Source: Candidatus Freyarchaeum deiterrae
GTDB lineage: Archaea > Asgardarchaeota > Jordiarchaeia > Jordiarchaeales > Jordiarchaeaceae
Length of the DNA stretch: 64,000 bases
Direction of reading: 5' to 3'
Assembly (NCBI GenBank): GCA_037305845.1
Contig: CP147778.1
Coordinates: 2,144,001-2,208,000, forward strand
Part shown: positions 1 to 64,000 of the stretch, in pieces
Layout: every line of letters begins with the position of its first letter
How positions within the stretch are numbered: the first letter of the stretch is position 1
Notes under the pieces: model-generated
Databases searched by the model: none
What the model was told of the DNA's origin: nothing
What the model saw: the letters and a program-made list of their open reading frames with translations, nothing else
Translations under genes and position numbers: made by a program

Positions 1-2
1 CC

Positions 3-677
3 AACGCTGCTATAAGTTGGATAATACCGACTTTCATAGCCACTGGATGGTTGTGGTTCGCCCTATTTATTACTGTGCCGTTCTTCTTGATCTTTGGTGT
101 GGCTTTCCAGACTCACTTTCCAGCATGGTACACTCGAAGATCGTTAATAGCACCGTTACAAAAGTCAAAAACCCCCATCAGCCGCATAACTAGAATATTT
201 GGGGCGCTTATGATACTGTTTGGACTCTTTGGCTTTCTCTGGGGCTTCTTACACATGTCTACTGCAGGTGGGACCCTTAATATAGTTGAAGGTTTCTTGA
301 TATCTCCTGTGATTGGGCTTGATGAAGCGGTTCTTATTACAGGTGCCGCCCAGATATCTTCTATAATTGTACTCTTGGAAACGATTGTTCCACTAATTCT
401 AATGGTCGCGGGAGCGGGAGTTATTCTTGGCGGTAAATGGGGTTGGTACCTAGCGATAGGTGGACTAGTGTTTTACATTGGTCTGATATGGTTGGGTTGG
501 GTTTTCCCTCCAAATATCGGTGTAATGGATTGGATAGGCACGCTTAACTACTTCTATACCACCTTCTCGTTCTATACGCCATACGAGCCGTTCTTCTTCG
601 CAGCGGTACTATTTTCAGGCGTTTCTGCAACGTTCTTATGCCACCTATTACCCAAGCGAAACCAGTACATACTCTAA
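3..677 (+). CDS. Multi-pass membrane protein, 5'-truncated by the window; paralog of the next two genes
   Basis: Frame is open from the window start. The C-terminus (KWGWYL...SFY.P....FLCHLLPKRNQYIL) matches the two downstream ORFs. Confidence 0.75.
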   Translation, partial: NAAISWIIPTFIATGWLWFALFITVPFFLIFGVAFQTHFPAWYTRRSLIAPLQKSKTPISRITRIFGALMILFGLFGFLWGFLHMSTAGGTLNIVEGFLISPVIGLDEAVLITGAAQISSIIVLLETIVPLILMVAGAGVILGGKWGWYLAIGGLVFYIGLIWLGWVFPPNIGVMDWIGTLNYFYTTFSFYTPYEPFFFAAVLFSGVSATFLCHLLPKRNQYIL

Positions 678-836
678 GAAAAATTCACAATACCCTATTA
701 ACACCGGTACATCACTAGATTCGGAAGCTTCGGAATGCTTACTAACACCTCTCCCCTACTTTTTTTTATCACGCTGTTTCTCTACCATCACTATCTGCTC
801 AAATAAATTTATAATTAAGTTTAGAAGAATAAACTT

Positions 837-2069
837 ATGTCTGCTACCGATGACGTAGACAAAATGATGAAGAAATACCGTGAAAAGGCTCTGGCTTCAA
901 GAACAAGGTTTCAAAGATTCGTAGATATATTCACGATGGTTCCAATGCCTACCTATTTTGTACTGATGGCTCTGGGCCTTTTTTTAACAGGAATAAGACT
1001 TACCTCCCTCGACCTCACTCTGAGGTCCTATGTAATATTTAGTGGCTCTGATTTTCTGGCTGGTTTCCAGCAAAGCATTTTGATACATCTTTGGTTCATA
1101 CCCTCCATACCAGCCGTATGGAATACCTCACTCCTAGCTCCTGCGTCCATAAGCGTGTTAGTAGGTCTCGCCCTTTTTACAGTATATTTCGTTTCTAGAC
1201 GCTTAGCCTACAAAAAAACCTATTACATTGATTTGGGCTTTTTAGCCTTCTTTTTGCTCGGATTATTATTGATGTTCGTGTCTCCGAGCTTATTTGCTAC
1301 ACTCTACTACTATTACCCTGCTACCCTGCTATTTACTCTGCTGACAATTCCTTCCGCATTCTCAATATTTGCTAAGAAACCCTTTACCTTTCAACACGTT
1401 GAAAGAGTTTATCCCCCCTCAGTTAGGGAGATGGATATCTACAGAAAAATCCACTACCGAATCTCAACCTTCTTTGTTATAGTATTCGCTATCAGCGCTG
1501 CAGTTTTTTATTTCCGATTCTACCTTCCCACAGCTTCACCAGTGTTCACCGTCCTATTCTTCGTACCATTCTACTTCTTGGCGCTAGGTTGGGCTTTTAT
1601 GATTCATTTTGTAGGATGGTACCGCCGATTAGTACTCAAAACGCCCTTAGAAAAACCGTCAAGCCCTCTACCCCACCTAGTAACATTAGTCGGCGCATTA
1701 CTGATAATCTACGGGCAGTTAACCCTTATAGTTGGACTTTGGATGTCAACATCCGTAACATTCACAACCTTATCGTATGTTGTTGCCACAATTCTCATGG
1801 TCTCTGGAACCGGAATAATTATAGTTAGAAAGTGGGGCTGGTACCTCACAATTTTTGGGCTTCTTTCACATATTGTCCTGTTCTGGGCGGTTTGGGCTGC
1901 TGCGTCTTACAGTTTACCGGATTTGTTGGCCTCAATGGGTAGCTTCTACATTACCCTTTCCTTCTATCCCCCTACTGATATCCTGTTATTCCTAGCGTTA
2001 ATTTTTTCGAGCATTTCCTCGCTGTTACTATGCTACTTATTCCCAAAAAGGAACTACTACCTGCTCTAG
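837..2069 (+). CDS. Multi-pass membrane protein (tandem paralog 2)
   Basis: 410 aa, about 11-12 hydrophobic segments and a KKPFTFQ..ERVYP motif. A TATA-like TTTATAA lies ~25 nt upstream and a T-tract downstream. Confidence 0.85.
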   Translation: MSATDDVDKMMKKYREKALASRTRFQRFVDIFTMVPMPTYFVLMALGLFLTGIRLTSLDLTLRSYVIFSGSDFLAGFQQSILIHLWFIPSIPAVWNTSLLAPASISVLVGLALFTVYFVSRRLAYKKTYYIDLGFLAFFLLGLLLMFVSPSLFATLYYYYPATLLFTLLTIPSAFSIFAKKPFTFQHVERVYPPSVREMDIYRKIHYRISTFFVIVFAISAAVFYFRFYLPTASPVFTVLFFVPFYFLALGWAFMIHFVGWYRRLVLKTPLEKPSSPLPHLVTLVGALLIIYGQLTLIVGLWMSTSVTFTTLSYVVATILMVSGTGIIIVRKWGWYLTIFGLLSHIVLFWAVWAAASYSLPDLLASMGSFYITLSFYPPTDILLFLALIFSSISSLLLCYLFPKRNYYLL

Positions 2070-2307
2070 AAAAAATAATAACTACTTTTTATTTTTAGGT
2101 TGGGGTTACTAGTCAGGTTTTTATCTAATCAAAATTTCAATAAAGAAAATGAACAGTATAGCAGGGCCAGAAACTACCCCGCTACTAATCCACAATACTT
2201 GAGCTATTGCCTTAATAGTAAAGTATATATATAATAAAAACAAACGAATTAAATTAAATATTATAATTATACTAATATAAATCAACGTTTAAGGGAAGCA
2301 CTAATTT

Positions 2308-3537
2308 ATGCCTGCTGAAAGCTTGGACAAAATGATGAAGAATTACCGCGAAAAGGCTTTGGCTTCAAGAACGAGATTCCAACGATTTGTAGATATCTTC
2401 GCAATGGTCCCCATAGCGACTTACTTTATAGTGATGTTTACCGGAGTTTTTACAACAGGAGCTAGACTTACCTCCCTTGACCTTACCTCGAGGTTCTTTG
2501 TGATGTTTAGCAGTTCTAACTTTTTGGCGGGTTTCCTGCAAAGCATTTTGATACATCTGTGGTTTATACCAACCACCCCCGCTATGTGGAACCCCTCCCT
2601 CTTGACTCCAGCGGCTATCAGCGTGTTAGTAGGTTTCGCATTATTTATAGTGTATTTCATTTCTAGAGGCTTAGCATATAAGCAAATCTTTTACACAGAT
2701 CTCGGTTTTTTGGCCTTCTTTTTGCTAGGATTAACTTTAATGTTCGTGGTTCCGAGCTTATTTACCACACTCTACTACTATTACCCCGCTACCTTGGTAT
2801 TCCTCCTATTGGCGATTCCCTCCCTGCTCTCAATAGTTGCTAAGAAACCCTTCACTTTCCAGCGCGCTGAAAGAGTTTACCCCTCATCCATAAAGGAACT
2901 AGATATTTACAAAAAAATCCATTACAGGATTGCTACCTTCTTTGCTGTAGTTTTCGTTATTAGCGCCGCAGTTTTTTATTTCCGGTTTTACATTCCTACC
3001 GCTTCACCAGTATTCACCGCCCTATTCTTCATACCGTTTTACTTTTTATTCCTAGCTTGGGCTTTCATGACTCATTTTCCAGGGTGGTACAGCCGAAGAT
3101 CACTGAAAACACCACTACAAAAGCCGCAAAACCCTCTACCACGCTTAGTAAAAATAGGTGGCGCATTACTGATAATCTACGGACTGTTGACCCTTGTAGC
3201 TGGTCTCTGGATGTCAGCACCCATAACATTCACAGCCTTAACGTGCGTTGTTGCCATAATTCTCATGGTCTCTGGAATCGGAATAATTCTCGTTAGGAAG
3301 TGGGGCTGGTACCTCACGATGGGCGGGCTTCTTTCTCATATTGTTCTGTTCTGGTTGGCTTGGGTTGCTATACCTTACAGTTTACCGGATTGGTTTTCCT
3401 CTATTGGTAGCTTCTATGTCACCCTTTCCTTCTATCCCCCTACTGACATCCTGTTATTCCTAGCGTTAATCTTTTCAGGCATTTCCTTGCTGTTCCTGTG
3501 CTACTTATTCCCAAAAAGAAACTACTACCTACTCTAG
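2308..3537 (+). CDS. Multi-pass membrane protein (tandem paralog 3)
   Basis: 409 aa, colinear with and highly similar to 837..2069 over the full length. Confidence 0.85.
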   Translation: MPAESLDKMMKNYREKALASRTRFQRFVDIFAMVPIATYFIVMFTGVFTTGARLTSLDLTSRFFVMFSSSNFLAGFLQSILIHLWFIPTTPAMWNPSLLTPAAISVLVGFALFIVYFISRGLAYKQIFYTDLGFLAFFLLGLTLMFVVPSLFTTLYYYYPATLVFLLLAIPSLLSIVAKKPFTFQRAERVYPSSIKELDIYKKIHYRIATFFAVVFVISAAVFYFRFYIPTASPVFTALFFIPFYFLFLAWAFMTHFPGWYSRRSLKTPLQKPQNPLPRLVKIGGALLIIYGLLTLVAGLWMSAPITFTALTCVVAIILMVSGIGIILVRKWGWYLTMGGLLSHIVLFWLAWVAIPYSLPDWFSSIGSFYVTLSFYPPTDILLFLALIFSGISLLFLCYLFPKRNYYLL

Positions 3538-3671
3538 AAAAAATGCACAAATTTCTTTTTTTATTTTCAAGTTAGGTCACTAGTGAAGTTTTTATATCTC
3601 ATCTTTAGTTAATTAAATGCAAGCAGTCAGTCAGTCTGTTAATATACTATTACACTTATTAGTGGGGTGGT

Positions 3672-4808
3672 TTGTTGCCTTTAAAGATGCATAAAAATGA
3701 AACTATGACTCCCAGGGAAAGAATGGAAACCGTTTTGGATATAAAAGAACCTGACCGGGTGCCCGTGGTTGCTGCTTTCCACGCGGCTCAGGCTAGGTTA
3801 ACCGGGATGACCGTAGAGAATTTTTTCTTCGATGTACCAAAATCCTTCGAAGCGACCAAGAAGGTCTGGGAAACGTTTGGGGGCTTCGACCTTTACACCG
3901 GTTGCTCGCCAATACTCGGTTACTATATTCCCTGGCCCAACTCGCACAGTATGTTTTACTTCGATTGGACTCTTCCCAAAGGCAATACCCCTGAGCAGAT
4001 GCATGAGAAGGAGCTTATGAAGCGTAGCGACTATGACCTCATAATTGAGAAAGGCTTCGCCCCATTTAAGAGAAGACCTGAGCTGGAGAAAGATTTCATA
4101 AATTATGTGACGCAGTTCGCTTCTCTAAATACTGGTGATTGGCTTAGAGAAATGGATGTCTTTTCAATGTTTCATGGGGCTATAGAAGCTCCGGTGGATT
4201 TTATCTCTTTTCTGAGAAGTATAAGCAGATTTTTGATAGATGTTGTTGAGATTCCCGAAAAGGTGGTGGAGGCCTGTGAGGCAACAGTGGATGAGATGCT
4301 TTCAACCCTGGATGTGCAGCTCCAGTTCCTTGGAGGCGAGAAGGGCCCAAAAGTGGTTCTCTTCGGATTTTCACGCATCGCCACTAATCTTATTTCGCCC
4401 AAAAAATTCGAACTCTTCTGGCCTCACATCAAAAGAATCACTGAGGCTATAATAAATAAGGGGTGCATTGTGCAATTCCACTTGGACAATGACTATACGG
4501 ATGTTCTGGAATACTTCGCAGAATTTCCTAAGGGTAAAACCTGGTTCCACCTCGACCTAACAGATATCTTTAAAGCCAAAGAGATTCTGGGAGATAGAGC
4601 TTGCTTGATGGGAAACCTACCCCCACAGATTACCGGTTTAGGAACACCAAAAGAGGTAGAGGATTACTGCAGAAAACAGATAGAAGGCTGCATGGACGGT
4701 GGCGGCTATACACTGTGTTCTTCATGCGTTTTACCTGACGACATTCCAGCCGCGAATCTCAGGGCTATGAAAGAATCAGTGATGAAATACGGCTTCTATA
4801 GAGCCTAA
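3672..4808 (+). CDS. Uroporphyrinogen decarboxylase / methylcobamide methyltransferase (MtaA/CmuA-like) family protein
   Basis: MTPRER...EPDRVPV N-terminus; ACLMGNL and GGGYTLCSSC C-terminal motifs. Confidence 0.8.
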   Translation: MLPLKMHKNETMTPRERMETVLDIKEPDRVPVVAAFHAAQARLTGMTVENFFFDVPKSFEATKKVWETFGGFDLYTGCSPILGYYIPWPNSHSMFYFDWTLPKGNTPEQMHEKELMKRSDYDLIIEKGFAPFKRRPELEKDFINYVTQFASLNTGDWLREMDVFSMFHGAIEAPVDFISFLRSISRFLIDVVEIPEKVVEACEATVDEMLSTLDVQLQFLGGEKGPKVVLFGFSRIATNLISPKKFELFWPHIKRITEAIINKGCIVQFHLDNDYTDVLEYFAEFPKGKTWFHLDLTDIFKAKEILGDRACLMGNLPPQITGLGTPKEVEDYCRKQIEGCMDGGGYTLCSSCVLPDDIPAANLRAMKESVMKYGFYRA

Positions 4809-4867
4809 TTCAAAAACAATAAAGAAATTATATTAAAAAGTAATTGTAAATCATTGATTTTGGAGGC

Positions 4868-5593
4868 GTGTTGTTAGGGATGCTTTACCGTGATTCAGTT
4901 ATTAAAGCGCAGAAGCTGTATTATGAAATGATTCTAAAATCAGGATTTCCCATAAAGGGATTAAAACCCGAAGACTTGGAAGTGGCAGACTTCGGCTTGA
5001 GTGAAGGGGAGCTGGATCCTTTTAAAAGAATAGGACTCGGAATATACGTGCTAGTAAATCAGGCTGAATGCGGTAAGGTTCTATGCTTTCTTCCCAACCA
5101 GTACATGCCCGAACATCGCCACCGGTCAGTAATAGTTATGCCAAAAGGCTCAGAGAAAAAAGAAGGCTTTTTAGATTTGAGGAAAACTGTGAAAGGCTTT
5201 AGAGGCCTTGAGGGATATAGAGAGGGTGCAGTCTACTTGGTGCCGGAAAGAGAAAACATTCCACTTCCTAAAAACGGCATTCTTATCCCCGGGAAACAGG
5301 AGTATTTCCACACCGTTATGGGCACAGGTTCTATGTTCGTACCCGGAGAACCAACAGTTAACCCAACCTACAAAATACCGGAAGACCAGCGCCCGTATAC
5401 AGCAGTCTCACACGAAGTCTTTTTGGAACCCGGAGTAGGCCATCATCTTGCCGCTGACACGCCTCATAGCGTTGTAGCGGGACCCAAAGGTCTGCTAGTC
5501 ATAGAGTTTTCCCTAACAAGCAGAGATCCTCTGGATGTATTCACTAATCCGAACATAGAAAGAATTACTCGCATCGAGGAACGTCCAAAATAA
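4868..5593 (+). CDS. D-lyxose/D-mannose family sugar isomerase (cupin) with an internal insertion
   Basis: EVADFGL, PEHRH, GKQE, TPH..AG....EFS..SRD..D.FT motifs. Confidence 0.75.
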   Translation: MLLGMLYRDSVIKAQKLYYEMILKSGFPIKGLKPEDLEVADFGLSEGELDPFKRIGLGIYVLVNQAECGKVLCFLPNQYMPEHRHRSVIVMPKGSEKKEGFLDLRKTVKGFRGLEGYREGAVYLVPERENIPLPKNGILIPGKQEYFHTVMGTGSMFVPGEPTVNPTYKIPEDQRPYTAVSHEVFLEPGVGHHLAADTPHSVVAGPKGLLVIEFSLTSRDPLDVFTNPNIERITRIEERPK

Positions 5594-5610
5594 TAAATGA
5601 GGGAATATTC

Positions 5611-8289
5611 GTGGAAAGAAGATATGACTCCATTCTGGTTTCTCATACCCACTGGGACAGGGAGTGGCACAAACCGTTTCAAACTTTCCGAGGATACATG
5701 GTCGAGATGATAGATCATCTTATAAACATAATGGAGAAAAACCCGGACTACAAACACTTCTTGCTAGACGGGCAATCAATTCTACTCCAAGACTACTTCG
5801 AGGTAAGACCCGAAAACAAGGAAAGGATTCGCGCACTGGTTAGTAACGGTCGACTCAGTGTTGGACCATTTTATGTTTTACCTGATATGTTTCTAGTTTC
5901 CGCGGAAGCACTGGTGCGGAATCTGCTACTTGGCATAATGGTTGCCGAAGAGTATGGAGGAGCGCAGAAAATCGGATATCAGCCAGATTGTTTCGGGCAA
6001 ATAGCTCAAACTCCTCAAATAATGAAGGGATTTGGTTTTGATGGATTCATTTTCTGGAGAGGTATAGGAAACGAGATTGACACTCTTCCAACAACTTTTC
6101 TGTGGGAAGCTCCTAGCGGAGACAGAATTCTAACTCATCAGATTTCGCTCGGCTACTTTAATGTAGGCGACCTTCCCAAAGATGTGGATGCTGCTGTAAA
6201 TCTCATTGAGAAAACCCAAAGCATGCTTGAAGACCGAAGTAACACACGTTTTCACTTACTACTCAATGGTCACGACCACGCCTCCCCCCAAGAACATATC
6301 CCTCAAATAGTAAAAATCTATAACAAAAAACACCCAGATGAACCCATAAGACACGGAAGTTTAACAGACTTTTTCAGTCAACTCGGAGATAATACTAAAG
6401 ACTTACCAGTGTACGTGGGAGAGTTCAGAGGAGCACGTACGTCCGCGCTTTTAGGAGGAGTCCTCTCTTCTCGCATGTACCTGAAACAAGCAAACAATAG
6501 ATGCCAGACAGAACTGGAAAACTATGCGGAGCCTTTCTCTACTTGGGCATGGATTCTGGGAAATAGTTACGATAGAGATTTCTTATGGCTGGCTTGGAAG
6601 TGGCTTCTTGAGAATCATCCTCACGATAGCATTTGCGGCTGTTCCGTCGATCAGATTCACAGAGAAATGGAGACTAGGTTCGCTTGGAGCAAGCAGATAG
6701 CCGAGTTCATCACCCGTAGAGCAATGGAACAGATCGCTTCAAGAGCAACTATTTCTGACAAGGAATTCAGCATAGCAGTCTTCAACCCTTCACCTTGGCC
6801 AAGAACCGGAGTTGTGGAATTCTTCTCAGAGCCTTTCCCACCTTTCACCTTTTCGAGCCAACACTTTACCTTTAATCCCTCCCTTCTCAAGAGCATGGAG
6901 TTCACACCAAACCGCAACTTTTGCGTTGTTGACCAAGAGGGTAAAGTCCTTCCCGTAGAAGTCTATCACAATCCAGATAAGTTCGGCTTCAGATTCTCCG
7001 AAAACACTCTGCCTCATGTCTTGAGATTTCTAGCCGAGAATGTTCCCGCTTGCGGATACAAAATACTATACCTGAGAGAAGAAAAAATTGAAAGTGTAGA
7101 ATCAACCCTCAAGTTTAATGTTAAGGAGAGAGTTATGGAGAATGAATATTTGAGGGTTAGTTTTAATCCAAACGGCACAATGAATATAACAGAACTCCAA
7201 AGCGGAGTAACCTTTTCGGGGTTACACGTGCTCGAGGATGTAGGAGACAATGGCGACGAGTATAATTACTCCAAACTTAAGGAGGATACAGTTTTCACCA
7301 GTGAGAACCTGAACGCTGAAATCTCCTTTGAGAAACACTCCGCGATGGTGGATGCGGTTGTAAAGATTGAAATGCTTCTCCCAAAAGGTTTAGAGGAGGG
7401 AAATCGCAACCGCCGTTCCAGTGAAAGAGAGCCCCTAAAAATAGTATCACGTATATCTATCCTCCCAGGCGCTAGGTTTGTTAACTGTAAAACAGAAATC
7501 GAAAACAATGCAAAGGATCATCGTCTAAGAGCTCTATTCCCGACAGCCATAACATCCGAGGTTGTCAACGCTGACGGCCACTTTGGAGTTGTTGAAAGAA
7601 GCTTGAAACTTCCTGATGAGACAAACTGGGTAGAAACACTAACTACTGCGAGCCACCAAAACCTTTTCGTGGATATAAACAATGGAGAAAAGGGTTTAGC
7701 TATAACAAACAAGGGATTGCCTGAGTACGAGATTTACGGAGAAAAAGATAGAACCATAGCTATAACTCTTGTCCGCTCAGTAGGCTGGCTGTCAAGAAAC
7801 ATGGACAACAATAACCGCAAAATGTTCGGAGGTCCATCCGTACCAACATCAGAAGCACAGTGCCAAGGCCGACTCACAGCCGAGTACGCAATAATTCCCC
7901 ACTCTGGAGACTGGGAAGAAGCACAAGTTCCGAGAGTAGCCCACGAATTCGCAAACGAACTAAGAACGGCGGAGGTTAAGAATCCGGACAACACGCTACC
8001 CGCTTCCATAAGCTTCCTAGAAGTTGAGCCCCCTTCAATAGTTCTGTCTGCCGTTAAAAAAGCTGAGAGAGAGGAAGCTTTGGTAGTCCGGATTTACAAC
8101 TCTGGAAAAACAACACAAAACGCAATATTGAACCTCTTTAAACCAGTGAGGTCAGCCAGCCTCACTAACTTCAGGGAAAATGAAACGACGGAGCAGATAC
8201 CAGTATTGATCGAGGGAAATAAAGTCACACTTGAAAGCATTCCACCAACAAAAGCAGTAACATTAAAGCTCCAGCTCAAGGAAGAGTGA
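5611..8289 (+). CDS. Glycoside hydrolase family 38 (alpha-mannosidase / mannosylglycerate hydrolase-like)
   Basis: SHTHWDREW, LLDGQ, PDCFGQ and HPHDSICGCSVD motifs; 892 aa. Confidence 0.9.
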   Translation: MERRYDSILVSHTHWDREWHKPFQTFRGYMVEMIDHLINIMEKNPDYKHFLLDGQSILLQDYFEVRPENKERIRALVSNGRLSVGPFYVLPDMFLVSAEALVRNLLLGIMVAEEYGGAQKIGYQPDCFGQIAQTPQIMKGFGFDGFIFWRGIGNEIDTLPTTFLWEAPSGDRILTHQISLGYFNVGDLPKDVDAAVNLIEKTQSMLEDRSNTRFHLLLNGHDHASPQEHIPQIVKIYNKKHPDEPIRHGSLTDFFSQLGDNTKDLPVYVGEFRGARTSALLGGVLSSRMYLKQANNRCQTELENYAEPFSTWAWILGNSYDRDFLWLAWKWLLENHPHDSICGCSVDQIHREMETRFAWSKQIAEFITRRAMEQIASRATISDKEFSIAVFNPSPWPRTGVVEFFSEPFPPFTFSSQHFTFNPSLLKSMEFTPNRNFCVVDQEGKVLPVEVYHNPDKFGFRFSENTLPHVLRFLAENVPACGYKILYLREEKIESVESTLKFNVKERVMENEYLRVSFNPNGTMNITELQSGVTFSGLHVLEDVGDNGDEYNYSKLKEDTVFTSENLNAEISFEKHSAMVDAVVKIEMLLPKGLEEGNRNRRSSEREPLKIVSRISILPGARFVNCKTEIENNAKDHRLRALFPTAITSEVVNADGHFGVVERSLKLPDETNWVETLTTASHQNLFVDINNGEKGLAITNKGLPEYEIYGEKDRTIAITLVRSVGWLSRNMDNNNRKMFGGPSVPTSEAQCQGRLTAEYAIIPHSGDWEEAQVPRVAHEFANELRTAEVKNPDNTLPASISFLEVEPPSIVLSAVKKAEREEALVVRIYNSGKTTQNAILNLFKPVRSASLTNFRENETTEQIPVLIEGNKVTLESIPPTKAVTLKLQLKEE

Positions 8290-8451
8290 TTCCTCTTGGA
8301 ATTCATTCCTGAATATAATACTGCTACTCTTTCTAAGAAAGATAGTGGTAAAAGGAATTTCCATTCCTCTTTTCTACATTACCTATCTCGTTTGTAATGA
8401 CAATAGGCTTCTGTTAGCATTTGAACCACAACAAAACCACTTTTTAACAAT

Positions 8452-9855
8452 CTACAAAAGTCCTTCCATTTTATACCATTCCTCTGTCGCCTTGGACATA
8501 ATATCTCTGTGGTCTATTAATTCGCCGCCTGCGTCTCGAAGGATTCTCTCAAACATTGAGTCAGTTATATCTCTATTTTCCTCTGCTATATTTCGGGTCT
8601 GATTGGGATCCTTTTTCAAATTGAATAGATATTCTCTTTTCCTTGAGTAATCCGTGATGTATGCGAATTCGCTGTCCTGCGTCCAAACGTAGCCATTGAA
8701 ACCCGAGGTTGCGTAACTCCGCTCTTCTAACTCCCCCTCTATCAAAGACCAGAGTTCTTTTCCATCCGTTGGTGTTTGTGGTTCGATGCCCAGAAACTTG
8801 AGTATGGTGGGAACTATGTCGTGATTGTAAACGAAACCAGAAACACGTTTACCCCTCTTCAACCCGTCGGGGTGTCGAATTAAAAGCGGTATATTCATTA
8901 ATTCGGAATAAAGCCCTTGAGGAATTTTTCCCATCATGTTATGCTCTCCGAGTTGATGCCCATGATCCGCCACAAGTATCACTAATGAATTGTCTAACAA
9001 ATCAAGCTCCTTCATTTTTTCTAAAAATTTTCCAAGCCAAGTGTCCACCATAGTGACCTCGCCTGCGTAACAGGCTCTCATGTATCTCAGCTCGTCGGGT
9101 GTGAGATAATCAGTGCTAGTTGAATAGTTCGGTGTGATAACTTCTCTCCCTTCGTAACCGGGATAATAAAGATCACGATATCTTTGAGGGGGATCCCAGG
9201 GTTCATGGGGGTCAAATGAATCAATGAATAGGAAAAATTTTTCCTCTTTTCTGTTTTCTTCGACCCATTTTATTGCAGCGTTAAAAACCTGAGGAGCAAA
9301 GTAGTCTTCTTCAGACTGACGATTGGCAATGTTCTTGAGGTACTGTGGAAGTATAGCCATCATGTAATCACATTTTCCACTCTGCGGTATGTAACGTTCT
9401 AACAGTTTGGGATCAGGTTTTGGTCCTGTTTTGTATGGATCTGCCTCCTGACCTCTAATTAACTGCCACTGAGAGTATCCTCGATGAAAATTCATGCCGG
9501 GTTTGAAATAATGATAAGTATCTGTTATAAAAGCTGTAGTATAACGCTCCCTACGAAGAGTCTCGGCTATAGTTGTCTGTGACTCAGGAATCGGTTCCCA
9601 ACCATAAACTTGCACCATGTCCCCCTTCCGAGGATGATACTCTTTGAAAGGAAAGGTTCGGATTCCCGTGTGTGTTGATCGCCTGAAGGGGATAGTCGGG
9701 AGAGATTCAGGATACGCATTCTCAAAAATAATGCTCTCCCTAGCTAAAGCATCCAAATTTGGGGTTTTTATCCAACGGTTCCCATACACCCCAACATGAT
9801 CCTTTCTTAAAGTATCCAAAACAATCAATACAACATTCAAGCCCTTTCTCACCAC
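8452..9855 (-). CDS. Sulfatase-like alkaline-phosphatase-superfamily hydrolase
   Basis: LDTLRKDH, KTPNLD, FDPHEPWDPP and ADHGHQLGEH motifs; nucleophile motif is T-I-P-F-R. Confidence 0.85.
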   Translation of the reverse strand: MVRKGLNVVLIVLDTLRKDHVGVYGNRWIKTPNLDALARESIIFENAYPESLPTIPFRRSTHTGIRTFPFKEYHPRKGDMVQVYGWEPIPESQTTIAETLRRERYTTAFITDTYHYFKPGMNFHRGYSQWQLIRGQEADPYKTGPKPDPKLLERYIPQSGKCDYMMAILPQYLKNIANRQSEEDYFAPQVFNAAIKWVEENRKEEKFFLFIDSFDPHEPWDPPQRYRDLYYPGYEGREVITPNYSTSTDYLTPDELRYMRACYAGEVTMVDTWLGKFLEKMKELDLLDNSLVILVADHGHQLGEHNMMGKIPQGLYSELMNIPLLIRHPDGLKRGKRVSGFVYNHDIVPTILKFLGIEPQTPTDGKELWSLIEGELEERSYATSGFNGYVWTQDSEFAYITDYSRKREYLFNLKKDPNQTRNIAEENRDITDSMFERILRDAGGELIDHRDIMSKATEEWYKMEGLL

Positions 9856-10054
9856 TTATTTATATATGAGAAAGCAATGCTTTCTTTCATAAAATGTCGA
9901 CATTGAAAGCCAATAATAATTGTGCAATATTTTAATCTAACCTTTATCAACGTGAAATCTTTTCACTTTCACGAAAATGGTAGGTCTCCAACTCCTTTAG
10001 AAACCGGAAATTTAGAAATACTTTATAAGTGGAACAACCTACAAGCTAAAAAAG

Positions 10055-10693
10055 GTGATAACAGTGGTCAGCGAACTCGCGGATGCTATGGCGAAACTAG
10101 AAAGAAGTGATGTTCTGAGCAATGTGAAAAAGGAGATTAAAAAGGGTACAGCCCCCATGGAAATAATAGATCAGCTTTCTCAGGGATTGAAAATTGCAGG
10201 CGAACTCTACGACGAGAAAGAATATTTTTTAGCGGAACTAATAACTGCTGGCGACATTTTTCAAGAGGCTTTTCAAGAAATAAAACCAGTCTTGGAGGAG
10301 AAAGGTCTCAAGACTCAAGTTAAAGGAAAAATCGTTATTGGAACAATTCGCGGAGACATCCACGACATAGGAAAAAGTATTGTTACAACCATGTTGTTAT
10401 CTTCAGGGTTTTACGTCGAAGACCTAGGGGTCGATGTGCCGCCAGAAAAATTCATGGAAGCAATCAGGAAAATAAATGCAGATGTACTTGCAATGTCTGC
10501 GCTCCTCACTATAGCAATCGACTCTGCTAAAGAGACGATAAAGTTACTGGAAAAGAATAATCTTAGAAGTAAAGTAAAAATTATCGTTGGAGGAGCTGCA
10601 TTCACAGAGGATATTGCAAAAAAGATTGGCGCAGATGCTTACGGCAAGAACCCCCTCGATGCAGTAAAATTCTGCCAAAAACTTAAAGAATAA
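10055..10693 (+). CDS. Corrinoid (cobalamin-binding) methyl-carrier protein
   Basis: GDIHDIGK, DLGVDV, MSALLT and VGGA B12-binding motifs, plus an N-terminal cap domain. Confidence 0.9.
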   Translation: MITVVSELADAMAKLERSDVLSNVKKEIKKGTAPMEIIDQLSQGLKIAGELYDEKEYFLAELITAGDIFQEAFQEIKPVLEEKGLKTQVKGKIVIGTIRGDIHDIGKSIVTTMLLSSGFYVEDLGVDVPPEKFMEAIRKINADVLAMSALLTIAIDSAKETIKLLEKNNLRSKVKIIVGGAAFTEDIAKKIGADAYGKNPLDAVKFCQKLKE

Positions 10694-10890
10694 TCCTTCA
10701 ATAACTCAATTTCCATACAGATAAAAACACTATAGAACTCTCAAGTTGTGAATACAAATCTTTGATTGAAAAGAAAAATATTCTTAAGTAACACTTACTT
10801 GCAAATAAAAAAAGGAATTATCAGGGGCTAAGTAGATTTGTTTTTTTTATTTTTCAGAAAGTTTGCCCCTGTTAACCTAACACAAGAAGC

Positions 10891-12066
10891 CTAGAAGCCC
10901 TTCATGATAGGTTGATACTGTTTAAAGAGAAATCTTGAGATGACGTATCGCTGAACCTGGGTTGTACCCTCATAGATTGAGAACAGTTTCGCATCCCGGA
11001 ATAGCTTGGCAATCCGGTAGTTCTCCAGATATCCCTTACCACCATAAACCTGTAAAGCGTCAGTGGCTATTTTCATGGAGTCTTCAGCGGCGATGAGCTT
11101 AGCACAGCTGGAAGCTATATTACTGTCTTGAAGCTGGTCGATTTGCCAAGCAGCTCTCCAAACTAGCAAACGCATGGCTTCGGTGCGAGCATACATGTCA
11201 GCCACCATGTCTTGTATCGCTTGAAAGCTGGATATTTTATGCTCAAAAGCATCACGCTGCTTAGCGTAGTTGATGGCATGCTCCATGGCTGAGCGTGACA
11301 AACCAGTAGCAAATGCTCCAATGGTGGGGCGAGTAAGCGCGAATGTACCCATAGCCAAAAGGAAGCCTATACCCTCATCCCCGATACGGTTCTCCACGGG
11401 AACATGTACATTGCGAAGAGTAACAGCTGTAGTGTTTGAGGCTCGATGCCCTAGTTTCTCAAGTGGTTTTGTAGGAGTCAAGCCCTCAGTTTCGCGTGGA
11501 ATCACGAAAGCGCATATACCATCATAACGTTTCGTGCCCTTGAGTCTGGCAAAGAAAACATACAAGCTAGCGACATTTCCATTGGTAACCCAAAACTTAT
11601 TGCCATTCAAAATATACTCGTCACCATCACGTTCACAAGTCGCTTGCAGGCCTGCAACATCAGAGCCCATGCCAGGTTCGCTGGTAGCAAAGCAAATGAA
11701 TTTGAGTTCCTCGGTTAGTGGGCGCAAGATTTTTTCCTTTTGTTTCTCGGTGCCTGCGATAATAATCGGCGTCAAGCCGAGATCGTTATCAAACATAGAG
11801 GTGGCGATTCCCGGGTCAGCCGCAGCTATCTCTTCGATCACCAATACTGCGTCTAGAGCTCCGTATCCATTTCCTCCATATGCTTTGGGAATCGCTAGAT
11901 TCATGAGGCCTGCTTCGTGGGCCTTTTTATATATCGGGAGTGGAAATTCACCTGATTTATCATATTTTGACGAAACAGGAAGTATTTCTTCTATGGCGAA
12001 CTTTCTCGCCTTATCACGTAGAGCAATCTGTTCCTCTGATAGTTGAAAATCTACCATATTTCCCAA
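10891..12066 (-). CDS. Acyl-CoA dehydrogenase
   Basis: FATSEPGMGSD, NGNKFWVTNG, ALQVYGGKGY and IYEGTTQVQR motifs. Confidence 0.93.
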   Translation of the reverse strand: MGNMVDFQLSEEQIALRDKARKFAIEEILPVSSKYDKSGEFPLPIYKKAHEAGLMNLAIPKAYGGNGYGALDAVLVIEEIAAADPGIATSMFDNDLGLTPIIIAGTEKQKEKILRPLTEELKFICFATSEPGMGSDVAGLQATCERDGDEYILNGNKFWVTNGNVASLYVFFARLKGTKRYDGICAFVIPRETEGLTPTKPLEKLGHRASNTTAVTLRNVHVPVENRIGDEGIGFLLAMGTFALTRPTIGAFATGLSRSAMEHAINYAKQRDAFEHKISSFQAIQDMVADMYARTEAMRLLVWRAAWQIDQLQDSNIASSCAKLIAAEDSMKIATDALQVYGGKGYLENYRIAKLFRDAKLFSIYEGTTQVQRYVISRFLFKQYQPIMKGF

Positions 12067-12185
12067 CCTCCTAAACGTTTAGGATGCTGTGATTTGCTAA
12101 TTAATCCTCCTCATAACTGTATACGCTTCAATCCCCATTAGCAACTTAAAATGAAGTCCAAGCGTATACTACTAGGAAGATTTCC

Positions 12186-12419
12186 TTATTTCGTAAGTAT
12201 ATTAATCTTTTCCTTATTATCCGCCTGTTTTAAAATAAGTGCATGGCTTTTGCAGTGCATGACGCAAGAGAAGCAGTCGCTTCTTGTGGCGCATTTGGAC
12301 ACGTCTACTTCAAATCTCGGATCAATGTCTTTAATTGCCTCGACTGGGCAGGCAGTCATGCAGGTTTTGCAGTGTTGGCATATTTCAGGATTGGCTAAAA
12401 CGGGATAATTGAATCTCAA
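12186..12419 (-). CDS. Small 4Fe-4S ferredoxin-like protein
   Basis: CQHCKTCMTACP and C....DCFSCVMHC motifs; GGAGG upstream. Confidence 0.75.
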   Translation of the reverse strand: MRFNYPVLANPEICQHCKTCMTACPVEAIKDIDPRFEVDVSKCATRSDCFSCVMHCKSHALILKQADNKEKINILTK

Positions 12420-12554
12420 AATTACTGCCTCCCTTTCGGTTGTTCAACGTATTGGAACATAATAACACAACCTATATATCTCTTTCCTAGCACCTCCAAA
12501 AAGATTCTAAAAAAGCCTCTCCTATAAAACAAGTGAAAAAAGTTTCCGCTTTAT

Positions 12555-12770
12555 TTAATCAGTGATTGGAACCTCTCTGATTCTCAGAATCCTTTTTATC
12601 TCCACCATTGAGTTGTAGATTTCATTTAATATCAGCAAGTCCCTTATTCCTTTCTCTTTTTTACTTTGGAGATACGACACATAAACACCACCTAAGCCTC
12701 TAAAGAAATCCAAGAGATCCTCATCAGGGATTTTCCTCTTAATGTTAACAACCAATTTCTCGCTGCTCAA
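12555..12770 (-). CDS. Small hypothetical protein
   Basis: 71 aa ORF with a GGGGG RBS-like sequence upstream; no recognisable motif. Confidence 0.5.
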   Translation of the reverse strand: MSSEKLVVNIKRKIPDEDLLDFFRGLGGVYVSYLQSKKEKGIRDLLILNEIYNSMVEIKRILRIREVPITD

Positions 12771-12986
12771 CTTTCAACCCCCAAATTTTAATCGCACTAT
12801 TTACTCCATTTAGTTTTTCACGATAAATTAGAAAAATTAATTGTTTTTTCGACATTCAGTCTCATAATATATAGGCTGTTTGATTAGCATATTTGCGACT
12901 ATAAAAAAAGCAAATTAGGATTATTTAGAGTGTGTGAAATCAGGGTAATACTTGAAAAATATTTTCCAAACAGAGGGAAAAGTTCC

Positions 12987-13487
12987 CTATTTATTGCCTA
13001 TCGAATCGTAAATTAAGATCTTATTAATCGCACTTTTAACAAAATTATCCAATGCTTCTAAGCTATTTTTCGCCAAATTTTTCTTATTGTTAACCTCATT
13101 ATATCCTTCTATTAATTGGTCTGCAATTTTTTCGAAACCCAGAAACTTCGAGCGGTCAATCTCTTCGTTTATTCTCACTCCGAACTTGTACACAAAGTTC
13201 TCAGCCAGTTCCGTTAATAATTTCTTTACTGGTTTTTCATCCTTGTCATTTTCGAGTTCCGTGATCATAACAAAAATTACTTCACCGTATAGATGGTAAA
13301 AAAATTTCAGAAGTTTCGTCTCCATTTTCATTATCTGGTCTTCACAGTAATCTTTGAAAAAATTAAAAATCGCGGAAATAAAACCACTTAACAGATCCTG
13401 ATCTGGACTGCTAACGTCATCACCATAGGTTCTTTGAAATAAGGAAAAACCACTGTCCCTCATTATGTAAACTGCTTTAATCGCCAA
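12987..13487 (-). CDS. Longin-like small protein (Asgard eukaryotic-signature type)
   Basis: N-terminal beta-beta-alpha pattern (IKAVYIMRDSGFSLF..DQDLLSGFISAIFNF); GGAGG upstream. Confidence 0.65.
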   Translation of the reverse strand: MAIKAVYIMRDSGFSLFQRTYGDDVSSPDQDLLSGFISAIFNFFKDYCEDQIMKMETKLLKFFYHLYGEVIFVMITELENDKDEKPVKKLLTELAENFVYKFGVRINEEIDRSKFLGFEKIADQLIEGYNEVNNKKNLAKNSLEALDNFVKSAINKILIYDSIGNK

Positions 13488-13924
13488 TTAATTTAAACCT
13501 CCAAAAAATATGTGGTCAACCAGTCTATGACCAAGTTTGGGTTTTCTTTTTGCGTCTTCCACAGTCTTCCCTCTTTGAGCATCTTTTAAGATTAAAATAT
13601 AATTATAACAAATCCATCTTTATACCTTGAAATTTTAGTTACTAAATTTTTAGAATTACTCATAAGCAGAGTCATCTCTAAATTCCAGTGCAACATTTCT
13701 TTCCCTATTTTACTATAAAAACCCCCTAAAGATTATGAATAACAAGCTCATATCACTAACTCTTCATTAAGATGAAGAAATCCAAATAGATTTACGTTTA
13801 TTCGAATCAGCGGCCTTCAATCTTCGCGTATATTTAAAATCTTAAATTTAGTGTTAAGATTAGAAATTAATCATAAAGTTTATGAGCTATGTCTTATTTT
13901 TTAAAAATAGAGAGATAAAGGGAA

Positions 13925-14407
13925 GTGAAAAACATGCCAGCATTAAACGCTTTCCAAGTATACAAACTATTACCGCAAACAAACTGCGGCAGATGTGGAC
14001 TCGCAAACTGCATGGCCTTCGCAGTGGAATTACTAAGCGGCAAAAAGAAAGTCGAAAACTGCCTCCCACTAATAGAAGAATCCAAATACGCAAGCAAGCT
14101 AAAACAACTCCAAGAAATATTCACAACCACAGACGAAGTCCAAGCAACAGGACTAGTCTACCACGAAGACAAATGCACCGGCTGTGGCAACTGCGTGGCA
14201 ATATGTCCGATTGACGTTAACGCCTCTGAGCTAATTGCTGGGGGGAAAGGGTGTGAGGTTGATGGTGTAGTTTTTCGTGTGGAGGATGGGAAGACTAAAA
14301 TAGTTGACTTGAAGAAGTGTAGAAGGATGGGGTCTCAAAAGACTTGTCGTGTGTGTGAAATTTACTGTGGTACAGGTGCTATAGAGATTCGTGCAGTCGG
14401 AGGCTAA
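13925..14407 (+). CDS. Fe-S protein (putative Fe-S domain + 4Fe-4S ferredoxin), likely partner of FwdB
   Basis: LLPQTNCGRCGLANCMAFA, CTGCGNCVAICP and CRVCEIYC motifs. Confidence 0.8.
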   Translation: MKNMPALNAFQVYKLLPQTNCGRCGLANCMAFAVELLSGKKKVENCLPLIEESKYASKLKQLQEIFTTTDEVQATGLVYHEDKCTGCGNCVAICPIDVNASELIAGGKGCEVDGVVFRVEDGKTKIVDLKKCRRMGSQKTCRVCEIYCGTGAIEIRAVGG

Positions 14408-14410
14408 TTC

Positions 14411-15709
14411 ATGGAGGGTTTTAACCAGGTTGTCTGTATGGGTTGCGGTCTTCTATGTGATGATATAAAGGTCAAGGTGGAGGGTGGGAAAATTGTGTCC
14501 ACTCTCCATACCTGTATTCGCGGCGTATGGGCTCTGCGTAATGCTAACAGTGAGTTTCGATTATCCTCACCTTTGGTTAAAAAGAACGGCAAACTTGTGA
14601 AGGTTTCTTTTGATGAGGCTTTGGGTCGTGCAGCCGAGATTCTTTTGAATGCTGAGCGTCCCCTATTGTGGGGTTGGAGTTCCGCGAGCGTTGAAGCTCA
14701 GCGTATGGGCATTCTTTTAGCTAAGCGTTTGGGTGCGGTTATCGATAGTACCTCCTCTGTTTGTCATGGGTCTAGTATTTTGGCGGGTAGGGAGGCTGGC
14801 TTTAGAACTGCGACTCTGGGCGAGGTTAAAAATCGTGCGGATTTGTTAGTTTATTGGGGGAGTGATCCCAGTCACAGTCATCCTCGCCACTTGAGTAGGT
14901 ACACTTCAATTCCCCGTGGAATTTACACAAAGATGGGTTACGAGCAGAAGAAGCTCATGATAGTTGACGTTCGCAAGTCTCGTACTGGAAAGGTTGCTAA
15001 CCAGATTTTAGAGGTTGAGCCTAACAAGGATTATGAGCTTATCTCAGCGATGAGAATGATTCTGAAAGGAAAAAATATTAAGGAGAAAGAGGTCGCGGGA
15101 ATCCCTGTTAAAACTCTAAACCAAATAATTGAGACTTGGAAGACTCAGGAGTTCGGAGTTATTTTCGTGGGACTAGGTCTATCGATGAGTAAGGGCAAAT
15201 ATCGAAATATTGAAGCCTTATACAAACTGGTGCAGGAGCTTAACGAGTATGCGCGCTTTGTGGCAATTCCTATGGCTGGGCACTACAACATGGTAGGCTT
15301 CAACCAGGTAGCCACATGGCTCACCGGGCAGCCTTTTGGAATTGATACAGGTAGAGGGGACTACTATTCAAATCCTGGAGAAACTACGGCAGCCGAGATT
15401 ATTGCGCGCGATGAATTCGACGCAATGCTGGTAGTTGCTTCGGATCCCATATCCATGATGCCTTTACCCATAGCCCGGAAGATAGCCAGCAAACCCCTAG
15501 TGGTAATTGACTGCTTGGAGAACCCAACAACTAAAATTGCTGACACAGTTCTCCCTGCGGCGCTGACTGGTGTTGAGGCTGAGGGAACAGCGTACAGACT
15601 GGATTCTGTGCCCATTAGATTGAAAAAATTCATTGAACCCATTGGCGATTGTAAACCCGACGAAGAGATTCTGGCTCTTCTGCTTGAAAAGATTGAAAAA
15701 TCCAAATAG
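14411..15709 (+). CDS. fwdB: Formylmethanofuran dehydrogenase subunit B
   Basis: CMGCGLLCDDI, SVCHG, TLGEVKNRADL, HPRHLSRY, MAGHYN and GTAYRLD motifs. Confidence 0.92.
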   Translation: MEGFNQVVCMGCGLLCDDIKVKVEGGKIVSTLHTCIRGVWALRNANSEFRLSSPLVKKNGKLVKVSFDEALGRAAEILLNAERPLLWGWSSASVEAQRMGILLAKRLGAVIDSTSSVCHGSSILAGREAGFRTATLGEVKNRADLLVYWGSDPSHSHPRHLSRYTSIPRGIYTKMGYEQKKLMIVDVRKSRTGKVANQILEVEPNKDYELISAMRMILKGKNIKEKEVAGIPVKTLNQIIETWKTQEFGVIFVGLGLSMSKGKYRNIEALYKLVQELNEYARFVAIPMAGHYNMVGFNQVATWLTGQPFGIDTGRGDYYSNPGETTAAEIIARDEFDAMLVVASDPISMMPLPIARKIASKPLVVIDCLENPTTKIADTVLPAALTGVEAEGTAYRLDSVPIRLKKFIEPIGDCKPDEEILALLLEKIEKSK

Positions 15710-15876
15710 AGACTCTTATTTCACAAAAATTCACTTTTTCAGTTTAATACCCAAATTTTACAACATTTGGCATCTACTCTTAAACCAATAGCTTATCAAC
15801 TCCAGTTTCCGAAATGAAGTAGAACGAATTCATAGAAGGGGGAGAGTTCGCGATAATGATAGGTAGCGTTTCTATT

Positions 15877-16311
15877 TTAATCCAATTTGAGATGCATTTT
15901 ACAGTGTCCTACTCCGAAATGTTCCACTCCTGCCATTGAAACATTTTTGACGCTTTCTACCTGCTTTACAGAACCCATAAGTATGCCTGGAAGAAGGCAG
16001 GCTTCCTTTCCTCCCTGTGATCTGATTATTTCGTTGGCTGAGCAGACTCTACATTCGTCAACTTCAACGTTCAAAATGTTGTTTTCTATCTTCACATTTA
16101 CCTTTTTTCCAAGTTTTAGGTCGTTATGAAGGTAGTCCTGCAGTTTTATTTCCAGTTCCTTAAGACTTATTTTTCCTCCACCCCCAACCTCAGAACCAAG
16201 TTCTCTACCAAGCTGGACAAAGACTTTCCTTACATCTTCACCTAGAGCTTTAACTAGTGCTACGTGATATTTTTGGAGCAAACTATCTGGAATTTGTTCA
16301 TTGTCCTCCAT
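15877..16311 (-). CDS. V4R-like / methanogen-output-domain small protein; 5' end interrupted by the IsrB element
   Basis: LGRELG helix and C..C...C...C pattern. Original ATG is at 17593; a replacement ATG lies at 16311 inside the element end. Confidence 0.65.
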   Translation of the reverse strand: MEDNEQIPDSLLQKYHVALVKALGEDVRKVFVQLGRELGSEVGGGGKISLKELEIKLQDYLHNDLKLGKKVNVKIENNILNVEVDECRVCSANEIIRSQGGKEACLLPGILMGSVKQVESVKNVSMAGVEHFGVGHCKMHLKLD

Positions 16312-17359
16312 AAGTAAGCCCACCTCCTTTAAGGATTAGAGGAATTGCGGAACACATTATCCTCTGATTGAACAACCTAACACAATCATTCGGGTTAGCT
16401 CTCTGAGTGAACCTCTTATTATCCACATCAACACCATGTAAAGAAATCAGCCTGTTCCTGTAACCACCAACCCGGGCTAACCCGCCCCTATAGAGAACCA
16501 CATCTCTCTTTCTGAATCCCTCTAAACTCATGCTACCACCCTCTCTTCTCCTCACTCCGCCCTTTTCGGGCTGGAACTTGTGTAACTGCCTCCTAGGATA
16601 TTGGCAACGCTTCCAGACAAAGAAAGACCACACCACAAGCTCATCCAAGCCGACCTCATTTGCCGCTATGACCAATGCATCAATGGCGTGCGACTCAACC
16701 ACCCGTTTTCTCTTATCTGGGCACTTTCCAGCGTGGTACCGGTCTCTGAGTTCTGCGGTATCCACGCCGCCAACCAGTTTCAGACTATTGAACCAGAGAA
16801 CTAATGTCTCATACACAATGGTCTTTCCAACTTCAACGGTGGAGAAGTGTTTACCCCACCGTTTCCTGTAATGGTTGAATCGGACGTCCTCCACCACTGC
16901 CTCCGTTATGGGGTAGATTTTATTCAGCTCCTCCACGATTTTGAGCCGGAAATCAACCTTCGCCCTCTGCGAGGGAGTCACCCATCCCTCACTACGCCTT
17001 CTGTTGGCGAATCTGCAGGGCCTCCTCCTGCAATTTCTATACCTTCTGGAGCGTCTCTGTTCTCTTCTCTGTTCCACTTTTTTTGCTATGCCTTTTGGGA
17101 GTTCAAGCATTCCCGCCTGAAGAACCACCTTTTCAGATACTACTGCAACGCCGTCGAACTTTGAGCCAGGGTCCAACCCCAAACACATTCTGGGGGTGTG
17201 CTTCCTTGTATCCTCAAGCATCTGAATGTAGAATATGCCCAGTCGGCTCCACTTCTTCTTCGCCACCCCACCACGAAGCAGCTTCCTCGCCTTCGCAGGG
17301 GTGCAGGGGGTGAGGGGTCTCTCATCCTTACTAACCACAGGTACTCTTAGTATCGACAT
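16298..17359 (-). CDS. isrB: IsrB-like RNA-guided nickase (PLMP + split RuvC + bridge helix, no HNH)
   Basis: PLTP (PLMP) N-terminus, LGLDPG RuvC-I, Arg-rich RRSRRYR helix, VVEDVRF RuvC-II and SHAIDA RuvC-III; 353 aa with no HNH. Confidence 0.8.
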   Translation of the reverse strand: MSILRVPVVSKDERPLTPCTPAKARKLLRGGVAKKKWSRLGIFYIQMLEDTRKHTPRMCLGLDPGSKFDGVAVVSEKVVLQAGMLELPKGIAKKVEQRREQRRSRRYRNCRRRPCRFANRRRSEGWVTPSQRAKVDFRLKIVEELNKIYPITEAVVEDVRFNHYRKRWGKHFSTVEVGKTIVYETLVLWFNSLKLVGGVDTAELRDRYHAGKCPDKRKRVVESHAIDALVIAANEVGLDELVVWSFFVWKRCQYPRRQLHKFQPEKGGVRRREGGSMSLEGFRKRDVVLYRGGLARVGGYRNRLISLHGVDVDNKRFTQRANPNDCVRLFNQRIMCSAIPLILKGGGLTYGGQ

Positions 17360-17589
17360 ACGACCACCTCAAAGAAAGGTGTTTAGCGCCCTTCGACGAG
17401 CCGAGTCGGGCTTAGCCCTTTAAAGGGCGTGGCATTTAGTGGTTCTGCCGAAGAGGTACGGACTAGGGCGTGCATCCATACGTTCTTGATAGCCCGAAAC
17501 GGGTAGCAGTCTAAGGTTGCTTAGTCTAGTCAAGATTTGCATTGTTACCACCATTACAAGCCCACAAGCTTTAGCTGTGGGTTCTTGAT
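16302..17589 (-). mobile_element. IS200/IS605-superfamily non-autonomous OMEGA element (IsrB type)
   Basis: 5' end ATCAAGAACCCACAGCTAAAGCTTGTGGGCTTG hairpin; 3' end GCAATTCCTC...GGAGGACA followed by ATGA. Removing it rejoins ATG GAT GAA CAA ATT; no TnpA inside. Confidence 0.8.
17360..17589 (-). ncRNA. Putative omega-RNA scaffold
   Basis: Structured ~230 nt non-coding segment between the element 5' end and isrB, with several hairpins and GGATGC..CCTAGTCC and GTCGAAGGG blocks. Confidence 0.65.
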
Positions 17590-17624
17590 CCATAATCTAC
17601 ACCAAGTAGTCGTTGAGATAGTGG

Positions 17625-17640
17625 GTTATAATAAGTTTTT
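17625..17640 (-). promoter_or_regulatory. BRE/TATA-like promoter of the interrupted host gene
   Basis: AAAAACTTATTATAA on the minus strand, ~35 nt upstream of the original ATG at 17593. Confidence 0.5.
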
Positions 17641-17697
17641 GTATTAAAATTTGAAGAAAGCAGTGTAAATTCTAATTTAATTTTAAACTATATTCGC

Positions 17698-18297
17698 CTA
17701 TTTCGGGATTCTTAGTTCTAGGAGATATTTCTTAGTCATGATGGGATTAAAGGCCAGGCGTGTACTAACCAGAACTACGTTTTCGTACTTTGAGTAATAC
17801 AGTTTTAGACGGGGAGGAATCTTAGCAATGTCTAATAATCTGTTTATCAATATTTGCGCTATTCTTCTGGCTCCCAGCGCTGTGCTTCTAAAACTTTTAA
17901 CAGCAGCGTACATGTTCTTTCTATAAACTAGCCAGTCTCCAAAAACAAGAAATATTACAAAGAGAAACAGGGGAATTCCACCAATAATTGAAATCTCTGT
18001 TTCGGGCTGAGAAAATCCTATGAATATGATTAAGGTGGAGATAAAACCTGTAACTATTACTAGAATCATTAAACCTATAATCAAACGGAAACCTGAGAAT
18101 TTTCGATAAGCTGACCGCATATCCTCTAATTGCCTTCTTAAACTTGGCCAGTCAACCTTTTCCTTTTTCCCAACTATTTTTACTGCCTCATCTAAGCTAG
18201 GATCCCTCAGTAACCTAGTGGTAAATAGAGGAGGCTTGAGCCCCGCGTAAGCGTCAAGCTCTTCTATCCAAAATTTTAATCTTTTTTCCAACGACAT
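17698..18297 (-). CDS. Hypothetical membrane protein (2 TM)
   Basis: 199 aa with two hydrophobic helices. Confidence 0.65.
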   Translation of the reverse strand: MSLEKRLKFWIEELDAYAGLKPPLFTTRLLRDPSLDEAVKIVGKKEKVDWPSLRRQLEDMRSAYRKFSGFRLIIGLMILVIVTGFISTLIIFIGFSQPETEISIIGGIPLFLFVIFLVFGDWLVYRKNMYAAVKSFRSTALGARRIAQILINRLLDIAKIPPRLKLYYSKYENVVLVSTRLAFNPIMTKKYLLELRIPK

Positions 18298-18450
18298 TTT
18301 TTGCCACTTCTCAAGGCTGCTTCAACCAGATTCCATTACTAACTAGGCAAATTTTTAACTTACAGTCATGTGATTTGTACATTTAGGTTTTCTGTTATGG
18401 GAAAGTTTTAAGACTATTGAATATTAGTTTTCCTTATCGGCAATTTAGGG

Positions 18451-19563
18451 ATGCCCACCGTGATTAAGGTTTTTAAGGATCTTGTTTCGAATCGTCATGA
18501 TAATGCAATCAAATGGAAAAATGAGGGTAAGAAAGTTTTCGGCTACTTCTGCACCTATGTTCCTGAGGAAATCATTCACGCTGCGGGAATAATACCCGTA
18601 AGAATGATGGGAGGTTCCGATGATATAGCTCTGGCAGACGTTCACCTACCGAGCTACGTGTGCTCCTTCGCTCGCAGTTGCTACGATCAGGGTCTTAAGG
18701 GAGTTTACAACTATCTGGATGGGGTGGTATTCCCCTGCACGTGTGATACCATTACCTCACTGTACAATATCTGGGAAGCGGACATAAAAACACCCTATGT
18801 CGGCTTCGTGGACCCCCTATGCGCGAAAACAGAAACTGCAAAGAAATATTTCCGGGAAGAAGTAGCCAGATTCAAGGAATCTCTGGAAAACTTTCTAGGG
18901 AGAGAGATTTCCAATAATTCCCTTCAGAAGTCAATAGAAGTCTATAATGAGAACAGAAGACTCTTGAAAGAGGTCTACGAACTTAGAAGGAGTTCGCATC
19001 CTCCGATTTCTGGAGTTGAAGCTCTGGATATAGTTAGGTCAGGCATGTTGATTCCTAAGGAGGAGCACAATCACTTGCTTGAAAACTTACTAGATAAAAT
19101 CTCGGAGAGGGAGAATCTGCCCGAGCAGGGTGTAAGAATACTTGTTTCGGGCAGCGTGATATACGACTCTGAAATACTGAAAATGATTGAGAACTCAGGA
19201 GGACTCATAGTAACCGACGACCTCTGCACAGGAACTCGCTACTTCTGGGATCAGGTTAATATAAACCTCCCTCCTTTGACTGGTATCGCTGACCGATACT
19301 ATGAAAGAATCCCCTGTCCCTGCAATTACTCTCCGGAGAAACGTTTAGAACACGTTCTATCTCTTATAAAGGATTACCATGTTGAGGCGGTGATCTTCAC
19401 GCTGCAAAAGTTTTGCGACCCGCACCTGTTCGACTATCCTTTCATGGAGGAGAGTTTGAAAGAGTTGGAAATACCAACACTTCTCATCGAAACAGAACAC
19501 GTGACTTCTCCCTTGGGTCCTCTAAAAACTAGAATTGAGGCTTTCTTGGAAACAGTCCAATAA
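18451..19563 (+). CDS. 2-hydroxyacyl-CoA dehydratase / class I benzoyl-CoA reductase family subunit
   Basis: GYFCTYVPEEII, CSFARS, TCD, DDLCTG and KFCDPH motifs. Confidence 0.9.
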   Translation: MPTVIKVFKDLVSNRHDNAIKWKNEGKKVFGYFCTYVPEEIIHAAGIIPVRMMGGSDDIALADVHLPSYVCSFARSCYDQGLKGVYNYLDGVVFPCTCDTITSLYNIWEADIKTPYVGFVDPLCAKTETAKKYFREEVARFKESLENFLGREISNNSLQKSIEVYNENRRLLKEVYELRRSSHPPISGVEALDIVRSGMLIPKEEHNHLLENLLDKISERENLPEQGVRILVSGSVIYDSEILKMIENSGGLIVTDDLCTGTRYFWDQVNINLPPLTGIADRYYERIPCPCNYSPEKRLEHVLSLIKDYHVEAVIFTLQKFCDPHLFDYPFMEESLKELEIPTLLIETEHVTSPLGPLKTRIEAFLETVQ

Positions 19564-19579
19564 TGGGTGGTTGAAAATA

Positions 19580-20773
19580 TTGACGGAAAGAGTGAAAAAG
19601 TCTCTAGAGGCTTCGAAAGAAGTCTTTAATTTAGCTTCCCAACACTACTTGGGTGCACTCGAGGCGAAGAAACAGGGTAAGCTGGTTACCTGGATGACTG
19701 GGTACGATCCTGTAGAACTACTCTACGCTATGGATGTCGCTGTGGTTTATCCAGAAAATTATTCCGCACTATGCGCCGTTACACAGTCAGCACCAAAATT
19801 TATTGAAACATGCGAACGTTTAGGATATTCCAGTAATCTGTGTTCTTATGCTCGGAACACCATAGGAACGACGTTTGAGGAGGGAGCCCCCCTTGGCGGT
19901 CTTGCTCCTCCCGACTTTCTGGTGGTTGCGCGAAAGTTCTGTAAGACTCATATCAAATGGTGGCAGGTTCTGAGCCGTAGGTTTAACTGTCCCCTCTTCA
20001 TAATAGACTCTCCCTACGTTACTGATAAAGTGGAAGACTACCACATTGACCACTATGTATCCCAACTTGAAGACTTGATAGACTTCCTAGAAGAGCAAAC
20101 AGGTAGAAAACTAGACTATGATAAACTCGCAGAAGTTGTTAAGCTCTCCGATAGGGCGAGTGAGCTTTGGGATGAAGTTATGGCAATGCGTAGGAATGTT
20201 CCCTGCCCTGTTGGAGCAACTGATGTACTATCCTGTATGTTTGCCATTGTAACGCTGCCAGGCACTAAGACCGCTGTTGAATTCTACGAAAGGCTGAGAG
20301 ACGAGGTTAAGGAGAGGGCCGAGAACAAGATTGGTGTGGTGCCTGTAGAGAAGCATCGTCTGCTCTGGGACAACATCGTCCTCTGGTACAATGTAGGTTT
20401 ATCAAACTATTTCCAAAAGTTCGGAGCGGTTTTTGTTCTGGAGCCATACACCATGGTTTGGAGCGGACGTTTAGATCCTTCAAATCCTTTAGAGTCTCTA
20501 GCAAGAAAGTACCTGTTTCCCTTCATAGGGCTAAAGAACAGGGGGGATGCAATGGTTGAGCTTTGTAAACTGTACAAGGTGGATGGTGCTGTGATGCACT
20601 CTAACAGAAGCTGCAAGTTTTTATCTCTGCTAGAATACGAGCTAAAAGATCGTTTGATGGAAGAACTTGGAATCCCCTCATTGATAATCGAAGGAGACCA
20701 CTGTGATAGTAGAGCCTACTCCGATGCACAAATTAAGATGAGAATCCAAGCTTTTATGGAGATGCTGGGATAG
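19580..20773 (+). CDS. 2-hydroxyacyl-CoA dehydratase / class I benzoyl-CoA reductase family, second subunit
   Basis: YPENY, CSYAR, C..HIKW, HSNRSCK and EGDHCD motifs. Start moved to the TTG after GGGTGG. Confidence 0.88.
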   Translation: MTERVKKSLEASKEVFNLASQHYLGALEAKKQGKLVTWMTGYDPVELLYAMDVAVVYPENYSALCAVTQSAPKFIETCERLGYSSNLCSYARNTIGTTFEEGAPLGGLAPPDFLVVARKFCKTHIKWWQVLSRRFNCPLFIIDSPYVTDKVEDYHIDHYVSQLEDLIDFLEEQTGRKLDYDKLAEVVKLSDRASELWDEVMAMRRNVPCPVGATDVLSCMFAIVTLPGTKTAVEFYERLRDEVKERAENKIGVVPVEKHRLLWDNIVLWYNVGLSNYFQKFGAVFVLEPYTMVWSGRLDPSNPLESLARKYLFPFIGLKNRGDAMVELCKLYKVDGAVMHSNRSCKFLSLLEYELKDRLMEELGIPSLIIEGDHCDSRAYSDAQIKMRIQAFMEMLG

Positions 20774-20777
20774 CGCG

Positions 20778-21560
20778 ATGTACACTGCTGGGATTGATAT
20801 AGGCGCGCTTACGGCGAAGTCCATTATTCTAGAAGATGAAAAACCCTTAGCTTTCATAGTAATACCTTCGGGTTCGAACAGTAAAGAGACGGCGGAAAAA
20901 GTAATGGAGGCTACTTTAGGTAAAGCTGGGCTTTCTCAGGAGGACATTTCATTTACTGTCGCAACGGGGTATGGTCGTGTGAATGTTCCCTTCGCCGATA
21001 AGCAGGTTACCGAGATATCCTGCCACGCTAAGGGTGCCTACTCCCTTTTTCCCACAGTAAGAACGGTTATAGATATTGGTGGACAGGACAGTAAGGCTAT
21101 TAAAATCGGGAAAGACGGTAGGGTAATAGATTTTGCTATGAATGACAGATGTGCGGCAGGAACTGGTAGATTTTTGGAAGTTATGGCTAAGGCGCTAGAG
21201 GTGAGATTGGAGGATCTGGGGGAACTTTCACTTCAGTCTAAAAACAAAGCCAAGATTAGTAATATTTGCACCGTTTTTGCGGAGTCGGAGGTCATTTCGC
21301 GAATATCTGAGGGAACCCCAAAAGTAGATATCATAGCTGGTATACACGATGCTATTGCTAACAGAGTCTTTGGGATGGCGAGCCGTGTAAAAATTGAAAA
21401 GGATTTGGTTATGACGGGTGGGGTTGCCAAAAACAGCGGCGTTATAAAGTCTTTGGAGGAGAAGGTGGGTTTCAAAATTCTGGTTTCCGAAGAACCGCAA
21501 ATAGTTGGTGCTCTTGGTGCTGCCATAATAGCACGAGAAAATGCCTCGAAACAGTTTTGA
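20778..21560 (+). CDS. ATP-dependent dehydratase activase (HgdC/BadF/G ASKHA family)
   Basis: ATGYGR, EISCHAKG, DIGGQDSK, MNDRCAAGTGRFLE and CTVFAESEV motifs. Confidence 0.93.
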   Translation: MYTAGIDIGALTAKSIILEDEKPLAFIVIPSGSNSKETAEKVMEATLGKAGLSQEDISFTVATGYGRVNVPFADKQVTEISCHAKGAYSLFPTVRTVIDIGGQDSKAIKIGKDGRVIDFAMNDRCAAGTGRFLEVMAKALEVRLEDLGELSLQSKNKAKISNICTVFAESEVISRISEGTPKVDIIAGIHDAIANRVFGMASRVKIEKDLVMTGGVAKNSGVIKSLEEKVGFKILVSEEPQIVGALGAAIIARENASKQF

Positions 21561-21738
21561 TGTTTATAAAAAAGGGAATTAAAAAAGATACTTTTATAGG
21601 TCTTTGGAAAATAATTTTACATAATAGTGTTAATAATATGATGAGGTAAGAGAGGGATGCCTTCGTAACCTCTCAAAAAGCCGATTGAACTCGAACTGTT
21701 AAAAAGGGTTTGAAAAAAATTGTTGGTGGTGTTTAGGA

Positions 21739-23127
21739 GTGGTTGACCTAAAGCCGAAGTATTTTACTGAAGAAGAAATTATAGAATTACTAACCGAAGT
21801 AACTGATGAGGAGTTACAAAGTTGTCACAAACACGAACTTGTTCCGTCGAAAGATGTGATTATGTTTCAGGGAACACCAGGAGAGGCTACAGTTAAGGAT
21901 ACCAAGGATAATGAGTACATTGACTTCACTGCCCAAGCTTGGTCACTGGGAGCAGGCTACATACAACAGGATGTTATGTTCGCCGCAATGGAGCAAATGA
22001 AACATCTCTCACATAACCGCAACCATTTTCAAACGATTCCCCGAATAAAACTAGTAAACAAACTCTCAGAAATGGCACCAGGAGACCTAAAGAATGTGGT
22101 GCTGAACACCCAGGGTGGATCAGTTGCGGTTGAAGTAGCTTTGAAGATTGCCATGGTGAACAGACCGGCTATAGCGGACATTTTCATAACAATGTGGGGC
22201 GGATACCACGGGAACACCCTAGCCATGACGTCTCCCACACATTTCATGCCCCTAGTGGTTAGATACAAGGGATTCGGGAGAGAACACTTCGTTAAATCAC
22301 CCTTCCCATATTGCTACCGATGCCCATTCGGTCAAAAAGACGTTTCGGAATGTGGAGATCTATGCCTAAAGATGCTCGAAGGGACCATAGACTACGGCTG
22401 CCAAGGATTGCCAATCGGGATAGTTATAGAACCGATACAGGGTCCTCACGGCGAGATACCCTCACCCCCCGAGTTTATTAAGGGCGCCAGAGAGCTTTGC
22501 AATAAAAACAATCTTCTGCTTATTTTCGACGAGGCTCAAACCGCCTTCGGCAAGATAGGAAAAATGTTTGCGGCAGAATACTATGAAACTATACCAGACA
22601 TCATGGCTCTCACCAAAGCCCTAGGAGGCGGGTTACCAATGGGCGCAACACTAGCTAGTGAAAAACTGGGAATGTTTACCCCCGCTGAGCAACATAGTAC
22701 TTTCAGCTCGAATCCCGTTAGCTTCGCCGCTGCATTAATAAACTTGGAACTTATCCAAAGACTCGATTTGCCCAAGAGAGCCGAGGAGATGGGAAAGTAT
22801 CTGAAAAAAAGACTCCTAGACCTGCAAGAAAACTACCCCATAATGGGCGACGTGCGAGGAATTGGGTTATTCCAGGGAGTTGAACTAGTAAAAGACCCCG
22901 AAACAAAGGAGCCTGCAAACACCGCAGCAGAAGAATTTGTTGCAGAAGCACTTAAAAAAGGTCTAATATTAGACCTATGCGAACCGGTGATAACGCTACA
23001 CGGACAATTCATAAGGAGCACTCTAACCATAAAACCGCCCATAATAATAACCAGGGAACAAGTAGATCGGGCACTAGAAATCTTTGAAGAGTGTCTGCAA
23101 GCAGTTACTCCTCTAATAAAAAACTAA
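21739..23127 (+). CDS. Class III PLP aminotransferase
   Basis: GYHGNT, IEPIQG, FDEAQTAFG, LTKALGGG and DVRGIGL motifs. Confidence 0.9.
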   Translation: MVDLKPKYFTEEEIIELLTEVTDEELQSCHKHELVPSKDVIMFQGTPGEATVKDTKDNEYIDFTAQAWSLGAGYIQQDVMFAAMEQMKHLSHNRNHFQTIPRIKLVNKLSEMAPGDLKNVVLNTQGGSVAVEVALKIAMVNRPAIADIFITMWGGYHGNTLAMTSPTHFMPLVVRYKGFGREHFVKSPFPYCYRCPFGQKDVSECGDLCLKMLEGTIDYGCQGLPIGIVIEPIQGPHGEIPSPPEFIKGARELCNKNNLLLIFDEAQTAFGKIGKMFAAEYYETIPDIMALTKALGGGLPMGATLASEKLGMFTPAEQHSTFSSNPVSFAAALINLELIQRLDLPKRAEEMGKYLKKRLLDLQENYPIMGDVRGIGLFQGVELVKDPETKEPANTAAEEFVAEALKKGLILDLCEPVITLHGQFIRSTLTIKPPIIITREQVDRALEIFEECLQAVTPLIKN

Positions 23128-23361
23128 AAACCGAAGCAAGCTAAAATTATTTCCCTACAATTTTTATTTTTTTTAACTTCTCTCTAACCGAGAATTTTAT
23201 CGAACCTTTTTCTTCTACACAGGTTAAGATAAACCGTTCCAAACTTGTTTTTTTTATGTCTCGAAGAGCTGTTTAAGAAACTATTTAAGAATGCAAATTC
23301 CTTAAAATATATTTAAAAAATGAAGAGTTTTGAAAATAGAATAGTTGGAGGTTAAAGAGAG

Positions 23362-24960
23362 TTGGGAGAACAATGCATACTAACACATGATGTAGGAACA
23401 TCAGGAGACAAAGCAGCTCTGGTAGGAACATCGGGCAAAATACTCGGAACCGCAGAGAAAGACTACGACGTGGACTATCCACAACCGGGATGGGCTGAGC
23501 AGGACCCCAAACAGTACTGGGACGCAGTAGTAGAAACAACCAGAACACTCTTAAAAAAGTCAAAAATTAACCCCAAAGAAGTGATAGGAATAAGCCTAGA
23601 CGCCCAGATGATGGCAGCAATACCAGTAGACAAAGACTGCAACGCCCTCCGACCAGCAATGATCTGGCTCGACTCCCGAAGCCAAAAACAATCAGCAGAA
23701 TTCGAAAAAAAATTCGACCCCATAAGCCAACTGCTCGACATGGGAAACCTACCCATGACCACCGCAAAGGACGTCATACCCAAAATCTGGTGGATCCGAG
23801 ACAACGAGCCCAAAGTTTTTGAGAAAGCCTACAAATGGTGCGATGTTAAAGACTACGTAATCCGCAAACTCGTAGGAGAATTCTACACGGATTGGAGCAC
23901 CGCTCTCCTCTTCGGCCTTTTCCACATCCAAAACCATGTCTGGGTCGACCAAATAATCGAAGGAGTAGGCTTATCAAGAGATAAGCTCTGCGAAGTCACC
24001 AAAACCACGGATGTTATAGGAACCCTAACAAAAGAAGCAGCCCGCGAATTGGGACTCACCACAGAAACATCTGTAATCTGTGGCGCAGGTGACGCACCAG
24101 CCACTAATGTGGGTTCAGGCGCAATTAAAACCCTTGAAGGACACCTATACCTAGGCTCATCCGGATGGGTCTCCGTAACAATGGATAATTTTGCCGTTGA
24201 CCCCGAAACAGGCATCGCAACCATCTACTCCGGAGTCCCAGGAAAATTCATGCTCATCGGCGAAATGGAAAGCGTCGCCGCACCCTTCAAATGGTTCAGA
24301 GACAAGCTCGCCACAGCAGAGTGCCAAACAGCCACAGAACGAAACGTTGACCCCTACGACATCATAAACGAAGAAGCAGCGGCAGTAGGACCGGGCGCAA
24401 AGAAATTAATCTTTCTACCATGGATGCTCGGAGAAAGGGCACCAATACAGGACACCACAGTCAGAGGCGGCTTCATCAACCTAAGCTTCCACCACGGCCC
24501 ACCCGAGATCGCAAGATCCATACTGGAAGGAGTAGCCTACCACATAAGGTGGATAACAAAAAACATTCAGAAAATCCTCGACCGAGGCGTCCTAGACCCA
24601 AACCAACCCAAACCCGAAATCAAATCCCTAAACGCCTGCGGAGGAGGAGCAATAAGCCCCCTCTGGATGCAAATATTCGCCGACGTACTCGACAAGAGAA
24701 TACGCCTCATCAAAGAACCCCGCTCTGTAGCAGCACTTGGAATCGCAATAATATCAATGATCGGACTAAAAATATACCCGGACTTTGAAACTGCAGTAAA
24801 CAAAATAATAAAAACCGATAAAGACTACTACCCAAACGAAAACCTGAAACCAATATACGACGAAATGTACAATGTCTACGAAGGAATCTACCCAAAACTA
24901 AAAGACGTTTACCAAACCCTTAACAAGGGCGAAACAACCAAAAAAATAATAGAACCCTAA
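23362..24960 (+). CDS. FGGY-family carbohydrate kinase (xylulokinase-like)
   Basis: HDVGTSG, WAEQDP, IWLDSR, GAGD, YLGSSGW, LGERAP and CGGGA motifs. Confidence 0.9.
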   Translation: MGEQCILTHDVGTSGDKAALVGTSGKILGTAEKDYDVDYPQPGWAEQDPKQYWDAVVETTRTLLKKSKINPKEVIGISLDAQMMAAIPVDKDCNALRPAMIWLDSRSQKQSAEFEKKFDPISQLLDMGNLPMTTAKDVIPKIWWIRDNEPKVFEKAYKWCDVKDYVIRKLVGEFYTDWSTALLFGLFHIQNHVWVDQIIEGVGLSRDKLCEVTKTTDVIGTLTKEAARELGLTTETSVICGAGDAPATNVGSGAIKTLEGHLYLGSSGWVSVTMDNFAVDPETGIATIYSGVPGKFMLIGEMESVAAPFKWFRDKLATAECQTATERNVDPYDIINEEAAAVGPGAKKLIFLPWMLGERAPIQDTTVRGGFINLSFHHGPPEIARSILEGVAYHIRWITKNIQKILDRGVLDPNQPKPEIKSLNACGGGAISPLWMQIFADVLDKRIRLIKEPRSVAALGIAIISMIGLKIYPDFETAVNKIIKTDKDYYPNENLKPIYDEMYNVYEGIYPKLKDVYQTLNKGETTKKIIEP

Positions 24961-25069
24961 CCCCATTTCCCCCTTTTTAGATTCCCACTAACAGAGTTAA
25001 AGATGATAGTGTGTTATAAGGGGCTAATAGCAAATGTTTATATCTTGAGGAGCCTCTTGATTTTTTATC

Positions 25070-25945
25070 ATGTATCCTCTACCTTTTGATTATTTTTCGC
25101 CAAAAAGTCTCGGCGAAGCTTTGGAGCTTTACGGGGATGGCTCAGAGATTAAAATACTAGCAGGTGGGCAGAGCCTGATACCTTCTCTGAAATTGAGATT
25201 GGTTTCTTTGAAAGGCGTGGTGGATATAACGGGCATCAAAGAACTTGATTATGTACGTAAAGATGAAGACTTGCTTAGGATAGGGGCGTTAACAACTACT
25301 GCCATCTTGGAAAGTGATGAAATAATCGCATCTTCAATGCCCATTCTAAAGGAGGCTGCGGCTCAAATTGCTGACCCCTTAGTAAGGAATAGGGGCACAG
25401 TGGGCGGCAATTTGTGTTATCCTGATCCAGTGTATGATTTGCCAGCGGTGATGCTCGCCTTAAACGCGTCAATGGTTGCGGCTAGCAAAAAGGGAACCAG
25501 AAGGATTAGCGCTGATTCGTTCTTCATAGACTCATTTAAGACCGCATTGAAGCCTGGAGAGATTCTTACCGAAGTCGAGGTGCCGTTGCAGCTGGGCAGG
25601 TTTGGGGGCGCATATTGCAAAGTGAAGAAGGGCTCGGGAGGCTATTCTATTGCTGGCGTCGCGTCCTGTCTTTCAGTTGCGGATGATGATGGTGCCATTT
25701 CTGGATGCCGGATCGGATTGACTGCTGTTGGTCCTAAGGCTCTAAGAGCTGAGAAAGCAGAACAAGCTCTTCTGAAAAGAGTGCCAACGCCATCTACGTT
25801 GGATAAAGCTGCTGCATTGGCTGTAAAGGCTTCAAAGCCGTCTTCTGACTCCAATGCGTCAGAGGGTTATAGGCGCAAGGTGTTATACAAGCTTGTAAAA
25901 GACTCGGTAGAAGCAGCTTATGGCAGGGCAACCCAAGTGAGGTGA
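25070..25945 (+). CDS. Xanthine-dehydrogenase-family FAD subunit (CoxM/CutB-like)
   Basis: LAGGQSLIP, IGALTT and VRNRGTVGGN motifs. Confidence 0.9.
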   Translation: MYPLPFDYFSPKSLGEALELYGDGSEIKILAGGQSLIPSLKLRLVSLKGVVDITGIKELDYVRKDEDLLRIGALTTTAILESDEIIASSMPILKEAAAQIADPLVRNRGTVGGNLCYPDPVYDLPAVMLALNASMVAASKKGTRRISADSFFIDSFKTALKPGEILTEVEVPLQLGRFGGAYCKVKKGSGGYSIAGVASCLSVADDDGAISGCRIGLTAVGPKALRAEKAEQALLKRVPTPSTLDKAAALAVKASKPSSDSNASEGYRRKVLYKLVKDSVEAAYGRATQVR

Positions 25946-25951
25946 CGGGAA

Positions 25952-26425
25952 ATGAAGATAAATTTTAGGGTAAATGGAGAAGATGTTGAACTTGATGTGG
26001 AGCCGAGGAGGCTTCTTGTGAGTGTACTTAGGGATGAGCTTGGGCTCACTGGAACGCATATGGGTTGTGATACTACGAATTGCGGTGCATGTGCTGTCTT
26101 GGTGGATGGCAAGGTAATCAAGTCGTGTACGATGCTTGCGGTTCAGGCGGATGGCAAGGAGATACTTACCATAGAGGGTTTGGCGAAAGAGGGCGAGTTG
26201 CACCCTGTTCAGCGTGCTTTTTTGGAGAAGCATGGATTGCAGTGCGGTTTCTGCACGCCGGGAATGATAATGACGTCTTACTGGCTTCTGAGCCAAAACA
26301 AGGACCAAGATGAGGAGGAGATAAAGAGGCTGCTCTCGGGAAACCTGTGCAGGTGCACGGGTTACCATGGAATTGTAGAGTCTGTAAAATACGCTAGGAT
26401 GCTTATGGAGAAAGAGGGGAGGTAA
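25952..26425 (+). CDS. Xanthine-dehydrogenase-family 2Fe-2S subunit (CoxS/CutC-like)
   Basis: [18 protein letters not shown] and NLCRCTGY motifs. Confidence 0.93.
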
Positions 26426-26429
26426 TGCT

Positions 26430-28457
26430 ATGGGAGGACCTGAATTATTTGTTAGGGGCGCAGGGCGATATGTGGATGATATTAAGTTGCCACACATGCT
26501 GTATATGATGGTAGCTAGGAGCCCTTACGCGAGGGCAAGGGTACTTTCTGTGAAGGGCGGTATTAATAGGGATGATCTGAAGGCGCTTGTAGGTGGGTTT
26601 GGAGAGGGCGGGCGCTCAGATGTTGATCCTGTTTTGCTGCATCCTGTTTTTGCTCAGGATACTGTGAATTATGTCGGTCAGCCGGTTGCTGCGGTGTTTG
26701 CGGATGACCGTTACGTTGCTAGAGACAAGCTGGATGAAGTAGAAGTTGAATATGAGCAGTTGAAGCCTATTATGACTATAGACGACTCTCTTTCCAGCGA
26801 GCCTATTCATGCTGGTACTAAATCAAACATCATACGACAGTCATGGATGGGTGCCGATTTTGAGGATCCCAAGTCTCCTGTTGTACTGGAAGACGAGTTT
26901 ACGATAGGAAGGGTTGTGAATAACCCTCTCGAACCGAGAGGAATAATCGCGGATTATGATGGCTCCAGATTGACCGTTTACATCTCTACACAGGCGGTAT
27001 TCAGCATAAAGGCTGGGTTGTGCAGTGTCCTGAAGCTGGATAGTTCCAAGGTTAGGGTTTTGCAGGCAGACACAGGAGGCGCGTTCGGGTCGAAAAGTGC
27101 GCTATATCCTGAATACGTCATGGCAGCTTACGCGGCAATGAAATACAAGCAACCAGTGAAGTGGATTGAGAGCCGTAGCGAACACCTAGCCGCTAGTCAA
27201 CCAGGCAGAGGCATGCGTGGCAAGATGAAGATATTTGCCGACAAAGATGGAAAGGTTGACGCGTTGCGTGGCGAGGTAACCACAGACGCTGGTGCTTTTG
27301 GCGGGACTTCTGGAACCTCTTCGGCGTTTTTCGTGGCACTGCAGTTGACAGGACCTTATGGAATAGGAAAGGCGTATGTGCAAGCAACTTCCGTTATGAC
27401 GAACAAGCCTCCTCAAGGTCCCTACCGGGGCGCGGGGAGACCGGAGGCTGCTTTCTTCATGGAAAGAATGATGGACCTGCTTGCCGACGAGCTTGGAAAA
27501 GAAGCAGATGAAGTACGCCTCATTAACACCACCACAGAGAGCTTCAAGTCGCCACTTGGCCTACAGATTGAAGCGTCGCGTCCGTTCTATGAGAATGCTG
27601 TTGCCGAGCTAAAGTACAGGGAAAAATCAAAAAGCAGCAAGGCAGGGCTGGGCTTTTTCGTTCTGTTTCCCGCAGCCTTCATGGGGGAGACTGCTAGAAT
27701 AAAAATTAAGGACGGCAAGGTAGACGTTTGGCTCGGAGGAAACCAACACGGCCAGGCACACACTGCCTTTGTAAAGAGATTACTCAATGAAGAACTCGGA
27801 ATCCCCAACGACTTGGTAACGCTAAACAACGGAGACACTGACATGCTTGAGAAAGGCGTCGGAACCTGGGGAAGCAGATCCGCAATCGTGGGCGGGGCAG
27901 CCGTTGTCACCGCAGCCAGAAAATTGAAGGAGCAAGTAGAAAGCGAGCACGGAAGCTACACGACAGAAGCCCTGCTAGAAGGAGATTATAATGCAGAAGT
28001 TTTCTACGACTACAGAGCACAGTTAAACTCCTTCGGCGCAGCCCTCGCAACAGTAAGCATCAATAAGTATGGCATGGTCAACGTAAAAGAGTCTGCAGCT
28101 TGTTACGATGTGGGTAGGGCACTCACCCCCGGCGTAGTAGAAAGCCAGATAATCGGGGGAACTATTCAGGGAATCGGCCAAGTATTGTATGAGAGCGTTG
28201 TGCACGATTCGGAAGGCAGACTGCTGACAAAAAGCCTCTTCGACGCAGGCTTACCCGTAGCCGAAAACATGCCAGAATTCCAAGTCAAGATAATCGAAAA
28301 CCCCTCTTCACTACCTCATGGCGCTAAAGGCCTAGGCGAGGCCCCAACAATAGGCACACCGGTCGCCCTTGTGAGAGCCATCGAAAGAATATCCGGCAAA
28401 AGAATAACGCATACGCCAGTCAAACCTGAAGAATTAATTGAAGATTCAGACACATAA
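26430..28457 (+). CDS. Xanthine-dehydrogenase-family molybdopterin subunit (aldehyde oxidoreductase-like)
   Basis: GGAFGSK, PYRGAGRPEA, GTWGSRS and AKGLGE motifs; lacks the form I CODH AYxCSFR motif. Confidence 0.9.
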   Translation: MGGPELFVRGAGRYVDDIKLPHMLYMMVARSPYARARVLSVKGGINRDDLKALVGGFGEGGRSDVDPVLLHPVFAQDTVNYVGQPVAAVFADDRYVARDKLDEVEVEYEQLKPIMTIDDSLSSEPIHAGTKSNIIRQSWMGADFEDPKSPVVLEDEFTIGRVVNNPLEPRGIIADYDGSRLTVYISTQAVFSIKAGLCSVLKLDSSKVRVLQADTGGAFGSKSALYPEYVMAAYAAMKYKQPVKWIESRSEHLAASQPGRGMRGKMKIFADKDGKVDALRGEVTTDAGAFGGTSGTSSAFFVALQLTGPYGIGKAYVQATSVMTNKPPQGPYRGAGRPEAAFFMERMMDLLADELGKEADEVRLINTTTESFKSPLGLQIEASRPFYENAVAELKYREKSKSSKAGLGFFVLFPAAFMGETARIKIKDGKVDVWLGGNQHGQAHTAFVKRLLNEELGIPNDLVTLNNGDTDMLEKGVGTWGSRSAIVGGAAVVTAARKLKEQVESEHGSYTTEALLEGDYNAEVFYDYRAQLNSFGAALATVSINKYGMVNVKESAACYDVGRALTPGVVESQIIGGTIQGIGQVLYESVVHDSEGRLLTKSLFDAGLPVAENMPEFQVKIIENPSSLPHGAKGLGEAPTIGTPVALVRAIERISGKRITHTPVKPEELIEDSDT

Positions 28458-28609
28458 CTTACACTTTTTTAACAGCAAAGAGATCTAGGCACGCCAAGGC
28501 TGCAAGGCTAAACTAATTATTATTCAACTTTTGATTAGTTGTTTCAAATTATCGCTAGGACGGGGATGCTCAATTCACCTTTCTCCACGTTCAATGAAAA
28601 GCATCCTAG

Positions 28610-29413
28610 GTGAGTGGCATGATTACAGACTTGAAAATTTTGAATGAAGCGGCGCATCTATTGGAAAATGGAACTAGACTTGCGTTGTGCACGGTTATCG
28701 AGAAAAGGGGTTCAGGGCCTAGAGATGTTGGTGCGAAAATGATTGTTGGGGAAGACGAAAAGACTTATGGGACTATTGGGGGAGGTGCCCTTGAGAGAGC
28801 TTTGGTCAACGAGTGCATGAAAGCTTTGGAAGAAGGCAAATCAAGAAGAGTTACTTTCAACATGACGAGGGAAAAGAAAGAGGGAATGGTTGAAACGGGT
28901 CTGATATGCGGAGGCGAATTAACTGTGTTTGTTGACGTATTAGAACCAGATTTAAGGTTAATAATAGTGGGTTCTGGTCATGTAGCGTTGCCCTTAGCGA
29001 GACTAGCCGAAATTGTAGGATTTAAAACACTCATAGTTGATGATGACATCGACCTAGCCAACAAAGAGCGATTTCCAATGGCTGAAAGAATCATTACTGG
29101 CGATTTTGCCAAAATATTGAATGAGCTTGATGTAGGCTCCAACGACTCTGTCGTCATTGCTCACGGCGAACCTGAACATGATTACAAGGCATTAGAGAAG
29201 ATGATTGAAAAAAAACCCGCCTACATTGGACTGCTTGGAAGCCGGACGAAAGTTGCGATACTCGTTCAGAGGCTTCGAAAGCAAGGAATCAGCGAGGCAC
29301 AATTGAAGATATTACACGCACCCTTAGGCTTGGACATTGGGGCTCAGACCCCTGAAGAAATCGGAATAAGCGTACTCGCCGAGATTATCCAGAGCAAAAG
29401 AAAAAGAACATGA
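28610..29413 (+). CDS. xdhC: XdhC/CoxI Moco-insertion chaperone
   Basis: GSGPR..GAKM, GTIGGG..E, CGG, YIGLLGS and GAQTPEEI motifs. Confidence 0.9.
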   Translation: MSGMITDLKILNEAAHLLENGTRLALCTVIEKRGSGPRDVGAKMIVGEDEKTYGTIGGGALERALVNECMKALEEGKSRRVTFNMTREKKEGMVETGLICGGELTVFVDVLEPDLRLIIVGSGHVALPLARLAEIVGFKTLIVDDDIDLANKERFPMAERIITGDFAKILNELDVGSNDSVVIAHGEPEHDYKALEKMIEKKPAYIGLLGSRTKVAILVQRLRKQGISEAQLKILHAPLGLDIGAQTPEEIGISVLAEIIQSKRKRT

Positions 29414-29450
29414 ACATAGCACGAATCACTTACTTGAGTATTTACGGTTC

Positions 29451-30068
29451 TCAAATGCCATAGCTACCAGTTTTTATTAGACTGCGAGCGCGAGCCAAGT
29501 CTTCAGGAGTGTCTATGTCCATAATGGACCACTCCGGTGCCTCGATTGTGAACAGTTTGTCAGCATGCCTATTAACAACGTCTCGTATTGTCTCGGGGTT
29601 TTTCAAAGCTAGTATTTCGCCGAAAAGCTCCTTATGAAAGAGCAGCGGATGACCTTTCTTCCCCTTATGTATTGGACTCACAATCCATGCTTTGTCTACA
29701 TTGTTCTCCATCTGTTCAATCATAACGTTCAAAAAGTTCTTGTCAAGAATAGGTTCGTCTCCAAGAACCAAAAATGCAGCGTCAACATGACGCATTAGTC
29801 GCAGTCCCTTTTGAAAAGATGAAATCATCCCCTGTTCATAGTCATCATTTATAACCGTCTTAATATCTTCTAACCATGGCTTTATGGCTTCGATTATCTG
29901 CTGAGGTTCGTGTCCTAACACAATTACTTTTTCATCTGCGTCCGTAGCTGCTATTGCATCCAAAACATTCCCTATCAAAGTATCATCATTCAGACGCAGC
30001 AGGAGCTTGTTTTGCCCCATCCTTTCGGATTTACCGGCTGCTAGAACAATTGCTGCGGTAATTATCAT
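29451..30068 (-). CDS. mocA: Molybdenum cofactor cytidylyltransferase-like nucleotidyltransferase
   Basis: LAAGKSERMGQNKLL, LGDEP, GHPLLF and DIDTPED motifs; adjacent to the XDH cassette. Confidence 0.85.
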   Translation of the reverse strand: MIITAAIVLAAGKSERMGQNKLLLRLNDDTLIGNVLDAIAATDADEKVIVLGHEPQQIIEAIKPWLEDIKTVINDDYEQGMISSFQKGLRLMRHVDAAFLVLGDEPILDKNFLNVMIEQMENNVDKAWIVSPIHKGKKGHPLLFHKELFGEILALKNPETIRDVVNRHADKLFTIEAPEWSIMDIDTPEDLARARSLIKTGSYGI

Positions 30069-30253
30069 CAACACCTCCCATGCCGAAAATAGCGCCATCC
30101 TCTCTGGGGTTGCACCAAACGTCGTGACTATTGCTTCCTAGTTGATTGCACCAAAATATAACCATATTCAAGTATATAACTATGCTCAACGAAAATCGCG
30201 GCAAAAAAATAAAAACAAAAAAGAGAAGGGGAAAGCCCCGAAACTAAATTCCT

Positions 30254-31647
30254 TCACACTATTTTACTCGTCTTCCAAGTGCCCAAGGCACGACCGAGCT
30301 CCTTGTGATCCTCAGCATACTTCTCCAACGGTATACCCTGCACAGAAGCGTCGATAGCCTGACGAAAAGAAGTAGCACCAGCACGAGGACCATCAGGATG
30401 CGCATGAATAGCGCCACCAACACCTACTATGAAATCCTTACCGAGATCCGCCATAATCTGAGGAACAATCTGAACAATGACACCACCAGCAGGCATAGGC
30501 AAAGTAGGCTTCAAATGATAGAACGGAAACGTCAACTCACGCCAAACCTGCAGATAAGTCTCCTTCATGAAAGGAGCTTTTCTGGAGGCTCGGGAACTAC
30601 TTGCACTCAATGTGCGAAATCAGTCTCCCGAATTCCTATTCCAAAGGGCGCTGGGTTAAAATTTTAACAGGGAAGTCCTGTTAAATATACTTCCATGTCA
30701 GCGCCGGCTAGTCTGCAGAATTTTCCTAGTATGAGTCTGGCGTCTACTCCGTATTCTGGTGATGCGTAGTGTACTGCTGCATAGTCTGTGTGTGCTAAAA
30801 CTGGTACTTTTATGCTGGGGTCTTCTGCTAGGTCTCTGAATGTTTCGTATCCTGTTGTGATGATGTTGACCATTAGTGCGTTTGCTCCTAGGTCTATGGC
30901 TTTTTCTGCTAGTTCTAGTGTTTTTTTGGGTCGGTCGGTTATGTTGACTGTGTAGAGTGTTTTTTCTCCTTTTTCTTCGTCTGCTTTGTCGATTGCTTCC
31001 ATGAATTTTACTACCCGGTCTTCTACTCGGTTTAGTTCCATGTCTGCTAGTAGTTCATCGTCTTTGATGAAGTCTACTCCGCCTGCTGCGACTTCGTATG
31101 CTAGGTCTGCTCCTATTTCGCAGGGTGAGTAGACGCAGGGTTTTATCATGTTGTTTAGTATGGGTCGGTCTTTTACTCCCAGTATCTCTCTTACTCCTTT
31201 TATTCCGAATTTTGGTCCTTTGAATCCGCTTACCCATTTTTTGGGGAATTGGAGGTCCAGTAGTTTTATTTTTCCGGCAGCGGAGAGGTTTCCGACTACT
31301 GTGCTCAGGAGTACGGGTAGGTTGGGGTAGCCGAGGTTGGTTATGGGGTACGCGATTTTTATTATCCAGTGTCTTTCTTCTGTTTTTGGTAGCTGCCATT
31401 GGTGTGGTGGGATTTCGAATACTGCTGTTACTCGGGCTGCGTGCAGTCTTCTGACTTCGGGTGTTTCTTTGGGTACGGGTGTCCAGGTTCCGGTGCTTTG
31501 TTCTAGGGCTGCTGCTACGCCCATTGTGTATCCGTCTAGCCATGAGGGCTGGGTTGTGTAGTATGTGGCTATTATGTTTTCTTCGGGGTCTATGCCTTCG
31601 GGTAGTGCTTCCATTGATGTTAATAATTCATAATCTTTTTCGCCCAA
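30254..31647 (-). CDS. RuBisCO-like protein (form IV), spliced from 3 exons: 31647-30687, 30656-30639, 30579-30254
   Basis: EQSTGTW, GPKFGI.G.R, MIKP, GGVDFIKDDELL and HAHPDG..AGA motifs. Removing the 30- and 59-nt inserts gives a continuous 434-aa ORF reading GADMEVYPAPFGKAPF. TTG start follows GGAGG. Confidence 0.88.
30580..30638 (-). other. Putative BHB mRNA intron (59 nt), RLP intron 2
   Basis: Central helix UUGG/CCAG, bulges AAU and AAA, long internal stem. Canonical cuts give GGA A|AA GCU (G-K-A). Confidence 0.85.
30657..30686 (-). other. Putative BHB mRNA intron (30 nt), RLP intron 1
   Basis: Central helix AAGU/AUUU, bulges AUA and UAA, perfect 9-bp inner stem, exon-exon stem GG/CC plus GGCGCUG/CAGCGCC. 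Cuts give GUA U|AC CCA (V-Y-P). Confidence 0.87.
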
Positions 31648-31825
31648 CTTTTTTCCTCCATTTTTAATCAAGTTTATTCGTGGTTGTAGAACTTTTAAAG
31701 TTTTGTTAAGCTCATTTTGTTGTGTGGTTTTGGTTTTCGAGGATTTTAGATAGTTTTTTAAAGGAATTTCGCGTTCTATCTATGAACAGATTCTTGCCGC
31801 TTGTGGTGGGTTAAGAACAGGAGGT

Positions 31826-32299
31826 TTGTTTTTGATTATCGAAGGTGTGACAAGAGACGTTATTAAAGAAATAGTTGATGCGATGGTGGTTGTCTTTAAT
31901 AACCGGGAACCAGAGTTTAAGGAAAAAATGAAGTCTGTTACTAAGGGTAAGCGTAAGGTTTACCGCTTTGACGTTACGGATATTGATCTCAAGTGTGACG
32001 TGGAGCTTACTCCCGAGGGAGATGTTGTGGTTCACTACGATAATTTGCAGAATGAGGAACCAGATTTGATGATTTCCTCGGAAACTGTGGTGTTTGATGG
32101 GGTCATGACTCAGAGGGTTTCTCCAGTGGCGGTCTTTTTGAAGCGGAAGGCTAAAGTGAAAGGTTCCATTAGGGAGTTGAATAAGTTCAGACCTATAATA
32201 CCTGAGATGAGCGTTTCTTACAAAAAGGCTAGGGCTCACATAGCGGAAAAGCACGGTTTACAAGAGGCTCTTAAGAAGCTGGACGAAACTAAAATTTAG
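31826..32299 (+). CDS. SCP2 sterol/lipid-binding domain protein
   Basis: EPDLMIS......F....SPVAVFLKRKAKVKGS pattern typical of SCP2. Confidence 0.65.
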   Translation: MFLIIEGVTRDVIKEIVDAMVVVFNNREPEFKEKMKSVTKGKRKVYRFDVTDIDLKCDVELTPEGDVVVHYDNLQNEEPDLMISSETVVFDGVMTQRVSPVAVFLKRKAKVKGSIRELNKFRPIIPEMSVSYKKARAHIAEKHGLQEALKKLDETKI

Positions 32300-32331
32300 C
32301 GAAAATTAAATCTAAATATCTTAGAAGAAGC

Positions 32332-33576
32332 TCAAAAGATTATTTGTAGAACTCTATCTATTTTTTGCAAGTTGGTTTCAGCGGTTCTTGCGTCTTTCAG
32401 GCTTAATTTGTTTTGTTCTCTTTGAGTGTTGAGTTTGGAGATGATTTGGAAGAGCTGGTCGAAAGAATCTTTTACATTTAAATCGTTGTTCATGTTCTTT
32501 TCAAAACTTGAGATTATCTCTTCGACAAGTTTTTCGGTTTCGTTATTTGATTCGGTTGTTTTTGTTTTCTGCAGGTTATTGACCATATTTTTTAGGGTGT
32601 CTAGTTTTTGGCTTGTTTTCTTGAATTTTTCGAAGGTAAAGTTCAACCTTTTTCTATAATTTCCGTAGATGAGGAAGAAGCGTAAGTGTTCTTTTCTGTA
32701 GCCCATTTTGATTAAATCGTTTGGGTAGTAGACGTTGCCTATGCTTTTGGACATTTTCTTTCCATCTACGTAAAGGTGTGCGCCGTGTAGCCAGTAGTTT
32801 GAGAATTCTTTTCCTGAAACTGCTTCCATAATTGCGATGTTATAGTCGTGGTGTCTCACTAGGTTATCTATTCCTCCGCATGCTACGTCTATGGTGGAGC
32901 CTAGGTGTTTGGTTACCATGGCGGCGTCTTGAATGTTCCAAGCGGGTGCACCTCTGCCGATCTCCGTGTCCCAGTAGACTTGGTCTCCTTCTTTATAGCC
33001 ACGCCATAATATGAAATCGCCCTTGTTCCAGGGTGTGCCGGGATAATTGTCCTTATGAAAGCGGCGTTTCTTTTTCGGCCATTTGCTCGTGTCTATCTTG
33101 GAGAGTTTGCCGAATCCTTGGAATTTTAAGGGTTCAAAATACACGTTGCTAACACCTTGATGTTTATACCAGTAAGCGTAGCCTTTTTCAAGAAGAATTT
33201 TGATTATTTTTACGGCTTGGTCAACGGTTGTTGATGAACGAGGATTATATGTTGCTGGTTCAATCCTTAAAAGTTCAGCATCTGCGAAAAAAATGTCTGC
33301 GTTTCTCTGTGTCAATTCTTCTAAGGAAACCTTTTCATTTTCGGCTTCGGTTATTGCCTTGTCTTCAACATCGGTGAAGGTGATTAATCTAGTCACGTAA
33401 TAACCCAGGTATTCTAGGTAGCGCTGAAGCATGTCCTCGAAAAGAAGTGTGCGATAATTTCCAATGTGGGGCTGCCTATATATTGAGGGCCCACACGTAT
33501 ACATTTTGACCTTCTTATCCTCACGTGGCTTGAAAGGTTCAATTTTTCCCGTTAACGTGTTAAATACTTCGAGCAA
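32332..33576 (-). CDS. Cysteinyl-tRNA synthetase-like protein (divergent, short)
   Basis: MYTCGP, HIGN and KMSKS motifs; second-half zinc ligands altered; no full anticodon-binding C-terminus (414 aa). Confidence 0.8.
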   Translation of the reverse strand: MLEVFNTLTGKIEPFKPREDKKVKMYTCGPSIYRQPHIGNYRTLLFEDMLQRYLEYLGYYVTRLITFTDVEDKAITEAENEKVSLEELTQRNADIFFADAELLRIEPATYNPRSSTTVDQAVKIIKILLEKGYAYWYKHQGVSNVYFEPLKFQGFGKLSKIDTSKWPKKKRRFHKDNYPGTPWNKGDFILWRGYKEGDQVYWDTEIGRGAPAWNIQDAAMVTKHLGSTIDVACGGIDNLVRHHDYNIAIMEAVSGKEFSNYWLHGAHLYVDGKKMSKSIGNVYYPNDLIKMGYRKEHLRFFLIYGNYRKRLNFTFEKFKKTSQKLDTLKNMVNNLQKTKTTESNNETEKLVEEIISSFEKNMNNDLNVKDSFDQLFQIISKLNTQREQNKLSLKDARTAETNLQKIDRVLQIIF

Positions 33577-33646
33577 GATTCCCTTCCTTCTACCTTGAGA
33601 AATCTTCTACCAAGATATTCTAACTTTATTCATATACAAAGAGTTC

Positions 33647-35728
33647 TTGACTATTCAAAAGGTTAAAAAGGGAATAAGAACTTTATTGTTTTTCTCAAAT
33701 GTTGTTTATAATTTCTCAAGGGGTTATGTGATGCGGTTATTTTTCCTAAGTTTGTTTCGCAGCTTTTATCGAATCCCCTGTAAGTATCCTATTGGATTTC
33801 CGATTATTGCAGTGGAGGGTGTTTTTCTATACTTATTCTTTAATGGGTTAACTTTTCTGGATAGGAATATAATAGTTCCTCTTTTTCCTTTTTGGTTTTT
33901 CTTCTTTCTAACCTTGGTCATTGATATTGGATTGTATTCCCTTGCTATTCCTAAGAATTCAATTATGTTTCCAGAACTTGGAAGGAAAAACAGGATTTAC
34001 GTGTTTTCTTGTGCTACCGCTGTCACTTTGTTGTTATTGATGGTTTTGGTTTATCCTTTAGTGTGGAGTTTAGCGAATTATCTTGTAGTAGTAAAGTCCG
34101 TAGGAAACCAACTTTTTTCATCCTATGTTTCCTCTTCCCCCGGGATTCTTCAAGACCCCTTTAGACTTTTTAGCGTGTACCAGGGACTAAACGGATTAGT
34201 CTCAAATTCTACGGGGCTTGTCACGGGTTTCACAGAGGTTGTGAATAGACTTTTCTTGGTTGTCGGTCTGCGGTACTTCTATTTGCTGGCAGCTACCGAG
34301 AGGTCGAGCCGAGTTAGATTTCTGAGAATTCCAATAGCGGTCGCTCCTGCCATTTACCTGGTAGAGGTGTTCAAGTTAGCGGGTTCTCCATTTACTTACA
34401 TTATATCGGCTACGATTTACTGTGTGCTGATACCTATACTTATCTTTGAGGCAATAGCTTTGGGAACATCGGCAACTTTTCGTCTTGGTGAAAAGAAAAT
34501 TTGGGTGAGCCAATTTGACATTATTCACAAATTAATAACTTGGGATATTTTGAAGGATTCTCCCCAAGCGGACAGTTTAAGCCTCACAGAGTTCAGCCAA
34601 AAGGTTCGCATCTGGACTGGTGTAGCTGCTTTTAAAGATGATGAGAAGGGAGATTCCTCCCTAATTATCGTTCCTTCGCTTCACCCCGGGCCTTTGCTTT
34701 CTTTTTGTGGTTCCCTACTGTCGTACAAAATTTCTGAAAATTTGAAAGACGATTACAGCATGGTAATGGTTCCTCATTCTCCCAGCACACATGATTTCAA
34801 CCCCAGGTCGGCTTCTGAAATATCCACAGTTGTGAACTCTGTGCGTGGACTCCCTGAAAATGGAAAAATCGAGTTCTACGAGTTCGCCTCACCCCTCTTA
34901 GTTGAGGAAGGTGGTAAAAATGGGGACAAGTTTAGAGTTTTCTGTCAGGCTTTCGGTTCCGGCAGAAACCAAAAGGTTCTAATCTTTTGCGACCTTTCGA
35001 ACGAAAATAATGGCGATATATCTTATGGTGTTGGAAAATATCTTATTGAAGCTGCAAAAAGTGAAGGAGCGAAAGACGCTATAATTGTCGATAAGCATTT
35101 TAACCCTCATAAGAATGAACGCCCACTTTACATGGAAGACCCTCTCGCAGAAGAACTAAAAGAACTGGTGAAAAGAGCTGTTAAAAACGCATTGAAGGCT
35201 GAAAAGGGTAGGATATTCTTTGCTGGAGCCAAAATGACCAGGCAGGAGATAAAAGAGGAGAACAAGAAACTCGCCAAGGAGATTGGTAGAGACGGAATAA
35301 CCTTGTACGTTCTAAAACTAGAAAATCGGGATGAACAATCCGCCTATATTCTCATAGACGCAAATACTGTAGATCCCGAATTAGGAAGAAAAATTCTGAA
35401 GCTTTTCCTTAATAGGGGATTCAAGGAGAATAATATCATCATTATGACCAGTGACACCCACCAAGACCTACTTTTTCTCAATCCGTTCGGCTCTAAAGAG
35501 AATATTCATGAACCAGTCATCACCACGCTGAAAAAGCTTCTAAAACAAGTACCGAAGCCCCGAAAAGCCACCGTATCAATAAATAGAATAATGAGTGATG
35601 CGAATGTGTGGGGCTTATTAAACGGCGAACGCTTCTTTACACTTCTCCTAAGGGCATTCCCAAAAGCGACGGCAGCTTTACTAATCTACTGGATGGTGGC
35701 TTTCATATTATCAATACTCACGCTTTAA
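33647..35728 (+). CDS. DUF2070-like membrane protein
   Basis: N-terminal TM bundle plus LHPGP, H...THDFNP, D.H.N, DAN and TSDTH motifs. True start may be ~33728. Confidence 0.7.
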   Translation: MTIQKVKKGIRTLLFFSNVVYNFSRGYVMRLFFLSLFRSFYRIPCKYPIGFPIIAVEGVFLYLFFNGLTFLDRNIIVPLFPFWFFFFLTLVIDIGLYSLAIPKNSIMFPELGRKNRIYVFSCATAVTLLLLMVLVYPLVWSLANYLVVVKSVGNQLFSSYVSSSPGILQDPFRLFSVYQGLNGLVSNSTGLVTGFTEVVNRLFLVVGLRYFYLLAATERSSRVRFLRIPIAVAPAIYLVEVFKLAGSPFTYIISATIYCVLIPILIFEAIALGTSATFRLGEKKIWVSQFDIIHKLITWDILKDSPQADSLSLTEFSQKVRIWTGVAAFKDDEKGDSSLIIVPSLHPGPLLSFCGSLLSYKISENLKDDYSMVMVPHSPSTHDFNPRSASEISTVVNSVRGLPENGKIEFYEFASPLLVEEGGKNGDKFRVFCQAFGSGRNQKVLIFCDLSNENNGDISYGVGKYLIEAAKSEGAKDAIIVDKHFNPHKNERPLYMEDPLAEELKELVKRAVKNALKAEKGRIFFAGAKMTRQEIKEENKKLAKEIGRDGITLYVLKLENRDEQSAYILIDANTVDPELGRKILKLFLNRGFKENNIIIMTSDTHQDLLFLNPFGSKENIHEPVITTLKKLLKQVPKPRKATVSINRIMSDANVWGLLNGERFFTLLLRAFPKATAALLIYWMVAFILSILTL

Positions 35729-35918
35729 AATTGGTTGCATACTCAAATCCAAATTAGAAAAATAATTACCACAAAAAGAAAAAATACATACTGATTCATT
35801 GCTTTTCTTCAGAGTGAAAATGCATAAATTACTAAATTACAAGTTTTTATAATAAAAAAAAAGATAGGGAATCTGAGCTAACAGAGGATCTGTTAGTCGT
35901 TCTTTCTTTCTGGGTGCT

Positions 35919-36170
35919 TCATCTGCTCAGCCGAATCCTTATGCGACCATACGCGAAGATGGCGAATCCTCCGACCCAAACCACAGCCAATCCTATGAGC
36001 GACGTGAAGAGTATAGGCAGTGTGGATACCCCGTTAAGCCCGGTTCCAATCACCATCGAGAGACCCAGACCCACCACGAAAGCGATGACTGTCACTACCA
36101 TTAGTATCCAGCCCCAAAGGCTGAGCCGTTCAAACAACGCGGTATTAACCATATCAATCAAGACCTCCAA
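35919..36170 (-). CDS. Small 2-TM membrane protein
   Basis: Two hydrophobic helices; directly downstream of the surface-protein gene. Confidence 0.6.
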   Translation of the reverse strand: MEVLIDMVNTALFERLSLWGWILMVVTVIAFVVGLGLSMVIGTGLNGVSTLPILFTSLIGLAVVWVGGFAIFAYGRIRIRLSR

Positions 36171-36180
36171 GCCTCATTTC

Positions 36181-38157
36181 TCACTCACTTTCCGTATTCT
36201 CTTCACTCTTGGACCCACCGGAAGACCTACTGAACGCCTTTCTCAGGCGTGCAAACCGTTCCCTAAGCATAATCAGCATTACCCCAGGAATCTGAACCAG
36301 CATCCGCCTATCTTGGTATCCTATGTAGATGCCTCTCGCTACTACGAAGATTGTGCCAATGGCCATTATACCCAAAGCTACCAGCCCCAATGGACTATAC
36401 TGTATGGATATGTTCGAGATAGGTAACCCCATTAGTGAACCGCTGGGAATCTGAAGAATCGTCGATGACGAAATCATGGGAGTATTGCTAGTGGAAACTA
36501 ATCCCGTTAGACCAACAACACCGTTAATCGCCAACCCGCTAGATGAAATCGTCACAGAGCCTATTACGTTGTTGACTCCGCTGATCAATGTTTGACCGGA
36601 CAATATAATGTTTCCCATAGTAGTCAGGATACCATTAATCGTACCAAGACTTCCCATACTAGTAACACCAATTGTCGTCATGGCACCCGTGATACTCAGG
36701 GGTATCATTAACTGGAATGTGCCGCTCATAGTCACCAAGCCAGAATTTACCACAGTACCCGACAAAGTAAGGTCACCATTGATAACCGTTGGGCTACCAC
36801 TGGTTATCGATCCGTTGTTCATTATCATGCTGCCATCTGTCTGCAAGTAACCATCGGATATGCCAATGGTAACGTTTCCCGTTCCCCTCATCGTGCCGCC
36901 GTTGATATTAAGAGGAGACGCATAAATATCGATAGGTGCCTTCATAAGGCTCTGTCCACTGAGCGCAAAAGAGCCCGTAATAGTCATTGCGCCTGTAAAG
37001 TCTAATTTGCCGTTGATTATCTGTTGCTGAGGTACAAGGGTGATTCCTGCCATGGACAAATTACCGTTTGTAATGTATGTGGAACCCAGTCCCGTGATGA
37101 CTTGAATCGGAGTCACCGCGTCCATCTCCGCTCTTGTAAATTTTTGCGCACCGGGTGTTATTACGATACCGGCCTGTGAGGAGGTGTTAAGGAACGTGTA
37201 GTTAACAAGTCCATTGGCTACCATGTGGATATGGGTGTCTGTCACACTGATATAACCGCTGCTTATTGCGAAAAAGCTACTCGGACCAGTCGGGTCACCC
37301 CATGCTTGGAAAGTAGTGCTTTGATTCCACCACAGGGCGTTAGAAGGCAACGTAGTTCCACCAGGTTGTACAAGACCGCCAGCGCCGTTATCGATCAATA
37401 TTTGAGACGCATTGGCAATGCCACTATAATTTTCTAAACTGACAGTAAGACCTAAAATGGTACAATTTGTGCTGTTGATTGTCATAAGTGGAGTTGAGGG
37501 AAATGTTCCAATGTAAACCGTTCCTTGTAATACTTTTATGGCGGTATTGGTATTTACGGGTAGAGTTGAATTGGTGCCGATGGATCCAATATATCCTACC
37601 CCCTGAGATTCGATTGTTTGGTTGAAATTAGTAACGTTCATGTACATTCCATTGGCTGTTGTTGGATCTCCGACTAGTATGTTTCCATAAAGGTCTACTG
37701 TTGAGGGGTTTCCGCTCATGAGTATTGAGCCGTTTTGGTTGCTGGGCTTGCCTATTTCTATTTTATCTGCGGTTATATTCATTGCTCCCAGCTGAATTAG
37801 TGGGGAGCCGAGAGTTACCTGTTGAGCGTTGGTGAGGTTCAGGTTTCCGTTCAGTAAGGTGCTACCGTTTGTAGTTAAATTTCCATTTATTGACATGCCG
37901 CCGCTGGAACCAGCTAGGGTTGATACAGTGTTTGCGTTGAGGGAGAAGCCGGTTGGGTTATTGGTTGAGGATGGCATAGCGGTTACATGGCTTGGCGCTA
38001 GGGTTGTGGCTAGGATGCCTGTTAAGAGTAGGATTGCTGGGATGAGCAGTAGGATGTATTTGGTTTTGCCTTTGAAGAGTCTAGTTTTTCCCTTGTAGTG
38101 TGCTGAGTTGTTTTTGCTGCTCACTTTCATACTCTCTCCTTCTCCGTTTTGTGTCAA
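36181..38157 (-). CDS. Secreted, membrane-anchored G/T/S/N-rich surface glycoprotein
   Basis: Signal peptide, beta-strand quasi-repeats, many N-x-S/T sequons, and a C-terminal TM with basic tail. Confidence 0.75.
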   Translation of the reverse strand: MTQNGEGESMKVSSKNNSAHYKGKTRLFKGKTKYILLLIPAILLLTGILATTLAPSHVTAMPSSTNNPTGFSLNANTVSTLAGSSGGMSINGNLTTNGSTLLNGNLNLTNAQQVTLGSPLIQLGAMNITADKIEIGKPSNQNGSILMSGNPSTVDLYGNILVGDPTTANGMYMNVTNFNQTIESQGVGYIGSIGTNSTLPVNTNTAIKVLQGTVYIGTFPSTPLMTINSTNCTILGLTVSLENYSGIANASQILIDNGAGGLVQPGGTTLPSNALWWNQSTTFQAWGDPTGPSSFFAISSGYISVTDTHIHMVANGLVNYTFLNTSSQAGIVITPGAQKFTRAEMDAVTPIQVITGLGSTYITNGNLSMAGITLVPQQQIINGKLDFTGAMTITGSFALSGQSLMKAPIDIYASPLNINGGTMRGTGNVTIGISDGYLQTDGSMIMNNGSITSGSPTVINGDLTLSGTVVNSGLVTMSGTFQLMIPLSITGAMTTIGVTSMGSLGTINGILTTMGNIILSGQTLISGVNNVIGSVTISSSGLAINGVVGLTGLVSTSNTPMISSSTILQIPSGSLMGLPISNISIQYSPLGLVALGIMAIGTIFVVARGIYIGYQDRRMLVQIPGVMLIMLRERFARLRKAFSRSSGGSKSEENTESE

Positions 38158-38625
38158 CTTCTGTTTATTTTGTATTTAAATTTATTGTAAAAATGCCTTA
38201 TCTTTATGTCATTTTTAAAACTGAATTAATTAATTAATACTAAAAATTGGGGTATTTATATTTTATCAAAAATTGGTTTAAAAAATTATGAATTTTTAAA
38301 AATAAGTATGATTTATGAATTTAGTAATTACTCAAAGGCATAAACACTCATCGTGGTTACGGGTTGGAGACGCCACGCTTTTGTTTTTATCCAACTTATT
38401 CACGGATTCCTGTTTACTTCTCATGCTTTTAATCTAGTTTAAACATTTTTGAGTGAAAAAGAAAAGCATCAGAATGCGGAGAGAACAAGGTCGCTTTATC
38501 ACTACGATAAGTCAGTTTGTTTGGAGTTGAGTTATGCCTATGAAACTGAAATAGATAGAAGCTAATAAATCTAGTAAAAGGGTATTTGTTTTGATTTTTC
38601 TTTTGTTTCTGTTTGGTTTGCGTTG

Positions 38626-39141
38626 TCAGGGTTCTTTTTTGGTTTTCTTTGGTATAATTATTTTTGCGCCTTTGTCGCCTACTGCTTCTGTTTTTCCGTC
38701 GAGGAACATTGCTGCTGTTATGCAGCACGCTGTTGCATCTAGTTCGTGTTTGCTTTGGGGTTTGTGTTCGAATCTTACGAATCTTTCTAATTGGTTCTCG
38801 TTTACTTCCATTATTTTGTAGAAGGCGTGTGGAAAAACTTCAATTACGTTGCCTAGTTTTGTTTTCAGTTTTATTGCTCTCCAGGTTAGCTCTTTTATGA
38901 AATTCGGTGGGAAGGCTTGTATTCCTCTGCGGATAAGTTCTCTTTCCGCTTCTCTGTATCCTTCGCTGTAGGTTAGGGGTGCGTCCATGGCTATTAGCTC
39001 GGGGTAGGCGCGGATGGTGCTGTTAATTATTTGTATGTCTGTGTAAACTATGGTGGTTACTACATATCCGTCATCGTAGAGTGCGACTCCTGTGGGATTT
39101 GTTTCCTTTGAAGCTAGGTCTAATCCCACTACAACTACCAA
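38626..39141 (-). CDS. DUF429 family RNase H-like protein
   Basis: VGLDLA....TGVA, AMDAPL, REAEREL, IEVFPHA and HELDA motifs. Confidence 0.8.
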   Translation of the reverse strand: MVVVVGLDLASKETNPTGVALYDDGYVVTTIVYTDIQIINSTIRAYPELIAMDAPLTYSEGYREAERELIRRGIQAFPPNFIKELTWRAIKLKTKLGNVIEVFPHAFYKIMEVNENQLERFVRFEHKPQSKHELDATACCITAAMFLDGKTEAVGDKGAKIIIPKKTKKEP

Positions 39142-39285
39142 TTTTTAAACCTCTTTTTGGAACAATTATTCATATTGTTTAAAAAATACGCCCTTTATAG
39201 GTTATTTCTCCTAAATCAATAGATAAATATATGGCTTTTGTGTGATAATTTAATGATGATTTTAGCGAGTTTTGGGTGTTAGCTG

Positions 39286-39711
39286 TTGACTGTCTACGAA
39301 ATCGGAATCATGAGGGATGGAGTGTTGCTAGTTCTGCGGGAGTACCGTACCACTTCCACTGTGGATAAGGATTTGAAGAGTGCACTTTTCTCCGCCCTTG
39401 AGACCGCGTCTCAGAGTACTTTTGGAGACAGTTTGGATTTTATACAGCTGAAGACCATGGGCATTATATATTCCAAATCTCCTGATGATGAGGGAAAATT
39501 TGTTGTTTACGCTATTTGTGATCGTAACACAGATTTTAAATTTGTAAGGGGCATTCTGTCAAAAATACTCGAACAATTTTTAAAGGATTACTCGGATAAC
39601 CTTGACTCTCCGAAGAGAGCGGATTACACGAAATTTAGAGAAAAAATAGATGTGTTCCTTAAAGATCTCTCTGAGAGTCCAGAGGAACGAGCAAAATCGC
39701 TATTCCGTTAA
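39286..39711 (+). CDS. Longin-like small protein (Asgard eukaryotic-signature type)
   Basis: VYEIGIMRDGVLLV..Y...DKDLKSALFSAL..FG..LDFI pattern. Confidence 0.65.
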   Translation: MTVYEIGIMRDGVLLVLREYRTTSTVDKDLKSALFSALETASQSTFGDSLDFIQLKTMGIIYSKSPDDEGKFVVYAICDRNTDFKFVRGILSKILEQFLKDYSDNLDSPKRADYTKFREKIDVFLKDLSESPEERAKSLFR

Positions 39712-39878
39712 TTAAACAATAATTTTTGTTTTTGCGTGTAACTTCCTTTCTGGGCTCTTTCCTTTTTATCCATTGAATTATACTAATAAAGCGAAAAATA
39801 TTTATCTAATAAGAGCGTTATGATAAGAGACGCACTAATCAAAATTATTTTAAAAATAAATAGGTGCGGTGGGATTAA

Positions 39879-40706
39879 ATGCCGTCTCTGTTGGAATACC
39901 TTCTCATATACTATTTTGTACCTTCCCTGTTTAATATAGTAGTATTCTATCCCTCAATTTTGAACTCAATAATACCCGACTTCATTAAAATGATGTTACC
40001 ACTTGAAAGCAATTACGTGGATTACACACAATTTATAGCAGCATCAATTGTATCAGTCATGGTTCTGATTCTGGGGTATAACATTTACAGGAAGGACCCC
40101 AGTTATTGGCTTAACAAAGTATTTACAGCCTTTTATGTAGGGTTAGCCGCAGCGGCAATTAGTTTCAATTCAGGACTTTTCATAAGCCCCACTGCTTTAA
40201 TAGTTGGAGAACAATTCTTGTTAAGCTTCATTATGATATCTCTAGGGTTACTACTAGTGGTTGCTGTTGGCCTCAATTACGGAGAAGTCCAAATCCTAAA
40301 ACCAAAAACCATTATACCTATAATAATATTTGTTGCTTTGCCTTTAACGGTATTATGGTTATCCGGAACGATAATAACGTGGTTACCGAGTTCTTTAACC
40401 ATAGTGGATGTATCTCCTCCTCACACCGCCTTCTCCGTTTTTACAATATTGTCACTTGGTATTGTCTTGGTAGTGGGTTTGAGTGTGCTCTCCTACTTCT
40501 TAGTAAAAGTTTACCGCGCATCGGAGGGCATAGTGAAAAGACGAATTTTCTTTTTCCTCGTAGGAATCTTGTTTTCTATCCTTGTTGCAGCAGCCTCTAC
40601 CAGCATTGCAAGCATCACAGCCATTCACCTCTTCGACATCGTAACACCGTTAGCACTTTTGGTAGGCTTATCAATAGTATACTACGGATTCGCCATATCA
40701 GAGTAA
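39879..40706 (+). CDS. Multi-pass (about 7 TM) membrane protein, sensor-like
   Basis: IYRKDPSYWLNKVF after TM1 and VKRRIFFF before TM6; no cytoplasmic output domain. Confidence 0.7.
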   Translation: MPSLLEYLLIYYFVPSLFNIVVFYPSILNSIIPDFIKMMLPLESNYVDYTQFIAASIVSVMVLILGYNIYRKDPSYWLNKVFTAFYVGLAAAAISFNSGLFISPTALIVGEQFLLSFIMISLGLLLVVAVGLNYGEVQILKPKTIIPIIIFVALPLTVLWLSGTIITWLPSSLTIVDVSPPHTAFSVFTILSLGIVLVVGLSVLSYFLVKVYRASEGIVKRRIFFFLVGILFSILVAAASTSIASITAIHLFDIVTPLALLVGLSIVYYGFAISE

Positions 40707-40826
40707 ACTCACACATTCGGCTACGGTTTTGATGATACTGCTATACGCCATGAACATTGCATACTCCCAATCCCCTAAGTATGTGGGATATAATTAAAAC
40801 CATTTTTTTGGGAAGTCGGAAAGAAA

Positions 40827-41486
40827 ATGGAAAATGACCTACAACAAAGAATAATCAAAGCTATACTTGAAATCGACGAGGAGGAGACACTAAGATTAAC
40901 AAGGAAAGCTCTCAAAGAAAAGGTACCGCCTGAAAAAATAATTGGTGGTCTATCTGAAGGACTAAGGCAGATGGGAAATCTTTTTGAAAAGGGAGAAAGG
41001 TTCATACCGGAACTTGTGATAGCTGCGGAATTCGTTAATAAGGCTTTCAAAATTCTTGAACCACACCTATCCCCCGAAGAAGGAAAAGCCGGAGGTTGGC
41101 GAAGCGTTAAAGTGGTGATTGCTACTGTTGAAGGAGATATTCACGATTTGGGTAAAAACCTTGTCGCCACTATGCTATCCGCTGCGGGTTTTCAAGTAAT
41201 CGACCTTGGAAAAGACGTAGCCGCCAAAACTATTGTTTCAAAGGTTAAGGAAACCAATGCGCAGGTTGTGGGTCTATCCGCCCTGTTAACAACCACCATG
41301 GCGCATCAGGAAGAAGTAATAAAATTACTGATCGAGGAAGGAATAAGAGAAAAAGTAAAGGTTATGATAGGCGGCGCTCCCGCTTCCCAGAGCTGGGCGG
41401 AACGGATAGGTGCCGACGCATACGCGGAGAACGCTATGGATGCCGCGAGAAAGCTTAAGGAAATTCTAGGCGAGGGTGTAAGTTAA
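40827..41486 (+). CDS. Corrinoid protein of a methylamine/quaternary-amine methyltransferase system (MttC-like)
   Basis: EGDIHDLGKN, DLGKDV, SALLTTTM and IGGAP motifs. Confidence 0.92.
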   Translation: MENDLQQRIIKAILEIDEEETLRLTRKALKEKVPPEKIIGGLSEGLRQMGNLFEKGERFIPELVIAAEFVNKAFKILEPHLSPEEGKAGGWRSVKVVIATVEGDIHDLGKNLVATMLSAAGFQVIDLGKDVAAKTIVSKVKETNAQVVGLSALLTTTMAHQEEVIKLLIEEGIREKVKVMIGGAPASQSWAERIGADAYAENAMDAARKLKEILGEGVS

Positions 41487-42923
41487 ATGCCAGAAACGAC
41501 CGTTAACCGTCCAATTCTAAGTTTTTTGGAAGAAGATAGCATAAAGGAGATTTATGGTGCCGCTACACGAATACTAGAAAACACCGGGGTCGAAATTGAT
41601 AATGTTGAGGTTCTCGAACTTTTACACCAAAACGGCTTAGAGGTCAACTTTGATAATAAGAGAGCCAAGTTTCCTCAGGATCTTGTGAAAAAATGCGTTA
41701 AATCCGTCCCCTCGGAAGTTAAACTGCATAGCCGGGACGGAAAAAATGATCTTCTTCTCAAAGATAATAATGTCTTTTTCGATCCAGGTTCAGCCGCCAT
41801 AAATATTCTCGATGACGGAATTATTCGAAAACCGGTATCTGCGGATCTTGAAAGTTTTGTGTGTATCGCGGATTATCTTAAACATATTAACGCCCAAAGC
41901 ACAGCATTAGTCATAACAGATGTTCCAGCTAGATACGTAGATCGATACCGTCTTTTCATCGTTCTAAAAAATTCCACCAAACCCGTGATAACGGGTGCCT
42001 TTACCAAGGACGGCGTTCATGATATGAAGAAACTGCTGGAAATCGTTTTAGATAAAAGCGATGTGGCGAAAAAACCCATGGCTATCTTCGACTGCTGTCC
42101 AACTCCTCCCCTAGAATGGAGCGAAATAACCTCACAGAACTTAATTGATTGCGCCAGATACAGAATTCCCGTGGAACTTGTTTCTATGCCTCTAGCTGGT
42201 GCAACAGGTCCTGCAACTCTCGCTGGTTCTATTGTTCAGCACACCGCGGAGACACTGAGCGGAATAGTTATCGCTCAGCTTGCAAATCAGAGGGCTCCAT
42301 GTATTTACGGCGGTTCTCCAGCCATTTTTGATATGAGCCAAGGCACAACGCCAATGGGCGCGGTAGAGACCATGATGATTAGTTGCGCCTATGCCCAAGT
42401 TGGAAAATTCCTAGGTCTGCCAACACATACATATTTGGGACTGAGCGATTCAAAAACTGTTGATTCTCAGTCGGGATTCGAATCCGCGCTCGGAATTCTT
42501 CTCGGGGCTCTAACCGGAATTAACGTTATTTCTGGACCCGGTATGCTGGGTTTTGAAAGTTGCCAGAGTATGGAGAAACTTGTGATTGACAATGAGCTCT
42601 GTGGAATGGCTCTAAGGATGATTCGCGGGATTCAAGTTTCAGAAGAATCGCTTGCTGAGAAATTAATTAGAGACTTGGGTCCTGGGGGGCATTACCTGAA
42701 CTCAAGACATACTCTTAAATGGTTTAGAGAAGAACAGTTCTTACCCTCCATCATAATTGATCGGTTGACAACTTCCCTTTGGCAGGAAAAAGGCTCTAAA
42801 GATTCTTATCAAAGAGCTAAAGATGAGGTAAAAAGAATTTTATCTGAACACAAACCTGAGGGCTTGCCACCAGACATAGAGAGAGAATTAGACAGCATGG
42901 CAGAGAAGTGGAAAAAAGACTAA
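41487..42923 (+). CDS. mttB: Trimethylamine methyltransferase superfamily protein (non-pyrrolysine, MtgB-like)
   Basis: GATGPATLAG, PCIYG, GLSDSK..D.QSG.E and GPGGHYL...HT motifs; Leu at the Pyl-equivalent position. Confidence 0.88.
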   Translation: MPETTVNRPILSFLEEDSIKEIYGAATRILENTGVEIDNVEVLELLHQNGLEVNFDNKRAKFPQDLVKKCVKSVPSEVKLHSRDGKNDLLLKDNNVFFDPGSAAINILDDGIIRKPVSADLESFVCIADYLKHINAQSTALVITDVPARYVDRYRLFIVLKNSTKPVITGAFTKDGVHDMKKLLEIVLDKSDVAKKPMAIFDCCPTPPLEWSEITSQNLIDCARYRIPVELVSMPLAGATGPATLAGSIVQHTAETLSGIVIAQLANQRAPCIYGGSPAIFDMSQGTTPMGAVETMMISCAYAQVGKFLGLPTHTYLGLSDSKTVDSQSGFESALGILLGALTGINVISGPGMLGFESCQSMEKLVIDNELCGMALRMIRGIQVSEESLAEKLIRDLGPGGHYLNSRHTLKWFREEQFLPSIIIDRLTTSLWQEKGSKDSYQRAKDEVKRILSEHKPEGLPPDIERELDSMAEKWKKD

Positions 42924-42937
42924 ATATTGGAAAGTTT

Positions 42938-43843
42938 TTATTTTATTTCTTTTACCGCTTTGACCATTCTCACCATTTTTTCGGCAGCTATCTTATCGTC
43001 TTTTAGTCCTCTTAATCCACAGTCTGGATGCGTGATGATATTTTCCTTTCCCACCATCTCTATAGCTTTTTTCAGTAGTTCCACTATGCTCGGCACTCCT
43101 TCCAATTCTGGAGTATCGGAGCGTACGCACCCGACACCCAACTTTTTTTTCGCTTTTACCAGTTTGTCTCTTGAGATAACATTGAAGTTTTGTGGGTACG
43201 CTGCAAATGCGTGGCTCAAAACATCCACTGGGAAATCGAGTAGAGTATCAAATACTTTAGTAATGTCTCCGCACGCGTGGAGGTGGACTGGTTTTTGTAC
43301 GTTATTTCTTGCTATTCTAACAGCTTCTCTCGCTAAATCCATGGGTGCTCCTACGCTGTAGAATGGTTCATCTATCTGTATGATGTCTACGCCTGACTCC
43401 AACTGCAATTGGGCTTCTATGTTTACGAACTGCCCCATGTCATTGTATAATTCGGGGTCTCTGTAACCCTTGTACTCTTTTGTTTTAAGCAATCCGCTCA
43501 TAACCATTGTAACCGGTCCAGTAACTATTCCCTTAAGTAGGGGTGCTTTTTGACCGTATTTCTCTTTGAGATAATCCTTAACCCATCTGAGGTCTTCGGC
43601 TGCTGTGCTCTTGCCGTCATGTTCAATTCTATTCGTTATGTACCATTTCTTATTTCTACTCTGGAAACTCTTCGTATGCTCTGCAAAGTAGGTTATCATA
43701 TCGGCCCGCGTCTGTCCATCGCTGATAATATTTATTCCCGCTTTTATCTGGGACTCCACAGCAAGGATGATATTCTCCCGAAAATTCAGATTTTCAAGTC
43801 TGGGAAAGCTTCCAATAACCGTTGCCAGTAACATAAACTTCAC
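42938..43843 (-). CDS. metE: Core (single-barrel) MetE-type methionine synthase, methylcobalamin:homocysteine methyltransferase-like
   Basis: VIGSFPR, ISDGQ, TGPVT, IQIDEP, HACG and HPDCGLR motifs; 301 aa. Confidence 0.85.
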   Translation of the reverse strand: MKFMLLATVIGSFPRLENLNFRENIILAVESQIKAGINIISDGQTRADMITYFAEHTKSFQSRNKKWYITNRIEHDGKSTAAEDLRWVKDYLKEKYGQKAPLLKGIVTGPVTMVMSGLLKTKEYKGYRDPELYNDMGQFVNIEAQLQLESGVDIIQIDEPFYSVGAPMDLAREAVRIARNNVQKPVHLHACGDITKVFDTLLDFPVDVLSHAFAAYPQNFNVISRDKLVKAKKKLGVGCVRSDTPELEGVPSIVELLKKAIEMVGKENIITHPDCGLRGLKDDKIAAEKMVRMVKAVKEIK

Positions 43844-44042
43844 ATCACCGATTATTTTATGGATTCATTAATTTAAACCTTAATACTTATATCTATTTCT
43901 CATATTTTTTATTATAAAATATTACCCTTATTCATAGATATCTTTGACCCGACTAAGATCAGCTAAAATAAGAACTTCTTAGAAAAATAGGGAGTAATAT
44001 AATAAATTAATTAGAATATTTTGACGAAAAAATCGATTTTTA

Positions 44043-44246
44043 CTAAACATCTGAGCCTCTACGGCCTCCCCTTCTAGGAGGTGCACGGCTTTGTTGGCCA
44101 GCGATTCTTTCGTTAACTATTCTCTTAACGTAGTTACGCTTATTTCTTATTCTGGGAATAGGCATTCTCCTCTGTTTATGCTCAACCTTTGGAGTCTGAC
44201 TACGAACTTTTCCCGCTTTTGTTAAACTACCGTGAGAACCTGGCAT
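44043..44246 (-). CDS. rps30e: Ribosomal protein S30e
   Basis: SHGSLTKAGKVRSQTPKV. Confidence 0.95.
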   Translation of the reverse strand: MPGSHGSLTKAGKVRSQTPKVEHKQRRMPIPRIRNKRNYVKRIVNERIAGQQSRAPPRRGGRRGSDV

Positions 44247-44374
44247 TCTTAAAATCCTCCATCATGTAACAAATGAATAAAGAAACATGCACATTTAAAG
44301 GTTATCCAAAAATTTCCGCGTAACAGAGGAAAGCCTGTAAAAATAAGAAAAATTAAAAAATGTGAGGAATGGTG

Positions 44375-45790
44375 TTATTTTTTCCTAGCGATTTTCTTGG
44401 TAACGGGTTCTGCTACCAGAGTTAGAACGTCCCAGGTTGGACAGCTAGCCGGCGCGTAGCAAGTCTCTAGCCACTCAAGATCATAGACTGACATGCCTGA
44501 CTGCATAGCAGCCGCGATTACGTTAATTTTCTGGTGTACATCCTCGAAGCCCACAATTTGAGCTCCAAGAATCTTACCGCCCTCATCGGATAAAATCTTG
44601 ATTCTGATAAGCTTCCCACCAGGGAAATACTCCGGCTTAGAAGAGCCAGTAATTTTACCAACAATAGGTTTAATTTTGTTCTTCTCTAACTGACTCGTGG
44701 TAGGACCGACAGCAGCAAGCTGGCACCCAAAAACTTTTGTGATTCGCGTTAAAAGCACACCCTTAGGCATCTTGGCTTCGCCGCCCACAGCGTTAATACC
44801 ACACACCTTACCCATTCTTACAGCGATGGTTCCCATTCCCTGTGGAGTGGGTTCTCCTGTTACGAAGTCTGGGTATTCCGTGCAGTCGCCTGCGCTGTAG
44901 ATGTCTGGAACATTGGTTTCACACTTTTCGTTTACTTTTATGTATTTGGTGGTTCCCATTGCTACTCCTGCTTTCTGGGCTATCTCGACGTAGGGTCTGA
45001 CTCCGGCTCCAATTACCACTAGGTCCGCCGGGAGTTCTTTTGTTTCTTTAGTTTCGCGGTTCTCGATTAGTACTTTCTGCACCTTATCCTTGCCTAGTAC
45101 GGCTTTTGCTGCAGTGTTAGTGTACACTTCCATTCCATGTTTGATCATTTCCTCTTGTACCAGTTCTGCCATATCTGGGTCTATCATTAGTGGCACGATG
45201 CTTGGTAGAAATTCCACCATAGCTACTTTTAGTCCCTTTTCTACAAGGTTTTCCGCGGTTTCCACACCAATGAGGCCCGCACCTATCACTACCGCATTTT
45301 TTGCTTTTCTCGCCGCAGCTTCAATGTCCATTGCATCTTGAAGAGTTCTCAAGTAAAATATCCCTTTCATATTCTGCACGCCTTCTATTGGTGGCGTTCC
45401 AGGGTGGGAGCCTGATGCGATAATCAGTTTGTCATAATTTACAGTTTCCTCTTTGCCAGTTTTGAGGTCTTTCAATTTTACTGTTTTAGCTTTAGTATTG
45501 ACATCAGTTACTTCAGTTTCCAGTTTAATGCCTATTTTCGCGAAGCTTTCAAACCATCCTGCGTCGTGCTCCCTGAGATTAAGAAATTCGGGTATAACTT
45601 TTGAAATTGTGTAAGGTAATCCACATCTAGAATATTCCGGGTATGGTTCACGATTTATTAAAAGAACTTCACATTTTCTATCAGTTTTTTTAGCCCAAAA
45701 TCCAGCGGTTGTGCCAGCAGCTCCAGATCCAATAATTACAACTTTGGTCGTTTTACATCCCTTCTTTACGTTTCTTATTTTGTTAGCCAA
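44375..45790 (-). CDS. NADH oxidase / CoA-disulfide reductase family flavoprotein
   Basis: GSGAAG, YSRCGLPY redox Cys, GAGLIG.E, YSAGDC and CYAP motifs; start codon uncertain. Confidence 0.88.
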   Translation of the reverse strand: MANKIRNVKKGCKTTKVVIIGSGAAGTTAGFWAKKTDRKCEVLLINREPYPEYSRCGLPYTISKVIPEFLNLREHDAGWFESFAKIGIKLETEVTDVNTKAKTVKLKDLKTGKEETVNYDKLIIASGSHPGTPPIEGVQNMKGIFYLRTLQDAMDIEAAARKAKNAVVIGAGLIGVETAENLVEKGLKVAMVEFLPSIVPLMIDPDMAELVQEEMIKHGMEVYTNTAAKAVLGKDKVQKVLIENRETKETKELPADLVVIGAGVRPYVEIAQKAGVAMGTTKYIKVNEKCETNVPDIYSAGDCTEYPDFVTGEPTPQGMGTIAVRMGKVCGINAVGGEAKMPKGVLLTRITKVFGCQLAAVGPTTSQLEKNKIKPIVGKITGSSKPEYFPGGKLIRIKILSDEGGKILGAQIVGFEDVHQKINVIAAAMQSGMSVYDLEWLETCYAPASCPTWDVLTLVAEPVTKKIARKK

Positions 45791-45965
45791 GCATGGATTC
45801 GACTTATAATTAAAATTTTTTGTCAACCTTTAACTTATAGAAAAATAAGTCTCGATGATAGTTTCATTACTCGGCTTTCAGAGATGCCATAATAACGTAC
45901 TATTTGAGGGATTTTAATATTCCGTTCCCTATTTTGTTACCTGCTTAGACTCTCTACGGATGCTC

Positions 45966-46127
45966 TTACCCCGTTCCTTTGCAAACGGGACAGATGACCT
46001 TACCAGTACCCCAGCAAGTCTTGCATATTGTCTTCGAGTAAGGGTCAGTTACACCAAGCCCTCCACATGTTCCGCATGCTATTTTTCCAGTTCCTTTGCA
46101 TTTTGGACATTTTGCCTTTCCAGCCAA
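45966..46127 (-). CDS. Stand-alone DnaJ-type zinc-finger microprotein, copy A (53 aa, absent from ORF track)
   Basis: MAGKAKCPKCKGTGKIACGTCGGLGVTDPYSKTICKTCWGTGKVICPVCKGTG has four CxxCxGxG motifs; GAGAGGA lies upstream of the TTG. Confidence 0.85.
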   Translation of the reverse strand: MAGKAKCPKCKGTGKIACGTCGGLGVTDPYSKTICKTCWGTGKVICPVCKGTG

Positions 46128-46297
46128 TACATATTCCTCTCCATTTATTTTTTGTCAACCTTTAACTTATAGAAAAATAAGTCTCGATGATAGTTTCATT
46201 GATCCGCTTTCAGAGATGCCATAATAACGTACTATTTGAGGGATTTTAATATTCCGTTCCCTATTTTGTTACCTGCTTAGACTCTCTCTGGATGTTT

Positions 46298-46459
46298 TTA
46301 CCCCGTTCCTTTGCAAACGGGACAGATGACCTTACCAGTACCCCCGCAAGTCTTGCATATTGTTTTCGAGTGAGGGTCAGTTACACCAAGCCCTTTACAT
46401 GTTGCGCATGCTATTTTTCCGGTTCCCATGCATTTTGGACATTTTTCCAATCCAGACAA
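46298..46459 (-). CDS. Stand-alone DnaJ-type zinc-finger microprotein, copy B (53 aa)
   Basis: MSGLEKCPKCMGTGKIACATCKGLGVTDPHSKTICKTCGGTGKVICPVCKGTG; all 8 Cys retained. Confidence 0.85.
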   Translation of the reverse strand: MSGLEKCPKCMGTGKIACATCKGLGVTDPHSKTICKTCGGTGKVICPVCKGTG

Positions 46460-46523
46460 TACATATTCCTCTCAATTTTTTAGGATACTAAGCAATGTAC
46501 TGCATTATAGCGGTTTATATTAC

Positions 46524-47757
46524 TTACTTCATCCCTTTGGCTGATACGATTCTAATAATATCTCTGTCCTTTAGTTCCGCGTTCTCAGATAACCTGATCC
46601 TCTTTCTGGCATCTTCTGCGTAGATGAAGGTTTCACCGAGGTCGGTGTGTACTGCGTAGGCTAGTTCTTTTGCTGTTGTTCCTTTTGGTACTAGGTATAC
46701 GTCGGGTAGAACGTTTCCGTTGTGGTCGCTGTATTTGTTCGCGTCTTCGACTGGATATACTGCGATCATGTTGAGTACTCCGAAAACCATTTGGTTGAGG
46801 GTTTCCTGTATTCCCGTGGAGCCGTATTTGCTTAGTATTTCTTCGCGTATTTTTTCTAAAACTGGTTTCTGGTTCTGGGGTATTTTGTCCGGTTTTAAGA
46901 TCTTAAATTCGGAGTCGCCGGGTCTGTATTCAATCGCTCCATCTTCTGCTAGTTTTCTGAGCATGTATTCTGCGAGTGAGCTTGCTGGTACGACTTTTCC
47001 TTTTTTCTTGAGTTTTTCTAGGTTTTGTACTGATGTTTTTCGGTCTATTTTGTTTGCGCATATCAGCATTGGTTTTGAAGCTTTTTGCAGTTCTCGTGAA
47101 AAATTGTATATTTGGTCATCGTTCCAGGCTTTGGGTTTTTCCGGGTCGAGTTTTGCGTTTTGTAAAGCTTTTTTGATGTGGGCTCTCTTTATTGCTAATC
47201 CCGATAATCTGTCTATAAGGAGTTCATCTAGCTTCCCTTTGGATGTATCTACTTCCCTAGCTATCTTTGGCCATTCACGTGTTATTATCTGTTTGAACCA
47301 CATTGCGATTTCTTTTTCAAGAAAGTCTACTTCCTCCTCCGGGTTTCCTGTTCCTGGTTCGATAGGTTTCCCCTCGAGGTCTGTGGCTCCTGATGCGTCA
47401 ACTACCTGTATTAATGCGTCGGCGCGTCGAAGGTCGTCCAGAAATTGGTTTCCTAATCCGCGTCCCTGCCAAGCGTCGGGCACCAGTCCTGCGACGTCGA
47501 GCAAGTTTACTGGTATGTAGCGTATGCCATCTACGCATATGGAGTTTTTGCAATTGTCTTTCACTCCGAGTTCTTTGCATACGCAATCTATTCGAACATA
47601 GCCCGTTCCTTGTTGGGCGTTTATTGTTGTAAAGGGATAGTCCGCTACCTTGTATTCTGTTAGGCAAGCCGCGTTCAGAAAAGTGGTTTATCGGTCCAAT
47701 GCACTATTTCGTGCGTTGGATTCCCGAATTAGGCTTACCTACAATTCCCACCAACAT
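46524..47757 (-). CDS. ychF: YchF/Obg-family translation-associated GTPase/ATPase, spliced from exons 47757-47721 and 47689-46524
   Basis: After removing 31 nt the frame reads MLVGIVGKPNSGKTTFLNA...DYPFTTI...DVAGLV...GLGNQFLDDL...NKID, with a C-terminal TGS domain; 400 aa. Confidence 0.9.
47690..47720 (-). other. Putative BHB-like mRNA intron (31 nt) in ychF
   Basis: Hairpin insert CCAA-C-GCAC/GUGC-A-UUGG carrying an in-frame UAG. A unique 31-nt excision restores GGA A|AA ACC; the central helix has one G.A mismatch in that register. Confidence 0.8.
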
Positions 47758-47974
47758 TTTCCATCACTTTTGACCAATTTTGTTTTTCCTACCTAAATAA
47801 CTTTGTCCTCATTACATTCATGCACTGAGAAAAATGTTTTACTAAACCAGTTTAAGGTCTTTAATGCTCCAGGCTTTCTAAATTTTTTGATGATGAATTT
47901 GAGCAAAATTAGAATTTAAATGGTGTAAAATGGGCTGACCGGTTGATAGAGCTTTTTATTCTTTTTGCCCCTTT

Positions 47975-48286
47975 TTATCGGTACTCTCTTTCGAGGTGTC
48001 CCCAGGTAACTTTACTTCCGAAGGATCTTAAACCGTTTTCTTTAAGTTGTTTGAGAATGTTGTCTGCGTGCTCCTGGGCGATTTCTCCTCTTTTCAGCAT
48101 GTAGTTAATTATTTCGATGACTTGTTCTTCATTGTCGCATCTTCTGATTACTCTAATTATGTCTAAATCGCGGGTCTCTTCGCTTCTTACTCCTTCTATG
48201 GGAGCAGCCATTTCCACCCCTTCCCCTTCCAATTCCTTGGATAGGTTGGGGTATTCTTCACGAAGTTTTTTCTTATCGATTTCCAT
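47975..48286 (-). CDS. DUF2095-like protein
   Basis: YPNLSKEL, IIRVIRRCD..EQ..EII.YM.KRGEI and GLRSFGSK motifs. Confidence 0.75.
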   Translation of the reverse strand: MEIDKKKLREEYPNLSKELEGEGVEMAAPIEGVRSEETRDLDIIRVIRRCDNEEQVIEIINYMLKRGEIAQEHADNILKQLKENGLRSFGSKVTWGHLEREYR

Positions 48287-48339
48287 TGCCCATTCCCAAT
48301 CAAAACTTCACGTAGCGCTATAAAAAATGTTTTGTAACA

Positions 48340-49971
48340 CTAGTTACATTTTAACCCACATTTAGAACATTTTATACCGCATGGTGGCGTCATCCTTCCC
48401 TCATAAGCATTGTCTCTTTCTGCTAGAAGAAACTCCCTATTAACTCCGATATCTACTATATCCCACGGATATACCGCTTCAGGGTTTCTCTCGGTACCTA
48501 CAACCTCTCCAATAGAGATTTTGGTTTCCTTTAAAGCACGTCTCCAAGCTCCTAAGCCTCCTCCATATAAGGAGGATAACTCAATAGGCTTCCCAATGCT
48601 ATTATCCCCGAGGGAGAGAAGCGCTTCTATCACGCCCCATCTAGGATCATAACCCTCAATACTAATTCTAGGATTTCTTCCCAATTTTGAGGAAATGAAC
48701 TTTAATTCCCTTCTAAAATATTCTATGGGCGGCTGCGGTTCCCACATAAAAGGCGTGTGCGGTTTTGGAACAAAGGGATTGATACTTAACCTAATACCTT
48801 GGGAGGGGAAACCCAGAGAGCCGATGCGGCTGGCTAGATTCACTATACCCTCTACGTCAAGCTGTTCTTCAGTTGGTAAACCCAGAATAAAATACATCTT
48901 AAGGTTTTGAAGTCTCTCCCGGATCATCTCTGCTGCAGAAAAAACCTGATCATTGCTAAAGCCTTTGTTTTGCGCTTCTCTTAATCTATCGGTCCCCGCT
49001 TCTGGTGCCAATGTTGCGGTTCTCTGACCTCCCTTGGCTAGAGCCTCCAATAACTCCTCCGAAACATTATCCACACGAAGGCTGGAGACCGAAAGCTCCA
49101 AACCCGAATTAACGATACTCCAGCAAAGATTAACCAAATCCTTATATCCGGAAAGACAAGGCGCTATGAGAGTAACCTTCCTAACACCGGAACGCTCAAC
49201 TCCTTCCTCAATGGTTGACAGCGCGGTTTTCATGCTGAGATTTCGCATGGGTCTGCTTGCGTATCCTGTCAAACAAAACCTGCACCCCCACTCGCAACCC
49301 CTAGAAATCTCTAAAAGAAGAGTTTTTCCAAAAACTGGCATCAAAGGACTATTAGTGTCTACCTGCGGAACCACTTGGGTTACTGGTCGATAAGCTTCCT
49401 CAAGATTTTTGCAGCAGCTTCTTTTTACAGGCTCCTTAGAAAATCTGGGAACATAGATGCCGGGCAGCTCAGAGAGCGTTTCAAGGTTTTCCCGGGAAAG
49501 ATTTCCCTCAATATATGTGTCTAGCAAATCATCAAGTACTGGTTCGGCATCGCCTAAAAGAAAGAGGTCAACATATTCAGAAAGGGGTTTAGGGTTTTCC
49601 AAGGCGCAAGGACCACCAGCAATTATCAGAGGATGATTAACCCCCCGCTCTTTAGAACGGATTGGGATACCTGCATTTGAGATCATTCTTAAAACATTTG
49701 TATAATCTGTTTCGAATTGAAGCGAAAAACCTATTATATCAAAATTGTCTAGAGGTTGCCTTGACTCAACGGAAAAGGCAGGAGTTTGTCGAGAATTGAA
49801 TACTCTTTCGCAAGCCACATCTGGGCGAGTATTAAGCATAGCATAAAGTGTGTGAATTCCTAAACAAGACATGCCTACCTGATACCCGCTAGGGTAGGCT
49901 AGAGCAAACCTGATGTCTACTTTCCTAAAATCCTTTCTAATAGTATTAATTTCCGAAATACTGTCTTTCAA
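48340..49971 (-). CDS. Radical SAM protein (B12-binding-like N-terminal domain)
   Basis: YPSGYQVGMS.LG, AGGPC..NP.P, EISRGCEWGCRFC, TLAPEAG and FVPKPHTPF motifs. Confidence 0.9.
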   Translation of the reverse strand: MKDSISEINTIRKDFRKVDIRFALAYPSGYQVGMSCLGIHTLYAMLNTRPDVACERVFNSRQTPAFSVESRQPLDNFDIIGFSLQFETDYTNVLRMISNAGIPIRSKERGVNHPLIIAGGPCALENPKPLSEYVDLFLLGDAEPVLDDLLDTYIEGNLSRENLETLSELPGIYVPRFSKEPVKRSCCKNLEEAYRPVTQVVPQVDTNSPLMPVFGKTLLLEISRGCEWGCRFCLTGYASRPMRNLSMKTALSTIEEGVERSGVRKVTLIAPCLSGYKDLVNLCWSIVNSGLELSVSSLRVDNVSEELLEALAKGGQRTATLAPEAGTDRLREAQNKGFSNDQVFSAAEMIRERLQNLKMYFILGLPTEEQLDVEGIVNLASRIGSLGFPSQGIRLSINPFVPKPHTPFMWEPQPPIEYFRRELKFISSKLGRNPRISIEGYDPRWGVIEALLSLGDNSIGKPIELSSLYGGGLGAWRRALKETKISIGEVVGTERNPEAVYPWDIVDIGVNREFLLAERDNAYEGRMTPPCGIKCSKCGLKCN

Positions 49972-50182
49972 CTAAACACCTAGCCCTCTTTTCAGCGTTA
50001 AAAAACTTGGAAAACGCTTTCTAAAGTGTTAAGAAGAGGCATAACTAGAAATCAGCCTAAAACTTATTTTATTCATCTTTTTCATTAAATACAGAAATTA
50101 GCCCCAACTTTTGAAATTTTCGTATTTAATCCAAGTTCTATAAAAATTCTAACCTAAGCTTACCCAATAAAAGGGATAGGTT

Positions 50183-51475
50183 TCACTCTTCCGATGCTTT
50201 ATCTGGATTAATTTTTTTGACTACCACTTTTTGTTTCTCTACGACTAGCGAGTTTTCTGGTACATCTTCCCACAGGTTTATGTTGGGCCCTATTAGGCTG
50301 TTTGGTCCTATTTTGACTCCAGGCATTATATTGGTTCCTATTCCTGTTTTTACGTTGTCTCCTATCATCGCTCCCAGTTTTCTTCTACCGGTGTCCACCT
50401 TTTCACCCTTCACTGGTGTTACGACACACTTTTCGTCCAACCTCAAGTTTGCTGTGATGGTTCCTGCACCAAAATTCACATTTTCCCCGATTATACTATC
50501 TCCAACATATGACAGGTGCGCGATTTTCGTTCCGTCTAAGATAATTGTGTTCTTGATTTCACAAGCATTACCCACATGGCATTTGTTTCCTATGGTGGTA
50601 CATTCCCTGATATAGCAGTTAGGTCCAATGTCGCAATCCTCTCCTATATGAACAGGTCCTCTGATATAGGTTCCCGATCTAATAATAGTATTCTTACCAA
50701 CATATACCGGCGGGATTATCGTTACCCCGTTTTCTCTTTCACCCTCTATTTTAGTTTCCACGTCTTTGATGAGAGTTTTATTAGCGTCTAGCAGATCCCA
50801 AGGAAGACCTATGTCAAACCAGTAATTTGTTATTTTGTATGGAAGTATGGTTTTTCCCTGATTGATTAATATTTGAATAGAATCTGTTATCTCGTATTCG
50901 CCGCGCTGTGATTTTTCCGTTCTTCTTATCGCTTCAAAAATTTGTGGTGTGAAAATGTATACACCTGCATTCACAGAATCAGATGGTGATTTTTGCATGG
51001 GTTTCTCGAGTATTTTTCTGACCCTGTCCTTTTCTATTTGGATGATTCCATAATTGGATGGGTCTGGAACCTGTGCAACTGCGAGTATAGCATCGGGTCT
51101 CTCTCTTTCGAATTTGCTTTTCAATCCTTGGTATGTAGTTTCTTTAGTTATCACATCACCATTAACTAGCAGAAAATTTTCATTATCTACGAATTTTTCA
51201 GCAAAGCCAGCTGCGTGGGCTGTACCCAAAAATCTGGTTTGTTCCACATAGGATATTTTAATTCCTAATTTTTCGCCGTTTCCCAGCATTTCAACTATTT
51301 TTTCTTTGAGGTATCCTACTACGATGAGAATCTCTTTGATGCCCGTGTTTTTCAACGCGTTTAGCGTGTGTTCTAGAAGCGGCTTTCCCGCAATTGGAAA
51401 GATTTGCTTGGGACGAGTGATTGTGAGCGGTCTTAGTCTTGTTCCTTCACCGGCGGCTATAATAACTGCTTTCAA
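50183..51475 (-). CDS. glmU: Bifunctional sugar-1-phosphate nucleotidyltransferase/acetyltransferase (GlmU-like)
   Basis: AAGEGTRLRPLT, RGEYEITD, hexapeptide repeats, HLSYVGDS and GAGTITANLR motifs. Confidence 0.9.
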   Translation of the reverse strand: MKAVIIAAGEGTRLRPLTITRPKQIFPIAGKPLLEHTLNALKNTGIKEILIVVGYLKEKIVEMLGNGEKLGIKISYVEQTRFLGTAHAAGFAEKFVDNENFLLVNGDVITKETTYQGLKSKFERERPDAILAVAQVPDPSNYGIIQIEKDRVRKILEKPMQKSPSDSVNAGVYIFTPQIFEAIRRTEKSQRGEYEITDSIQILINQGKTILPYKITNYWFDIGLPWDLLDANKTLIKDVETKIEGERENGVTIIPPVYVGKNTIIRSGTYIRGPVHIGEDCDIGPNCYIRECTTIGNKCHVGNACEIKNTIILDGTKIAHLSYVGDSIIGENVNFGAGTITANLRLDEKCVVTPVKGEKVDTGRRKLGAMIGDNVKTGIGTNIMPGVKIGPNSLIGPNINLWEDVPENSLVVEKQKVVVKKINPDKASEE

Positions 51476-51528
51476 ATAGAACCCCCTTAAACCATCTTTA
51501 TTTAGCGGTTAACATTATTCCCATACAT

Positions 51529-52137
51529 TCAAGGAATGAATTTTTTTAAAGGGTCGTTTTCAACTATTTCTTTTAATTCTCTTATTCTTAACCCCTTCAA
51601 CTCATCACAAAATATTTCACACTTTTCTTTAACATTAATATCTTCTAATGGGCGTACCACAATTTCAACCTCGTAGTCTTGTGGTGTTTTAACAAAAATG
51701 TGTAGATACGATTTTCTATCGGTACCTACGGTTTTAATTGCTCTTTCTTGCCTGATTAGCTTATATTTACTCTGATTTATTGTTTTTATCACTTCTGTTT
51801 CATCATCACAGTAAACTCTCAAGTCGATGTCGCTTCCTCTGTGCGCTGTTCCTCTCCACACCGAGCCCACTAGTACAGGGCTAAATCTTTTGAGAACCTT
51901 CATGATTTCTAAGGCTTCTTTTCGCATGTTCTTAAGTTGCTCCACCTTTTGTTGTCCCTCTAGTAAATCAGATAGCTGATCTAATTCATAGGCAATTTCT
52001 CTATTCGAAGGGAGCACCTTTACCCCTAGAGATTTTGCCGCCTCACGTTTGGCTGTATAATACTCACCTGAAAACCCGTAATAAAGAAGACGGGCGGCTT
52101 CCTTTGCTACCTGACTTTTCTTATCCAGATTGACCAC
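51529..52137 (-). CDS. Pol-beta-like nucleotidyltransferase domain protein
   Basis: VAKEAARLLY...EY..AK..AA and LVGSVWRG....SDIDL motifs. Confidence 0.8.
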   Translation of the reverse strand: MVNLDKKSQVAKEAARLLYYGFSGEYYTAKREAAKSLGVKVLPSNREIAYELDQLSDLLEGQQKVEQLKNMRKEALEIMKVLKRFSPVLVGSVWRGTAHRGSDIDLRVYCDDETEVIKTINQSKYKLIRQERAIKTVGTDRKSYLHIFVKTPQDYEVEIVVRPLEDINVKEKCEIFCDELKGLRIRELKEIVENDPLKKFIP

Positions 52138-52298
52138 CTAGAAACTTGTAATTTCTAATAATCAGTCCCTGTTCTAAAAAACGCTTAAACTATTTAGATT
52201 CTAATCAAAAATCTGCATATCCACTTTTTGGTAGATTTAGTAACCAATATCTGTCCTCTGAGCATTTAAAAAAAAATGGGAGAATTGCTAATTATATT

Positions 52299-53303
52299 TT
52301 AGCATTTCCTTATATGATCTCTGAAGTAAAACCCACCGTTTGCGAGTATAAATGCACTCGCAACCACTGTCGCAAGGATTGCGATTATTAAGAACAGTAC
52401 CTGATACAGTGACCAGAACAAAAATACCTGATTTAGTAAAGCAACACCGTATACCATACCTGCTATACCGACAAACAAGTTCCTAGCGTTCTCCTTTTTA
52501 CTAGCAGCCATGATTTTAAAAATTAGCCCTACGCCAACTAACAGAAGCGCAGTTCCTTCTATATCGGGATTTCCCATAAACAGAGACGAAGGAAGCAACT
52601 GTAAAGTTGAGAACTGTCTAACAGTTGAGATGATTAGGGATCCCTTGTTCCAATCAACAATAGCAAGAATCCAGACAAAAATGGCGCCTCCAATAAAAAC
52701 TACTTCTTTGAGATCCTCCTGAACACTTGGGAATATCCAATTTACAAGAGTCAAGAAAACCAATATTATGACGGCAACTAATAGGAAATACGGCCATAAT
52801 CCCATGCTTAAAGTAAATGGTAACCCTATTATAGTCAATTGGAAATTCACTTGGTCATATACGTAAATATCGGCCAATTGTATCCACGCGATAGAATATA
52901 GAGTCATATATGCTGCTCCAGTGAGAAATCCGGCAAGCATAACAATTCTCTGCAATCCCGCCCTTACGCTTTGGAAATAGAATAAAACGCCGTATGTCAC
53001 TATCAATCCGCCACCGGCCATTAAGCAAATAATACCAATACGAGAAATTAGAATCGGACCAAGCATTGAATTAACTATGAGAAAGCCAAATAAGTTTAAG
53101 TAATTTCTAAACAGAAACCAGTACTGAATTGCATCACTTTGAATGAAGTAAGCTACACAATTAAGTATAACCATAATGCCTACTACTATCATGGTTATGG
53201 GCACCAGTCTACCAGAGAACTCCTCAAACCCTGTAGATACTACAATGCGACGTTTGGGTTTTTTTTGAGTTGGTTTAACAGTCTTCACGCTCTTTGCAGT
53301 CAT
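52299..53303 (-). CDS. Multi-pass membrane protein, unknown function
   Basis: 334 aa with about 8 hydrophobic helices. Confidence 0.7.
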   Translation of the reverse strand: MTAKSVKTVKPTQKKPKRRIVVSTGFEEFSGRLVPITMIVVGIMVILNCVAYFIQSDAIQYWFLFRNYLNLFGFLIVNSMLGPILISRIGIICLMAGGGLIVTYGVLFYFQSVRAGLQRIVMLAGFLTGAAYMTLYSIAWIQLADIYVYDQVNFQLTIIGLPFTLSMGLWPYFLLVAVIILVFLTLVNWIFPSVQEDLKEVVFIGGAIFVWILAIVDWNKGSLIISTVRQFSTLQLLPSSLFMGNPDIEGTALLLVGVGLIFKIMAASKKENARNLFVGIAGMVYGVALLNQVFLFWSLYQVLFLIIAILATVVASAFILANGGFYFRDHIRKC

Positions 53304-53808
53304 TTTTAAGACACTCCATTCCTTTTACTTTTTCATATTATTAGAACTTTTGTAATTAAAAATTTTTTTATATTTTAAAAAAATAACTACAATAACTCTG
53401 TACTTTAAAGGTTATTTGCTTTTAAAAGTATCTCTAATAATTAGATATTACAAAAAATAAACTATTTATGGATTCCAGTGCGGGGAGCAATCTTGCAGAT
53501 TTCAAGCCAGAAGATTCTAGTAGTATATTGAGAGGTATCTGCGCACTGTTTGAATTTTTTTAAAAAAAGGGCAAAAATATGGATTGCTTGATGGTTGAAA
53601 AAGGCTAATGTACGGGTAAAATTAAATTAAAAAGCAAAATGAGGAATTATTAGGGAAGGCAGTCTGGGCCACACCTAATAATTAATCACTTTAACTATAT
53701 TTTGTTAGGCACTGCGGGTATTACTTTTATGCGGCTTTCTATTTTTGGGAGGATGTTTAATTTTTGAATGCCCCAAATACTCTTATCTCCCCGATTACAA
53801 TTTTTGTT

Positions 53809-54123
53809 TTAAGTAAGTCTGTATTTGTTTTGTCTTAGATCCATCAGATTCGGTACCTTTTCTATGACATTGCTTTCGAGCAAAGTTTTCAGAGCGTACC
53901 GGACAGTCCTAGGCGCGAAGTTTGTTTTTTGAAAGATATCTTTGGGGGTAAGGGCACCATCTTTTCTCAAAATTTCCACTACCACTAATGCTGATTGGGG
54001 TAGATGACCGATTTTATCCTCTCCATTCTGGGGTAGTTGAACAATTTTACCTTCTCCATTCTCCACAAGTTCAGTTTCCTCAACCTTTCCCACAAAAATT
54101 TCAGCTACCGAAGTCATAGCCAT
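53809..54123 (-). CDS. Winged-HTH transcriptional regulator
   Basis: LPQSA..V...L...G.LT.KDI.......RTVRYAL..L.....I....NL.D.RQ..Y pattern. Confidence 0.8.
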   Translation of the reverse strand: MAMTSVAEIFVGKVEETELVENGEGKIVQLPQNGEDKIGHLPQSALVVVEILRKDGALTPKDIFQKTNFAPRTVRYALKTLLESNVIEKVPNLMDLRQNKYRLT

Positions 54124-54607
54124 TTTTCCTCCTTTTCTTTATTTTTAGTATAAGCTTTTATTTAGTCTTATTAAAAGATTTTACATAAAAAGGATATGTC
54201 CTTATGTTCACTTTATGTTCACATAAAAAACATAAAAATCGGAGAAATAAAAAGCACCACATAAATTTTTTACATTGAAAAGAAAAATAAAATCGATTTT
54301 ATGCACAAAAACTATTTTCAAATAAAACACAAGGGCTAATTAAAGCTCAAATAACCGTTGAAACTGATTTCTGACCTATCAAACTAGCTATAACACTAAT
54401 CAGCAAATGTCCTCTCGAAGATCTGAAAAATTCATTCAAAGCCTCTGTTTTTATAAATCATCACTAAAAGGGCGTTATCAGATTTTGTTTTTAAAGAGTA
54501 TACAGGGCTTAGTAAAATAAAAGTTCGGAAATGTTTATGCACACGATAAGTTTTAAAGGGAAAGCATAAATTGCTTATCATGCTATGAATATTTTGAGAG
54601 TGATACT

Positions 54608-55282
54608 TTGAGTCGAAAAACAGATAAAACGCGGGCAAGGGACTCCTGGCGCGAGAAGCAATGGTACACCATAATTGCTCCTCCGTATTTTGGCAATATC
54701 GATGCAGGAGAAACTCTAACAGATGACCCCGATAAATTGGTTGGCCGAGTTATAGAAACCACGCTTTATGATGTCACTGGGGACTTCTCTCTTATTCATG
54801 TTAAAATATTCTTAAAGGTAATTGAAGTCAAGGGAGACAAAGCCTACACAGAGTTTAAGGGTCACGACCTGACCAGGGATTACTTGAGAAGCTTGGTGCG
54901 CAGAGGAAGCAGCAGAGTTGATGGAATTTTTGATATAGGAACCAAAGACGGTAGGATTCTACGCATTTCCGCGGTGGCTTTCACCAACAGTCGTGCCAAA
55001 ACCAGTCAGGAAAAGGTTATGCGCAAAATAATGCGCGATATTATTTTAGATAAGGCTGAGCAACTCAGTTATGGTGAGTTTGTGCAAGAGGCTGTTTTGG
55101 GTAAAATTGCCTCCGAGATTTATAATAAGGCAAAGAAGATAACTCCTCTAAGAAAATGTGAAGTAAGAAAATCCAAATTATTGTCTAAATCTAAGATGAA
55201 GGAAAAAGTAAAGAGCAGAAGTGCCGCAGAGAGAAAAGCGGCGGAAGTAACTAAAGAAGAAGAGGAGGAAGCAGCTGCCTAA
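54608..55282 (+). CDS. rps3ae: Ribosomal protein S3Ae (eS1)
   Basis: DSWREKQWY, GRVIETTLYD.TGD, DYLRSLVRRGSSRVD and PLRKCEVRKSK motifs. Confidence 0.95.
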   Translation: MSRKTDKTRARDSWREKQWYTIIAPPYFGNIDAGETLTDDPDKLVGRVIETTLYDVTGDFSLIHVKIFLKVIEVKGDKAYTEFKGHDLTRDYLRSLVRRGSSRVDGIFDIGTKDGRILRISAVAFTNSRAKTSQEKVMRKIMRDIILDKAEQLSYGEFVQEAVLGKIASEIYNKAKKITPLRKCEVRKSKLLSKSKMKEKVKSRSAAERKAAEVTKEEEEEAAA

Positions 55283-55342
55283 AATTAGATTCCAAATTTA
55301 TACTCACTTTTTTTAAAATTTTGTAGGAAGTGTTTCATAGAA

Positions 55343-55477
55343 ATGTCTGAAAAGTGTATTAGGTGTGGTTCAACGGAAGTAGAAACTGTATTAAAACAAC
55401 CTTCGCCAAAGGGCTTTAAATACACCTACAAGTGTTCAAAGTGCCAGCAAACTTGGTCCAAAGAAAAAAAGCACTAA
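55343..55477 (+). CDS. 44-aa zinc-ribbon microprotein (absent from ORF track)
   Basis: MSEKCIRCGSTEVETVLKQPSPKGFKYTYKCSKCQQTWSKEKKH; CxxC...YxCxxC...W pattern, and it fills the gap before pcc1. Confidence 0.7.
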   Translation: MSEKCIRCGSTEVETVLKQPSPKGFKYTYKCSKCQQTWSKEKKH

Positions 55478-55483
55478 ACTCTT

Positions 55484-55762
55484 TCATACATCTTCTTGCT
55501 TGCTTTCCCTAATAGGGATTAAACTCTCGGTTAAGCATAGGCTTTCAAGTATATCATCTACGGTTGAAATTAGTGTTTCGGGCTTACAAATGCATTCCAC
55601 AATTATGTTGGCTTTCCTTCCCTTAGCAGACATATCTATTGAAATCCCTTTGGGTAACGGCTTATTATCTGGTATTAGTGATTTGGTCACGATTTCCGCT
55701 TGCTTCTGGTTCTGGTATTCAATGCTAATTTTCGCTTTCATTTGAAGCACTTTTTCCACCAA
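55484..55762 (-). CDS. pcc1: KEOPS subunit Pcc1
   Basis: A....SL.PDN motif; conserved position after rps15 and the DHH gene. Start may be the ATG at 55741. Confidence 0.8.
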   Translation of the reverse strand: MVEKVLQMKAKISIEYQNQKQAEIVTKSLIPDNKPLPKGISIDMSAKGRKANIIVECICKPETLISTVDDILESLCLTESLIPIRESKQEDV

Positions 55763-57185
55763 GCTGGCTTTTAATTATTTTATTTAAAACCTCTAAGAGT
55801 TTAGATTCTGCTCCTATAGGTATATGCGCACCAGCAGCGATATTGTGGCCACCTGCGGTAGCTTCTGAAGATACCTCCTTTACGGCTACTCTAAGAGCGG
55901 CCCCCAGATCTATTCCCTGTTGTACTTGGTAATCGGTGGCTCTTGCGGAAACTTTTACCGTACCGTCTCCGGATTCTGCGAAAGCGAATACCGGTTTATC
56001 TTGTGGAATTATTCCTGAAGATATCGCTATAGATGCTATTGTTCCTATTATTCGGTCGTCTATGGTCTTACCTCCATGGAAGCTTTGGAGGTACTCTGCC
56101 TGAGTTACTGTTCCCGGTTTCGTTAGCCAGCCCATATACCCTGCTAGTTTTTCGCGGTAATCCGTGGTAACGCTCTCCACTTCTTCCAATGCTTCTAATC
56201 TGCCACCGAGGCATATGGCTACTCCTAGACCCGGTTTCCTCATGCGTCCACACGCGTTTAGTAGAGATGAGTATTCTCTGGCATCTCGAAGTGGGGTTTG
56301 TTTTTCTTCTTTGGGCAGGATATATATGACACCCACTATACTCTGTGCTTCTTCGGGGGTCATTTCTCCTGGCCCGAGCATGTATTGGATAAGTTCAGAA
56401 ACCAATGTTGTTTTCTCGTCTTGTGAGAGATCTGATATTGTTCTCCAATTACCATTGGTTTTTAACGGTATTTTGACATTCTCTGTTAGAAACTTAAGGC
56501 ATGCTCCATGATTTCCTGATAATCCGGGTATAAAGGGATCTGTAGTATATTCCAGTGCCATTGCTATGGGACGCGTTTCTCTTCCAAAAAGGCGAATGCC
56601 TGTGGTTTCCTCAAGTATCCCCCTATTTACTCCGTCTTTCACTATCTCGGAGTTTGTCTCGCTTAAACGATGTTGTTCTCCCTTATCCTGTCTATCTCCG
56701 AGTGCGCCCACGACTGCAAGTGGTGCAAAATCTATGTTTGACTCATTTATATTCTTCGCCACCAGATAGGCTACTCCTGAACCGCTTATTTCTGTAGCTC
56801 CATCAATACCGCATAAGTGAGGATTTGCTTGAAGAATTGTGGTTTCTTTTTCTGGAGGGTGATGATCTATTATCAAAACCATATCTGGTGGGAGATTTTT
56901 TTCTATAATTTCTAATTGCCCGCTTCCCAAGTCTGTAAAAATGAATATACTCTCTTTTGACTCTTTGATTTCACGGAGGTTTTCTTCTCTAAGTTGTTGA
57001 ATTATTCTTAGATGGAAATGCGCTTTAAGTCTAGAAAACAAAGAAGAAATTATGCTCGCGGCAGCTATGCCGTCCGCATCAAGATGCGACATTACGCGAA
57101 AAAATAGGCCTTTTTCACAAGCTTCTAGTATTCTCTCAGAAACTTTCTTACTGTTTTCATTCAGTTCTAGAAATTTTTTGCTCAA
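55725..57185 (-). CDS. DHH phosphoesterase, archaeal Cdc45/RecJ (GAN-like)
   Basis: SHLDADG, TDLGSG, IDHH, GALGDRQ, LLNACGR and GGHNIAAG motifs; lies between rps15 and pcc1. Confidence 0.88.
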   Translation of the reverse strand: MSKKFLELNENSKKVSERILEACEKGLFFRVMSHLDADGIAAASIISSLFSRLKAHFHLRIIQQLREENLREIKESKESIFIFTDLGSGQLEIIEKNLPPDMVLIIDHHPPEKETTILQANPHLCGIDGATEISGSGVAYLVAKNINESNIDFAPLAVVGALGDRQDKGEQHRLSETNSEIVKDGVNRGILEETTGIRLFGRETRPIAMALEYTTDPFIPGLSGNHGACLKFLTENVKIPLKTNGNWRTISDLSQDEKTTLVSELIQYMLGPGEMTPEEAQSIVGVIYILPKEEKQTPLRDAREYSSLLNACGRMRKPGLGVAICLGGRLEALEEVESVTTDYREKLAGYMGWLTKPGTVTQAEYLQSFHGGKTIDDRIIGTIASIAISSGIIPQDKPVFAFAESGDGTVKVSARATDYQVQQGIDLGAALRVAVKEVSSEATAGGHNIAAGAHIPIGAESKLLEVLNKIIKSQLGGKSASNESEN

Positions 57186-57207
57186 AATTTATCTATCCTG
57201 TGCCTGT

Positions 57208-57663
57208 TTACCGAAGGAGAGTAGCCGCTCTTTCTGGCGAGTATTTCCAATCTGCTGGTAAGATTCCACGCCGCTTGTAATACTTTGATATTCTGTTAAT
57301 TTTTACTTCGGTATCTTGTAATCCTCTTCTTGAATGCAGATCTTTGGGGTTTTCTTCTAAATGTTTTCTCATTAAAACTGCCTTTTTTATAAGGTTCCTT
57401 ATTTCCTCAGGCATTGAGGGAGCTAATCCATTTTCAGCCATTACTTGGGTAATCGATTTGCCGAGAACCGCTTTTACTAACGGTACTCCATATTGGTCTC
57501 TCAGAATTAACCCTATCATGGATGATGGTTGTCCCGCTTTTCCAAGTTCAATTATCTTATCCGTTACCCATTCTGGGGTGCGTTCAAACCATTCTGCTGG
57601 TTTTAGCACCGGGGGTCTTGTGGATCCTGATTTTCCTTTTGCTCCTGAATGCATTCTAGCCAT
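57208..57663 (-). CDS. rps15: Ribosomal protein S15 (uS15)
   Basis: MARMHS..KGKSGS, IGLILRDQYG, HLEENPKD and W.Y motifs. Confidence 0.96.
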   Translation of the reverse strand: MARMHSGAKGKSGSTRPPVLKPAEWFERTPEWVTDKIIELGKAGQPSSMIGLILRDQYGVPLVKAVLGKSITQVMAENGLAPSMPEEIRNLIKKAVLMRKHLEENPKDLHSRRGLQDTEVKINRISKYYKRRGILPADWKYSPERAATLLR

Positions 57664-57723
57664 TATTAATCCTCTCTTTTAAACATAAATAATGTTTCGT
57701 AGGAATAGAGAAAGAAATCCCCT

Positions 57724-58308
57724 TTAAATAAATTTCGAAGAATCTGTACTTTTAACCCATTCTACGAATTTCCTTAGGGCTCTTGTTCTGTGTGAGATGG
57801 CTGCTTTTTCGGATATATCCATTTCTCCAAATGTTCTCCCGTCTCCTTCTTCAGGAATAAATATTGGGTCGAATCCAAACCCATGTTTTCCCCGAATCTC
57901 TCTACTTATTTCTCCCTTAATTTCGCCTTTGAATGTTAATGTTTTTTTACCGTTACAAAAGGCTATTACCGCCTTGAAGTAAGCGGTTCTATCCTCTACT
58001 TGCGACATTAATTTCAATATTCCCTCGTTTGAGATCGTTTTGGAAACATATGAGGAGTAGGGTCCTGGAAACCCTTTCAGTTCTTTTATGAAGAGGCCAG
58101 CATCTTCCACGAATAAGGGCTTCTCTTGGTCTTCCCATGTTTTCTGGGCGCTGAAAACTGCTATCTCCTCCACGTCATCTGCTTGGATTTCCATAAGTTT
58201 TACTGGTAAGTGCAAAAGAGGTATATTCTCCTCCTTAAAAATTCTTTCCGCTTCTTCTACCTTCATAATGTTACCAGTTGCGAAAAATACAGTTACACGT
58301 TTACTCAT
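57724..58308 (-). CDS. rdgB: XTP/dITP pyrophosphatase (HAM1 family)
   Basis: FATGN..K, VEDAGL, GFPGPYS, GFGFDPIF and SHR motifs; likely ATG at 58308. Confidence 0.92.
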   Translation of the reverse strand: MSKRVTVFFATGNIMKVEEAERIFKEENIPLLHLPVKLMEIQADDVEEIAVFSAQKTWEDQEKPLFVEDAGLFIKELKGFPGPYSSYVSKTISNEGILKLMSQVEDRTAYFKAVIAFCNGKKTLTFKGEIKGEISREIRGKHGFGFDPIFIPEEGDGRTFGEMDISEKAAISHRTRALRKFVEWVKSTDSSKFI

Positions 58309-58333
58309 GTGTACACTTCCCGTAACTTTTTCT

Positions 58334-58960
58334 TTATCTTTCTTTGTGGTATCTTCCTCTTTTTTCAATTTCATTCATTCTTTCGATGACATCCTCTGAT
58401 TTATTCATTGTTGTTTTATACCCCTCGAGAACCGCTTTGAAGCCAAGTTCTGCATAAGCGTAATGGGTGCTTTGAAGAGCTCTGTTCATAAGGTGGAGGT
58501 CGACTCCCTGATCTTCTATTTCGATGGAGTAATCCCCTAGCCCGAAATCAATGAAGTATATACTACTAGAATTTTGGAGTATCATATTTGATGTAGTAAG
58601 ATCCCCGTGTATGATTCCGGCGTTGTGCAGTCGCCCAATTAAGATTCCGATATGGATAAAAAGACTATTTTTTTCCTGCTCACTCATATTTTGGATAACT
58701 GTCTTAATTGGGAATCCTTGGATAAAATCCATTATGATTGTGTTTTCGGCAAGATCAATAGAATAAATCATAGGTGTTGGTACACCTGCTTTTCTAGCAT
58801 CTGAAAGTAAACGAGCCTCTTTAACGGTGCGATCCTTTCTCAGTCTTTCATCGAGTTCCGGAACTCTATATGGTTTAGACACTCTCCTCTTTATAATCAC
58901 TTTTCTGTCGTACCAGTCTTCTAGGTACAGATATGCTTCAGCGCCCTTTTTGTAAAGCAT
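58334..58960 (-). CDS. bud32: KEOPS kinase Bud32
   Basis: KGAEA, K.R..KPYR, IHGDLTTSN, IDFGL and RGRY motifs. Confidence 0.95.
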   Translation of the reverse strand: MLYKKGAEAYLYLEDWYDRKVIIKRRVSKPYRVPELDERLRKDRTVKEARLLSDARKAGVPTPMIYSIDLAENTIIMDFIQGFPIKTVIQNMSEQEKNSLFIHIGILIGRLHNAGIIHGDLTTSNMILQNSSSIYFIDFGLGDYSIEIEDQGVDLHLMNRALQSTHYAYAELGFKAVLEGYKTTMNKSEDVIERMNEIEKRGRYHKER

Positions 58961-60011
<1,051 letters not shown>

Positions 60012-60185
60012 AATCTATCCCTAACCTAAAAATCGAGTTGGGTTGACTATTTTTAAAAAAATTAAACAAATAGCCAGACTAGATACCTCGAAGCCTTTTC
60101 TCTATTTTACCCTTTGGGAAGGCTTCTATAATAAAGTGTTAACAGGTTCTTTGAAAGTCAGGAGCGCTATTACTAGTCACCTTAA

Positions 60186-60365
60186 TTAAGAACCCTCTTT
60201 TTCTTCTTCTTTGGGTTCCTTCTTTTTGAATTCCGTATAACCGCACTTTCCGCAAGACAGTCGATCGTAATGCGCGGCCATGAAATAACCTGCTCCACAT
60301 CTCGGGCATTGAACCTTCAATCTTTCAATCTTGTTTCCTGCTATCTTATAGTATTTACCATTCAA
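60186..60365 (-). CDS. rps27ae: Ribosomal protein S27ae (eS31), 59 aa, absent from ORF track
   Basis: YYKI....IERL...[22 protein letters not shown]; GGAGGT upstream of the TTG. Confidence 0.93.
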
Positions 60366-60384
60366 TCAGAATACCTCCAATTTG

Positions 60385-60756
60385 TTATTTTTTTTCTGGT
60401 TTTTCTTTGGGTTCTGCTTTCTTTTCTTTTTCTGGTTTTTCTTTGGGTTCTGCTTTCTTTCCCTTCTCGGTTTCTGGTTCTCCTAGGTTTCTCTTAACGA
60501 TGTATTTTGGTTCTACTAGAAGAGCTCTTTCTGAAGATTTGTATATGTTTGCAGTGCCTTTTGATTTGGATGCGCCGTACTCTGTTTCGATTTTTTTAAT
60601 GAACAGTTTTTGTGTATCAACGTTTAGGAGGGCTGCTAACTTGTTTTTTATTTCTTCTCTTGAGGGGGTTCCTTTTAAGTCGTGGTTAACTGTAAATGTT
60701 ATTTCTTCTCGTTCTAGTAATTGGTTTTCCTTTTTTGAGTTTATACTTACTTCCAT
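60385..60756 (-). CDS. rps24e: Ribosomal protein S24e
   Basis: N.LL.R.E, TPSR.EI, T.YG...S.G.A.IY and EPKYI..RN motifs. Confidence 0.93.
   Translation of the reverse strand: MEVSINSKKENQLLEREEITFTVNHDLKGTPSREEIKNKLAALLNVDTQKLFIKKIETEYGASKSKGTANIYKSSERALLVEPKYIVKRNLGEPETEKGKKAEPKEKPEKEKKAEPKEKPEKK
60388..60460. repeat. 36-nt tandem repeat in the eS24 C-terminal tail (KKAEPKEKPEK x2)
   Basis: TTTTCTGGTTTTTCTTTGGGTTCTGCTTTC occurs twice, 36 nt apart. Confidence 0.8.
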
Positions 60757-61283
60757 TAGATGGCCTCCATCTGATTTAGGATTTCTTTTACTTCTTTTCT
60801 TTTATTATCGTTAACTTCGACTACAACCAGCCCTTGCTTGGGCTGACCGTAAACTACAAAGGATTTGTCTGGGGCAAGGAGAATTGCTGGAATGGTGAGT
60901 AAATCTTCTTCTCCTTCTATGAAGAGTTCTATGGGAACCTCTGAGTCGTAGGCTTTTTTTAATGTGTTCCAAATGCCTGCGCTGATCATTGCTGCTGGGT
61001 TTTGAGCCTTCATCTGGACACTGTTCGGCACATTCACATTTTCATTTACGCTTCTCAATGTTTTCCCATCAATTATGCATATGTCGGGAATTAACCCTAC
61101 GTCTATTAGGCTTCTGGTTACTACGTCTCCTACGGCTACAAGTTTGGGCGGCATTTCTTTCAGTATCATATCCTTAGCTTTGAGTGTAGTTTCCGGATGT
61201 CTGCCTCTTAAGAGGGTGCCGAATGGCTGTTTAAGTCTTTCTCTGAGCTTGGCGGGAAGAACAAGGTCTCCTAATGCTTCCAA
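60756..61283 (-). CDS. GTP-dependent dephospho-CoA kinase (DUF359)
   Basis: LK.PFG, VGDVVT, IDGKT.R, NPA..I, GEEDL and YGQP..G motifs. Confidence 0.88.
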   Translation of the reverse strand: MEALGDLVLPAKLRERLKQPFGTLLRGRHPETTLKAKDMILKEMPPKLVAVGDVVTRSLIDVGLIPDICIIDGKTLRSVNENVNVPNSVQMKAQNPAAMISAGIWNTLKKAYDSEVPIELFIEGEEDLLTIPAILLAPDKSFVVYGQPKQGLVVVEVNDNKRKEVKEILNQMEAI

Positions 61284-61293
61284 TGGTTGAACC

Positions 61294-61479
61294 TCACCGG
61301 ACTTTTAGTGCATATTTTCCTTTGTTTTTTATTTTTAGCTTTTCAGCTATTTGGGAGTTTTCAGGATCAAAAATTATAACTACTCCGCTGTAATCGCTAG
61401 ATAGTGAGGAAGTTTTACAGTAAGGGCACGTCTGCCCTGTAAATATGAGATGACAATTTTTGCAGGCTTTTTCTTTCAT
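61294..61479 (-). CDS. spt4: Transcription elongation factor Spt4 (RpoE'')
   Basis: KACKNC...CPYC...G.VII.DPE.S.IA...G.YALKVR. Confidence 0.93.
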   Translation of the reverse strand: MKEKACKNCHLIFTGQTCPYCKTSSLSSDYSGVVIIFDPENSQIAEKLKIKNKGKYALKVR

Positions 61480-61481
61480 TT

Positions 61482-62156
61482 TTAAGAACCTTCAGCTATC
61501 GCTTGTTCTTTGGATTTAGCTTTTTTCTCTTTTTTTGCCCTTTTTGCTGCAGGCTTCGCTTCTTTGGCTTCTTTTCCCTCTTCTTTAACTTCTTCTTTAA
61601 GACCATGAATTTCTTCTTCTATCCACTCAATCTTTCCTAGGAAAGGTTGGCGCATTGTTAATCCCAATTTTCCGCTTCTTATACCCCCTCCTATGGAAAC
61701 CGCAACAATTCTGGCTCTCACCTTATCATTTTCTTGTATTATGCGTCCGCTTTCCTTTCCTATTAGGGCGGATCTTTTTTGGTCGTAAGATATGAAGTCG
61801 TCTGTGATTTGGCTTACGTGGCACAGTCCGTCAAGAGGGCCTAATCTGATAAATGCACCAAAATCTACTACTTCAACAACTTCTCCCTCAACTATTTCAT
61901 GTTGTAAGGGTTTGAATATAAGCACGCTAAAAAGTACTTTGTGGAAAGCCGCCCCATCTCCCGGGAGCAGTTTACCCACCTTCACGTCCTCTACATCTAC
62001 TACGCATATTACAACACCAAGATCCGGGTCAATGATTCCCTCGTATTCCTTCATTAGAATTTCCAGAGCCACTTTTTTTATTGGTTCACCGAATCTTTGT
62101 GGCGGTATGCGTACAGTGTCATCAAGTGTGATTATCTCGTACATCTTTCTATTCAC
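61482..62156 (-). CDS. rpoE: RNA polymerase subunit Rpo7 (RpoE')
   Basis: VRIPP..F, PGDGA, FGAFI.LGP.DGL.HVSQI.DD and LTMRQP.LGK.EW motifs. Confidence 0.95.
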   Translation of the reverse strand: MNRKMYEIITLDDTVRIPPQRFGEPIKKVALEILMKEYEGIIDPDLGVVICVVDVEDVKVGKLLPGDGAAFHKVLFSVLIFKPLQHEIVEGEVVEVVDFGAFIRLGPLDGLCHVSQITDDFISYDQKRSALIGKESGRIIQENDKVRARIVAVSIGGGIRSGKLGLTMRQPFLGKIEWIEEEIHGLKEEVKEEGKEAKEAKPAAKRAKKEKKAKSKEQAIAEGS

Positions 62157-62385
62157 CTAGATAATAGTGAAAATTTTTATGAACATTATTCATAGGAAGC
62201 TCCTTCTATGAGGTCTTCCCCACTAAATTTCGGGTTACGTTTTTTACAAGCTTAAAAGCGTTTTTAAGGGTAACGCTATTTAATTTGAAGTAATTTTAAC
62301 CTGCTTTTATTATAACAAGGTATTTTCCTCTTCCACGTTCTCCTTCTTTTTTTCTAAAATCTTGCAATCCCGCAATAATATTTCT

Positions 62386-62823
62386 TCAAGGCTTAAAGTA
62401 GCCTTCCATTTGTAAATGCGATTTTTGCCGAACATATATTGTTGGTATTCCTTCTGATTTAAGTTTTCTTCGTAGATTCTGGTCGTTAGTGGCTACAGCG
62501 CAGCCTTCCTTTTTCGAAAACTTAACTATTAAGTCATCCATATTTCCATTTTCGGGTACTACATCTACGATCTTGTACCTTTGGGCTAGTTCTAGAGCTA
62601 GTTTTGCAGCTTTTCTTACTTTCAGACTCGGATTTTTCACTAATCGTTTTAGCTCCTCGATTGTTCCTTTAAGAATTATTATCTCAAATTTTTGGTTGAT
62701 TATCCTGTCCAAATCAGAGATTACGTCTAGTCCCAGATTGAATGGGGTCATGAGAAAATTTGTGTCCAAAACTACCCTCAAAACCGGGCCTAGGTTATCA
62801 GTCCCCATCCAATCAATCTCCAA
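62386..62823 (-). CDS. PIN-domain protein (Fcf1/Utp24-like)
   Basis: VVLDTNFL, I.EL, DD.I and VATND..L motifs; conserved position after aIF2-gamma. Confidence 0.88.
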   Translation of the reverse strand: MEIDWMGTDNLGPVLRVVLDTNFLMTPFNLGLDVISDLDRIINQKFEIIILKGTIEELKRLVKNPSLKVRKAAKLALELAQRYKIVDVVPENGNMDDLIVKFSKKEGCAVATNDQNLRRKLKSEGIPTIYVRQKSHLQMEGYFKP

Positions 62824-64000
62824 CGACCCGCAATTCTTCTACTAATGGCGATTCTCTGCCCTTTTTCCGCAACTATCGGTCTTCTCAAAGAGATTTCTAC
62901 AACTCCCCTATAAGAAGCAGTCGAGGCTCCTATAGTTGCAGTAGGCCCGATATTCAACATTAATGGCTCCTTCGTCGAGATAGGTTCCACCTTTGACAAT
63001 TCTGTAGTACCAAGAACTCTATCTAAAAGATTAACTTCAATACTAAAATTATTTATTAACGGTGGAAGTGTACCTGGCTGACCAGCGACGCTACCAATCA
63101 TTCCGTCAGCCTTTGTTAATGACGGGTCGAGTTTGGTTCCCAAACCTATCAACCCGCCGGGTTTCGCTTCTTCTAACTCAACGCCTTCACCTGCTTGAAT
63201 GCTAGTAACCTCAGAAAACAATGGCTCATAGCTAACCTTAACTCCCACATCAAGTCTCAACCCTGGCTTAATCTCTATCTCATCCCCTACCTTAACCTTA
63301 CCCTGAATTATCGATCCTCCAATCACTCCACCTTTGAGATCCTCGGGAAGGGTTCCCGGCCTGTTAACTTCAAACGATCTGGCTACATGCATACGCATGG
63401 GCTTCGTGAAATCTCTCTCCGGGGTCGGAATAATCTTCTCCATCGCTTCAATCAAAACATCAAGATTAGCCCCAAAAACGGCGGAAGTTGGGATAATAGG
63501 AGCGCTCTCAGCGGAAGTTCCTTTTACAAAGTCCAAAATTTCCTGATAATTTTTCAAAGTCTTTTCTTTTGAAACTAATTCAATCTTGTTCTGAACAATT
63601 ATAAGATTTTTAACTCCAACAATCTGAAGAGCCGCAAGATGCTCCCTCGTTTGAGGCTGAGGACAGGTCTCATTAGCCGCTATGACTAGGATACCCCCGT
63701 CAACCAATGCGGCGCCGCTTAGCATAGTAGCCATAAGTGCCTCGTGTCCGGGAGAATCAGCAAATGATACGCGGCGAACAAAAACCAAATCAGATTCACA
63801 GTTTGGACACTTATAATTATGCTTTTTAGCCATCGCCGCGGTAAGGTAACATTGGGGCGGCGGGCAGTTCGGACATTTCAAAATTATCGCATCAGCGTAA
63901 CCAAGCTTTATCGAGATACCTCTCCTTTTCTCTTCACTATGACGATCTGTCCACGCACCTGATAAAGCTTGAACCAATGTAGTCTTTCCATGGTCCACAT
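62790..64000 (-). CDS. eif2g: Translation initiation factor 2 gamma subunit (5' end outside the window)
   Basis: HVDHGKTT, RGISIKLGY, DSPGHE.LM, CPQPQT.EH, QNKIE and WRLIGWG motifs. Confidence 0.96.
   Translation of the reverse strand, partial: VDHGKTTLVQALSGAWTDRHSEEKRRGISIKLGYADAIILKCPNCPPPQCYLTAAMAKKHNYKCPNCESDLVFVRRVSFADSPGHEALMATMLSGAALVDGGILVIAANETCPQPQTREHLAALQIVGVKNLIIVQNKIELVSKEKTLKNYQEILDFVKGTSAESAPIIPTSAVFGANLDVLIEAMEKIIPTPERDFTKPMRMHVARSFEVNRPGTLPEDLKGGVIGGSIIQGKVKVGDEIEIKPGLRLDVGVKVSYEPLFSEVTSIQAGEGVELEEAKPGGLIGLGTKLDPSLTKADGMIGSVAGQPGTLPPLINNFSIEVNLLDRVLGTTELSKVEPISTKEPLMLNIGPTATIGASTASYRGVVEISLRRPIVAEKGQRIAISRRIAGRWRLIGWGLIT

What the first reader, a model, noticed from the sequence alone, without database searches (positions are those of the whole stretch)
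30580..30638. RLP intron 2 (59 nt) splits the loop-6 lysine codon
Seen on the minus strand: CU-UUGG-AA^U-AGG...UCGGGA...UCCCGA-G-CCU-CCAG-AA^A-AG. It has a 4-bp central helix, two 3-nt bulges, a long internal stem and a short 2-bp outer stem. Excision fixes the frameshift and yields P-F-G-K-A-P, where K aligns by position with RuBisCO loop-6 Lys334.
Basis: partly seen in the sequence, partly recalled or inferred. Interest (0 to 1): 0.85.

Follow-up and report, generated by a model that had tools for sequence, protein, structure and literature searches.

The report
tRNA-type intron splits RuBisCO-like gene
A 59-base insert in the active-site lysine codon of a RuBisCO-like gene in an Asgard archaeon has the shape that the tRNA-splicing enzyme cuts, so the message is very probably spliced by proteins; this is known for only one archaeal protein gene family in the literature searched.

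Summary
On the minus strand, 30580-30638 is a 59-nt insertion inside the Lys codon of P-F-G-K-A-P in a form IV RuBisCO-like gene (31647..30254). Uninterrupted orthologs read PAPYGKAP at this point, and the closest relatives lack the insert.

The flanks form a strict hBHBh' motif with a 4-bp helix and two 3-nt bulges. Cutting after the second nucleotide of each bulge removes exactly these 59 nt and gives a 434-aa product colinear with the orthologs. Only 0.36% of shuffled inserts do this.

A second strict BHB insert (30657-30686, 30 nt) lies 18 nt upstream. It is kept in relatives through compensatory changes. The genome is the published complete Freyarchaeia genome, in which 92-95% of tRNA genes carry introns. 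It encodes two EndA paralogs and RtcB.

Exon 3 is still under purifying selection. Lineage-specific changes, including Tyr to Phe, complete the central helix.

No RNA read covers the junction, so splicing itself is inferred.

This scan had already noted similar mRNA introns elsewhere in the same genome, and I re-derived the one in rtcB. The case is a new member of a known kind (cbf5-type mRNA introns).

Separately, the insert lies at a sharp, unexplained flip in third-codon-position composition.

The parts
30687..31647 (-). Exon 1 of the RuBisCO-like (form IV) gene. The start is TTG at 31647-31645, preceded by GGAGG at 31659-31655. The exon ends ...GAA GUA U.
   Evidence: ORF and Pfam RuBisCO_large_N plus catalytic domain positions 1-171. 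The start is colinear with orthologs that begin MGEKDYELL.
30657..30686 (-). Intron 1, 30 nt, with an in-frame UAA. Strict hBHBh': h GG/CC, H AAGU/AUUU, bulges AU^A and UA^A, h' 9 bp. Excision gives GUAU|ACCC = V-Y-P.
   Evidence: 416 of 200,000 shuffles. The insert is present at the same site in L004, L006 and L014/L024. Across these, 92% of cells are paired and 4 pairs change on both sides.
30639..30656 (-). Exon 2, an 18-nt micro-exon (A CCC AGC GCC CUU UGG AA). It carries the 3' exon half of BHB 1 and the 5' exon half of BHB 2.
   Evidence: The MFE fold of 161 nt shows both hairpins side by side.
30580..30638 (-). Intron 2, the finding: 59 nt, splitting the Lys codon as A|AA. It has no ORF and no other copy in the genome.
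   Evidence: It is absent from all orthologs examined. There is no other copy in the genome or in two public collections.
30635..30646 (-). 5' half of the BHB of intron 2: h CU (30646-30645), H UUGG (30644-30641), bulge AA^U (30640-30638, cut between 30639 and 30638), h' AGG (30637-30635).
   Evidence: Lineage-specific changes TAT>TTT, GGG>GGA and AAG>AAA fall here.
30577..30588 (-). 3' half of the BHB of intron 2: h' CCU (30588-30586), H CCAG (30585-30582), bulge AA^A (30581-30579, cut between 30580 and 30579), h AG (30578-30577).
30254..30579 (-). Exon 3 (AA GCU CCU ... UGA), the C-terminal 108 codons. It matches Pfam catalytic domain positions 215-299.
   Evidence: dN/dS is 0.11 against the closest relative.

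Best explanation
The 59 nt are a bulge-helix-bulge (BHB, tRNA-type) intron in the mRNA of a form IV RuBisCO-like protein gene.

In the transcript, the last bases of exon 2 and the first bases of exon 3 pair with each other and with the ends of the insert. This forms a 4-bp helix flanked by two 3-nt bulges on opposite strands. The archaeal splicing endonuclease is inferred to cut after the second nucleotide of each bulge. Here it is probably an (alpha-beta)2 enzyme made from the two EndA paralogs. RtcB is inferred to join the exons, and the intron is released, probably as a circle.

Together with removal of the 30-nt intron 18 nt upstream, this yields a 434-aa protein with the loop-6 lysine restored.

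Shown: the insertion, its geometry, the restored colinear frame, the enzyme genes, and selection on exon 3 and on the exon half of the helix.

Inferred: that cutting and ligation happen in the cell.

The intron was gained recently, after the split from the 93%-identical relative. It most likely has no function of its own beyond being tolerated. It does make RLP synthesis depend on EndA and RtcB.
For: (1) Five uninterrupted orthologs in the same genus and five in the sister family read EVYPAPYGKAP. The window has 59 extra nt inside the Lys codon.

(2) A strict hBHBh' motif has cut sites that remove exactly the extra nt. Only 0.36% of shuffled inserts do so.

(3) The spliced CDS is 1305 nt / 434 aa, the same length as the orthologs.

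(4) The same gene has a second strict BHB insert whose helices are kept in four sequence variants by compensatory changes. The covariation score is 0.449 against 0.218 for shuffles, with 0 of 500 shuffles as high.

(5) Exon 3 has dN/dS 0.11 against the closest relative. On the window's own branch it has 5 synonymous and 3 conservative changes, with no stop or frameshift.

(6) Three adjacent lineage-specific codon changes flank the insert. TAT>TTT changes an otherwise invariant Tyr to Phe and turns an A.G mismatch into the fourth pair of the central helix.

(7) Two EndA paralogs, each with N-terminal and catalytic domains, and RtcB are encoded.

(8) The genome is the published Freyarchaeia genome, in which 92-95% of tRNA genes carry introns, often at non-canonical positions (PMC11291895).

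(9) I re-derived a 29-nt BHB-like insert in rtcB whose excision restores PDAHQGYGFPIGGV.

(10) A DNA run from another study carries both inserts with 0 differences, so this is not an assembly error.
Against: No RNA evidence exists. The BHB register is 4.5 kcal/mol less stable than the MFE register, which has a 6-bp helix. The outer helix has only 2 bp, and h' has 3 bp before an internal loop. Strict motifs arise by chance: three others lie in the same 260 nt. Intron 2 has no sequence variants, so it has no covariation of its own. Selection since the gain cannot be separated cleanly from selection before it.
Confidence: 0.85

Rival explanations
1. Recent pseudogene: a 59-nt hairpin-forming insertion broke the frame and is never removed. 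The BHB-like shape is coincidence.
For: The insertion shifts the frame, and the unspliced reading stops 13 codons later. The insert is unique to this lineage. Strict BHB motifs occur by chance at appreciable density. A form III paralog exists.
Against: The motif's cut sites coincide with the insertion boundaries (0.36% of shuffles). Exon 3 shows no stops or frameshifts, has dN/dS 0.11, and carries only conservative changes on this branch. The Tyr>Phe change completes the helix. The upstream insert in the same gene is conserved with covariation. The allele is identical in a second study.
Confidence: 0.07
2. Spliced, but in the minimum-energy register, with both cuts one base further 3'. This would give P-F-G-I-A-P, or a mixture of products, rather than Lys.
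For: The MFE fold places the 5' bulge at AUA and a 3-nt AAA loop one position later. It is 4.5 kcal/mol more stable than the BHB register. Removal of 59 nt in that register also keeps the frame.
Against: That register has a 6-bp helix between the bulges, not the 4 bp that defines the motif (definition as given in bioRxiv 10.64898/2026.10.13.758758). Its 3' site is an asymmetric internal loop. Lys is invariant at this position in all orthologs and aligns with Lys334.
Confidence: 0.03
3. Split gene: the N-terminal part (about 330 aa) and a C-terminal part started at the internal Met of F-M-K-E-T-Y are made as two polypeptides that associate.
For: An ATG lies 4 codons into exon 3. Gene callers annotate relatives that carry intron 1 as two ORFs.
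Against: This would delete the loop-6 lysine and flanking residues, which are invariant in orthologs. The Met is equally present in uninterrupted orthologs. It does not explain the BHB geometry or the covariation.
Confidence: 0.03
4. Translational bypass or frameshifting carries the ribosome across the 59 nt (T4 gene 60-like hop).
For: A stable hairpin follows a GGA codon.
Against: The codon after the GGA is AUA, not a stop. The triplet before AAA GCU is AGA, so it does not match the take-off GGA. This is compared with the gene 60 rules from my own knowledge. Intron 1 would need a separate mechanism.
Confidence: 0.02

Closest known systems
BHB intron in cbf5 pre-mRNA of Crenarchaeota (Aeropyrum, Sulfolobales, Desulfurococcales; Yokobori et al. 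2009, PMC2738675)
   Same: A short ORF-less insert in a protein-coding gene. It is bounded by a bulge-helix-bulge motif and removed by the tRNA splicing endonuclease in hosts with a two-subunit EndA. Gain and loss are lineage-specific.
   Different: A different phylum (Asgard, Freyarchaeia) and a different gene, a metabolic RuBisCO-like protein rather than an RNA-modification enzyme. There are two introns 18 nt apart in one gene. Splicing here is not experimentally shown. That paper states that no archaeal pre-mRNA splicing was confirmed for genes other than cbf5.
Non-canonical tRNA introns of Freyarchaeia and Atabeyarchaeia (Valentin-Alvarado et al. 2024, PMC11291895; bioRxiv 10.64898/2026.10.13.758758)
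   Same: The same genome and the same presumed enzymes and motif. Those introns also sit at many positions, with several per gene, and show repeated independent gains.
   Different: Those are in tRNA genes. Neither paper's passages retrieved here report introns in protein-coding genes.
Other mRNA mini-introns noted by this scan in the same genome (rtcB, gatE, cbf5, alba, mvhD, hdrC, kae1, ychF and others)
   Same: The same geometry and cut rule. The AA^N bulges and an intron ending in GAA are shared with several of them. I re-derived the rtcB case.
   Different: At 59 nt, this one is longer than most of those noted (mostly 18-39 nt, though 56 and 191 nt were also noted). It has a long imperfect inner stem. 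It is the youngest that can be dated: it is absent from a 93%-identical ortholog. It shares a gene with an older intron.
IRE1/RtcB unconventional splicing of HAC1/XBP1 mRNA in eukaryotes (my own knowledge)
   Same: A protein endonuclease cuts two loops in an mRNA. RtcB-type ligation joins the exons, and removal of a short intron changes the reading frame.
   Different: The endonuclease family and recognition motif differ. That system is a regulated stress switch, and nothing here shows regulation.

Membership tests
Archaeal BHB (tRNA-type) intron | [quoted passage not shown] | tested here: met
   H is UUGG/CCAG (4/4, one G.U pair) and the bulges are AAU and AAA. This is not the MFE register; it lies 4.5 kcal/mol above it.
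Archaeal BHB (tRNA-type) intron | Flanking helices h (exon-exon) and h' (intron-intron) | tested here: met
   h has 2 bp (CU/AG). h' has 3 bp (AGG/CCU), followed by a 6-bp stem after a small internal loop. Both are short.
Archaeal BHB (tRNA-type) intron | Cuts after the 2nd nt of each bulge give a functional, colinear product | tested here: met
   Exactly the 59 nt that are extra relative to ten uninterrupted orthologs are removed. The product is 434 aa with P-F-G-K-A-P. 714 of 200,000 shuffles do the same.
Archaeal BHB (tRNA-type) intron | Host encodes the splicing endonuclease and an RtcB-type ligase | tested here: met
   Two EndA paralogs of 211 and 198 aa, each with N-terminal and catalytic domains, plus RtcB.
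Archaeal BHB (tRNA-type) intron | Removed at the RNA level (spliced junction or circular intron observed) | not testable with these tools
   The only RNA run that holds the gene covers 31001-31466 and not the junction.
Archaeal BHB (tRNA-type) intron | Helices kept by compensatory change among variants | tested here: inconclusive
   Intron 2 has no variants. One exon change (A>U, Tyr>Phe) completes H. Intron 1 in the same gene shows clear covariation.
RuBisCO form IV (RuBisCO-like protein) | RuBisCO large-subunit N-terminal and catalytic domains | tested here: met
   Pfam PF02788 and PF00016 match the two ORFs. The best solved relatives are DK-MTP-1-P enolases (2OEK, E 2.5e-81).
RuBisCO form IV (RuBisCO-like protein) | Substitutions at carboxylase active-site residues | tested here: met
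   Tested against the own-genome form III paralog: K177>C, R295>T, H327>V, S379>A. K175, K201, D203, E204, H294 and K334 are kept.
Repeated mobile element (MITE/IS) | Multiple copies in the genome | tested here: not met
   There is no second copy in the 3.58-Mb genome. Only chance-level 12-14-mers are shared. No match was found in two public collections.
T4 gene 60-type translational bypass | Matching take-off and landing codons, with a stop after take-off | tested here: not met
   The take-off GGA is followed by AUA. The triplet before AAA GCU is AGA.

The most novel reading that the evidence does not exclude
The two RLP introns are not at a random place. They lie within about 50-110 nt of one of the genome's sharp local strand-asymmetry centres. 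There, third codon positions flip from 91% A/C to 84% G/T.

Such flips are 3- to 17-fold more frequent in one polarity than in the other. Of 12 mRNA intron sites, 3 lie within 200 nt of one of 191 such flips, where 2% per site is expected. The positions of the other 11 sites come from earlier notes of this scan; I re-derived only the rtcB one.

The reading is that intron gain or retention is tied to these centres. One route is that an A/C-rich upstream exon and a G/U-rich downstream exon readily supply the exon halves of a BHB. The other is that the unknown DNA process that makes the flip also inserts short hairpin DNA.
Probability: 0.15. Interest if true: 0.8.

Novelty: new member of a known kind. 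Interest (0 to 1): 0.6.

Why it matters
[quoted passage not shown] A RuBisCO-like gene with two of them, in the archaeal group closest to eukaryotes, shows that ordinary metabolic genes can be interrupted. It also adds to evidence that this genome carries many such introns.

Practical consequence: gene callers split or truncate such genes. The window gene and its relatives are annotated as 324-350-aa fragments plus an 80-99-aa piece. Metabolic reconstructions of Asgard genomes may therefore miss intact enzymes.

Evolutionary value: this gene offers natural alleles with zero, one and two introns within one genus. Exon changes also appear to adapt to the intron. That makes it a good system for dating and testing how BHB introns are gained.

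Tried and rejected
RNA evidence: one metatranscriptome run (X7) holds 24% of the gene's words, but its contigs cover only 31001-31466. A second run labelled as a metatranscriptome (probably DNA) covers 30252-30469. Neither reaches the junctions, so there is no verdict on splicing.

Genome-wide census: strict BHB plus an ORF-joining filter gave 918 candidates, against 802 for a parallel-pairing control. The filter does not discriminate, and it misses this two-intron gene by design. A first version of the script timed out.

Rfam (gathering threshold) and ARAGORN found nothing in the window. I did not check by a dedicated search whether the intron holds a C/D-box sRNA; Rfam gave no hit.

Origin of intron 2: there is no other copy in the genome. 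There is no local direct or inverted duplication of 9 nt or more. No exact 21-22-mers were found in metagenome contigs or genome contigs. The weak 79% matches at 2,677,300 and 2,680,649 are repeat-plus-spacer units of CRISPR-like arrays and are chance.

Foreign donor for exon 3, as an explanation of its opposite codon bias: among 300 Asgard genomes, the best non-genus matches are still the sister family at 57-60%. The N- and C-part rankings of 120 homologs point to no donor.

Replication origin or terminus as the cause of the flip: the cumulative skew extremes lie at about 0 and 1.66 Mb, not at 2.17 Mb.

A shared 11-mer at flip centres (TGAGGA[AC]TTCA, a lead from earlier notes): k-mer enrichment at 191 refined flips shows only A/T-rich words. 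The AGGAATTC and AGGACTTC words in the two introns are therefore treated as coincidence.

My first coordinates for intron 1 were wrong and were corrected.

Full report
**What is there**

The window is G000:C1:2,144,001-2,208,000 of a closed 3,576,204-bp genome. That size, and the wetland source of the DNA runs, identify it as the complete Freyarchaeia genome of Valentin-Alvarado et al. 2024 (PMC11291895).

On the minus strand, a RuBisCO large-subunit homolog is broken into two ORFs. The first, 30664-31671, covers the Pfam N-terminal domain and catalytic-domain positions 1-171. The second, 30254-30610, covers catalytic positions 215-299.

The nearest database proteins are from Freyarchaeota and Jordarchaeales. 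Some are 434-441 aa and uninterrupted. Others are 324-350-aa fragments.

**Comparison with orthologs**

The uninterrupted orthologs are P0002/L001/L023, L021, L022 and P0005/L015 in the same genus, and five genomes of the sister family. They read ...RLAGAD(I/M)(E/V)VYPAPYGKAPF... as one frame.

The window reads EVY-[30 nt]-PAPFG-K-[59 nt inside the Lys codon]-APFMKETY. Three other lineages carry an insert at the first site (30 or 33 nt) but nothing at the second: L004 (93% identical protein), L006, and L014/L024.

So the 59-nt insert is specific to the window's lineage and is younger than the first insert. A DNA contig from a different study carries both inserts with no differences, so it is not an assembly artefact.

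**Geometry**

I scanned 260 nt exhaustively for the strict hBHBh' layout: a 4/4-paired central helix, two 3-nt bulges, outer helix of at least 2 bp and inner helix of at least 3 bp. The elements are h CU/AG, H UUGG/CCAG, bulges AA^U and AA^A, and h' AGG/CCU followed by UCGGGA/UCCCGA.

It also returns 30657-30686 (30 nt), with h GG/CC, H AAGU/AUUU, bulges AU^A and UA^A, and a 9-bp h'.

Cutting after the second nucleotide of each bulge removes both inserts. The result is a 1305-nt, 434-aa CDS starting at the TTG at 31647, the same length as the orthologs.

Strict motifs are not rare. Three further chance motifs lie in the same 260 nt. The relevant test is therefore coincidence with the ortholog-defined boundaries. 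With exons fixed and insert letters shuffled, 714 of 200,000 shuffles (intron 2) and 416 of 200,000 (intron 1) give a strict BHB with the same product.

Free-energy folding gives a well-folded hairpin (z = -2.6 for 81 nt and -5.0 for 161 nt with both inserts). It prefers a neighbouring register with a 6-bp helix. The BHB register costs 4.5 kcal/mol at 37 C. That is a weakness, although enzyme binding could select the register.

**Selection**

Between the window and its closest relative L004, dN/dS is 0.14 for exons 1+2 and 0.11 for exon 3.

I polarised the changes with four outgroups. Exon 3 on the window's branch has 5 synonymous and 3 conservative replacements (L>I, I>L, A>S), with no stop or frameshift.

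Three adjacent codons flanking the insert changed on this branch: TAT>TTT (Tyr>Phe), GGG>GGA and AAG>AAA. Tyr is invariant in all other orthologs. The A>U change converts an A.G mismatch into the U.G pair that completes the 4-bp helix.

For intron 1, the four sequence variants keep H and h' with 92% of cells paired. Four pairs change on both sides. The covariation score is 0.449, against 0.218 for shuffles, and 0 of 500 shuffles reach it. Slid controls give 34-50% paired. In L004 and L006 the 3' bulge is 3 nt longer, and H is 3/4 in all three relatives. Those versions are relaxed motifs.

**Machinery and context**

The genome encodes two EndA paralogs of 211 and 198 aa, each with N-terminal and catalytic domains. 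This is consistent with the two-subunit enzyme that accepts relaxed motifs (PMC5829648 abstract). It also encodes RtcB.

The source paper reports introns in 92-95% of tRNA genes, often at non-canonical positions and several per gene. The passages I retrieved do not mention mRNA introns.

Earlier notes of this scan list many BHB inserts in protein genes of this genome. I checked one myself. In rtcB, removing 1,452,796-1,452,824 (29 nt, H 3/4) joins ...SVTLPD to AHQGYGFPIGGV.

**The protein**

Aligned with the same genome's form III RuBisCO paralog, the restored Lys matches Lys334 (GTAAGK against APFGK). K175, K201, D203, E204 and H294 are kept, but K177>C, R295>T, H327>V and S379>A. The best solved relatives are DK-MTP-1-P enolases.

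**Verdict on mechanism**

The best explanation is a BHB intron removed from the mRNA by EndA and RtcB (confidence 0.85). Cutting and joining are inferred, not shown. The single RNA run that holds the gene does not reach the junction.

The rivals are a very recent pseudogene, splicing in the +1 register (Ile instead of Lys), a split gene, and translational bypass. Each fails to explain at least two of these: the boundary coincidence, the Tyr>Phe change, the covariation of the neighbouring intron, and the intact exon 3.

**Known or new**

BHB introns in archaeal mRNAs are established for cbf5 in Crenarchaeota. As of that work, no other gene was confirmed (PMC2738675). My literature searches found no report of mRNA BHB introns in Asgard archaea.

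This is a new member of a known kind, and this scan had already found others in the same genome. Its particular value is that alleles with zero, one and two introns exist within one genus.

**An unexplained coincidence**

Third codon positions of this gene are 91% A/C up to codon 327 and 16% A/C after it. The change point lies at codons 315-327 in all eight genus-level orthologs, whether or not they carry introns. It is absent in the sister family. The flip is therefore older than the introns and not caused by them.

The flip is not at the replication origin or terminus. Exon 3 has no closer foreign donor.

The phenomenon is genome-wide:
- 83 of 2070 long ORFs contain both 30-codon windows with at least 85% A/C and windows with at most 20% A/C at third positions.
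- Coding-strand A/C content correlates at +0.18 for same-strand neighbours and -0.18 for opposite-strand neighbours. This points to a DNA-strand property rather than codon selection.
- Sharp flips of the polarity 'A/C-rich then G/T-rich, 5' to 3'' outnumber the opposite polarity 190:57, 56:15, 17:1 and 7:0 at rising thresholds.

The RLP site is one of the 56 at threshold 0.5. No sequence motif marks the centres.

Of 12 mRNA-intron sites, 3 lie within 200 nt of one of 191 flips, where 2.1% per site is expected. This rests on unverified positions for two of the three. I report it as a lead only.

Noticed in passing
window 30657-30686 (-): Intron 1 of the same RLP gene: 30 nt, with an in-frame UAA and a strict BHB. 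It is shared with three related lineages, which carry 30-33-nt variants. The stem is kept by compensatory changes. It leaves an 18-nt micro-exon (30639-30656).
   Followed up: yes
window about 30600-30720, extending to about 30000 and 34200: A sharp flip of third-codon-position composition inside the RLP gene: 91% A/C before codon 327 and 16% after. It is present in intron-less orthologs of the genus and absent in the sister family. The + strand stays G/T-rich across RLP exon 1 (-), SCP2 (+), cysS (-) and the start of DUF2070 (+), so it follows the DNA strand and not the gene direction.
   Followed up: partly
whole genome G000; in the window also near 14179, 24973 and 60380: Local strand-asymmetry flips are strongly polar. 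There are 190 against 57 at threshold 0.4 and 17 against 1 at 0.6 for A/C-to-G/T against the reverse. They are not at the replication origin or terminus, and no shared motif was found. The cause is unknown.
   Followed up: partly
window 23356-30137: In relatives the RLP gene lies within a few hundred to about 2,900 nt of an FGGY-family kinase and a class III aminotransferase. In the window, about 5.3 kb sits between RLP and the FGGY kinase. It holds a xanthine-dehydrogenase-type cluster (FAD, 2Fe-2S and MoCo subunits, XdhC, MobA-like). The FGGY kinase shares the extreme A/C third-position bias.
   Followed up: partly
G000:C1:343853-344740 (+), locus L035: A second RuBisCO homolog (43% identical, 444-aa frame) has the full form III active-site set: KPK, KDDE, HxHR, GK, SGG.
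   Followed up: partly
G000:C1 about 2,677,300 and 2,680,650 (loci L009, L010): Two CRISPR-like arrays have a 37-nt repeat (CTTGCAAAAGTAGTTCCTCAGTAACGAGGATTGAAAG). They appear to share one nearly identical spacer.
   Followed up: no
G000:C1:1452796-1452824 (-): rtcB is interrupted by a 29-nt BHB-like insert (central helix 3/4). Its removal restores PDAHQGYGFPIGGV, so the ligase message itself seems to need splicing.
   Followed up: partly

Follow-up and report, generated by a model that had tools for sequence, protein, structure and literature searches.

Can a coding sequence that is interrupted twice, with only 18 nucleotides between the two interruptions, be restored by splicing of the archaeal tRNA type, and, if so, does it give rise to one product or to several? 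The question is raised by a gene for a RuBisCO-like protein (RLP) of Candidatus Freyarchaeum deiterrae, which lies in a 64,000-nt stretch of contig CP147778.1 (the window; coordinates refer to it unless another sequence is named). A preliminary description of this DNA had proposed a three-exon mRNA with two BHB introns and a micro-exon that would allow ordered splicing or in-frame exon skipping. Here we consider the structure of the locus, its state in related genomes, and the products that splicing could deliver.

The gene and its interruptions

The genome is a single contig of 3,576,204 bases with a G+C content of 40.7%, and its closest named relatives are Jordarchaeia/Freyarchaeota records (Asgard). 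The complete genome of Ca. Freyarchaeum has been reported to measure 3.58 Mbp and to carry introns in 92–95% of its tRNA genes (PMC11291895). The RLP gene occupies 31647–30254 on the minus strand, with a TTG start at 31647 and GGAGG at 31659–31655, and is the only close copy in the genome. Both of its open frames match Pfam RuBisCO_large; databases list the unspliced product as a protein of 327 aa (P0121) and annotate the downstream ORF (80–118 aa) as well. The features proposed for the gene are as follows (a slash marks a junction or a point of insertion, a caret the cut within a bulge).

30687..31647, minus strand: exon 1 of the RLP gene, ending in phase 1 (GUA U/); Pfam RuBisCO_large_N and RuBisCO_large
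30693..30705, minus strand: exon-1 arm of the exon 1–exon 2 duplex (2 bp + 7 bp); the 7-bp part is predicted to be 0.99–1.00 populated
30657..30686, minus strand: intron 1, 30 nt, canonical BHB; helix AAGU with AUUU, bulges AU^A and UA^A
30639..30656, minus strand: micro-exon, 18 nt, coding for (Y)-P-A-P-F-G-(K) in the loop-6 region of the RuBisCO fold
30580..30638, minus strand: intron 2, 59 nt, BHB; helix UUGG with CCAG, bulges AA^U and AA^A
30254..30579, minus strand: exon 3, the C-terminal part of the RLP barrel up to the stop codon; Pfam RuBisCO_large positions 215–299

Each insert can be drawn as a BHB motif, that is, a 4-bp central helix (with one G-U pair) between two 3-nt bulges on opposite strands. 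Intron 1 has an inner stem of 9 bp and an outer stem of 2 + 7 bp; the inner stem of intron 2 comprises 3 bp and a long hairpin, and its outer stem, of only 2 bp, is about 1% populated. Retention of intron 1 introduces an in-frame UAA, and retention of intron 2 shifts the frame. Cutting each bulge after its second base restores 434 aa from the TTG at 31647, the length of the intact homologues P0002 and P0005; the spliced product contains the conserved loop EVYPAPFGKAPF and is collinear with its intron-less homologues. Double removal gives the same type of product in L284, a relative that carries both inserts. Spliceosomal ends (GU-AG or AU-AC) are absent: intron 1 starts with AU and ends with UA, while intron 2 starts with UA and ends with AA.

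The best structure match for an intact homologue is PDB 2OEK (E 2.5e-81), a 2,3-diketo-5-methylthiopentyl-1-phosphate enolase and form IV RLP, whose FPSPYG aligns with YPAPYG; it is the nearest solved structure. Unlike RLPs of the MtnW type, however, the intact homologue scores 364 against a cut-off of 409 (NF007095) and 312 against 514 (TIGR03332), and it also falls under the NCBIfam cut-off for form III RuBisCO. Judged by these similarities the intact homologue is nearest to the form IV RuBisCO-like enolases, yet below the curated mtnW cut-offs. The neighbours downstream (25070–30098) comprise a molybdopterin oxidoreductase cluster, XdhC and a MobA-like transferase; upstream lie genes for an SCP2 protein, a cysteinyl-tRNA synthetase and DUF2070.

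The micro-exon as predicted splice-site structure

The micro-exon had been placed at 30639–30656, with its nucleotides 2–10 assigned to the outer stem of intron 1 and nucleotides 11–18 to the motif of intron 2. The location holds to the nucleotide (on the minus strand), and the pairing is right base for base. Nucleotide 1 is the third base of the intron-1 3' bulge; nucleotides 2–3 pair with 30693–30694 and nucleotides 4–10 with 30699–30705, making 9 bp in total with a 4-nt bulge in exon 1. Nucleotides 11–12 form the 2-bp outer stem of intron 2, nucleotides 13–16 (UUGG) its central helix with CCAG, and nucleotides 17–18 supply bases 1 and 2 of its 5' bulge. No base is used by both motifs, and they can form simultaneously.

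The exon 1–exon 2 duplex, with a predicted binding energy of −11.9 kcal/mol, is conserved in relatives only in part. A strain or sequencing variant in L279 (window 30705 and 30703; GGC to TGT) replaces Gly by Cys in AGAD and weakens this duplex. A long helix between exons 1 and 3 is also predicted; it shows no covariation and is present in intron-less genes too, and for these reasons it is not counted as evidence.

In alignments the encoded peptide falls opposite FPSPYGS of 2OEK and opposite SGTAAGK of a second RuBisCO homologue in the same genome. The codon of the loop-6 lysine is interrupted by intron 2 (A/AA); this lysine aligns with GK of that second homologue, and we take it to be the equivalent of spinach Lys334. 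Phenylalanine at the micro-exon position is rare (2 of 128 proteins). The idea that intron 2 forced the change from Tyr to Phe was dropped: in L284 Tyr is retained and the intron end covaries, and in P0148 Phe occurs although the insert is missing.

Both intron hairpins are present in the minimum-energy fold, with z = −4.5 and −3.5 relative to base shuffles, and the complete BHBs are predicted to be just 1.5–2.4% populated in free RNA. The low folding probability obtained with 40-nt flanks is a truncation artefact of the folding window.

It might be supposed that the inserts are something other than BHB introns: remnants of group I or II introns, a miniature transposon, or an artefact of assembly. 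Intron 2, a long imperfect inverted repeat, lends itself to such a reading. Nevertheless, the 64-kb window holds no Rfam match, and inserts of 30 and 59 nt are far too short for a ribozyme core, which takes hundreds of bases; no second copy of intron 1 exists in the genome (the best match is 14 nt). Four independent Logan assemblies are identical across the region and a fifth differs just at two exon-1 bases, so assembly error is excluded. We regard this group of explanations as extremely improbable. A search for tRNA matches to the two inserts was likewise negative.

Presence and absence among relatives

Genomes G003–G005, 87–88% identical to the Freyarchaeum gene (G000), are without exactly these 89 nt; the lengths and positions of the inserts are thus fixed independently by intron-less relatives. 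All four possible states (neither intron, intron 1 only, intron 2 only, both) are seen. Intron 1 is absent from G003–G005, L272 and L283, and is present alone in G002, L056, L057, L269, L278 and L282. Intron 2 alone is found at the DNA level in G040 (a 32-nt insert, in another order), and read-through peptides imply it for P0138 and P0144. Both inserts occur in G000 and L284 (DNA) and in P0147 (read-through peptide). That intron 2 is a recent gain of G000 alone is refuted by the inserts in L284, P0147, P0138, P0144 and G040. The protein P0148, encoded by a contig of 556 nt (GCA_036704725.1; DNA or cDNA), reads MEVYPAPFGKAPF unbroken, and 112 of 117 residues are identical to the spliced G000 product.

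L284 is a two-intron relative known from DNA: it is 91% identical, its inserts measure 30 and 65 nt, the latter being homologous to intron 2, and its micro-exon is retained at 18 nt. Six further sequence types have intron 1 where G000 has it. Across six sequence types, 53 of the 54 cells of its inner stem are paired, both partners have changed at positions 2, 5 and 9, and every DNA copy contains an in-frame stop. The central helix of intron 2 is altered on both sides, from UUGG with CCAG (and Phe) in G000 to ACGG with ACGU (and Tyr) in L284. In both introns, then, BHB structure is kept while the sequence varies, over a small number of independent lineages.

Intact 434-aa and intron-truncated 324-aa forms share 90% clusters (P0004/P0125; P0005/P0128), showing intron 1 to be polymorphic among very close relatives. 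In a sister clade (L056, L269, L278, L282) intron 1 is 33 nt long, its helix has 3 bp, and its 3' loop is enlarged and rich in A; a strict cut would leave three of the four with a stop, which implies a relaxed 3' site. Partial extra copies of the RLP 3' end occur in L006/L027, L259 and L258, downstream of the gene or apart from it, and one such copy in G040 (C285) begins exactly at the intron-2 site. The RLP genes of another Asgard family (L009:1159-1185, L011:1116-1136; G031, G021) carry a 28-nt BHB-like insert at SGGG/IHAHP, and in that of G021 (L011:1430-1435) there is another insert, some 22 nt long, close to residue 280.

Selection on the interrupted gene

A rival reading takes the gene for a dead one, inactivated by hairpin insertions that only look like BHB motifs. 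Several observations would suit a pseudogene: the motifs of intron 2 are imperfect, L279 has the Gly to Cys change in the conserved AGAD motif, and intron-bearing lineages have somewhat longer protein branches than G003–G005. Against this, the 14 spliced sequences contain no other stop or frameshift, and the comparison of G000 with L284 gives dN/dS values of 0.24 for exon 1 and 0.11 for exon 3 (21.5 synonymous versus 9.5 non-synonymous differences). The value for exon 3 means that the part downstream of both inserts has been under purifying selection while both were present, and this already disfavours a pseudogene. Codon changes private to G000 are 13 synonymous and 3 non-synonymous, there are compensatory pairs in the introns, and the genome has no other close copy of the gene. 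We therefore consider a dead gene very unlikely.

A live gene could, on the other hand, have its protein restored without RNA splicing, through ribosome bypass, frameshifting or DNA excision, or its two halves could be made separately. Stable hairpins at both sites, and a downstream ORF called by databases, are compatible with such schemes. However, although insert lengths vary (30 and 33 nt; 28–65 nt), the BHB geometry and the precise borders of the exons are maintained, and the block as a whole has neither a BHB nor a repeat. Were the halves made separately, loop 6 would be lost; the micro-exon is nonetheless conserved, with three synonymous differences and one non-synonymous difference from L284. 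Restoration by these routes is, in our estimation, also highly improbable.

The three-exon mRNA with two BHB introns is well supported as far as sequence comparison goes, by the reading frame, the intron-less relatives, L284 and dN/dS. We put at roughly 90% the probability that the RLP mRNA is constitutively spliced twice, by EndA and RtcB, to give a single protein of 434 aa.

Predicted products of splicing

The genome contains two genes of the EndA family (PF01974), one with Tyr/His/Lys and one without the His, and one RtcB gene; the former pair is consistent with a two-subunit enzyme. We infer that such an enzyme would cleave every 3-nt bulge behind its second base, that the micro-exon would remain paired to exon 1 after both cuts, and that RtcB would ligate the exons into the message for the 434-aa RuBisCO-like protein. 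The micro-exon would be constitutive, with both introns removed in either order, and may have arisen from two independent intron sites six codons apart in loop 6.

The in-frame exon skipping that had been envisaged is not borne out. Because both junctions are in phase 1, joining exon 1 to exon 3 gives GUA U/AA, a stop after residue 320, in G000 and in L284 alike; no in-frame isoform can result. Nor is ordered splicing required: the predicted folding probability of either intron is unchanged once the other has been removed, and since the two BHBs fold independently no order is forced, although a kinetic preference is possible. Breaking the exon 1–exon 2 duplex in silico lowers the folding of intron 2 only from 0.33 to 0.22. 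For removal of the 107-nt block as one unit, which the preliminary description had named as a contrary outcome, no BHB can be drawn, whichever shift between −3 and +3 is taken. Every incomplete product, whether an intron is retained, the exon is skipped or the intron-2 cut has slipped, stops at residue 320–336 and loses the loop-6 lysine or everything after it.

Choice of register at intron 2

For intron 1 the productive register is the only or the dominant cleavable fold predicted. For intron 2 of G000, a register slipped by one base (+1; 57 nt, frameshift) is predicted to be populated at 0.56 versus 0.33 for the in-frame register; in L284 the corresponding values are 0.31 for a frameshifting −1 register and 0.011 for the in-frame one, whose helix has a G·A mismatch. 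The in-frame register is the only one open to both G000 and L284, and the only one with A as the first base of both bulges. Among 15 candidate introns (partly prefiltered), the first bulge base is A in 27 of 30 bulges and G in 0 of 30, and the Val codon is GTA in all intron-1 carriers and GTT in all intron-less genes. Structures of EndA have the first bulge base stacked between Arg/Trp residues (PMC12397907). Our hypothesis is that the enzyme favours the in-frame register, possibly through a preference of EndA for A as the first bulge base.

A slipped register exists for the cbf5 intron of the genome too. Elsewhere in the window, the gene for a YGR210/YchF-like Obg GTPase carries a 31-nt hairpin insert in its P-loop (47690–47720, minus strand; GKPNSG/KT) that is absent from G001–G005 and G009. 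The register that makes a perfect BHB there would remove 33 nt and shift the frame; the register that keeps the frame makes a weaker motif, with A as the first base of both bulges.

Splicing may also be real but inefficient or regulated: intron retention, a slipped intron-2 cut or exon skipping would send some of the mRNA into truncated products and make the micro-exon region an on/off or dosage gate for the enzyme. This proposal is an addition to double splicing. The competing frameshifting registers in intron 2 of G000 and L284 and in the GTPase intron speak for it, as does the truncation of each incomplete product. It is weakened by the fact that the competing register is +1 in G000 and −1 in L284, and hence not conserved; by the slipped register of the cbf5 intron; and by the absence of one or both introns from close relatives, which suggests that the introns are dispensable. 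As a selected function, a gate seems to us unlikely, if worth keeping in mind. Constitutive double splicing, on current evidence, is the reading with which we proceed.

Candidate BHB introns elsewhere in the genome

The genome was scanned for pairs of strong BHB motifs lying 7–45 nt apart whose removal rescues a coding frame. The RLP locus was the sole hit, against 1 and 0 in wrong-frame controls; the scan detects strong motifs only, and its thresholds were loosened until the RLP locus passed. The genome has more than 10 other coding BHB candidates, cbf5 included, and a strict scan for introns of up to 40 nt returned 11 compared with 2 and 5 in wrong-frame controls. A census in which the genome was aligned to 2.25 Mb of G003 to find introns common to both (353/372/336 and 55/55/44) showed no excess over wrong-frame controls and is therefore unusable. 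Clean frame-rescuing candidates of 28–34 nt are located on G000 C1 at 1125569(+), 1145015(-), 1589381(-), 1619887(+), 2285374(+), 2458220(+), 2494680(+) and 2636190(-).

A strand-composition switch at the micro-exon

The micro-exon coincides with an abrupt change in base composition.

30639..30660, no strand assigned: switch in strand composition, from 91% A/C at third codon positions to 84% G/T

The cumulative minimum falls at 30644, within the micro-exon, and 12 relatives switch at codons 315–327, with or without introns. The site stands at the 99.7–99.9th percentile of the genome and is one of about 200 such peaks. The ahcY gene, the other multi-intron gene covered here, is on a strong A/C-to-G/T switch too. 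Of 16 intron sites, 7 lie above the 90th percentile at 300-nt windows, and fewer do at wider windows; the sample is small, was picked post hoc and is unmatched for gene position, so that the association between switches and introns is a lead only.

The position of the switch inside the micro-exon, the switch at ahcY and the existence of all four presence/absence states prompt the conjecture that the site is a hot spot of repeated intron gain and loss, driven by a strand-specific DNA process that leaves an A/C-to-G/T switch behind. We hold this to be doubtful. If true, it would tie the turnover of Asgard mRNA introns to DNA repair or gene conversion, and would offer a spliceosome-free way to multi-exon genes of the eukaryotic kind.

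Comparison with known systems

The literature searched, in which subscription journals are sparsely covered, yielded no published three-exon archaeal BHB mRNA, Asgard mRNA intron or archaeal microexon; archaeal mRNA introns of the tRNA type are represented there by single ones only (cbf5 and one 5'-UTR case). What appears to be new, on comparative grounds, is a two-intron layout conserved under selection, with all four presence/absence states and covariation between exon and intron. A conserved coding gene of three exons in Asgard archaea, the prokaryotes most closely related to eukaryotes, would mean that multi-exon mRNAs, even with an exon of 18 bases, can persist under selection without a spliceosome. 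With a short in vitro substrate, it makes testable the choice of EndA between slipped registers, the preservation of exon order by RtcB, and the coevolution of a coding exon with the pairing of introns. There is also a practical consequence: since gene callers split such genes (here into 327 aa and 80–118 aa), Asgard proteomes are mis-annotated at these loci.

The nearest precedent is the cbf5 pre-mRNA of Crenarchaeota, which has a single BHB intron and for which spliced cDNA has been shown (Watanabe 2002; Yokobori 2009, PMC2738675). As in cbf5, the RLP introns are short coding BHB introns, for which a hetero-oligomeric EndA would cleave each bulge between bases 2 and 3, and an intron falls inside a functionally central codon (the catalytic Asp of cbf5; the loop-6 Lys of the RLP). 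Where crenarchaeal cbf5 has one intron and two exons, however, the RLP gene, a metabolic gene in an Asgard host, has two introns around an 18-nt exon that is almost wholly splice-site structure, and its splicing is predicted only. A second precedent is the BHB intron in the 5'-UTR of HVO_1309 in Haloferax volcanii, reported with cbf5 as the only other known mRNA case (Schwarz 2020, PMC7714728). It too makes an mRNA the substrate of the tRNA splicing endonuclease, but it is a single intron in an untranslated region, whereas the RLP introns are two and lie in coding sequence.

Several closely spaced BHB introns in one transcript are known from multi-intron pre-tRNAs, described in Thermoproteales, in Asgard archaea (PMC11291895; bioRxiv 10.64898/2026.10.13.758758) and in Cyanidioschyzon (PMC3728597), where BHBs that are independent of one another can nonetheless be removed in a favoured sequence set by their stability (PMC3728597). 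In pre-tRNAs the cloverleaf holds the exons; in the RLP mRNA, by contrast, the coding exon meets the constraints of protein and pairing together, and the motifs are not nested. Finally, the RLP micro-exon resembles the spliceosomal microexons of eukaryotes (reviewed in PMC13149111) in being a very short internal coding exon with a length that is a multiple of three. It differs from them in having neither GU-AG ends nor a spliceosome, and in that skipping it leads to a stop codon and not to a second isoform.

What the first reader, a model, noticed from the sequence alone, without database searches (positions are those of the whole stretch)
30657..30686. RLP intron 1 (30 nt): in-frame but stop-containing, near-textbook BHB
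Seen: GG-AAGU-AU^A-UUUAACAGG-acuuc-CCUGUUAAA-AUUU-UA^A-CC, with a further GGCGCUG/CAGCGCC exon stem. The insert carries the UAA that ends the 335-aa ORF. Canonical cleavage gives E-V-Y-P.
Basis: partly seen in the sequence, partly recalled or inferred. Interest (0 to 1): 0.85.

Follow-up and report, generated by a model that had tools for sequence, protein, structure and literature searches.

The report
Twin tRNA-type introns in Asgard gene
A RuBisCO-like enzyme gene of an Asgard archaeon is broken by two tiny hairpin inserts (30 and 59 bases, only 18 bases apart) that have the exact shape cut by the tRNA-splicing enzyme, so the cell most likely has to splice this messenger RNA twice, something so far shown for only one archaeal protein-coding sequence (cbf5); the splicing itself has not been observed here.

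Summary
Confirmed. The 30-nt insert (30686-30657, minus strand) is a canonical bulge-helix-bulge (BHB) with an in-frame UAA. Canonical cuts give E-V-Y-P. A second canonical BHB insert (59 nt, 30638-30580) follows an 18-nt micro-exon. Removing both gives a 442-aa form IV RuBisCO-like protein that aligns without gaps to intron-free congeners (88% identity). The genome matches Ca. Freyarchaeum deiterrae by size and encodes two EndA subunits and RtcB. Nine further Freyarchaeia contigs (eight distinct inserts) carry an insert at the same site, with compensatory changes (covariation 0.43; 0 of 500 shuffles reach it). Sequence downstream of the stop is under purifying selection (dN/dS 0.09-0.18). Relatives show all four states: neither intron, intron 1, intron 2, both. 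Pseudogene, split-gene, terminator, readthrough and bypass readings fit poorly. This scan has already noted such inserts in this genome and other archaea. In the papers searched, cbf5 remains the only spliced archaeal coding sequence.

The parts
30687..31671 (-). Exon 1 of the RuBisCO-like protein (RLP) gene; start TTG at 31671, or TTG at 31647 as in database protein P0033; ends on the first base of the Tyr codon of E-V-Y
30657..30686 (-). Intron 1 (the finding): 30 nt, strict BHB, 9-bp inner stem with 5-nt loop, phase 1
30664..30666 (-). In-frame UAA in the 3' arm of intron 1; ends the unspliced 335-aa ORF
30687..30694 (-). 5' half of the intron-1 BHB in exon 1: exon helix GG, central helix AAGU, first two bulge bases AU
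30639..30656 (-). 18-nt micro-exon (rest of Tyr codon, P-A-P-F-G, first base of the loop-6 Lys codon); every base takes part in one of the two folded motifs, without overlap
30580..30638 (-). Intron 2: 59 nt, frame-shifting, strict BHB (CU-UUGG-AA^U ... CCAG-AA^A-AG); splits the Lys codon of G-K
30254..30579 (-). Exon 3: C-terminal 108 codons of the RLP plus stop
30647..30705 (-). Auxiliary exon-exon stem GGCGCUG (30705-30699) with CAGCGCC (30653-30647) closing the intron-1 domain; not conserved in relatives

Best explanation
The insert is a BHB intron in a protein-coding mRNA. SHOWN from sequence: the pre-mRNA can fold into two adjacent BHB motifs around an 18-nt micro-exon, and cutting after the second base of each bulge and joining gives the conserved 442-aa form IV RuBisCO-like protein with an intact loop-6 region. 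INFERRED from the known archaeal pathway: the two-subunit splicing endonuclease EndA cuts both bulges of each motif, RtcB joins the exons, and the 30- and 59-nt pieces are released, perhaps as circles. Unspliced message gives a dead-end 335-aa fragment through the in-frame UAA. INFERRED, weaker: the introns are near-neutral passengers kept splice-competent by selection on the host gene, and come and go by short recombination tracts between alleles rather than by copying of spliced RNA.
For: Intron-free congeners align ungapped across both sites at 88% identity. Nine further contigs (eight distinct inserts) have an insert at the same phase-1 position. In the seven 29-30-nt copies the inner stem is 95% paired, 5 of its 9 pairs change on both sides, covariation is 0.432 against 0.200 in shuffles (0/500) and at most 0.152 in slid registers (kin are not independent). 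dN/dS downstream of the stop is 0.09-0.18 among intron-bearing copies. The eight codons between the intron and any downstream Met vary at 7 third positions, 1 second and 0 first positions, so they are translated. The Val codon that supplies the first bulge base is GTA in 10 of 10 intron-bearing contigs and 0 of 14 without intron 1. Intron 2 is also a strict BHB; its site holds other BHB-like inserts in five more Freyarchaeia lineages and in another family. A homology census found 15 well-aligned frame-breaking inserts in three Jordarchaeales genomes; 13 are BHB by my rule against 1 for the mirror-image geometry. EndA alpha (Tyr/His/Lys motif present) and beta-like subunits and RtcB are encoded. 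An intact database protein (P0038) is identical to the spliced product of locus L174.
Against: No RNA or protein evidence. The BHB is 2.4 kcal/mol above the minimum-energy fold. The central helix is 4/4 in only 2 of 9 distinct copies, 3/4 in four and 2/4 in one. Two copies (L173, L319) have a 33-nt version in which a canonical cut two bases after the helix would create a UAA stop, so they need a non-canonical 3' cut. An ab initio BHB scan did not beat its mirror control genome-wide: the motif alone is weak evidence and homology carries the case. How a BHB survives coupled transcription and translation is not explained.
Confidence: 0.86

Rival explanations
1. Translational recoding: the ribosome reads through the stop or hops over the hairpin (as in T4 gene 60 or yeast mitochondrial byps), and the RNA is never cut.
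For: The inserts have the size and hairpin of hop elements (PMC8211752). The 33-nt variants break the canonical cut rule, and one copy (L333) has no stop and the weakest central helix, so it could be read through.
Against: Take-off and landing triplets do not match in any of 9 copies (TAT against AAC, CAC or ATC), and no stop follows the take-off codon. The stop lies at three different places, lengths are 29, 30 and 33 nt, and intron 2 shifts the frame by +1 or +2 in different copies. Pairing between exon and insert covaries in the central helix, which hopping does not need.
Confidence: 0.06
2. Split gene: the 335-aa N-terminal part and a C-terminal part starting at the Met of F-M-K-E are made separately, and the hairpin is a spacer or terminator.
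For: Gene callers annotate it this way. The 9-bp hairpin is followed by four U.
Against: The codons between insert and Met would be untranslated, yet they vary only synonymously. The U tract is replaced by GCCG, GCCA, GCCC or CCCG in relatives. The terminator scan does not call it. Near-identical alleles have the uninterrupted gene.
Confidence: 0.03
3. Pseudogene broken by small palindromic insertions (mobile-element scars); the BHB shape is incidental.
For: The gene is probably dispensable, and a second RbcL-family gene exists in the genome.
Against: Purifying selection on both sides of the stop across 83-94% protein identity; compensatory changes inside the insert; no other copy of either insert in the genome and no target duplication beyond 1-2 ambiguous bases.
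Confidence: 0.03
4. The insert is removed at DNA level in part of the population, or the RNA is spliced by a nuclease other than EndA.
For: Intron-free alleles exist in DNA of very close relatives; a 117-aa protein on a 556-nt contig carries the doubly joined junction and is 112/117 identical to this gene's product.
Against: The intron-free allele differs from its intron-bearing twin at 10 synonymous sites within 25 nt of the junction, so it is not a clean excision product. The conserved pairing allows G-U, which is RNA-type. The geometry is exactly that of EndA substrates.
Confidence: 0.02

Closest known systems
cbf5 pre-mRNA intron of Desulfurococcales and Sulfolobales (Watanabe 2002; Yoshinari 2006; Yokobori 2009, PMC2738675)
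   Same: Short ORF-less insert inside a codon of a coding sequence; BHB or relaxed BHB cut between bulge bases 2 and 3; hetero-oligomeric EndA; lineage-specific loss.
   Different: Different gene (metabolic enzyme), different phylum (Asgard); two introns in tandem around an 18-nt micro-exon; presence and absence vary even between near-identical alleles; several other genes of the genome are affected; splicing not shown here.
BHB intron in the 5' UTR of Haloferax volcanii HVO_1309 (Schwarz 2020, PMC7714728)
   Same: EndA-processed intron in an mRNA, 46 nt.
   Different: Lies in the untranslated region, so no reading frame depends on it. The paper names cbf5 as the only other case.
Multiple tRNA introns of Freyarchaeia and Atabeyarchaeia (PMC11291895; bioRxiv 10.64898/2026.10.13.758758)
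   Same: Same lineage (probably the same genome), same motif, repeated gains, two-subunit EndA.
   Different: Those papers treat tRNA genes; term searches in them found no mention of introns in coding sequences.
Ribosomal bypass elements (T4 gene 60; Magnusiomyces byps; PMC8211752)
   Same: Short hairpin insert in a coding sequence that is absent from the protein.
   Different: They need matched take-off and landing triplets and an adjacent stop; neither is present.
Form IV RuBisCO-like proteins (DK-MTP-1-P enolase MtnW; PDB 2oek)
   Same: Best solved-structure match of the intact orthologue, E 2.6e-81; KDDE motif kept.
   Different: Scores below the NCBIfam cut-offs for MtnW, form III RuBisCO and OiaX; the reaction is not assigned.

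Membership tests
Archaeal BHB (EndA-spliced) introns | 4-bp central helix between two 3-nt bulges on opposite strands, flanked by helices | tested here: met
   4/4, 3+3 nt bulges, 2-bp exon helix, 9-bp inner stem; intron 2 likewise
Archaeal BHB (EndA-spliced) introns | Cut after the second base of each bulge restores the functional sequence | tested here: met
   Register 0 gives EVYP and GKAP, as in intron-free orthologues
Archaeal BHB (EndA-spliced) introns | Structure rather than sequence is conserved | tested here: met
   6 of 15 pairs change on both sides, 87.6% of cells paired; the central helix is relaxed in most relatives
Archaeal BHB (EndA-spliced) introns | Canonical geometry holds in all orthologous copies | tested here: inconclusive
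   The 33-nt variants L173 and L319 need a 3' cut three bases further on; L333 has 2/4 pairs
Archaeal BHB (EndA-spliced) introns | Host encodes EndA and an RNA ligase | tested here: met
   Two EndA paralogues over cut-off, RtcB over cut-off
Archaeal BHB (EndA-spliced) introns | Removal from RNA in vivo; cleavage by EndA in vitro | not testable with these tools
cbf5 intron family | Located in cbf5 at the catalytic Asp codon | tested here: not met
   Host gene is a RuBisCO-like protein; works alike, not a member
Translational bypass elements | Matched take-off and landing triplets; stop right after take-off | tested here: not met
   0 of 9 copies
Group I/II introns and curated RNA families | Match to an Rfam model | tested here: not met
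   No Rfam hit in the window; 30 nt is far too short
Intrinsic terminator | GC-rich stem followed by a conserved U run | tested here: not met
   Not called; U run not conserved

The most novel reading that the evidence does not exclude
Freyarchaeia (and other Asgard archaea) splice a percent-level share of their protein-coding mRNAs with the tRNA endonuclease and RtcB, including multi-intron messages with micro-exons such as this one, and the introns move between alleles by short recombination tracts: a protein-catalysed pre-mRNA splicing system in close prokaryotic relatives of eukaryotes.
Probability: 0.6. Interest if true: 0.88.

Novelty: new variant of a known kind. Interest (0 to 1): 0.72.

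Why it matters
In the papers searched, splicing inside an archaeal coding sequence rests on one gene, cbf5. This locus gives a second gene family with unusually complete comparative support and a new layout: two obligatory introns 18 nt apart, one splitting the loop-6 Lys codon. It is directly testable with two short RNAs and one enzyme. If it holds, annotations of Asgard genomes mis-call such genes as split or truncated (as databases do here), metabolic reconstructions miss intact enzymes, and spliceosome-free mRNA splicing (as for HAC1/XBP1 in eukaryotes, from my own knowledge) has a prokaryotic parallel in Asgard archaea. Allele pairs with and without the intron offer a handle on the open question of how BHB introns arrive and leave.

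Tried and rejected
Ab initio genome-wide BHB scan with coding filters: no better than the mirror control overall (67 vs 63 at a loose setting, 22 vs 14 at a stricter one), so no genome-wide count is given from it; two runs timed out. The spliced junction as DNA was not found in the first 318 loci. P0007, which carries the doubly joined junction, lies on a 556-nt contig of assembly GCA_036704725.1 whose DNA could not be fetched; it is probably an intron-free DNA allele and is not counted as splicing evidence. Rfam and ARAGORN found nothing in the window. The outer exon stem was rejected as a required element. Loss through reverse-transcribed spliced mRNA was rejected for the L174/L334 pair, because the flanks differ. 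Literature searches found no paper on coding-sequence introns in Asgard archaea; the library lacks most subscription journals.

Full report
Observation. On the minus strand the 335-aa ORF 31671-30664 and the 118-aa ORF 30610-30254 are two parts of one RuBisCO large-chain domain: PF00016 positions 1-171 and 215-299. Between them lie two inserts. Insert 1 (30686-30657, 30 nt) reads GG-AAGU-AU^A, a 9-bp stem with a 5-nt loop, AUUU-UA^A-CC: a strict BHB holding the UAA at 30666-30664. It folds far better than shuffles (z -4.8). A shuffled insert gives a strict BHB at this junction in 0.24% of trials. Of the three registers that restore E-V-Y-P, only the canonical one is a strict BHB. Four independent assemblies carry the identical region. 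The BHB fold is 2.4 kcal/mol above the predicted minimum.

The second intron and the micro-exon. Removing insert 1 alone still ends in a stop. A 59-nt insert (30638-30580) is also a strict BHB and its canonical cut gives G-K-A-P. The 18 nt between them are used completely and without overlap by the two folded domains, so both can form at once. The doubly spliced frame is 442 codons and aligns with no gaps to congeners G003-G005 at 88%. Alignment to the genome's other RbcL-family gene puts the G-K on the HSGTAAGK motif, which from established knowledge is loop 6 (Lys334 in spinach numbering). The intact orthologue is closest to form IV enolases among solved structures but under all NCBIfam cut-offs; the reaction is unassigned.

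Organism and machinery. The genome is one contig of 3,576,204 nt; same-genus records are Jordarchaeia/Freyarchaeia, and the size matches Ca. Freyarchaeum deiterrae, 3.58 Mbp, whose tRNA genes are 92-95% intron-bearing (PMC11291895). The identity is inferred from size and kin. It encodes two EndA paralogues, one with the Tyr/His/Lys motif and one beta-like, and RtcB.

Orthologues. An insert at the identical phase-1 site occurs in L329, L325, L333, L173, L319, L242 (Ca. Jordarchaeum madagascariense), L174, L175 and L176. Sequences differ while pairing is kept: in seven aligned copies 87.6% of cells pair, 6 of 15 pairs change on both sides and covariation is 0.432, reached by 0 of 500 shuffles and by no slid register (an earlier six-sequence set gave the same picture). 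These sequences are related, so the shuffles are not a probability. Seven of the nine distinct inserts carry an in-frame stop, at three different places; L325 is frame-shifting with a stop just as early, and L333 is open. The intron-2 site holds 28-65-nt inserts with 3/4 or 4/4 central helices in L329, L325, L333, L322, L326 and, in another family, L020. Two Atabeyarchaeia-sized genomes have a 28-nt BHB insert at a third site of the same gene. Most Asgard orthologues are uninterrupted.

The interrupted gene is alive. dN/dS downstream of the stop is 0.09-0.18 among intron-bearing copies. The eight codons between intron 1 and any possible restart Met vary almost only at third positions (7 of 8 variable columns), so ribosomes translate them in frame with exon 1. 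That excludes a pseudogene and a simple split gene. Bypass is disfavoured because take-off and landing triplets never match (criteria from PMC8211752). A terminator is disfavoured because the U run is not conserved.

Gain and loss. All four states exist, and intron-free proteins nest inside intron-bearing clades; P0038 is identical to spliced L174. The DNA of that pair differs at 15 of 1305 sites, 10 of them within 25 nt of the junction (binomial 2e-11). The intron-free patch is the one unlike its relatives, which suggests loss by a short recombination tract from a divergent allele, not by cDNA. This is one pair and the direction is inferred. All 10 intron-bearing contigs use GTA for the Val codon that supplies the first bulge base; none of 14 others does.

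Not a lone case. Protein-guided comparison found frame-breaking inserts in 5 of 588 genes shared with G006 (rtcB, nadE, ahcY three times, one unnamed gene, this gene) and 2 of 797 shared with G003; G003 and G006 have their own. Of 15 well-aligned frame-breaking inserts 13 are BHB by my rule and 1 fits the mirror geometry. About 1% of conserved genes is a lower bound, since shared introns such as kae1 are invisible to this test. An ab initio scan was not discriminating. Earlier notes of this scan report the same kind of insert in this genome and in DPANN, Bathyarchaeia and Atabeyarchaeia; they are unchecked AI notes and were used only as leads.

What does not fit. The central helix is relaxed in most relatives, which two-subunit EndA enzymes are reported to accept (PMC12397907; PMC2738675). 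The 33-nt variant of L173 and L319 is harder: a canonical 3' cut would make UAA, so it needs a cut three bases later. It is kept in two distant branches and L173 is under purifying selection, so something removes it correctly; this is unexplained. No RNA data could be examined.

Verdict. A real, conserved, structurally selected BHB insert, most likely an EndA/RtcB-spliced mRNA intron (0.86). It works like the cbf5 intron but is not of that family. In print, cbf5 and one Haloferax 5' UTR are the only mRNA cases found (PMC7714728). The tandem layout, micro-exon, Asgard host and allele-level turnover make it a new variant of a known kind. Interest 0.72, held back by the lack of RNA proof.

Noticed in passing
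window 47720-47690 (-): 31-nt frame-shifting insert with a relaxed BHB (3/4) in the P-loop of a ychF-like GTPase; removal gives GKPNSGKTT as in intron-free G003.
   Followed up: partly
window 59742-59715 (-): 28-nt strict BHB insert with weak inner stem in kae1 (GPGL|GPCLR); G003 and G006 are also split at this site, G006 by an insert of only about 13 nt.
   Followed up: partly
G000 C1:1452828, 1500558, 1619887, 1876393, 1876927, 1877066, 987065, 2434719: Frame-breaking inserts of 20-191 nt found by homology (rtcB, nadE, ahcY three times, an HD-type gene, two unnamed); all but rtcB pass my BHB rule.
   Followed up: partly
L076:8858 (G003) and G006 C1 near 836937: rpl44e-like gene (GSQPK|P) has a BHB insert at the same site in G003 and G006 but none in G000; G006 also has a 29-nt one in an EF-2-like DTPGHV|DF motif.
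   Followed up: no
L173:2462-2494; L319:1662-1694: 33-nt variant of intron 1 with three extra bases before the 3' cut; the canonical cut would give a stop. Unexplained.
   Followed up: partly
L333:1097-1126: The only intron-1 copy with neither stop nor frameshift has the weakest central helix (2/4); possibly relaxed need for splicing. Single case.
   Followed up: no
L021 and L022 (minus strand, reference residue 384); L022 near residue 290: Atabeyarchaeia-sized genomes have a 28-nt BHB insert at GGG|IH of the same gene; L022 has a further frameshift that I did not resolve.
   Followed up: partly
G000 C1:1125569, 1589381, 2244134, 2285374, 2494680, 2636190: Further short (28-34 nt) strict-BHB candidates from the ab initio list, one in an Alba-like gene; no homology check.
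   Followed up: no
window 23362-30098: Neighbourhood: FGGY-type sugar kinase, CoxM/S/L-like molybdo-hydroxylase cluster, XdhC and a MobA-like transferase; may bear on the RLP's substrate.
   Followed up: no
whole genome: ARAGORN finds only 17 tRNA genes, several with implausible long introns, consistent with heavily interrupted tRNA genes.
   Followed up: no

Follow-up and report, generated by a model that had tools for sequence, protein, structure and literature searches.

A 31-nt insert within the P-loop lysine codon of a GTPase gene

The window analysed here is a 64,000-nt stretch of the genome of Candidatus Freyarchaeum deiterrae, itself a single contig of 3,576,204 bases (CP147778.1). A YchF-related GTPase is encoded on its minus strand in two pieces: exon 1 (47721-47757) starts at the ATG at 47757 and reads MLVGIVGKPNSG, comprising 12 codons and the first A of the P-loop lysine codon, and exon 2 (46524-47689) holds the remainder of the gene, which is present in a single copy in the genome. 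Between the two lies a 31-nt BHB-type insert (47690-47720). The initial annotation had claimed that this 5′ exon, opening at 47757, was missing from the listed open reading frames and that the GKTT motif could be obtained only by removal of 47690-47720. This was borne out, in that amongst 832 deletions that open the frame the P-loop pattern G-x4-GK[ST] (GxxxxGKT) was produced by removal of 47720-47690 alone. The product is then 400 aa, the same length as in intron-free congeners. The unspliced frame encodes 17 aa before a UAG in the intron loop (47706-47704), and removal of 33 nt gives a 108-aa out-of-frame peptide. Exon 1 has been missed by ORF callers; the NCBI protein uses a downstream start (384 aa, without the P-loop), and the database products called for this gene group range from 326 to 391 aa.

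The protein was identified as an archaeal YchF-related GTPase (NF007171, 527 bits versus a cut-off of 387; PF08438). It fell below the cut-off of the YchF/OLA1 equivalog TIGR00092 (68 bits versus 279), hence the ychF label originally given to the gene was replaced. Downstream of it (45960-46483) are two tandem, near-identical CxxCxGxG-repeat genes resembling a DnaJ-type zinc finger, approximately 330 nt apart and 88-91% alike, of which several relatives have one copy.

A check of the DNA itself had also been called for, and the insert was found to be letter-identical in six Logan contigs from six runs, which rules out a base-call error. A self-splicing or homing intron (group I/II or endonuclease-coding) was rejected, given an insert of only 31 nt with no ORF and no match of note in an Rfam search. 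The local hairpin is stronger than expected by chance (z -4.5, with 0 of 200 shuffles as strong).

Two possible cleavage registers at the same site

The insert could formally be cut in two registers, and the geometry initially described for each was reproduced. In the productive register, the 5′ half (47720-47726, minus strand) consists of the central strand CGGG (47726-47723) and the bulge AA^U (47722-47720), and the 3′ half (47689-47695, minus strand) of the central strand ACCG (47695-47692), in which A47695 lies opposite G47723, and the bulge AU^A (47691-47689); 31 nt are excised. The intervening inner hairpin (47696-47719, minus strand) has a CCAA/UUGG base, a GCAC/GUGC upper stem and a 6-nt loop. 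The rival register pairs UCGG (47727-47724) with CCGA (47694-47691), has the bulges GA^A and UA^A, and excises a 33-nt piece (47689-47721, minus strand), leaving the gene out of frame. Mixed cuts, one from each register, would remove 32 nt and are out of frame too.

Three central C-G/G-C pairs are common to both registers, which differ at the helix ends only: A47695 either faces G47723 or pairs with U47720, and U47727 pairs with either A47688 or A47691. The productive register thus has three of four central pairs, flanked by helices of 2 bp and 4 bp, whilst the rival is canonical, with four pairs and a 5-bp inner helix. All four central pairs characterize the canonical BHB class (hBHBh′, HBh′), and it is the G47723·A47695 mismatch that places this insert, and those of six other lineages, outside it. 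The rival is approximately 3.8 kcal/mol lower in energy than the productive fold in the lineages with G·A, and 2.4 kcal/mol higher in the lineage of L041, which has C at 47695.

In models of naked RNA the productive fold is rare, with the rival winning locally and a pairing between the exons (the exon zipper) winning in context. Pairing of the BHB core in the naked pre-mRNA was modelled at 0.01 in the G·A lineages and 0.78 in L041; several other introns also have low modelled shares, therefore these values say little about the cell.

Distribution and selection among relatives

Metagenome and protein searches across relatives retrieved an insert at the same base in eight congeneric lineages, with a length of 30-31 nt and, in every case, a 400-aa product from the same cut. 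The G·A form is found in seven (this genome, L040, L377, L378, L389, L379, where the insert is 30 nt, and L380). The L041 lineage (L041 and L381-L385) carries C instead of A, which makes the productive helix perfect (CGGG/CCCG) and deprives the rival of its inner helix. The gene is uninterrupted in five GTDB congeners and at all more distant loci seen. Trees, weak in their deep branches, did not discriminate between gain and loss of the intron or between the two directions of the C/A change.

Across the lineages, the first exon and codons 14-54 show almost exclusively synonymous changes, and the remainder of the gene had a pN/pS of approximately 0.1, up to a pS of 0.6-0.7; the gene is therefore alive and its first exon needed. 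The base and ends of the intron and both junctions are invariant, and the loop and upper stem vary. Pair covariation across five rows was no better than in shuffles (197/500). Separately, distant homologs at 56-58% (proteins P0038, P0046, P0064, P0068, P0074, P0081, P0090, P0091 and P0094) have been called at 361-380 aa without a P-loop; their starts may have been misassigned, or they may contain introns of independent origin close to this motif.

Joined and interrupted forms of the same sequence

A 400-aa member of an otherwise truncated protein cluster pointed to contigs of SRR28530378 and SRR28530379. In these Logan contigs, which come from a congener (L386 and L387), the exons are joined, and a contig of the same strain from SRR28530383 (L390) has a G·A-type insert. 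L386 and L387 are identical to L390 at all 2,971 aligned bases, the sole difference being the 31-nt productive piece, which, unlike the 33-nt piece, is not bounded by a slip-favouring repeat. All contigs of this strain start at one base, 268 nt upstream of the ATG; the initial stretch (L390:1-25 and L386:1-25) is absent from L378 and may represent one edge of a repeat or insertion element.

A second case concerns rtcB, for which the best 22 cluster representatives are all truncated. The rtcB of one strain of approximately 90% identity is represented in Logan both by a full-length, joined form and by one starting inside the intron (proteins P0157 and P0158; 485 aa joined and 425 aa broken), identical over 410 aa. 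The two contigs of that strain measure 4,161 and 4,190 nt, and this 29-nt gap equals the length of the rtcB intron (L391; genome 1452796-1452824, minus strand). A precise loss from the DNA would have to have occurred in both genes, which is less probable than an origin in reverse-transcribed RNA, so the intron-free contigs are likely to be cDNA. Assembled contigs display the major path only, and minor mis-cutting may occur at this intron. A junction pattern scan of the genome contigs gave chance matches only.

Comparison with other introns and the bulge-base consensus

A comparison set of 22 other mRNA inserts was curated, 19 from this genome and three from G003; the set is mostly motif-selected, with five members found without the motif and the others subsequently frame-checked. 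The candidates at genome 1145018, in moaE and at 3400025 were discarded because their placement was wrong or uncertain. Reference-free and shared-intron scans of the genome were too noisy for a census, the best register being the productive one at near the chance third, and the comparison was confined to the curated set. Comparison of 2.05 Mb of G003 showed few lineage-specific introns; the G003 orthologs of genome 302399, 1906070 and 1970006 have three 29-31-nt canonical BHB inserts that are absent from this genome, one of them situated in a GGKGGVGK P-loop-like motif.

In 21 of the 22 other introns, the productive register, with cuts placed after the second bulge base, has four central pairs. 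The exception is the rtcB intron, common to G003: at the helix position where the GTPase intron is mismatched it likewise carries G·A, and its G003 counterpart carries G-C. A opens 20 of 22 5′ bulges and 19 of 22 3′ bulges, and no bulge opens with G. Both productive bulges of the GTPase intron start with A and those of its rival with G and U, corresponding to a likelihood ratio of approximately 230 for the productive pair in this partly motif-selected set. From this correlation we infer a rule in which the bulge A would select the cut site.

Elsewhere in the window, a 28-nt kae1 insert (59706-59756) and two RuBisCO-like inserts of 30 nt (30657-30686) and 59 nt (30580-30638), all on the minus strand, likewise restore the frame in a register with four central pairs. 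The second intron of the RuBisCO-like gene (30580-30638, minus strand) has blocks in common with 47686-47732 (minus strand), with 23 of 2000 shuffles scoring as high; a common origin is unsupported, the pair having been picked post hoc and the best block being GTPase exon. At genome 2434689-2434719 (minus strand) is a 31-nt intron, found without the motif, in which 33- and 35-nt out-of-frame registers are the more stable.

Relaxed motifs with three pairs often arise by chance (bioRxiv 10.64898/2026.10.13.758758), so the relaxed-BHB assignment rests on the orthologs. The original proposal that the relaxed 31-nt register is used gained support from the congener junction, the perfect helix of L041, the G·A of the rtcB intron and the bulge-base consensus, and we consider it very likely that the insert is a real, conserved, relaxed BHB mRNA intron cut in the 31-nt register.

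It had also been suggested that productive and non-productive splicing compete, with EndA cutting in either register and the 33-nt frameshifted share setting the protein level. In accordance with such regulation, the rival is canonical and the more stable fold in seven lineages, a situation shared by just one of the 21 other introns with energies (genome 2434689-2434719), and the A that enables it is unchanged in those seven. However, 30% of four-fold sites, and 38% of those with A, are equally invariant in the same lineages, thus one constant A is not significant. The rival has been lost in the L041 lineage, its bulge bases run contrary to the consensus, its product varies from 22 to 108 aa amongst lineages, and the spliced path assembled from two runs follows the 31-nt register. 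Given that a canonical out-of-frame rival also lies one step away in 7 of the 22 other introns, regulated competition is not supported and is judged improbable; the rival register looks like a side effect of one base.

A predicted exon-exon zipper around the intron

In-context folding paired an exon-1 arm (47721-47741, minus strand) with an exon-2 arm (47661-47682, minus strand), the segment 47741-47732 with 47670-47661 and the segment 47728-47721 with 47682-47674. After splicing, this zipper forms a hairpin of 19 pairs, the tip of which carries the junction. Relative to synonymous shuffles with the BHB codons held fixed, its z ranged from -2.5 to -4.6 across all intron-bearing lineages, compared with values around -1 or closer to zero in congeners that lack the intron; of the 19 pairs, the former retain 18-19 and the latter 12-15. 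The changes within it are one-sided (for example G·U to G-C) with none two-sided, and the lineages are non-independent kin. For 16 introns of the genome the mean zipper z was -1.5, versus -0.07 for control coding stretches (P approximately 2e-5 with the GTPase gene left out), the excess exon pairing being present at about half of the 16 and consisting in part of the ordinary exon-side helix. This zipper, which resembles that of XBP1, is a new observation and is restricted to intron-bearing lineages.

Splicing enzymes and proposed mechanism

Genes for both an alpha and a beta EndA subunit are present in the genome, as is one for RtcB, and we infer these enzymes to be the agents of splicing. The alpha subunit is closest to Aeropyrum pernix EndA (3P1Z), with an L1/CSL specificity loop, and contains the specificity-loop lysine that has been tied to relaxed substrates (PMC5829648). 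In structures, the first bulge A is gripped by a cation-pi contact (PMC12397907).

We propose that an (alpha-beta)2 endonuclease would cut after the second base of AA^U and of AU^A, tolerating the G·A that closes the 4-bp helix on its intron side, and that RtcB would then ligate the exons and restore the P-loop lysine codon. The 31-nt register would probably be chosen over the more stable 33-nt one through its A-first bulges and 2-bp exon-side helix. The cut exons probably zip into the long hairpin, which would keep their ends together for ligation. Transcription yields the BHB strand ahead of its competitor, and EndA could thereby gain a window of opportunity.

The 31 nt might be lost by a different route, namely odd cuts on the 33-nt or zipper fold, another nuclease or ribosomal recoding, and for this could be cited that the models give the productive BHB a minor share of the conformers and that the 33-nt product would contain a G GGA AAC slippery heptamer. 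Nevertheless, a -1 shift at the heptamer meets a stop within four codons, the shift that is needed would drop the lysine, and a hop would have no matching landing codon, hence the sequence gives grounds to reject both a rescue of the 33-nt product by frameshifting and a ribosomal hop; cuts after the second bulge base, moreover, fit 21 of 22 other introns with four pairs, and they fit perfectly in L041. Such a route is therefore considered very unlikely. Least likely is a dead or dying gene with an unspliced hairpin insertion, at most a P-loop-less protein from a downstream start, and intron-free contigs that are DNA revertants, which would accord with the lack of an insert in five GTDB congeners and in every more distant relative examined and with the 326-391-aa database products, but not with a single-copy gene with near-silent change in its exon 1 and codons 14-54, a pN/pS of about 0.1 and invariant intron base and junctions beside a variable loop, and which would require precise loss in two different genes.

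For the BHB intron cut in the 31-nt register, the choice between splicing and no splicing via the zipper would, if control exists, be a better candidate than register competition. On this rather unlikely reading, the weak helix, decoy register and zipper would together make splicing slow and conditional, with the GTPase controlling its own level through a structure switch; the BHB would stay masked by the zipper except where EndA cuts co-transcriptionally or the zipper is opened by a ribosome translating exon 1.

Relationship to known systems

The closest parallel is the cbf5 intron of Desulfurococcales and Sulfolobales (Watanabe 2002; Yoshinari 2006; Yokobori 2009, PMC2738675). Each is a short coding-region intron that splits a catalytic codon between its first and second base (Asp in cbf5, Lys here), is often (in cbf5) of the relaxed BHB type, is cut (here presumably) between bulge bases 2 and 3 by a hetero-oligomeric EndA, and is patchily gained and lost among relatives. 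As for cbf5, exact removal restores the frame, the motif is a relaxed one with two 3-nt bulges, and genes for a broad-specificity (alpha-beta)2 EndA and RtcB are present. The present intron differs in its gene, its Asgard phylum, its coexistence with many other introns of this kind in the same genome and its more stable out-of-frame register; splicing is here predicted from sequence.

The BHB intron in the 5′ UTR of Haloferax HVO_1309 (Schwarz 2020, PMC7714728) is likewise an mRNA substrate of the tRNA splicing endonuclease, but it is non-coding, with a frame indifferent to register, and the enzyme is of the alpha2 type. Within the searchable literature, outside of which most subscription papers fall, such introns were found only in cbf5 (PMC2738675) and this one Haloferax 5′ UTR (PMC7714728). 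Asgard non-canonical tRNA introns (PMC11291895; bioRxiv 10.64898/2026.10.13.758758) share the lineage, the motif and presumably the enzymes, and fall into canonical and relaxed classes; their geometry is set by the tRNA body, whereas here it must be supplied by the mRNA. Many tRNA introns have been reported for the Freyarchaeum genome (PMC11291895), and a term search of that paper returned no mention of mRNA introns. ARAGORN found only 17 tRNA genes in the whole genome, which fits multi-intron tRNAs that it cannot parse.

Splicing of XBP1 by IRE1 and RtcB (Peschek 2015, PMC4687415) also combines a protein endonuclease with RtcB on an mRNA in which a short intron sets the frame, and its exons also zip into a stem with their ends juxtaposed. 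IRE1, however, cuts two stem-loops under stress control, as opposed to a BHB that EndA would cut, and the present intron is not a member of that system. The distinctive feature here is an imperfect register that appears to be used over a canonical alternative of greater stability, for which the joined contigs offer probable evidence.

Implications

This intron provides a natural test case for cut-site choice by the archaeal splicing endonuclease on mRNA. The imperfect register appears to beat the more stable textbook one, and bulge bases would therefore outweigh helix perfection. Annotation that ranks motifs would select the wrong boundaries, and current records carry a P-loop-less protein. 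The joined contigs constitute likely junction-level support for the splicing of coding mRNAs by Asgard archaea with the enzymes that splice their tRNAs. The exon zipper hints at a way in which the halves of a cut mRNA are kept together for RtcB. Should the structure switch prove true, a translation-linked GTPase would offer a forerunner-like archaeal parallel of XBP1/HAC1 splicing.
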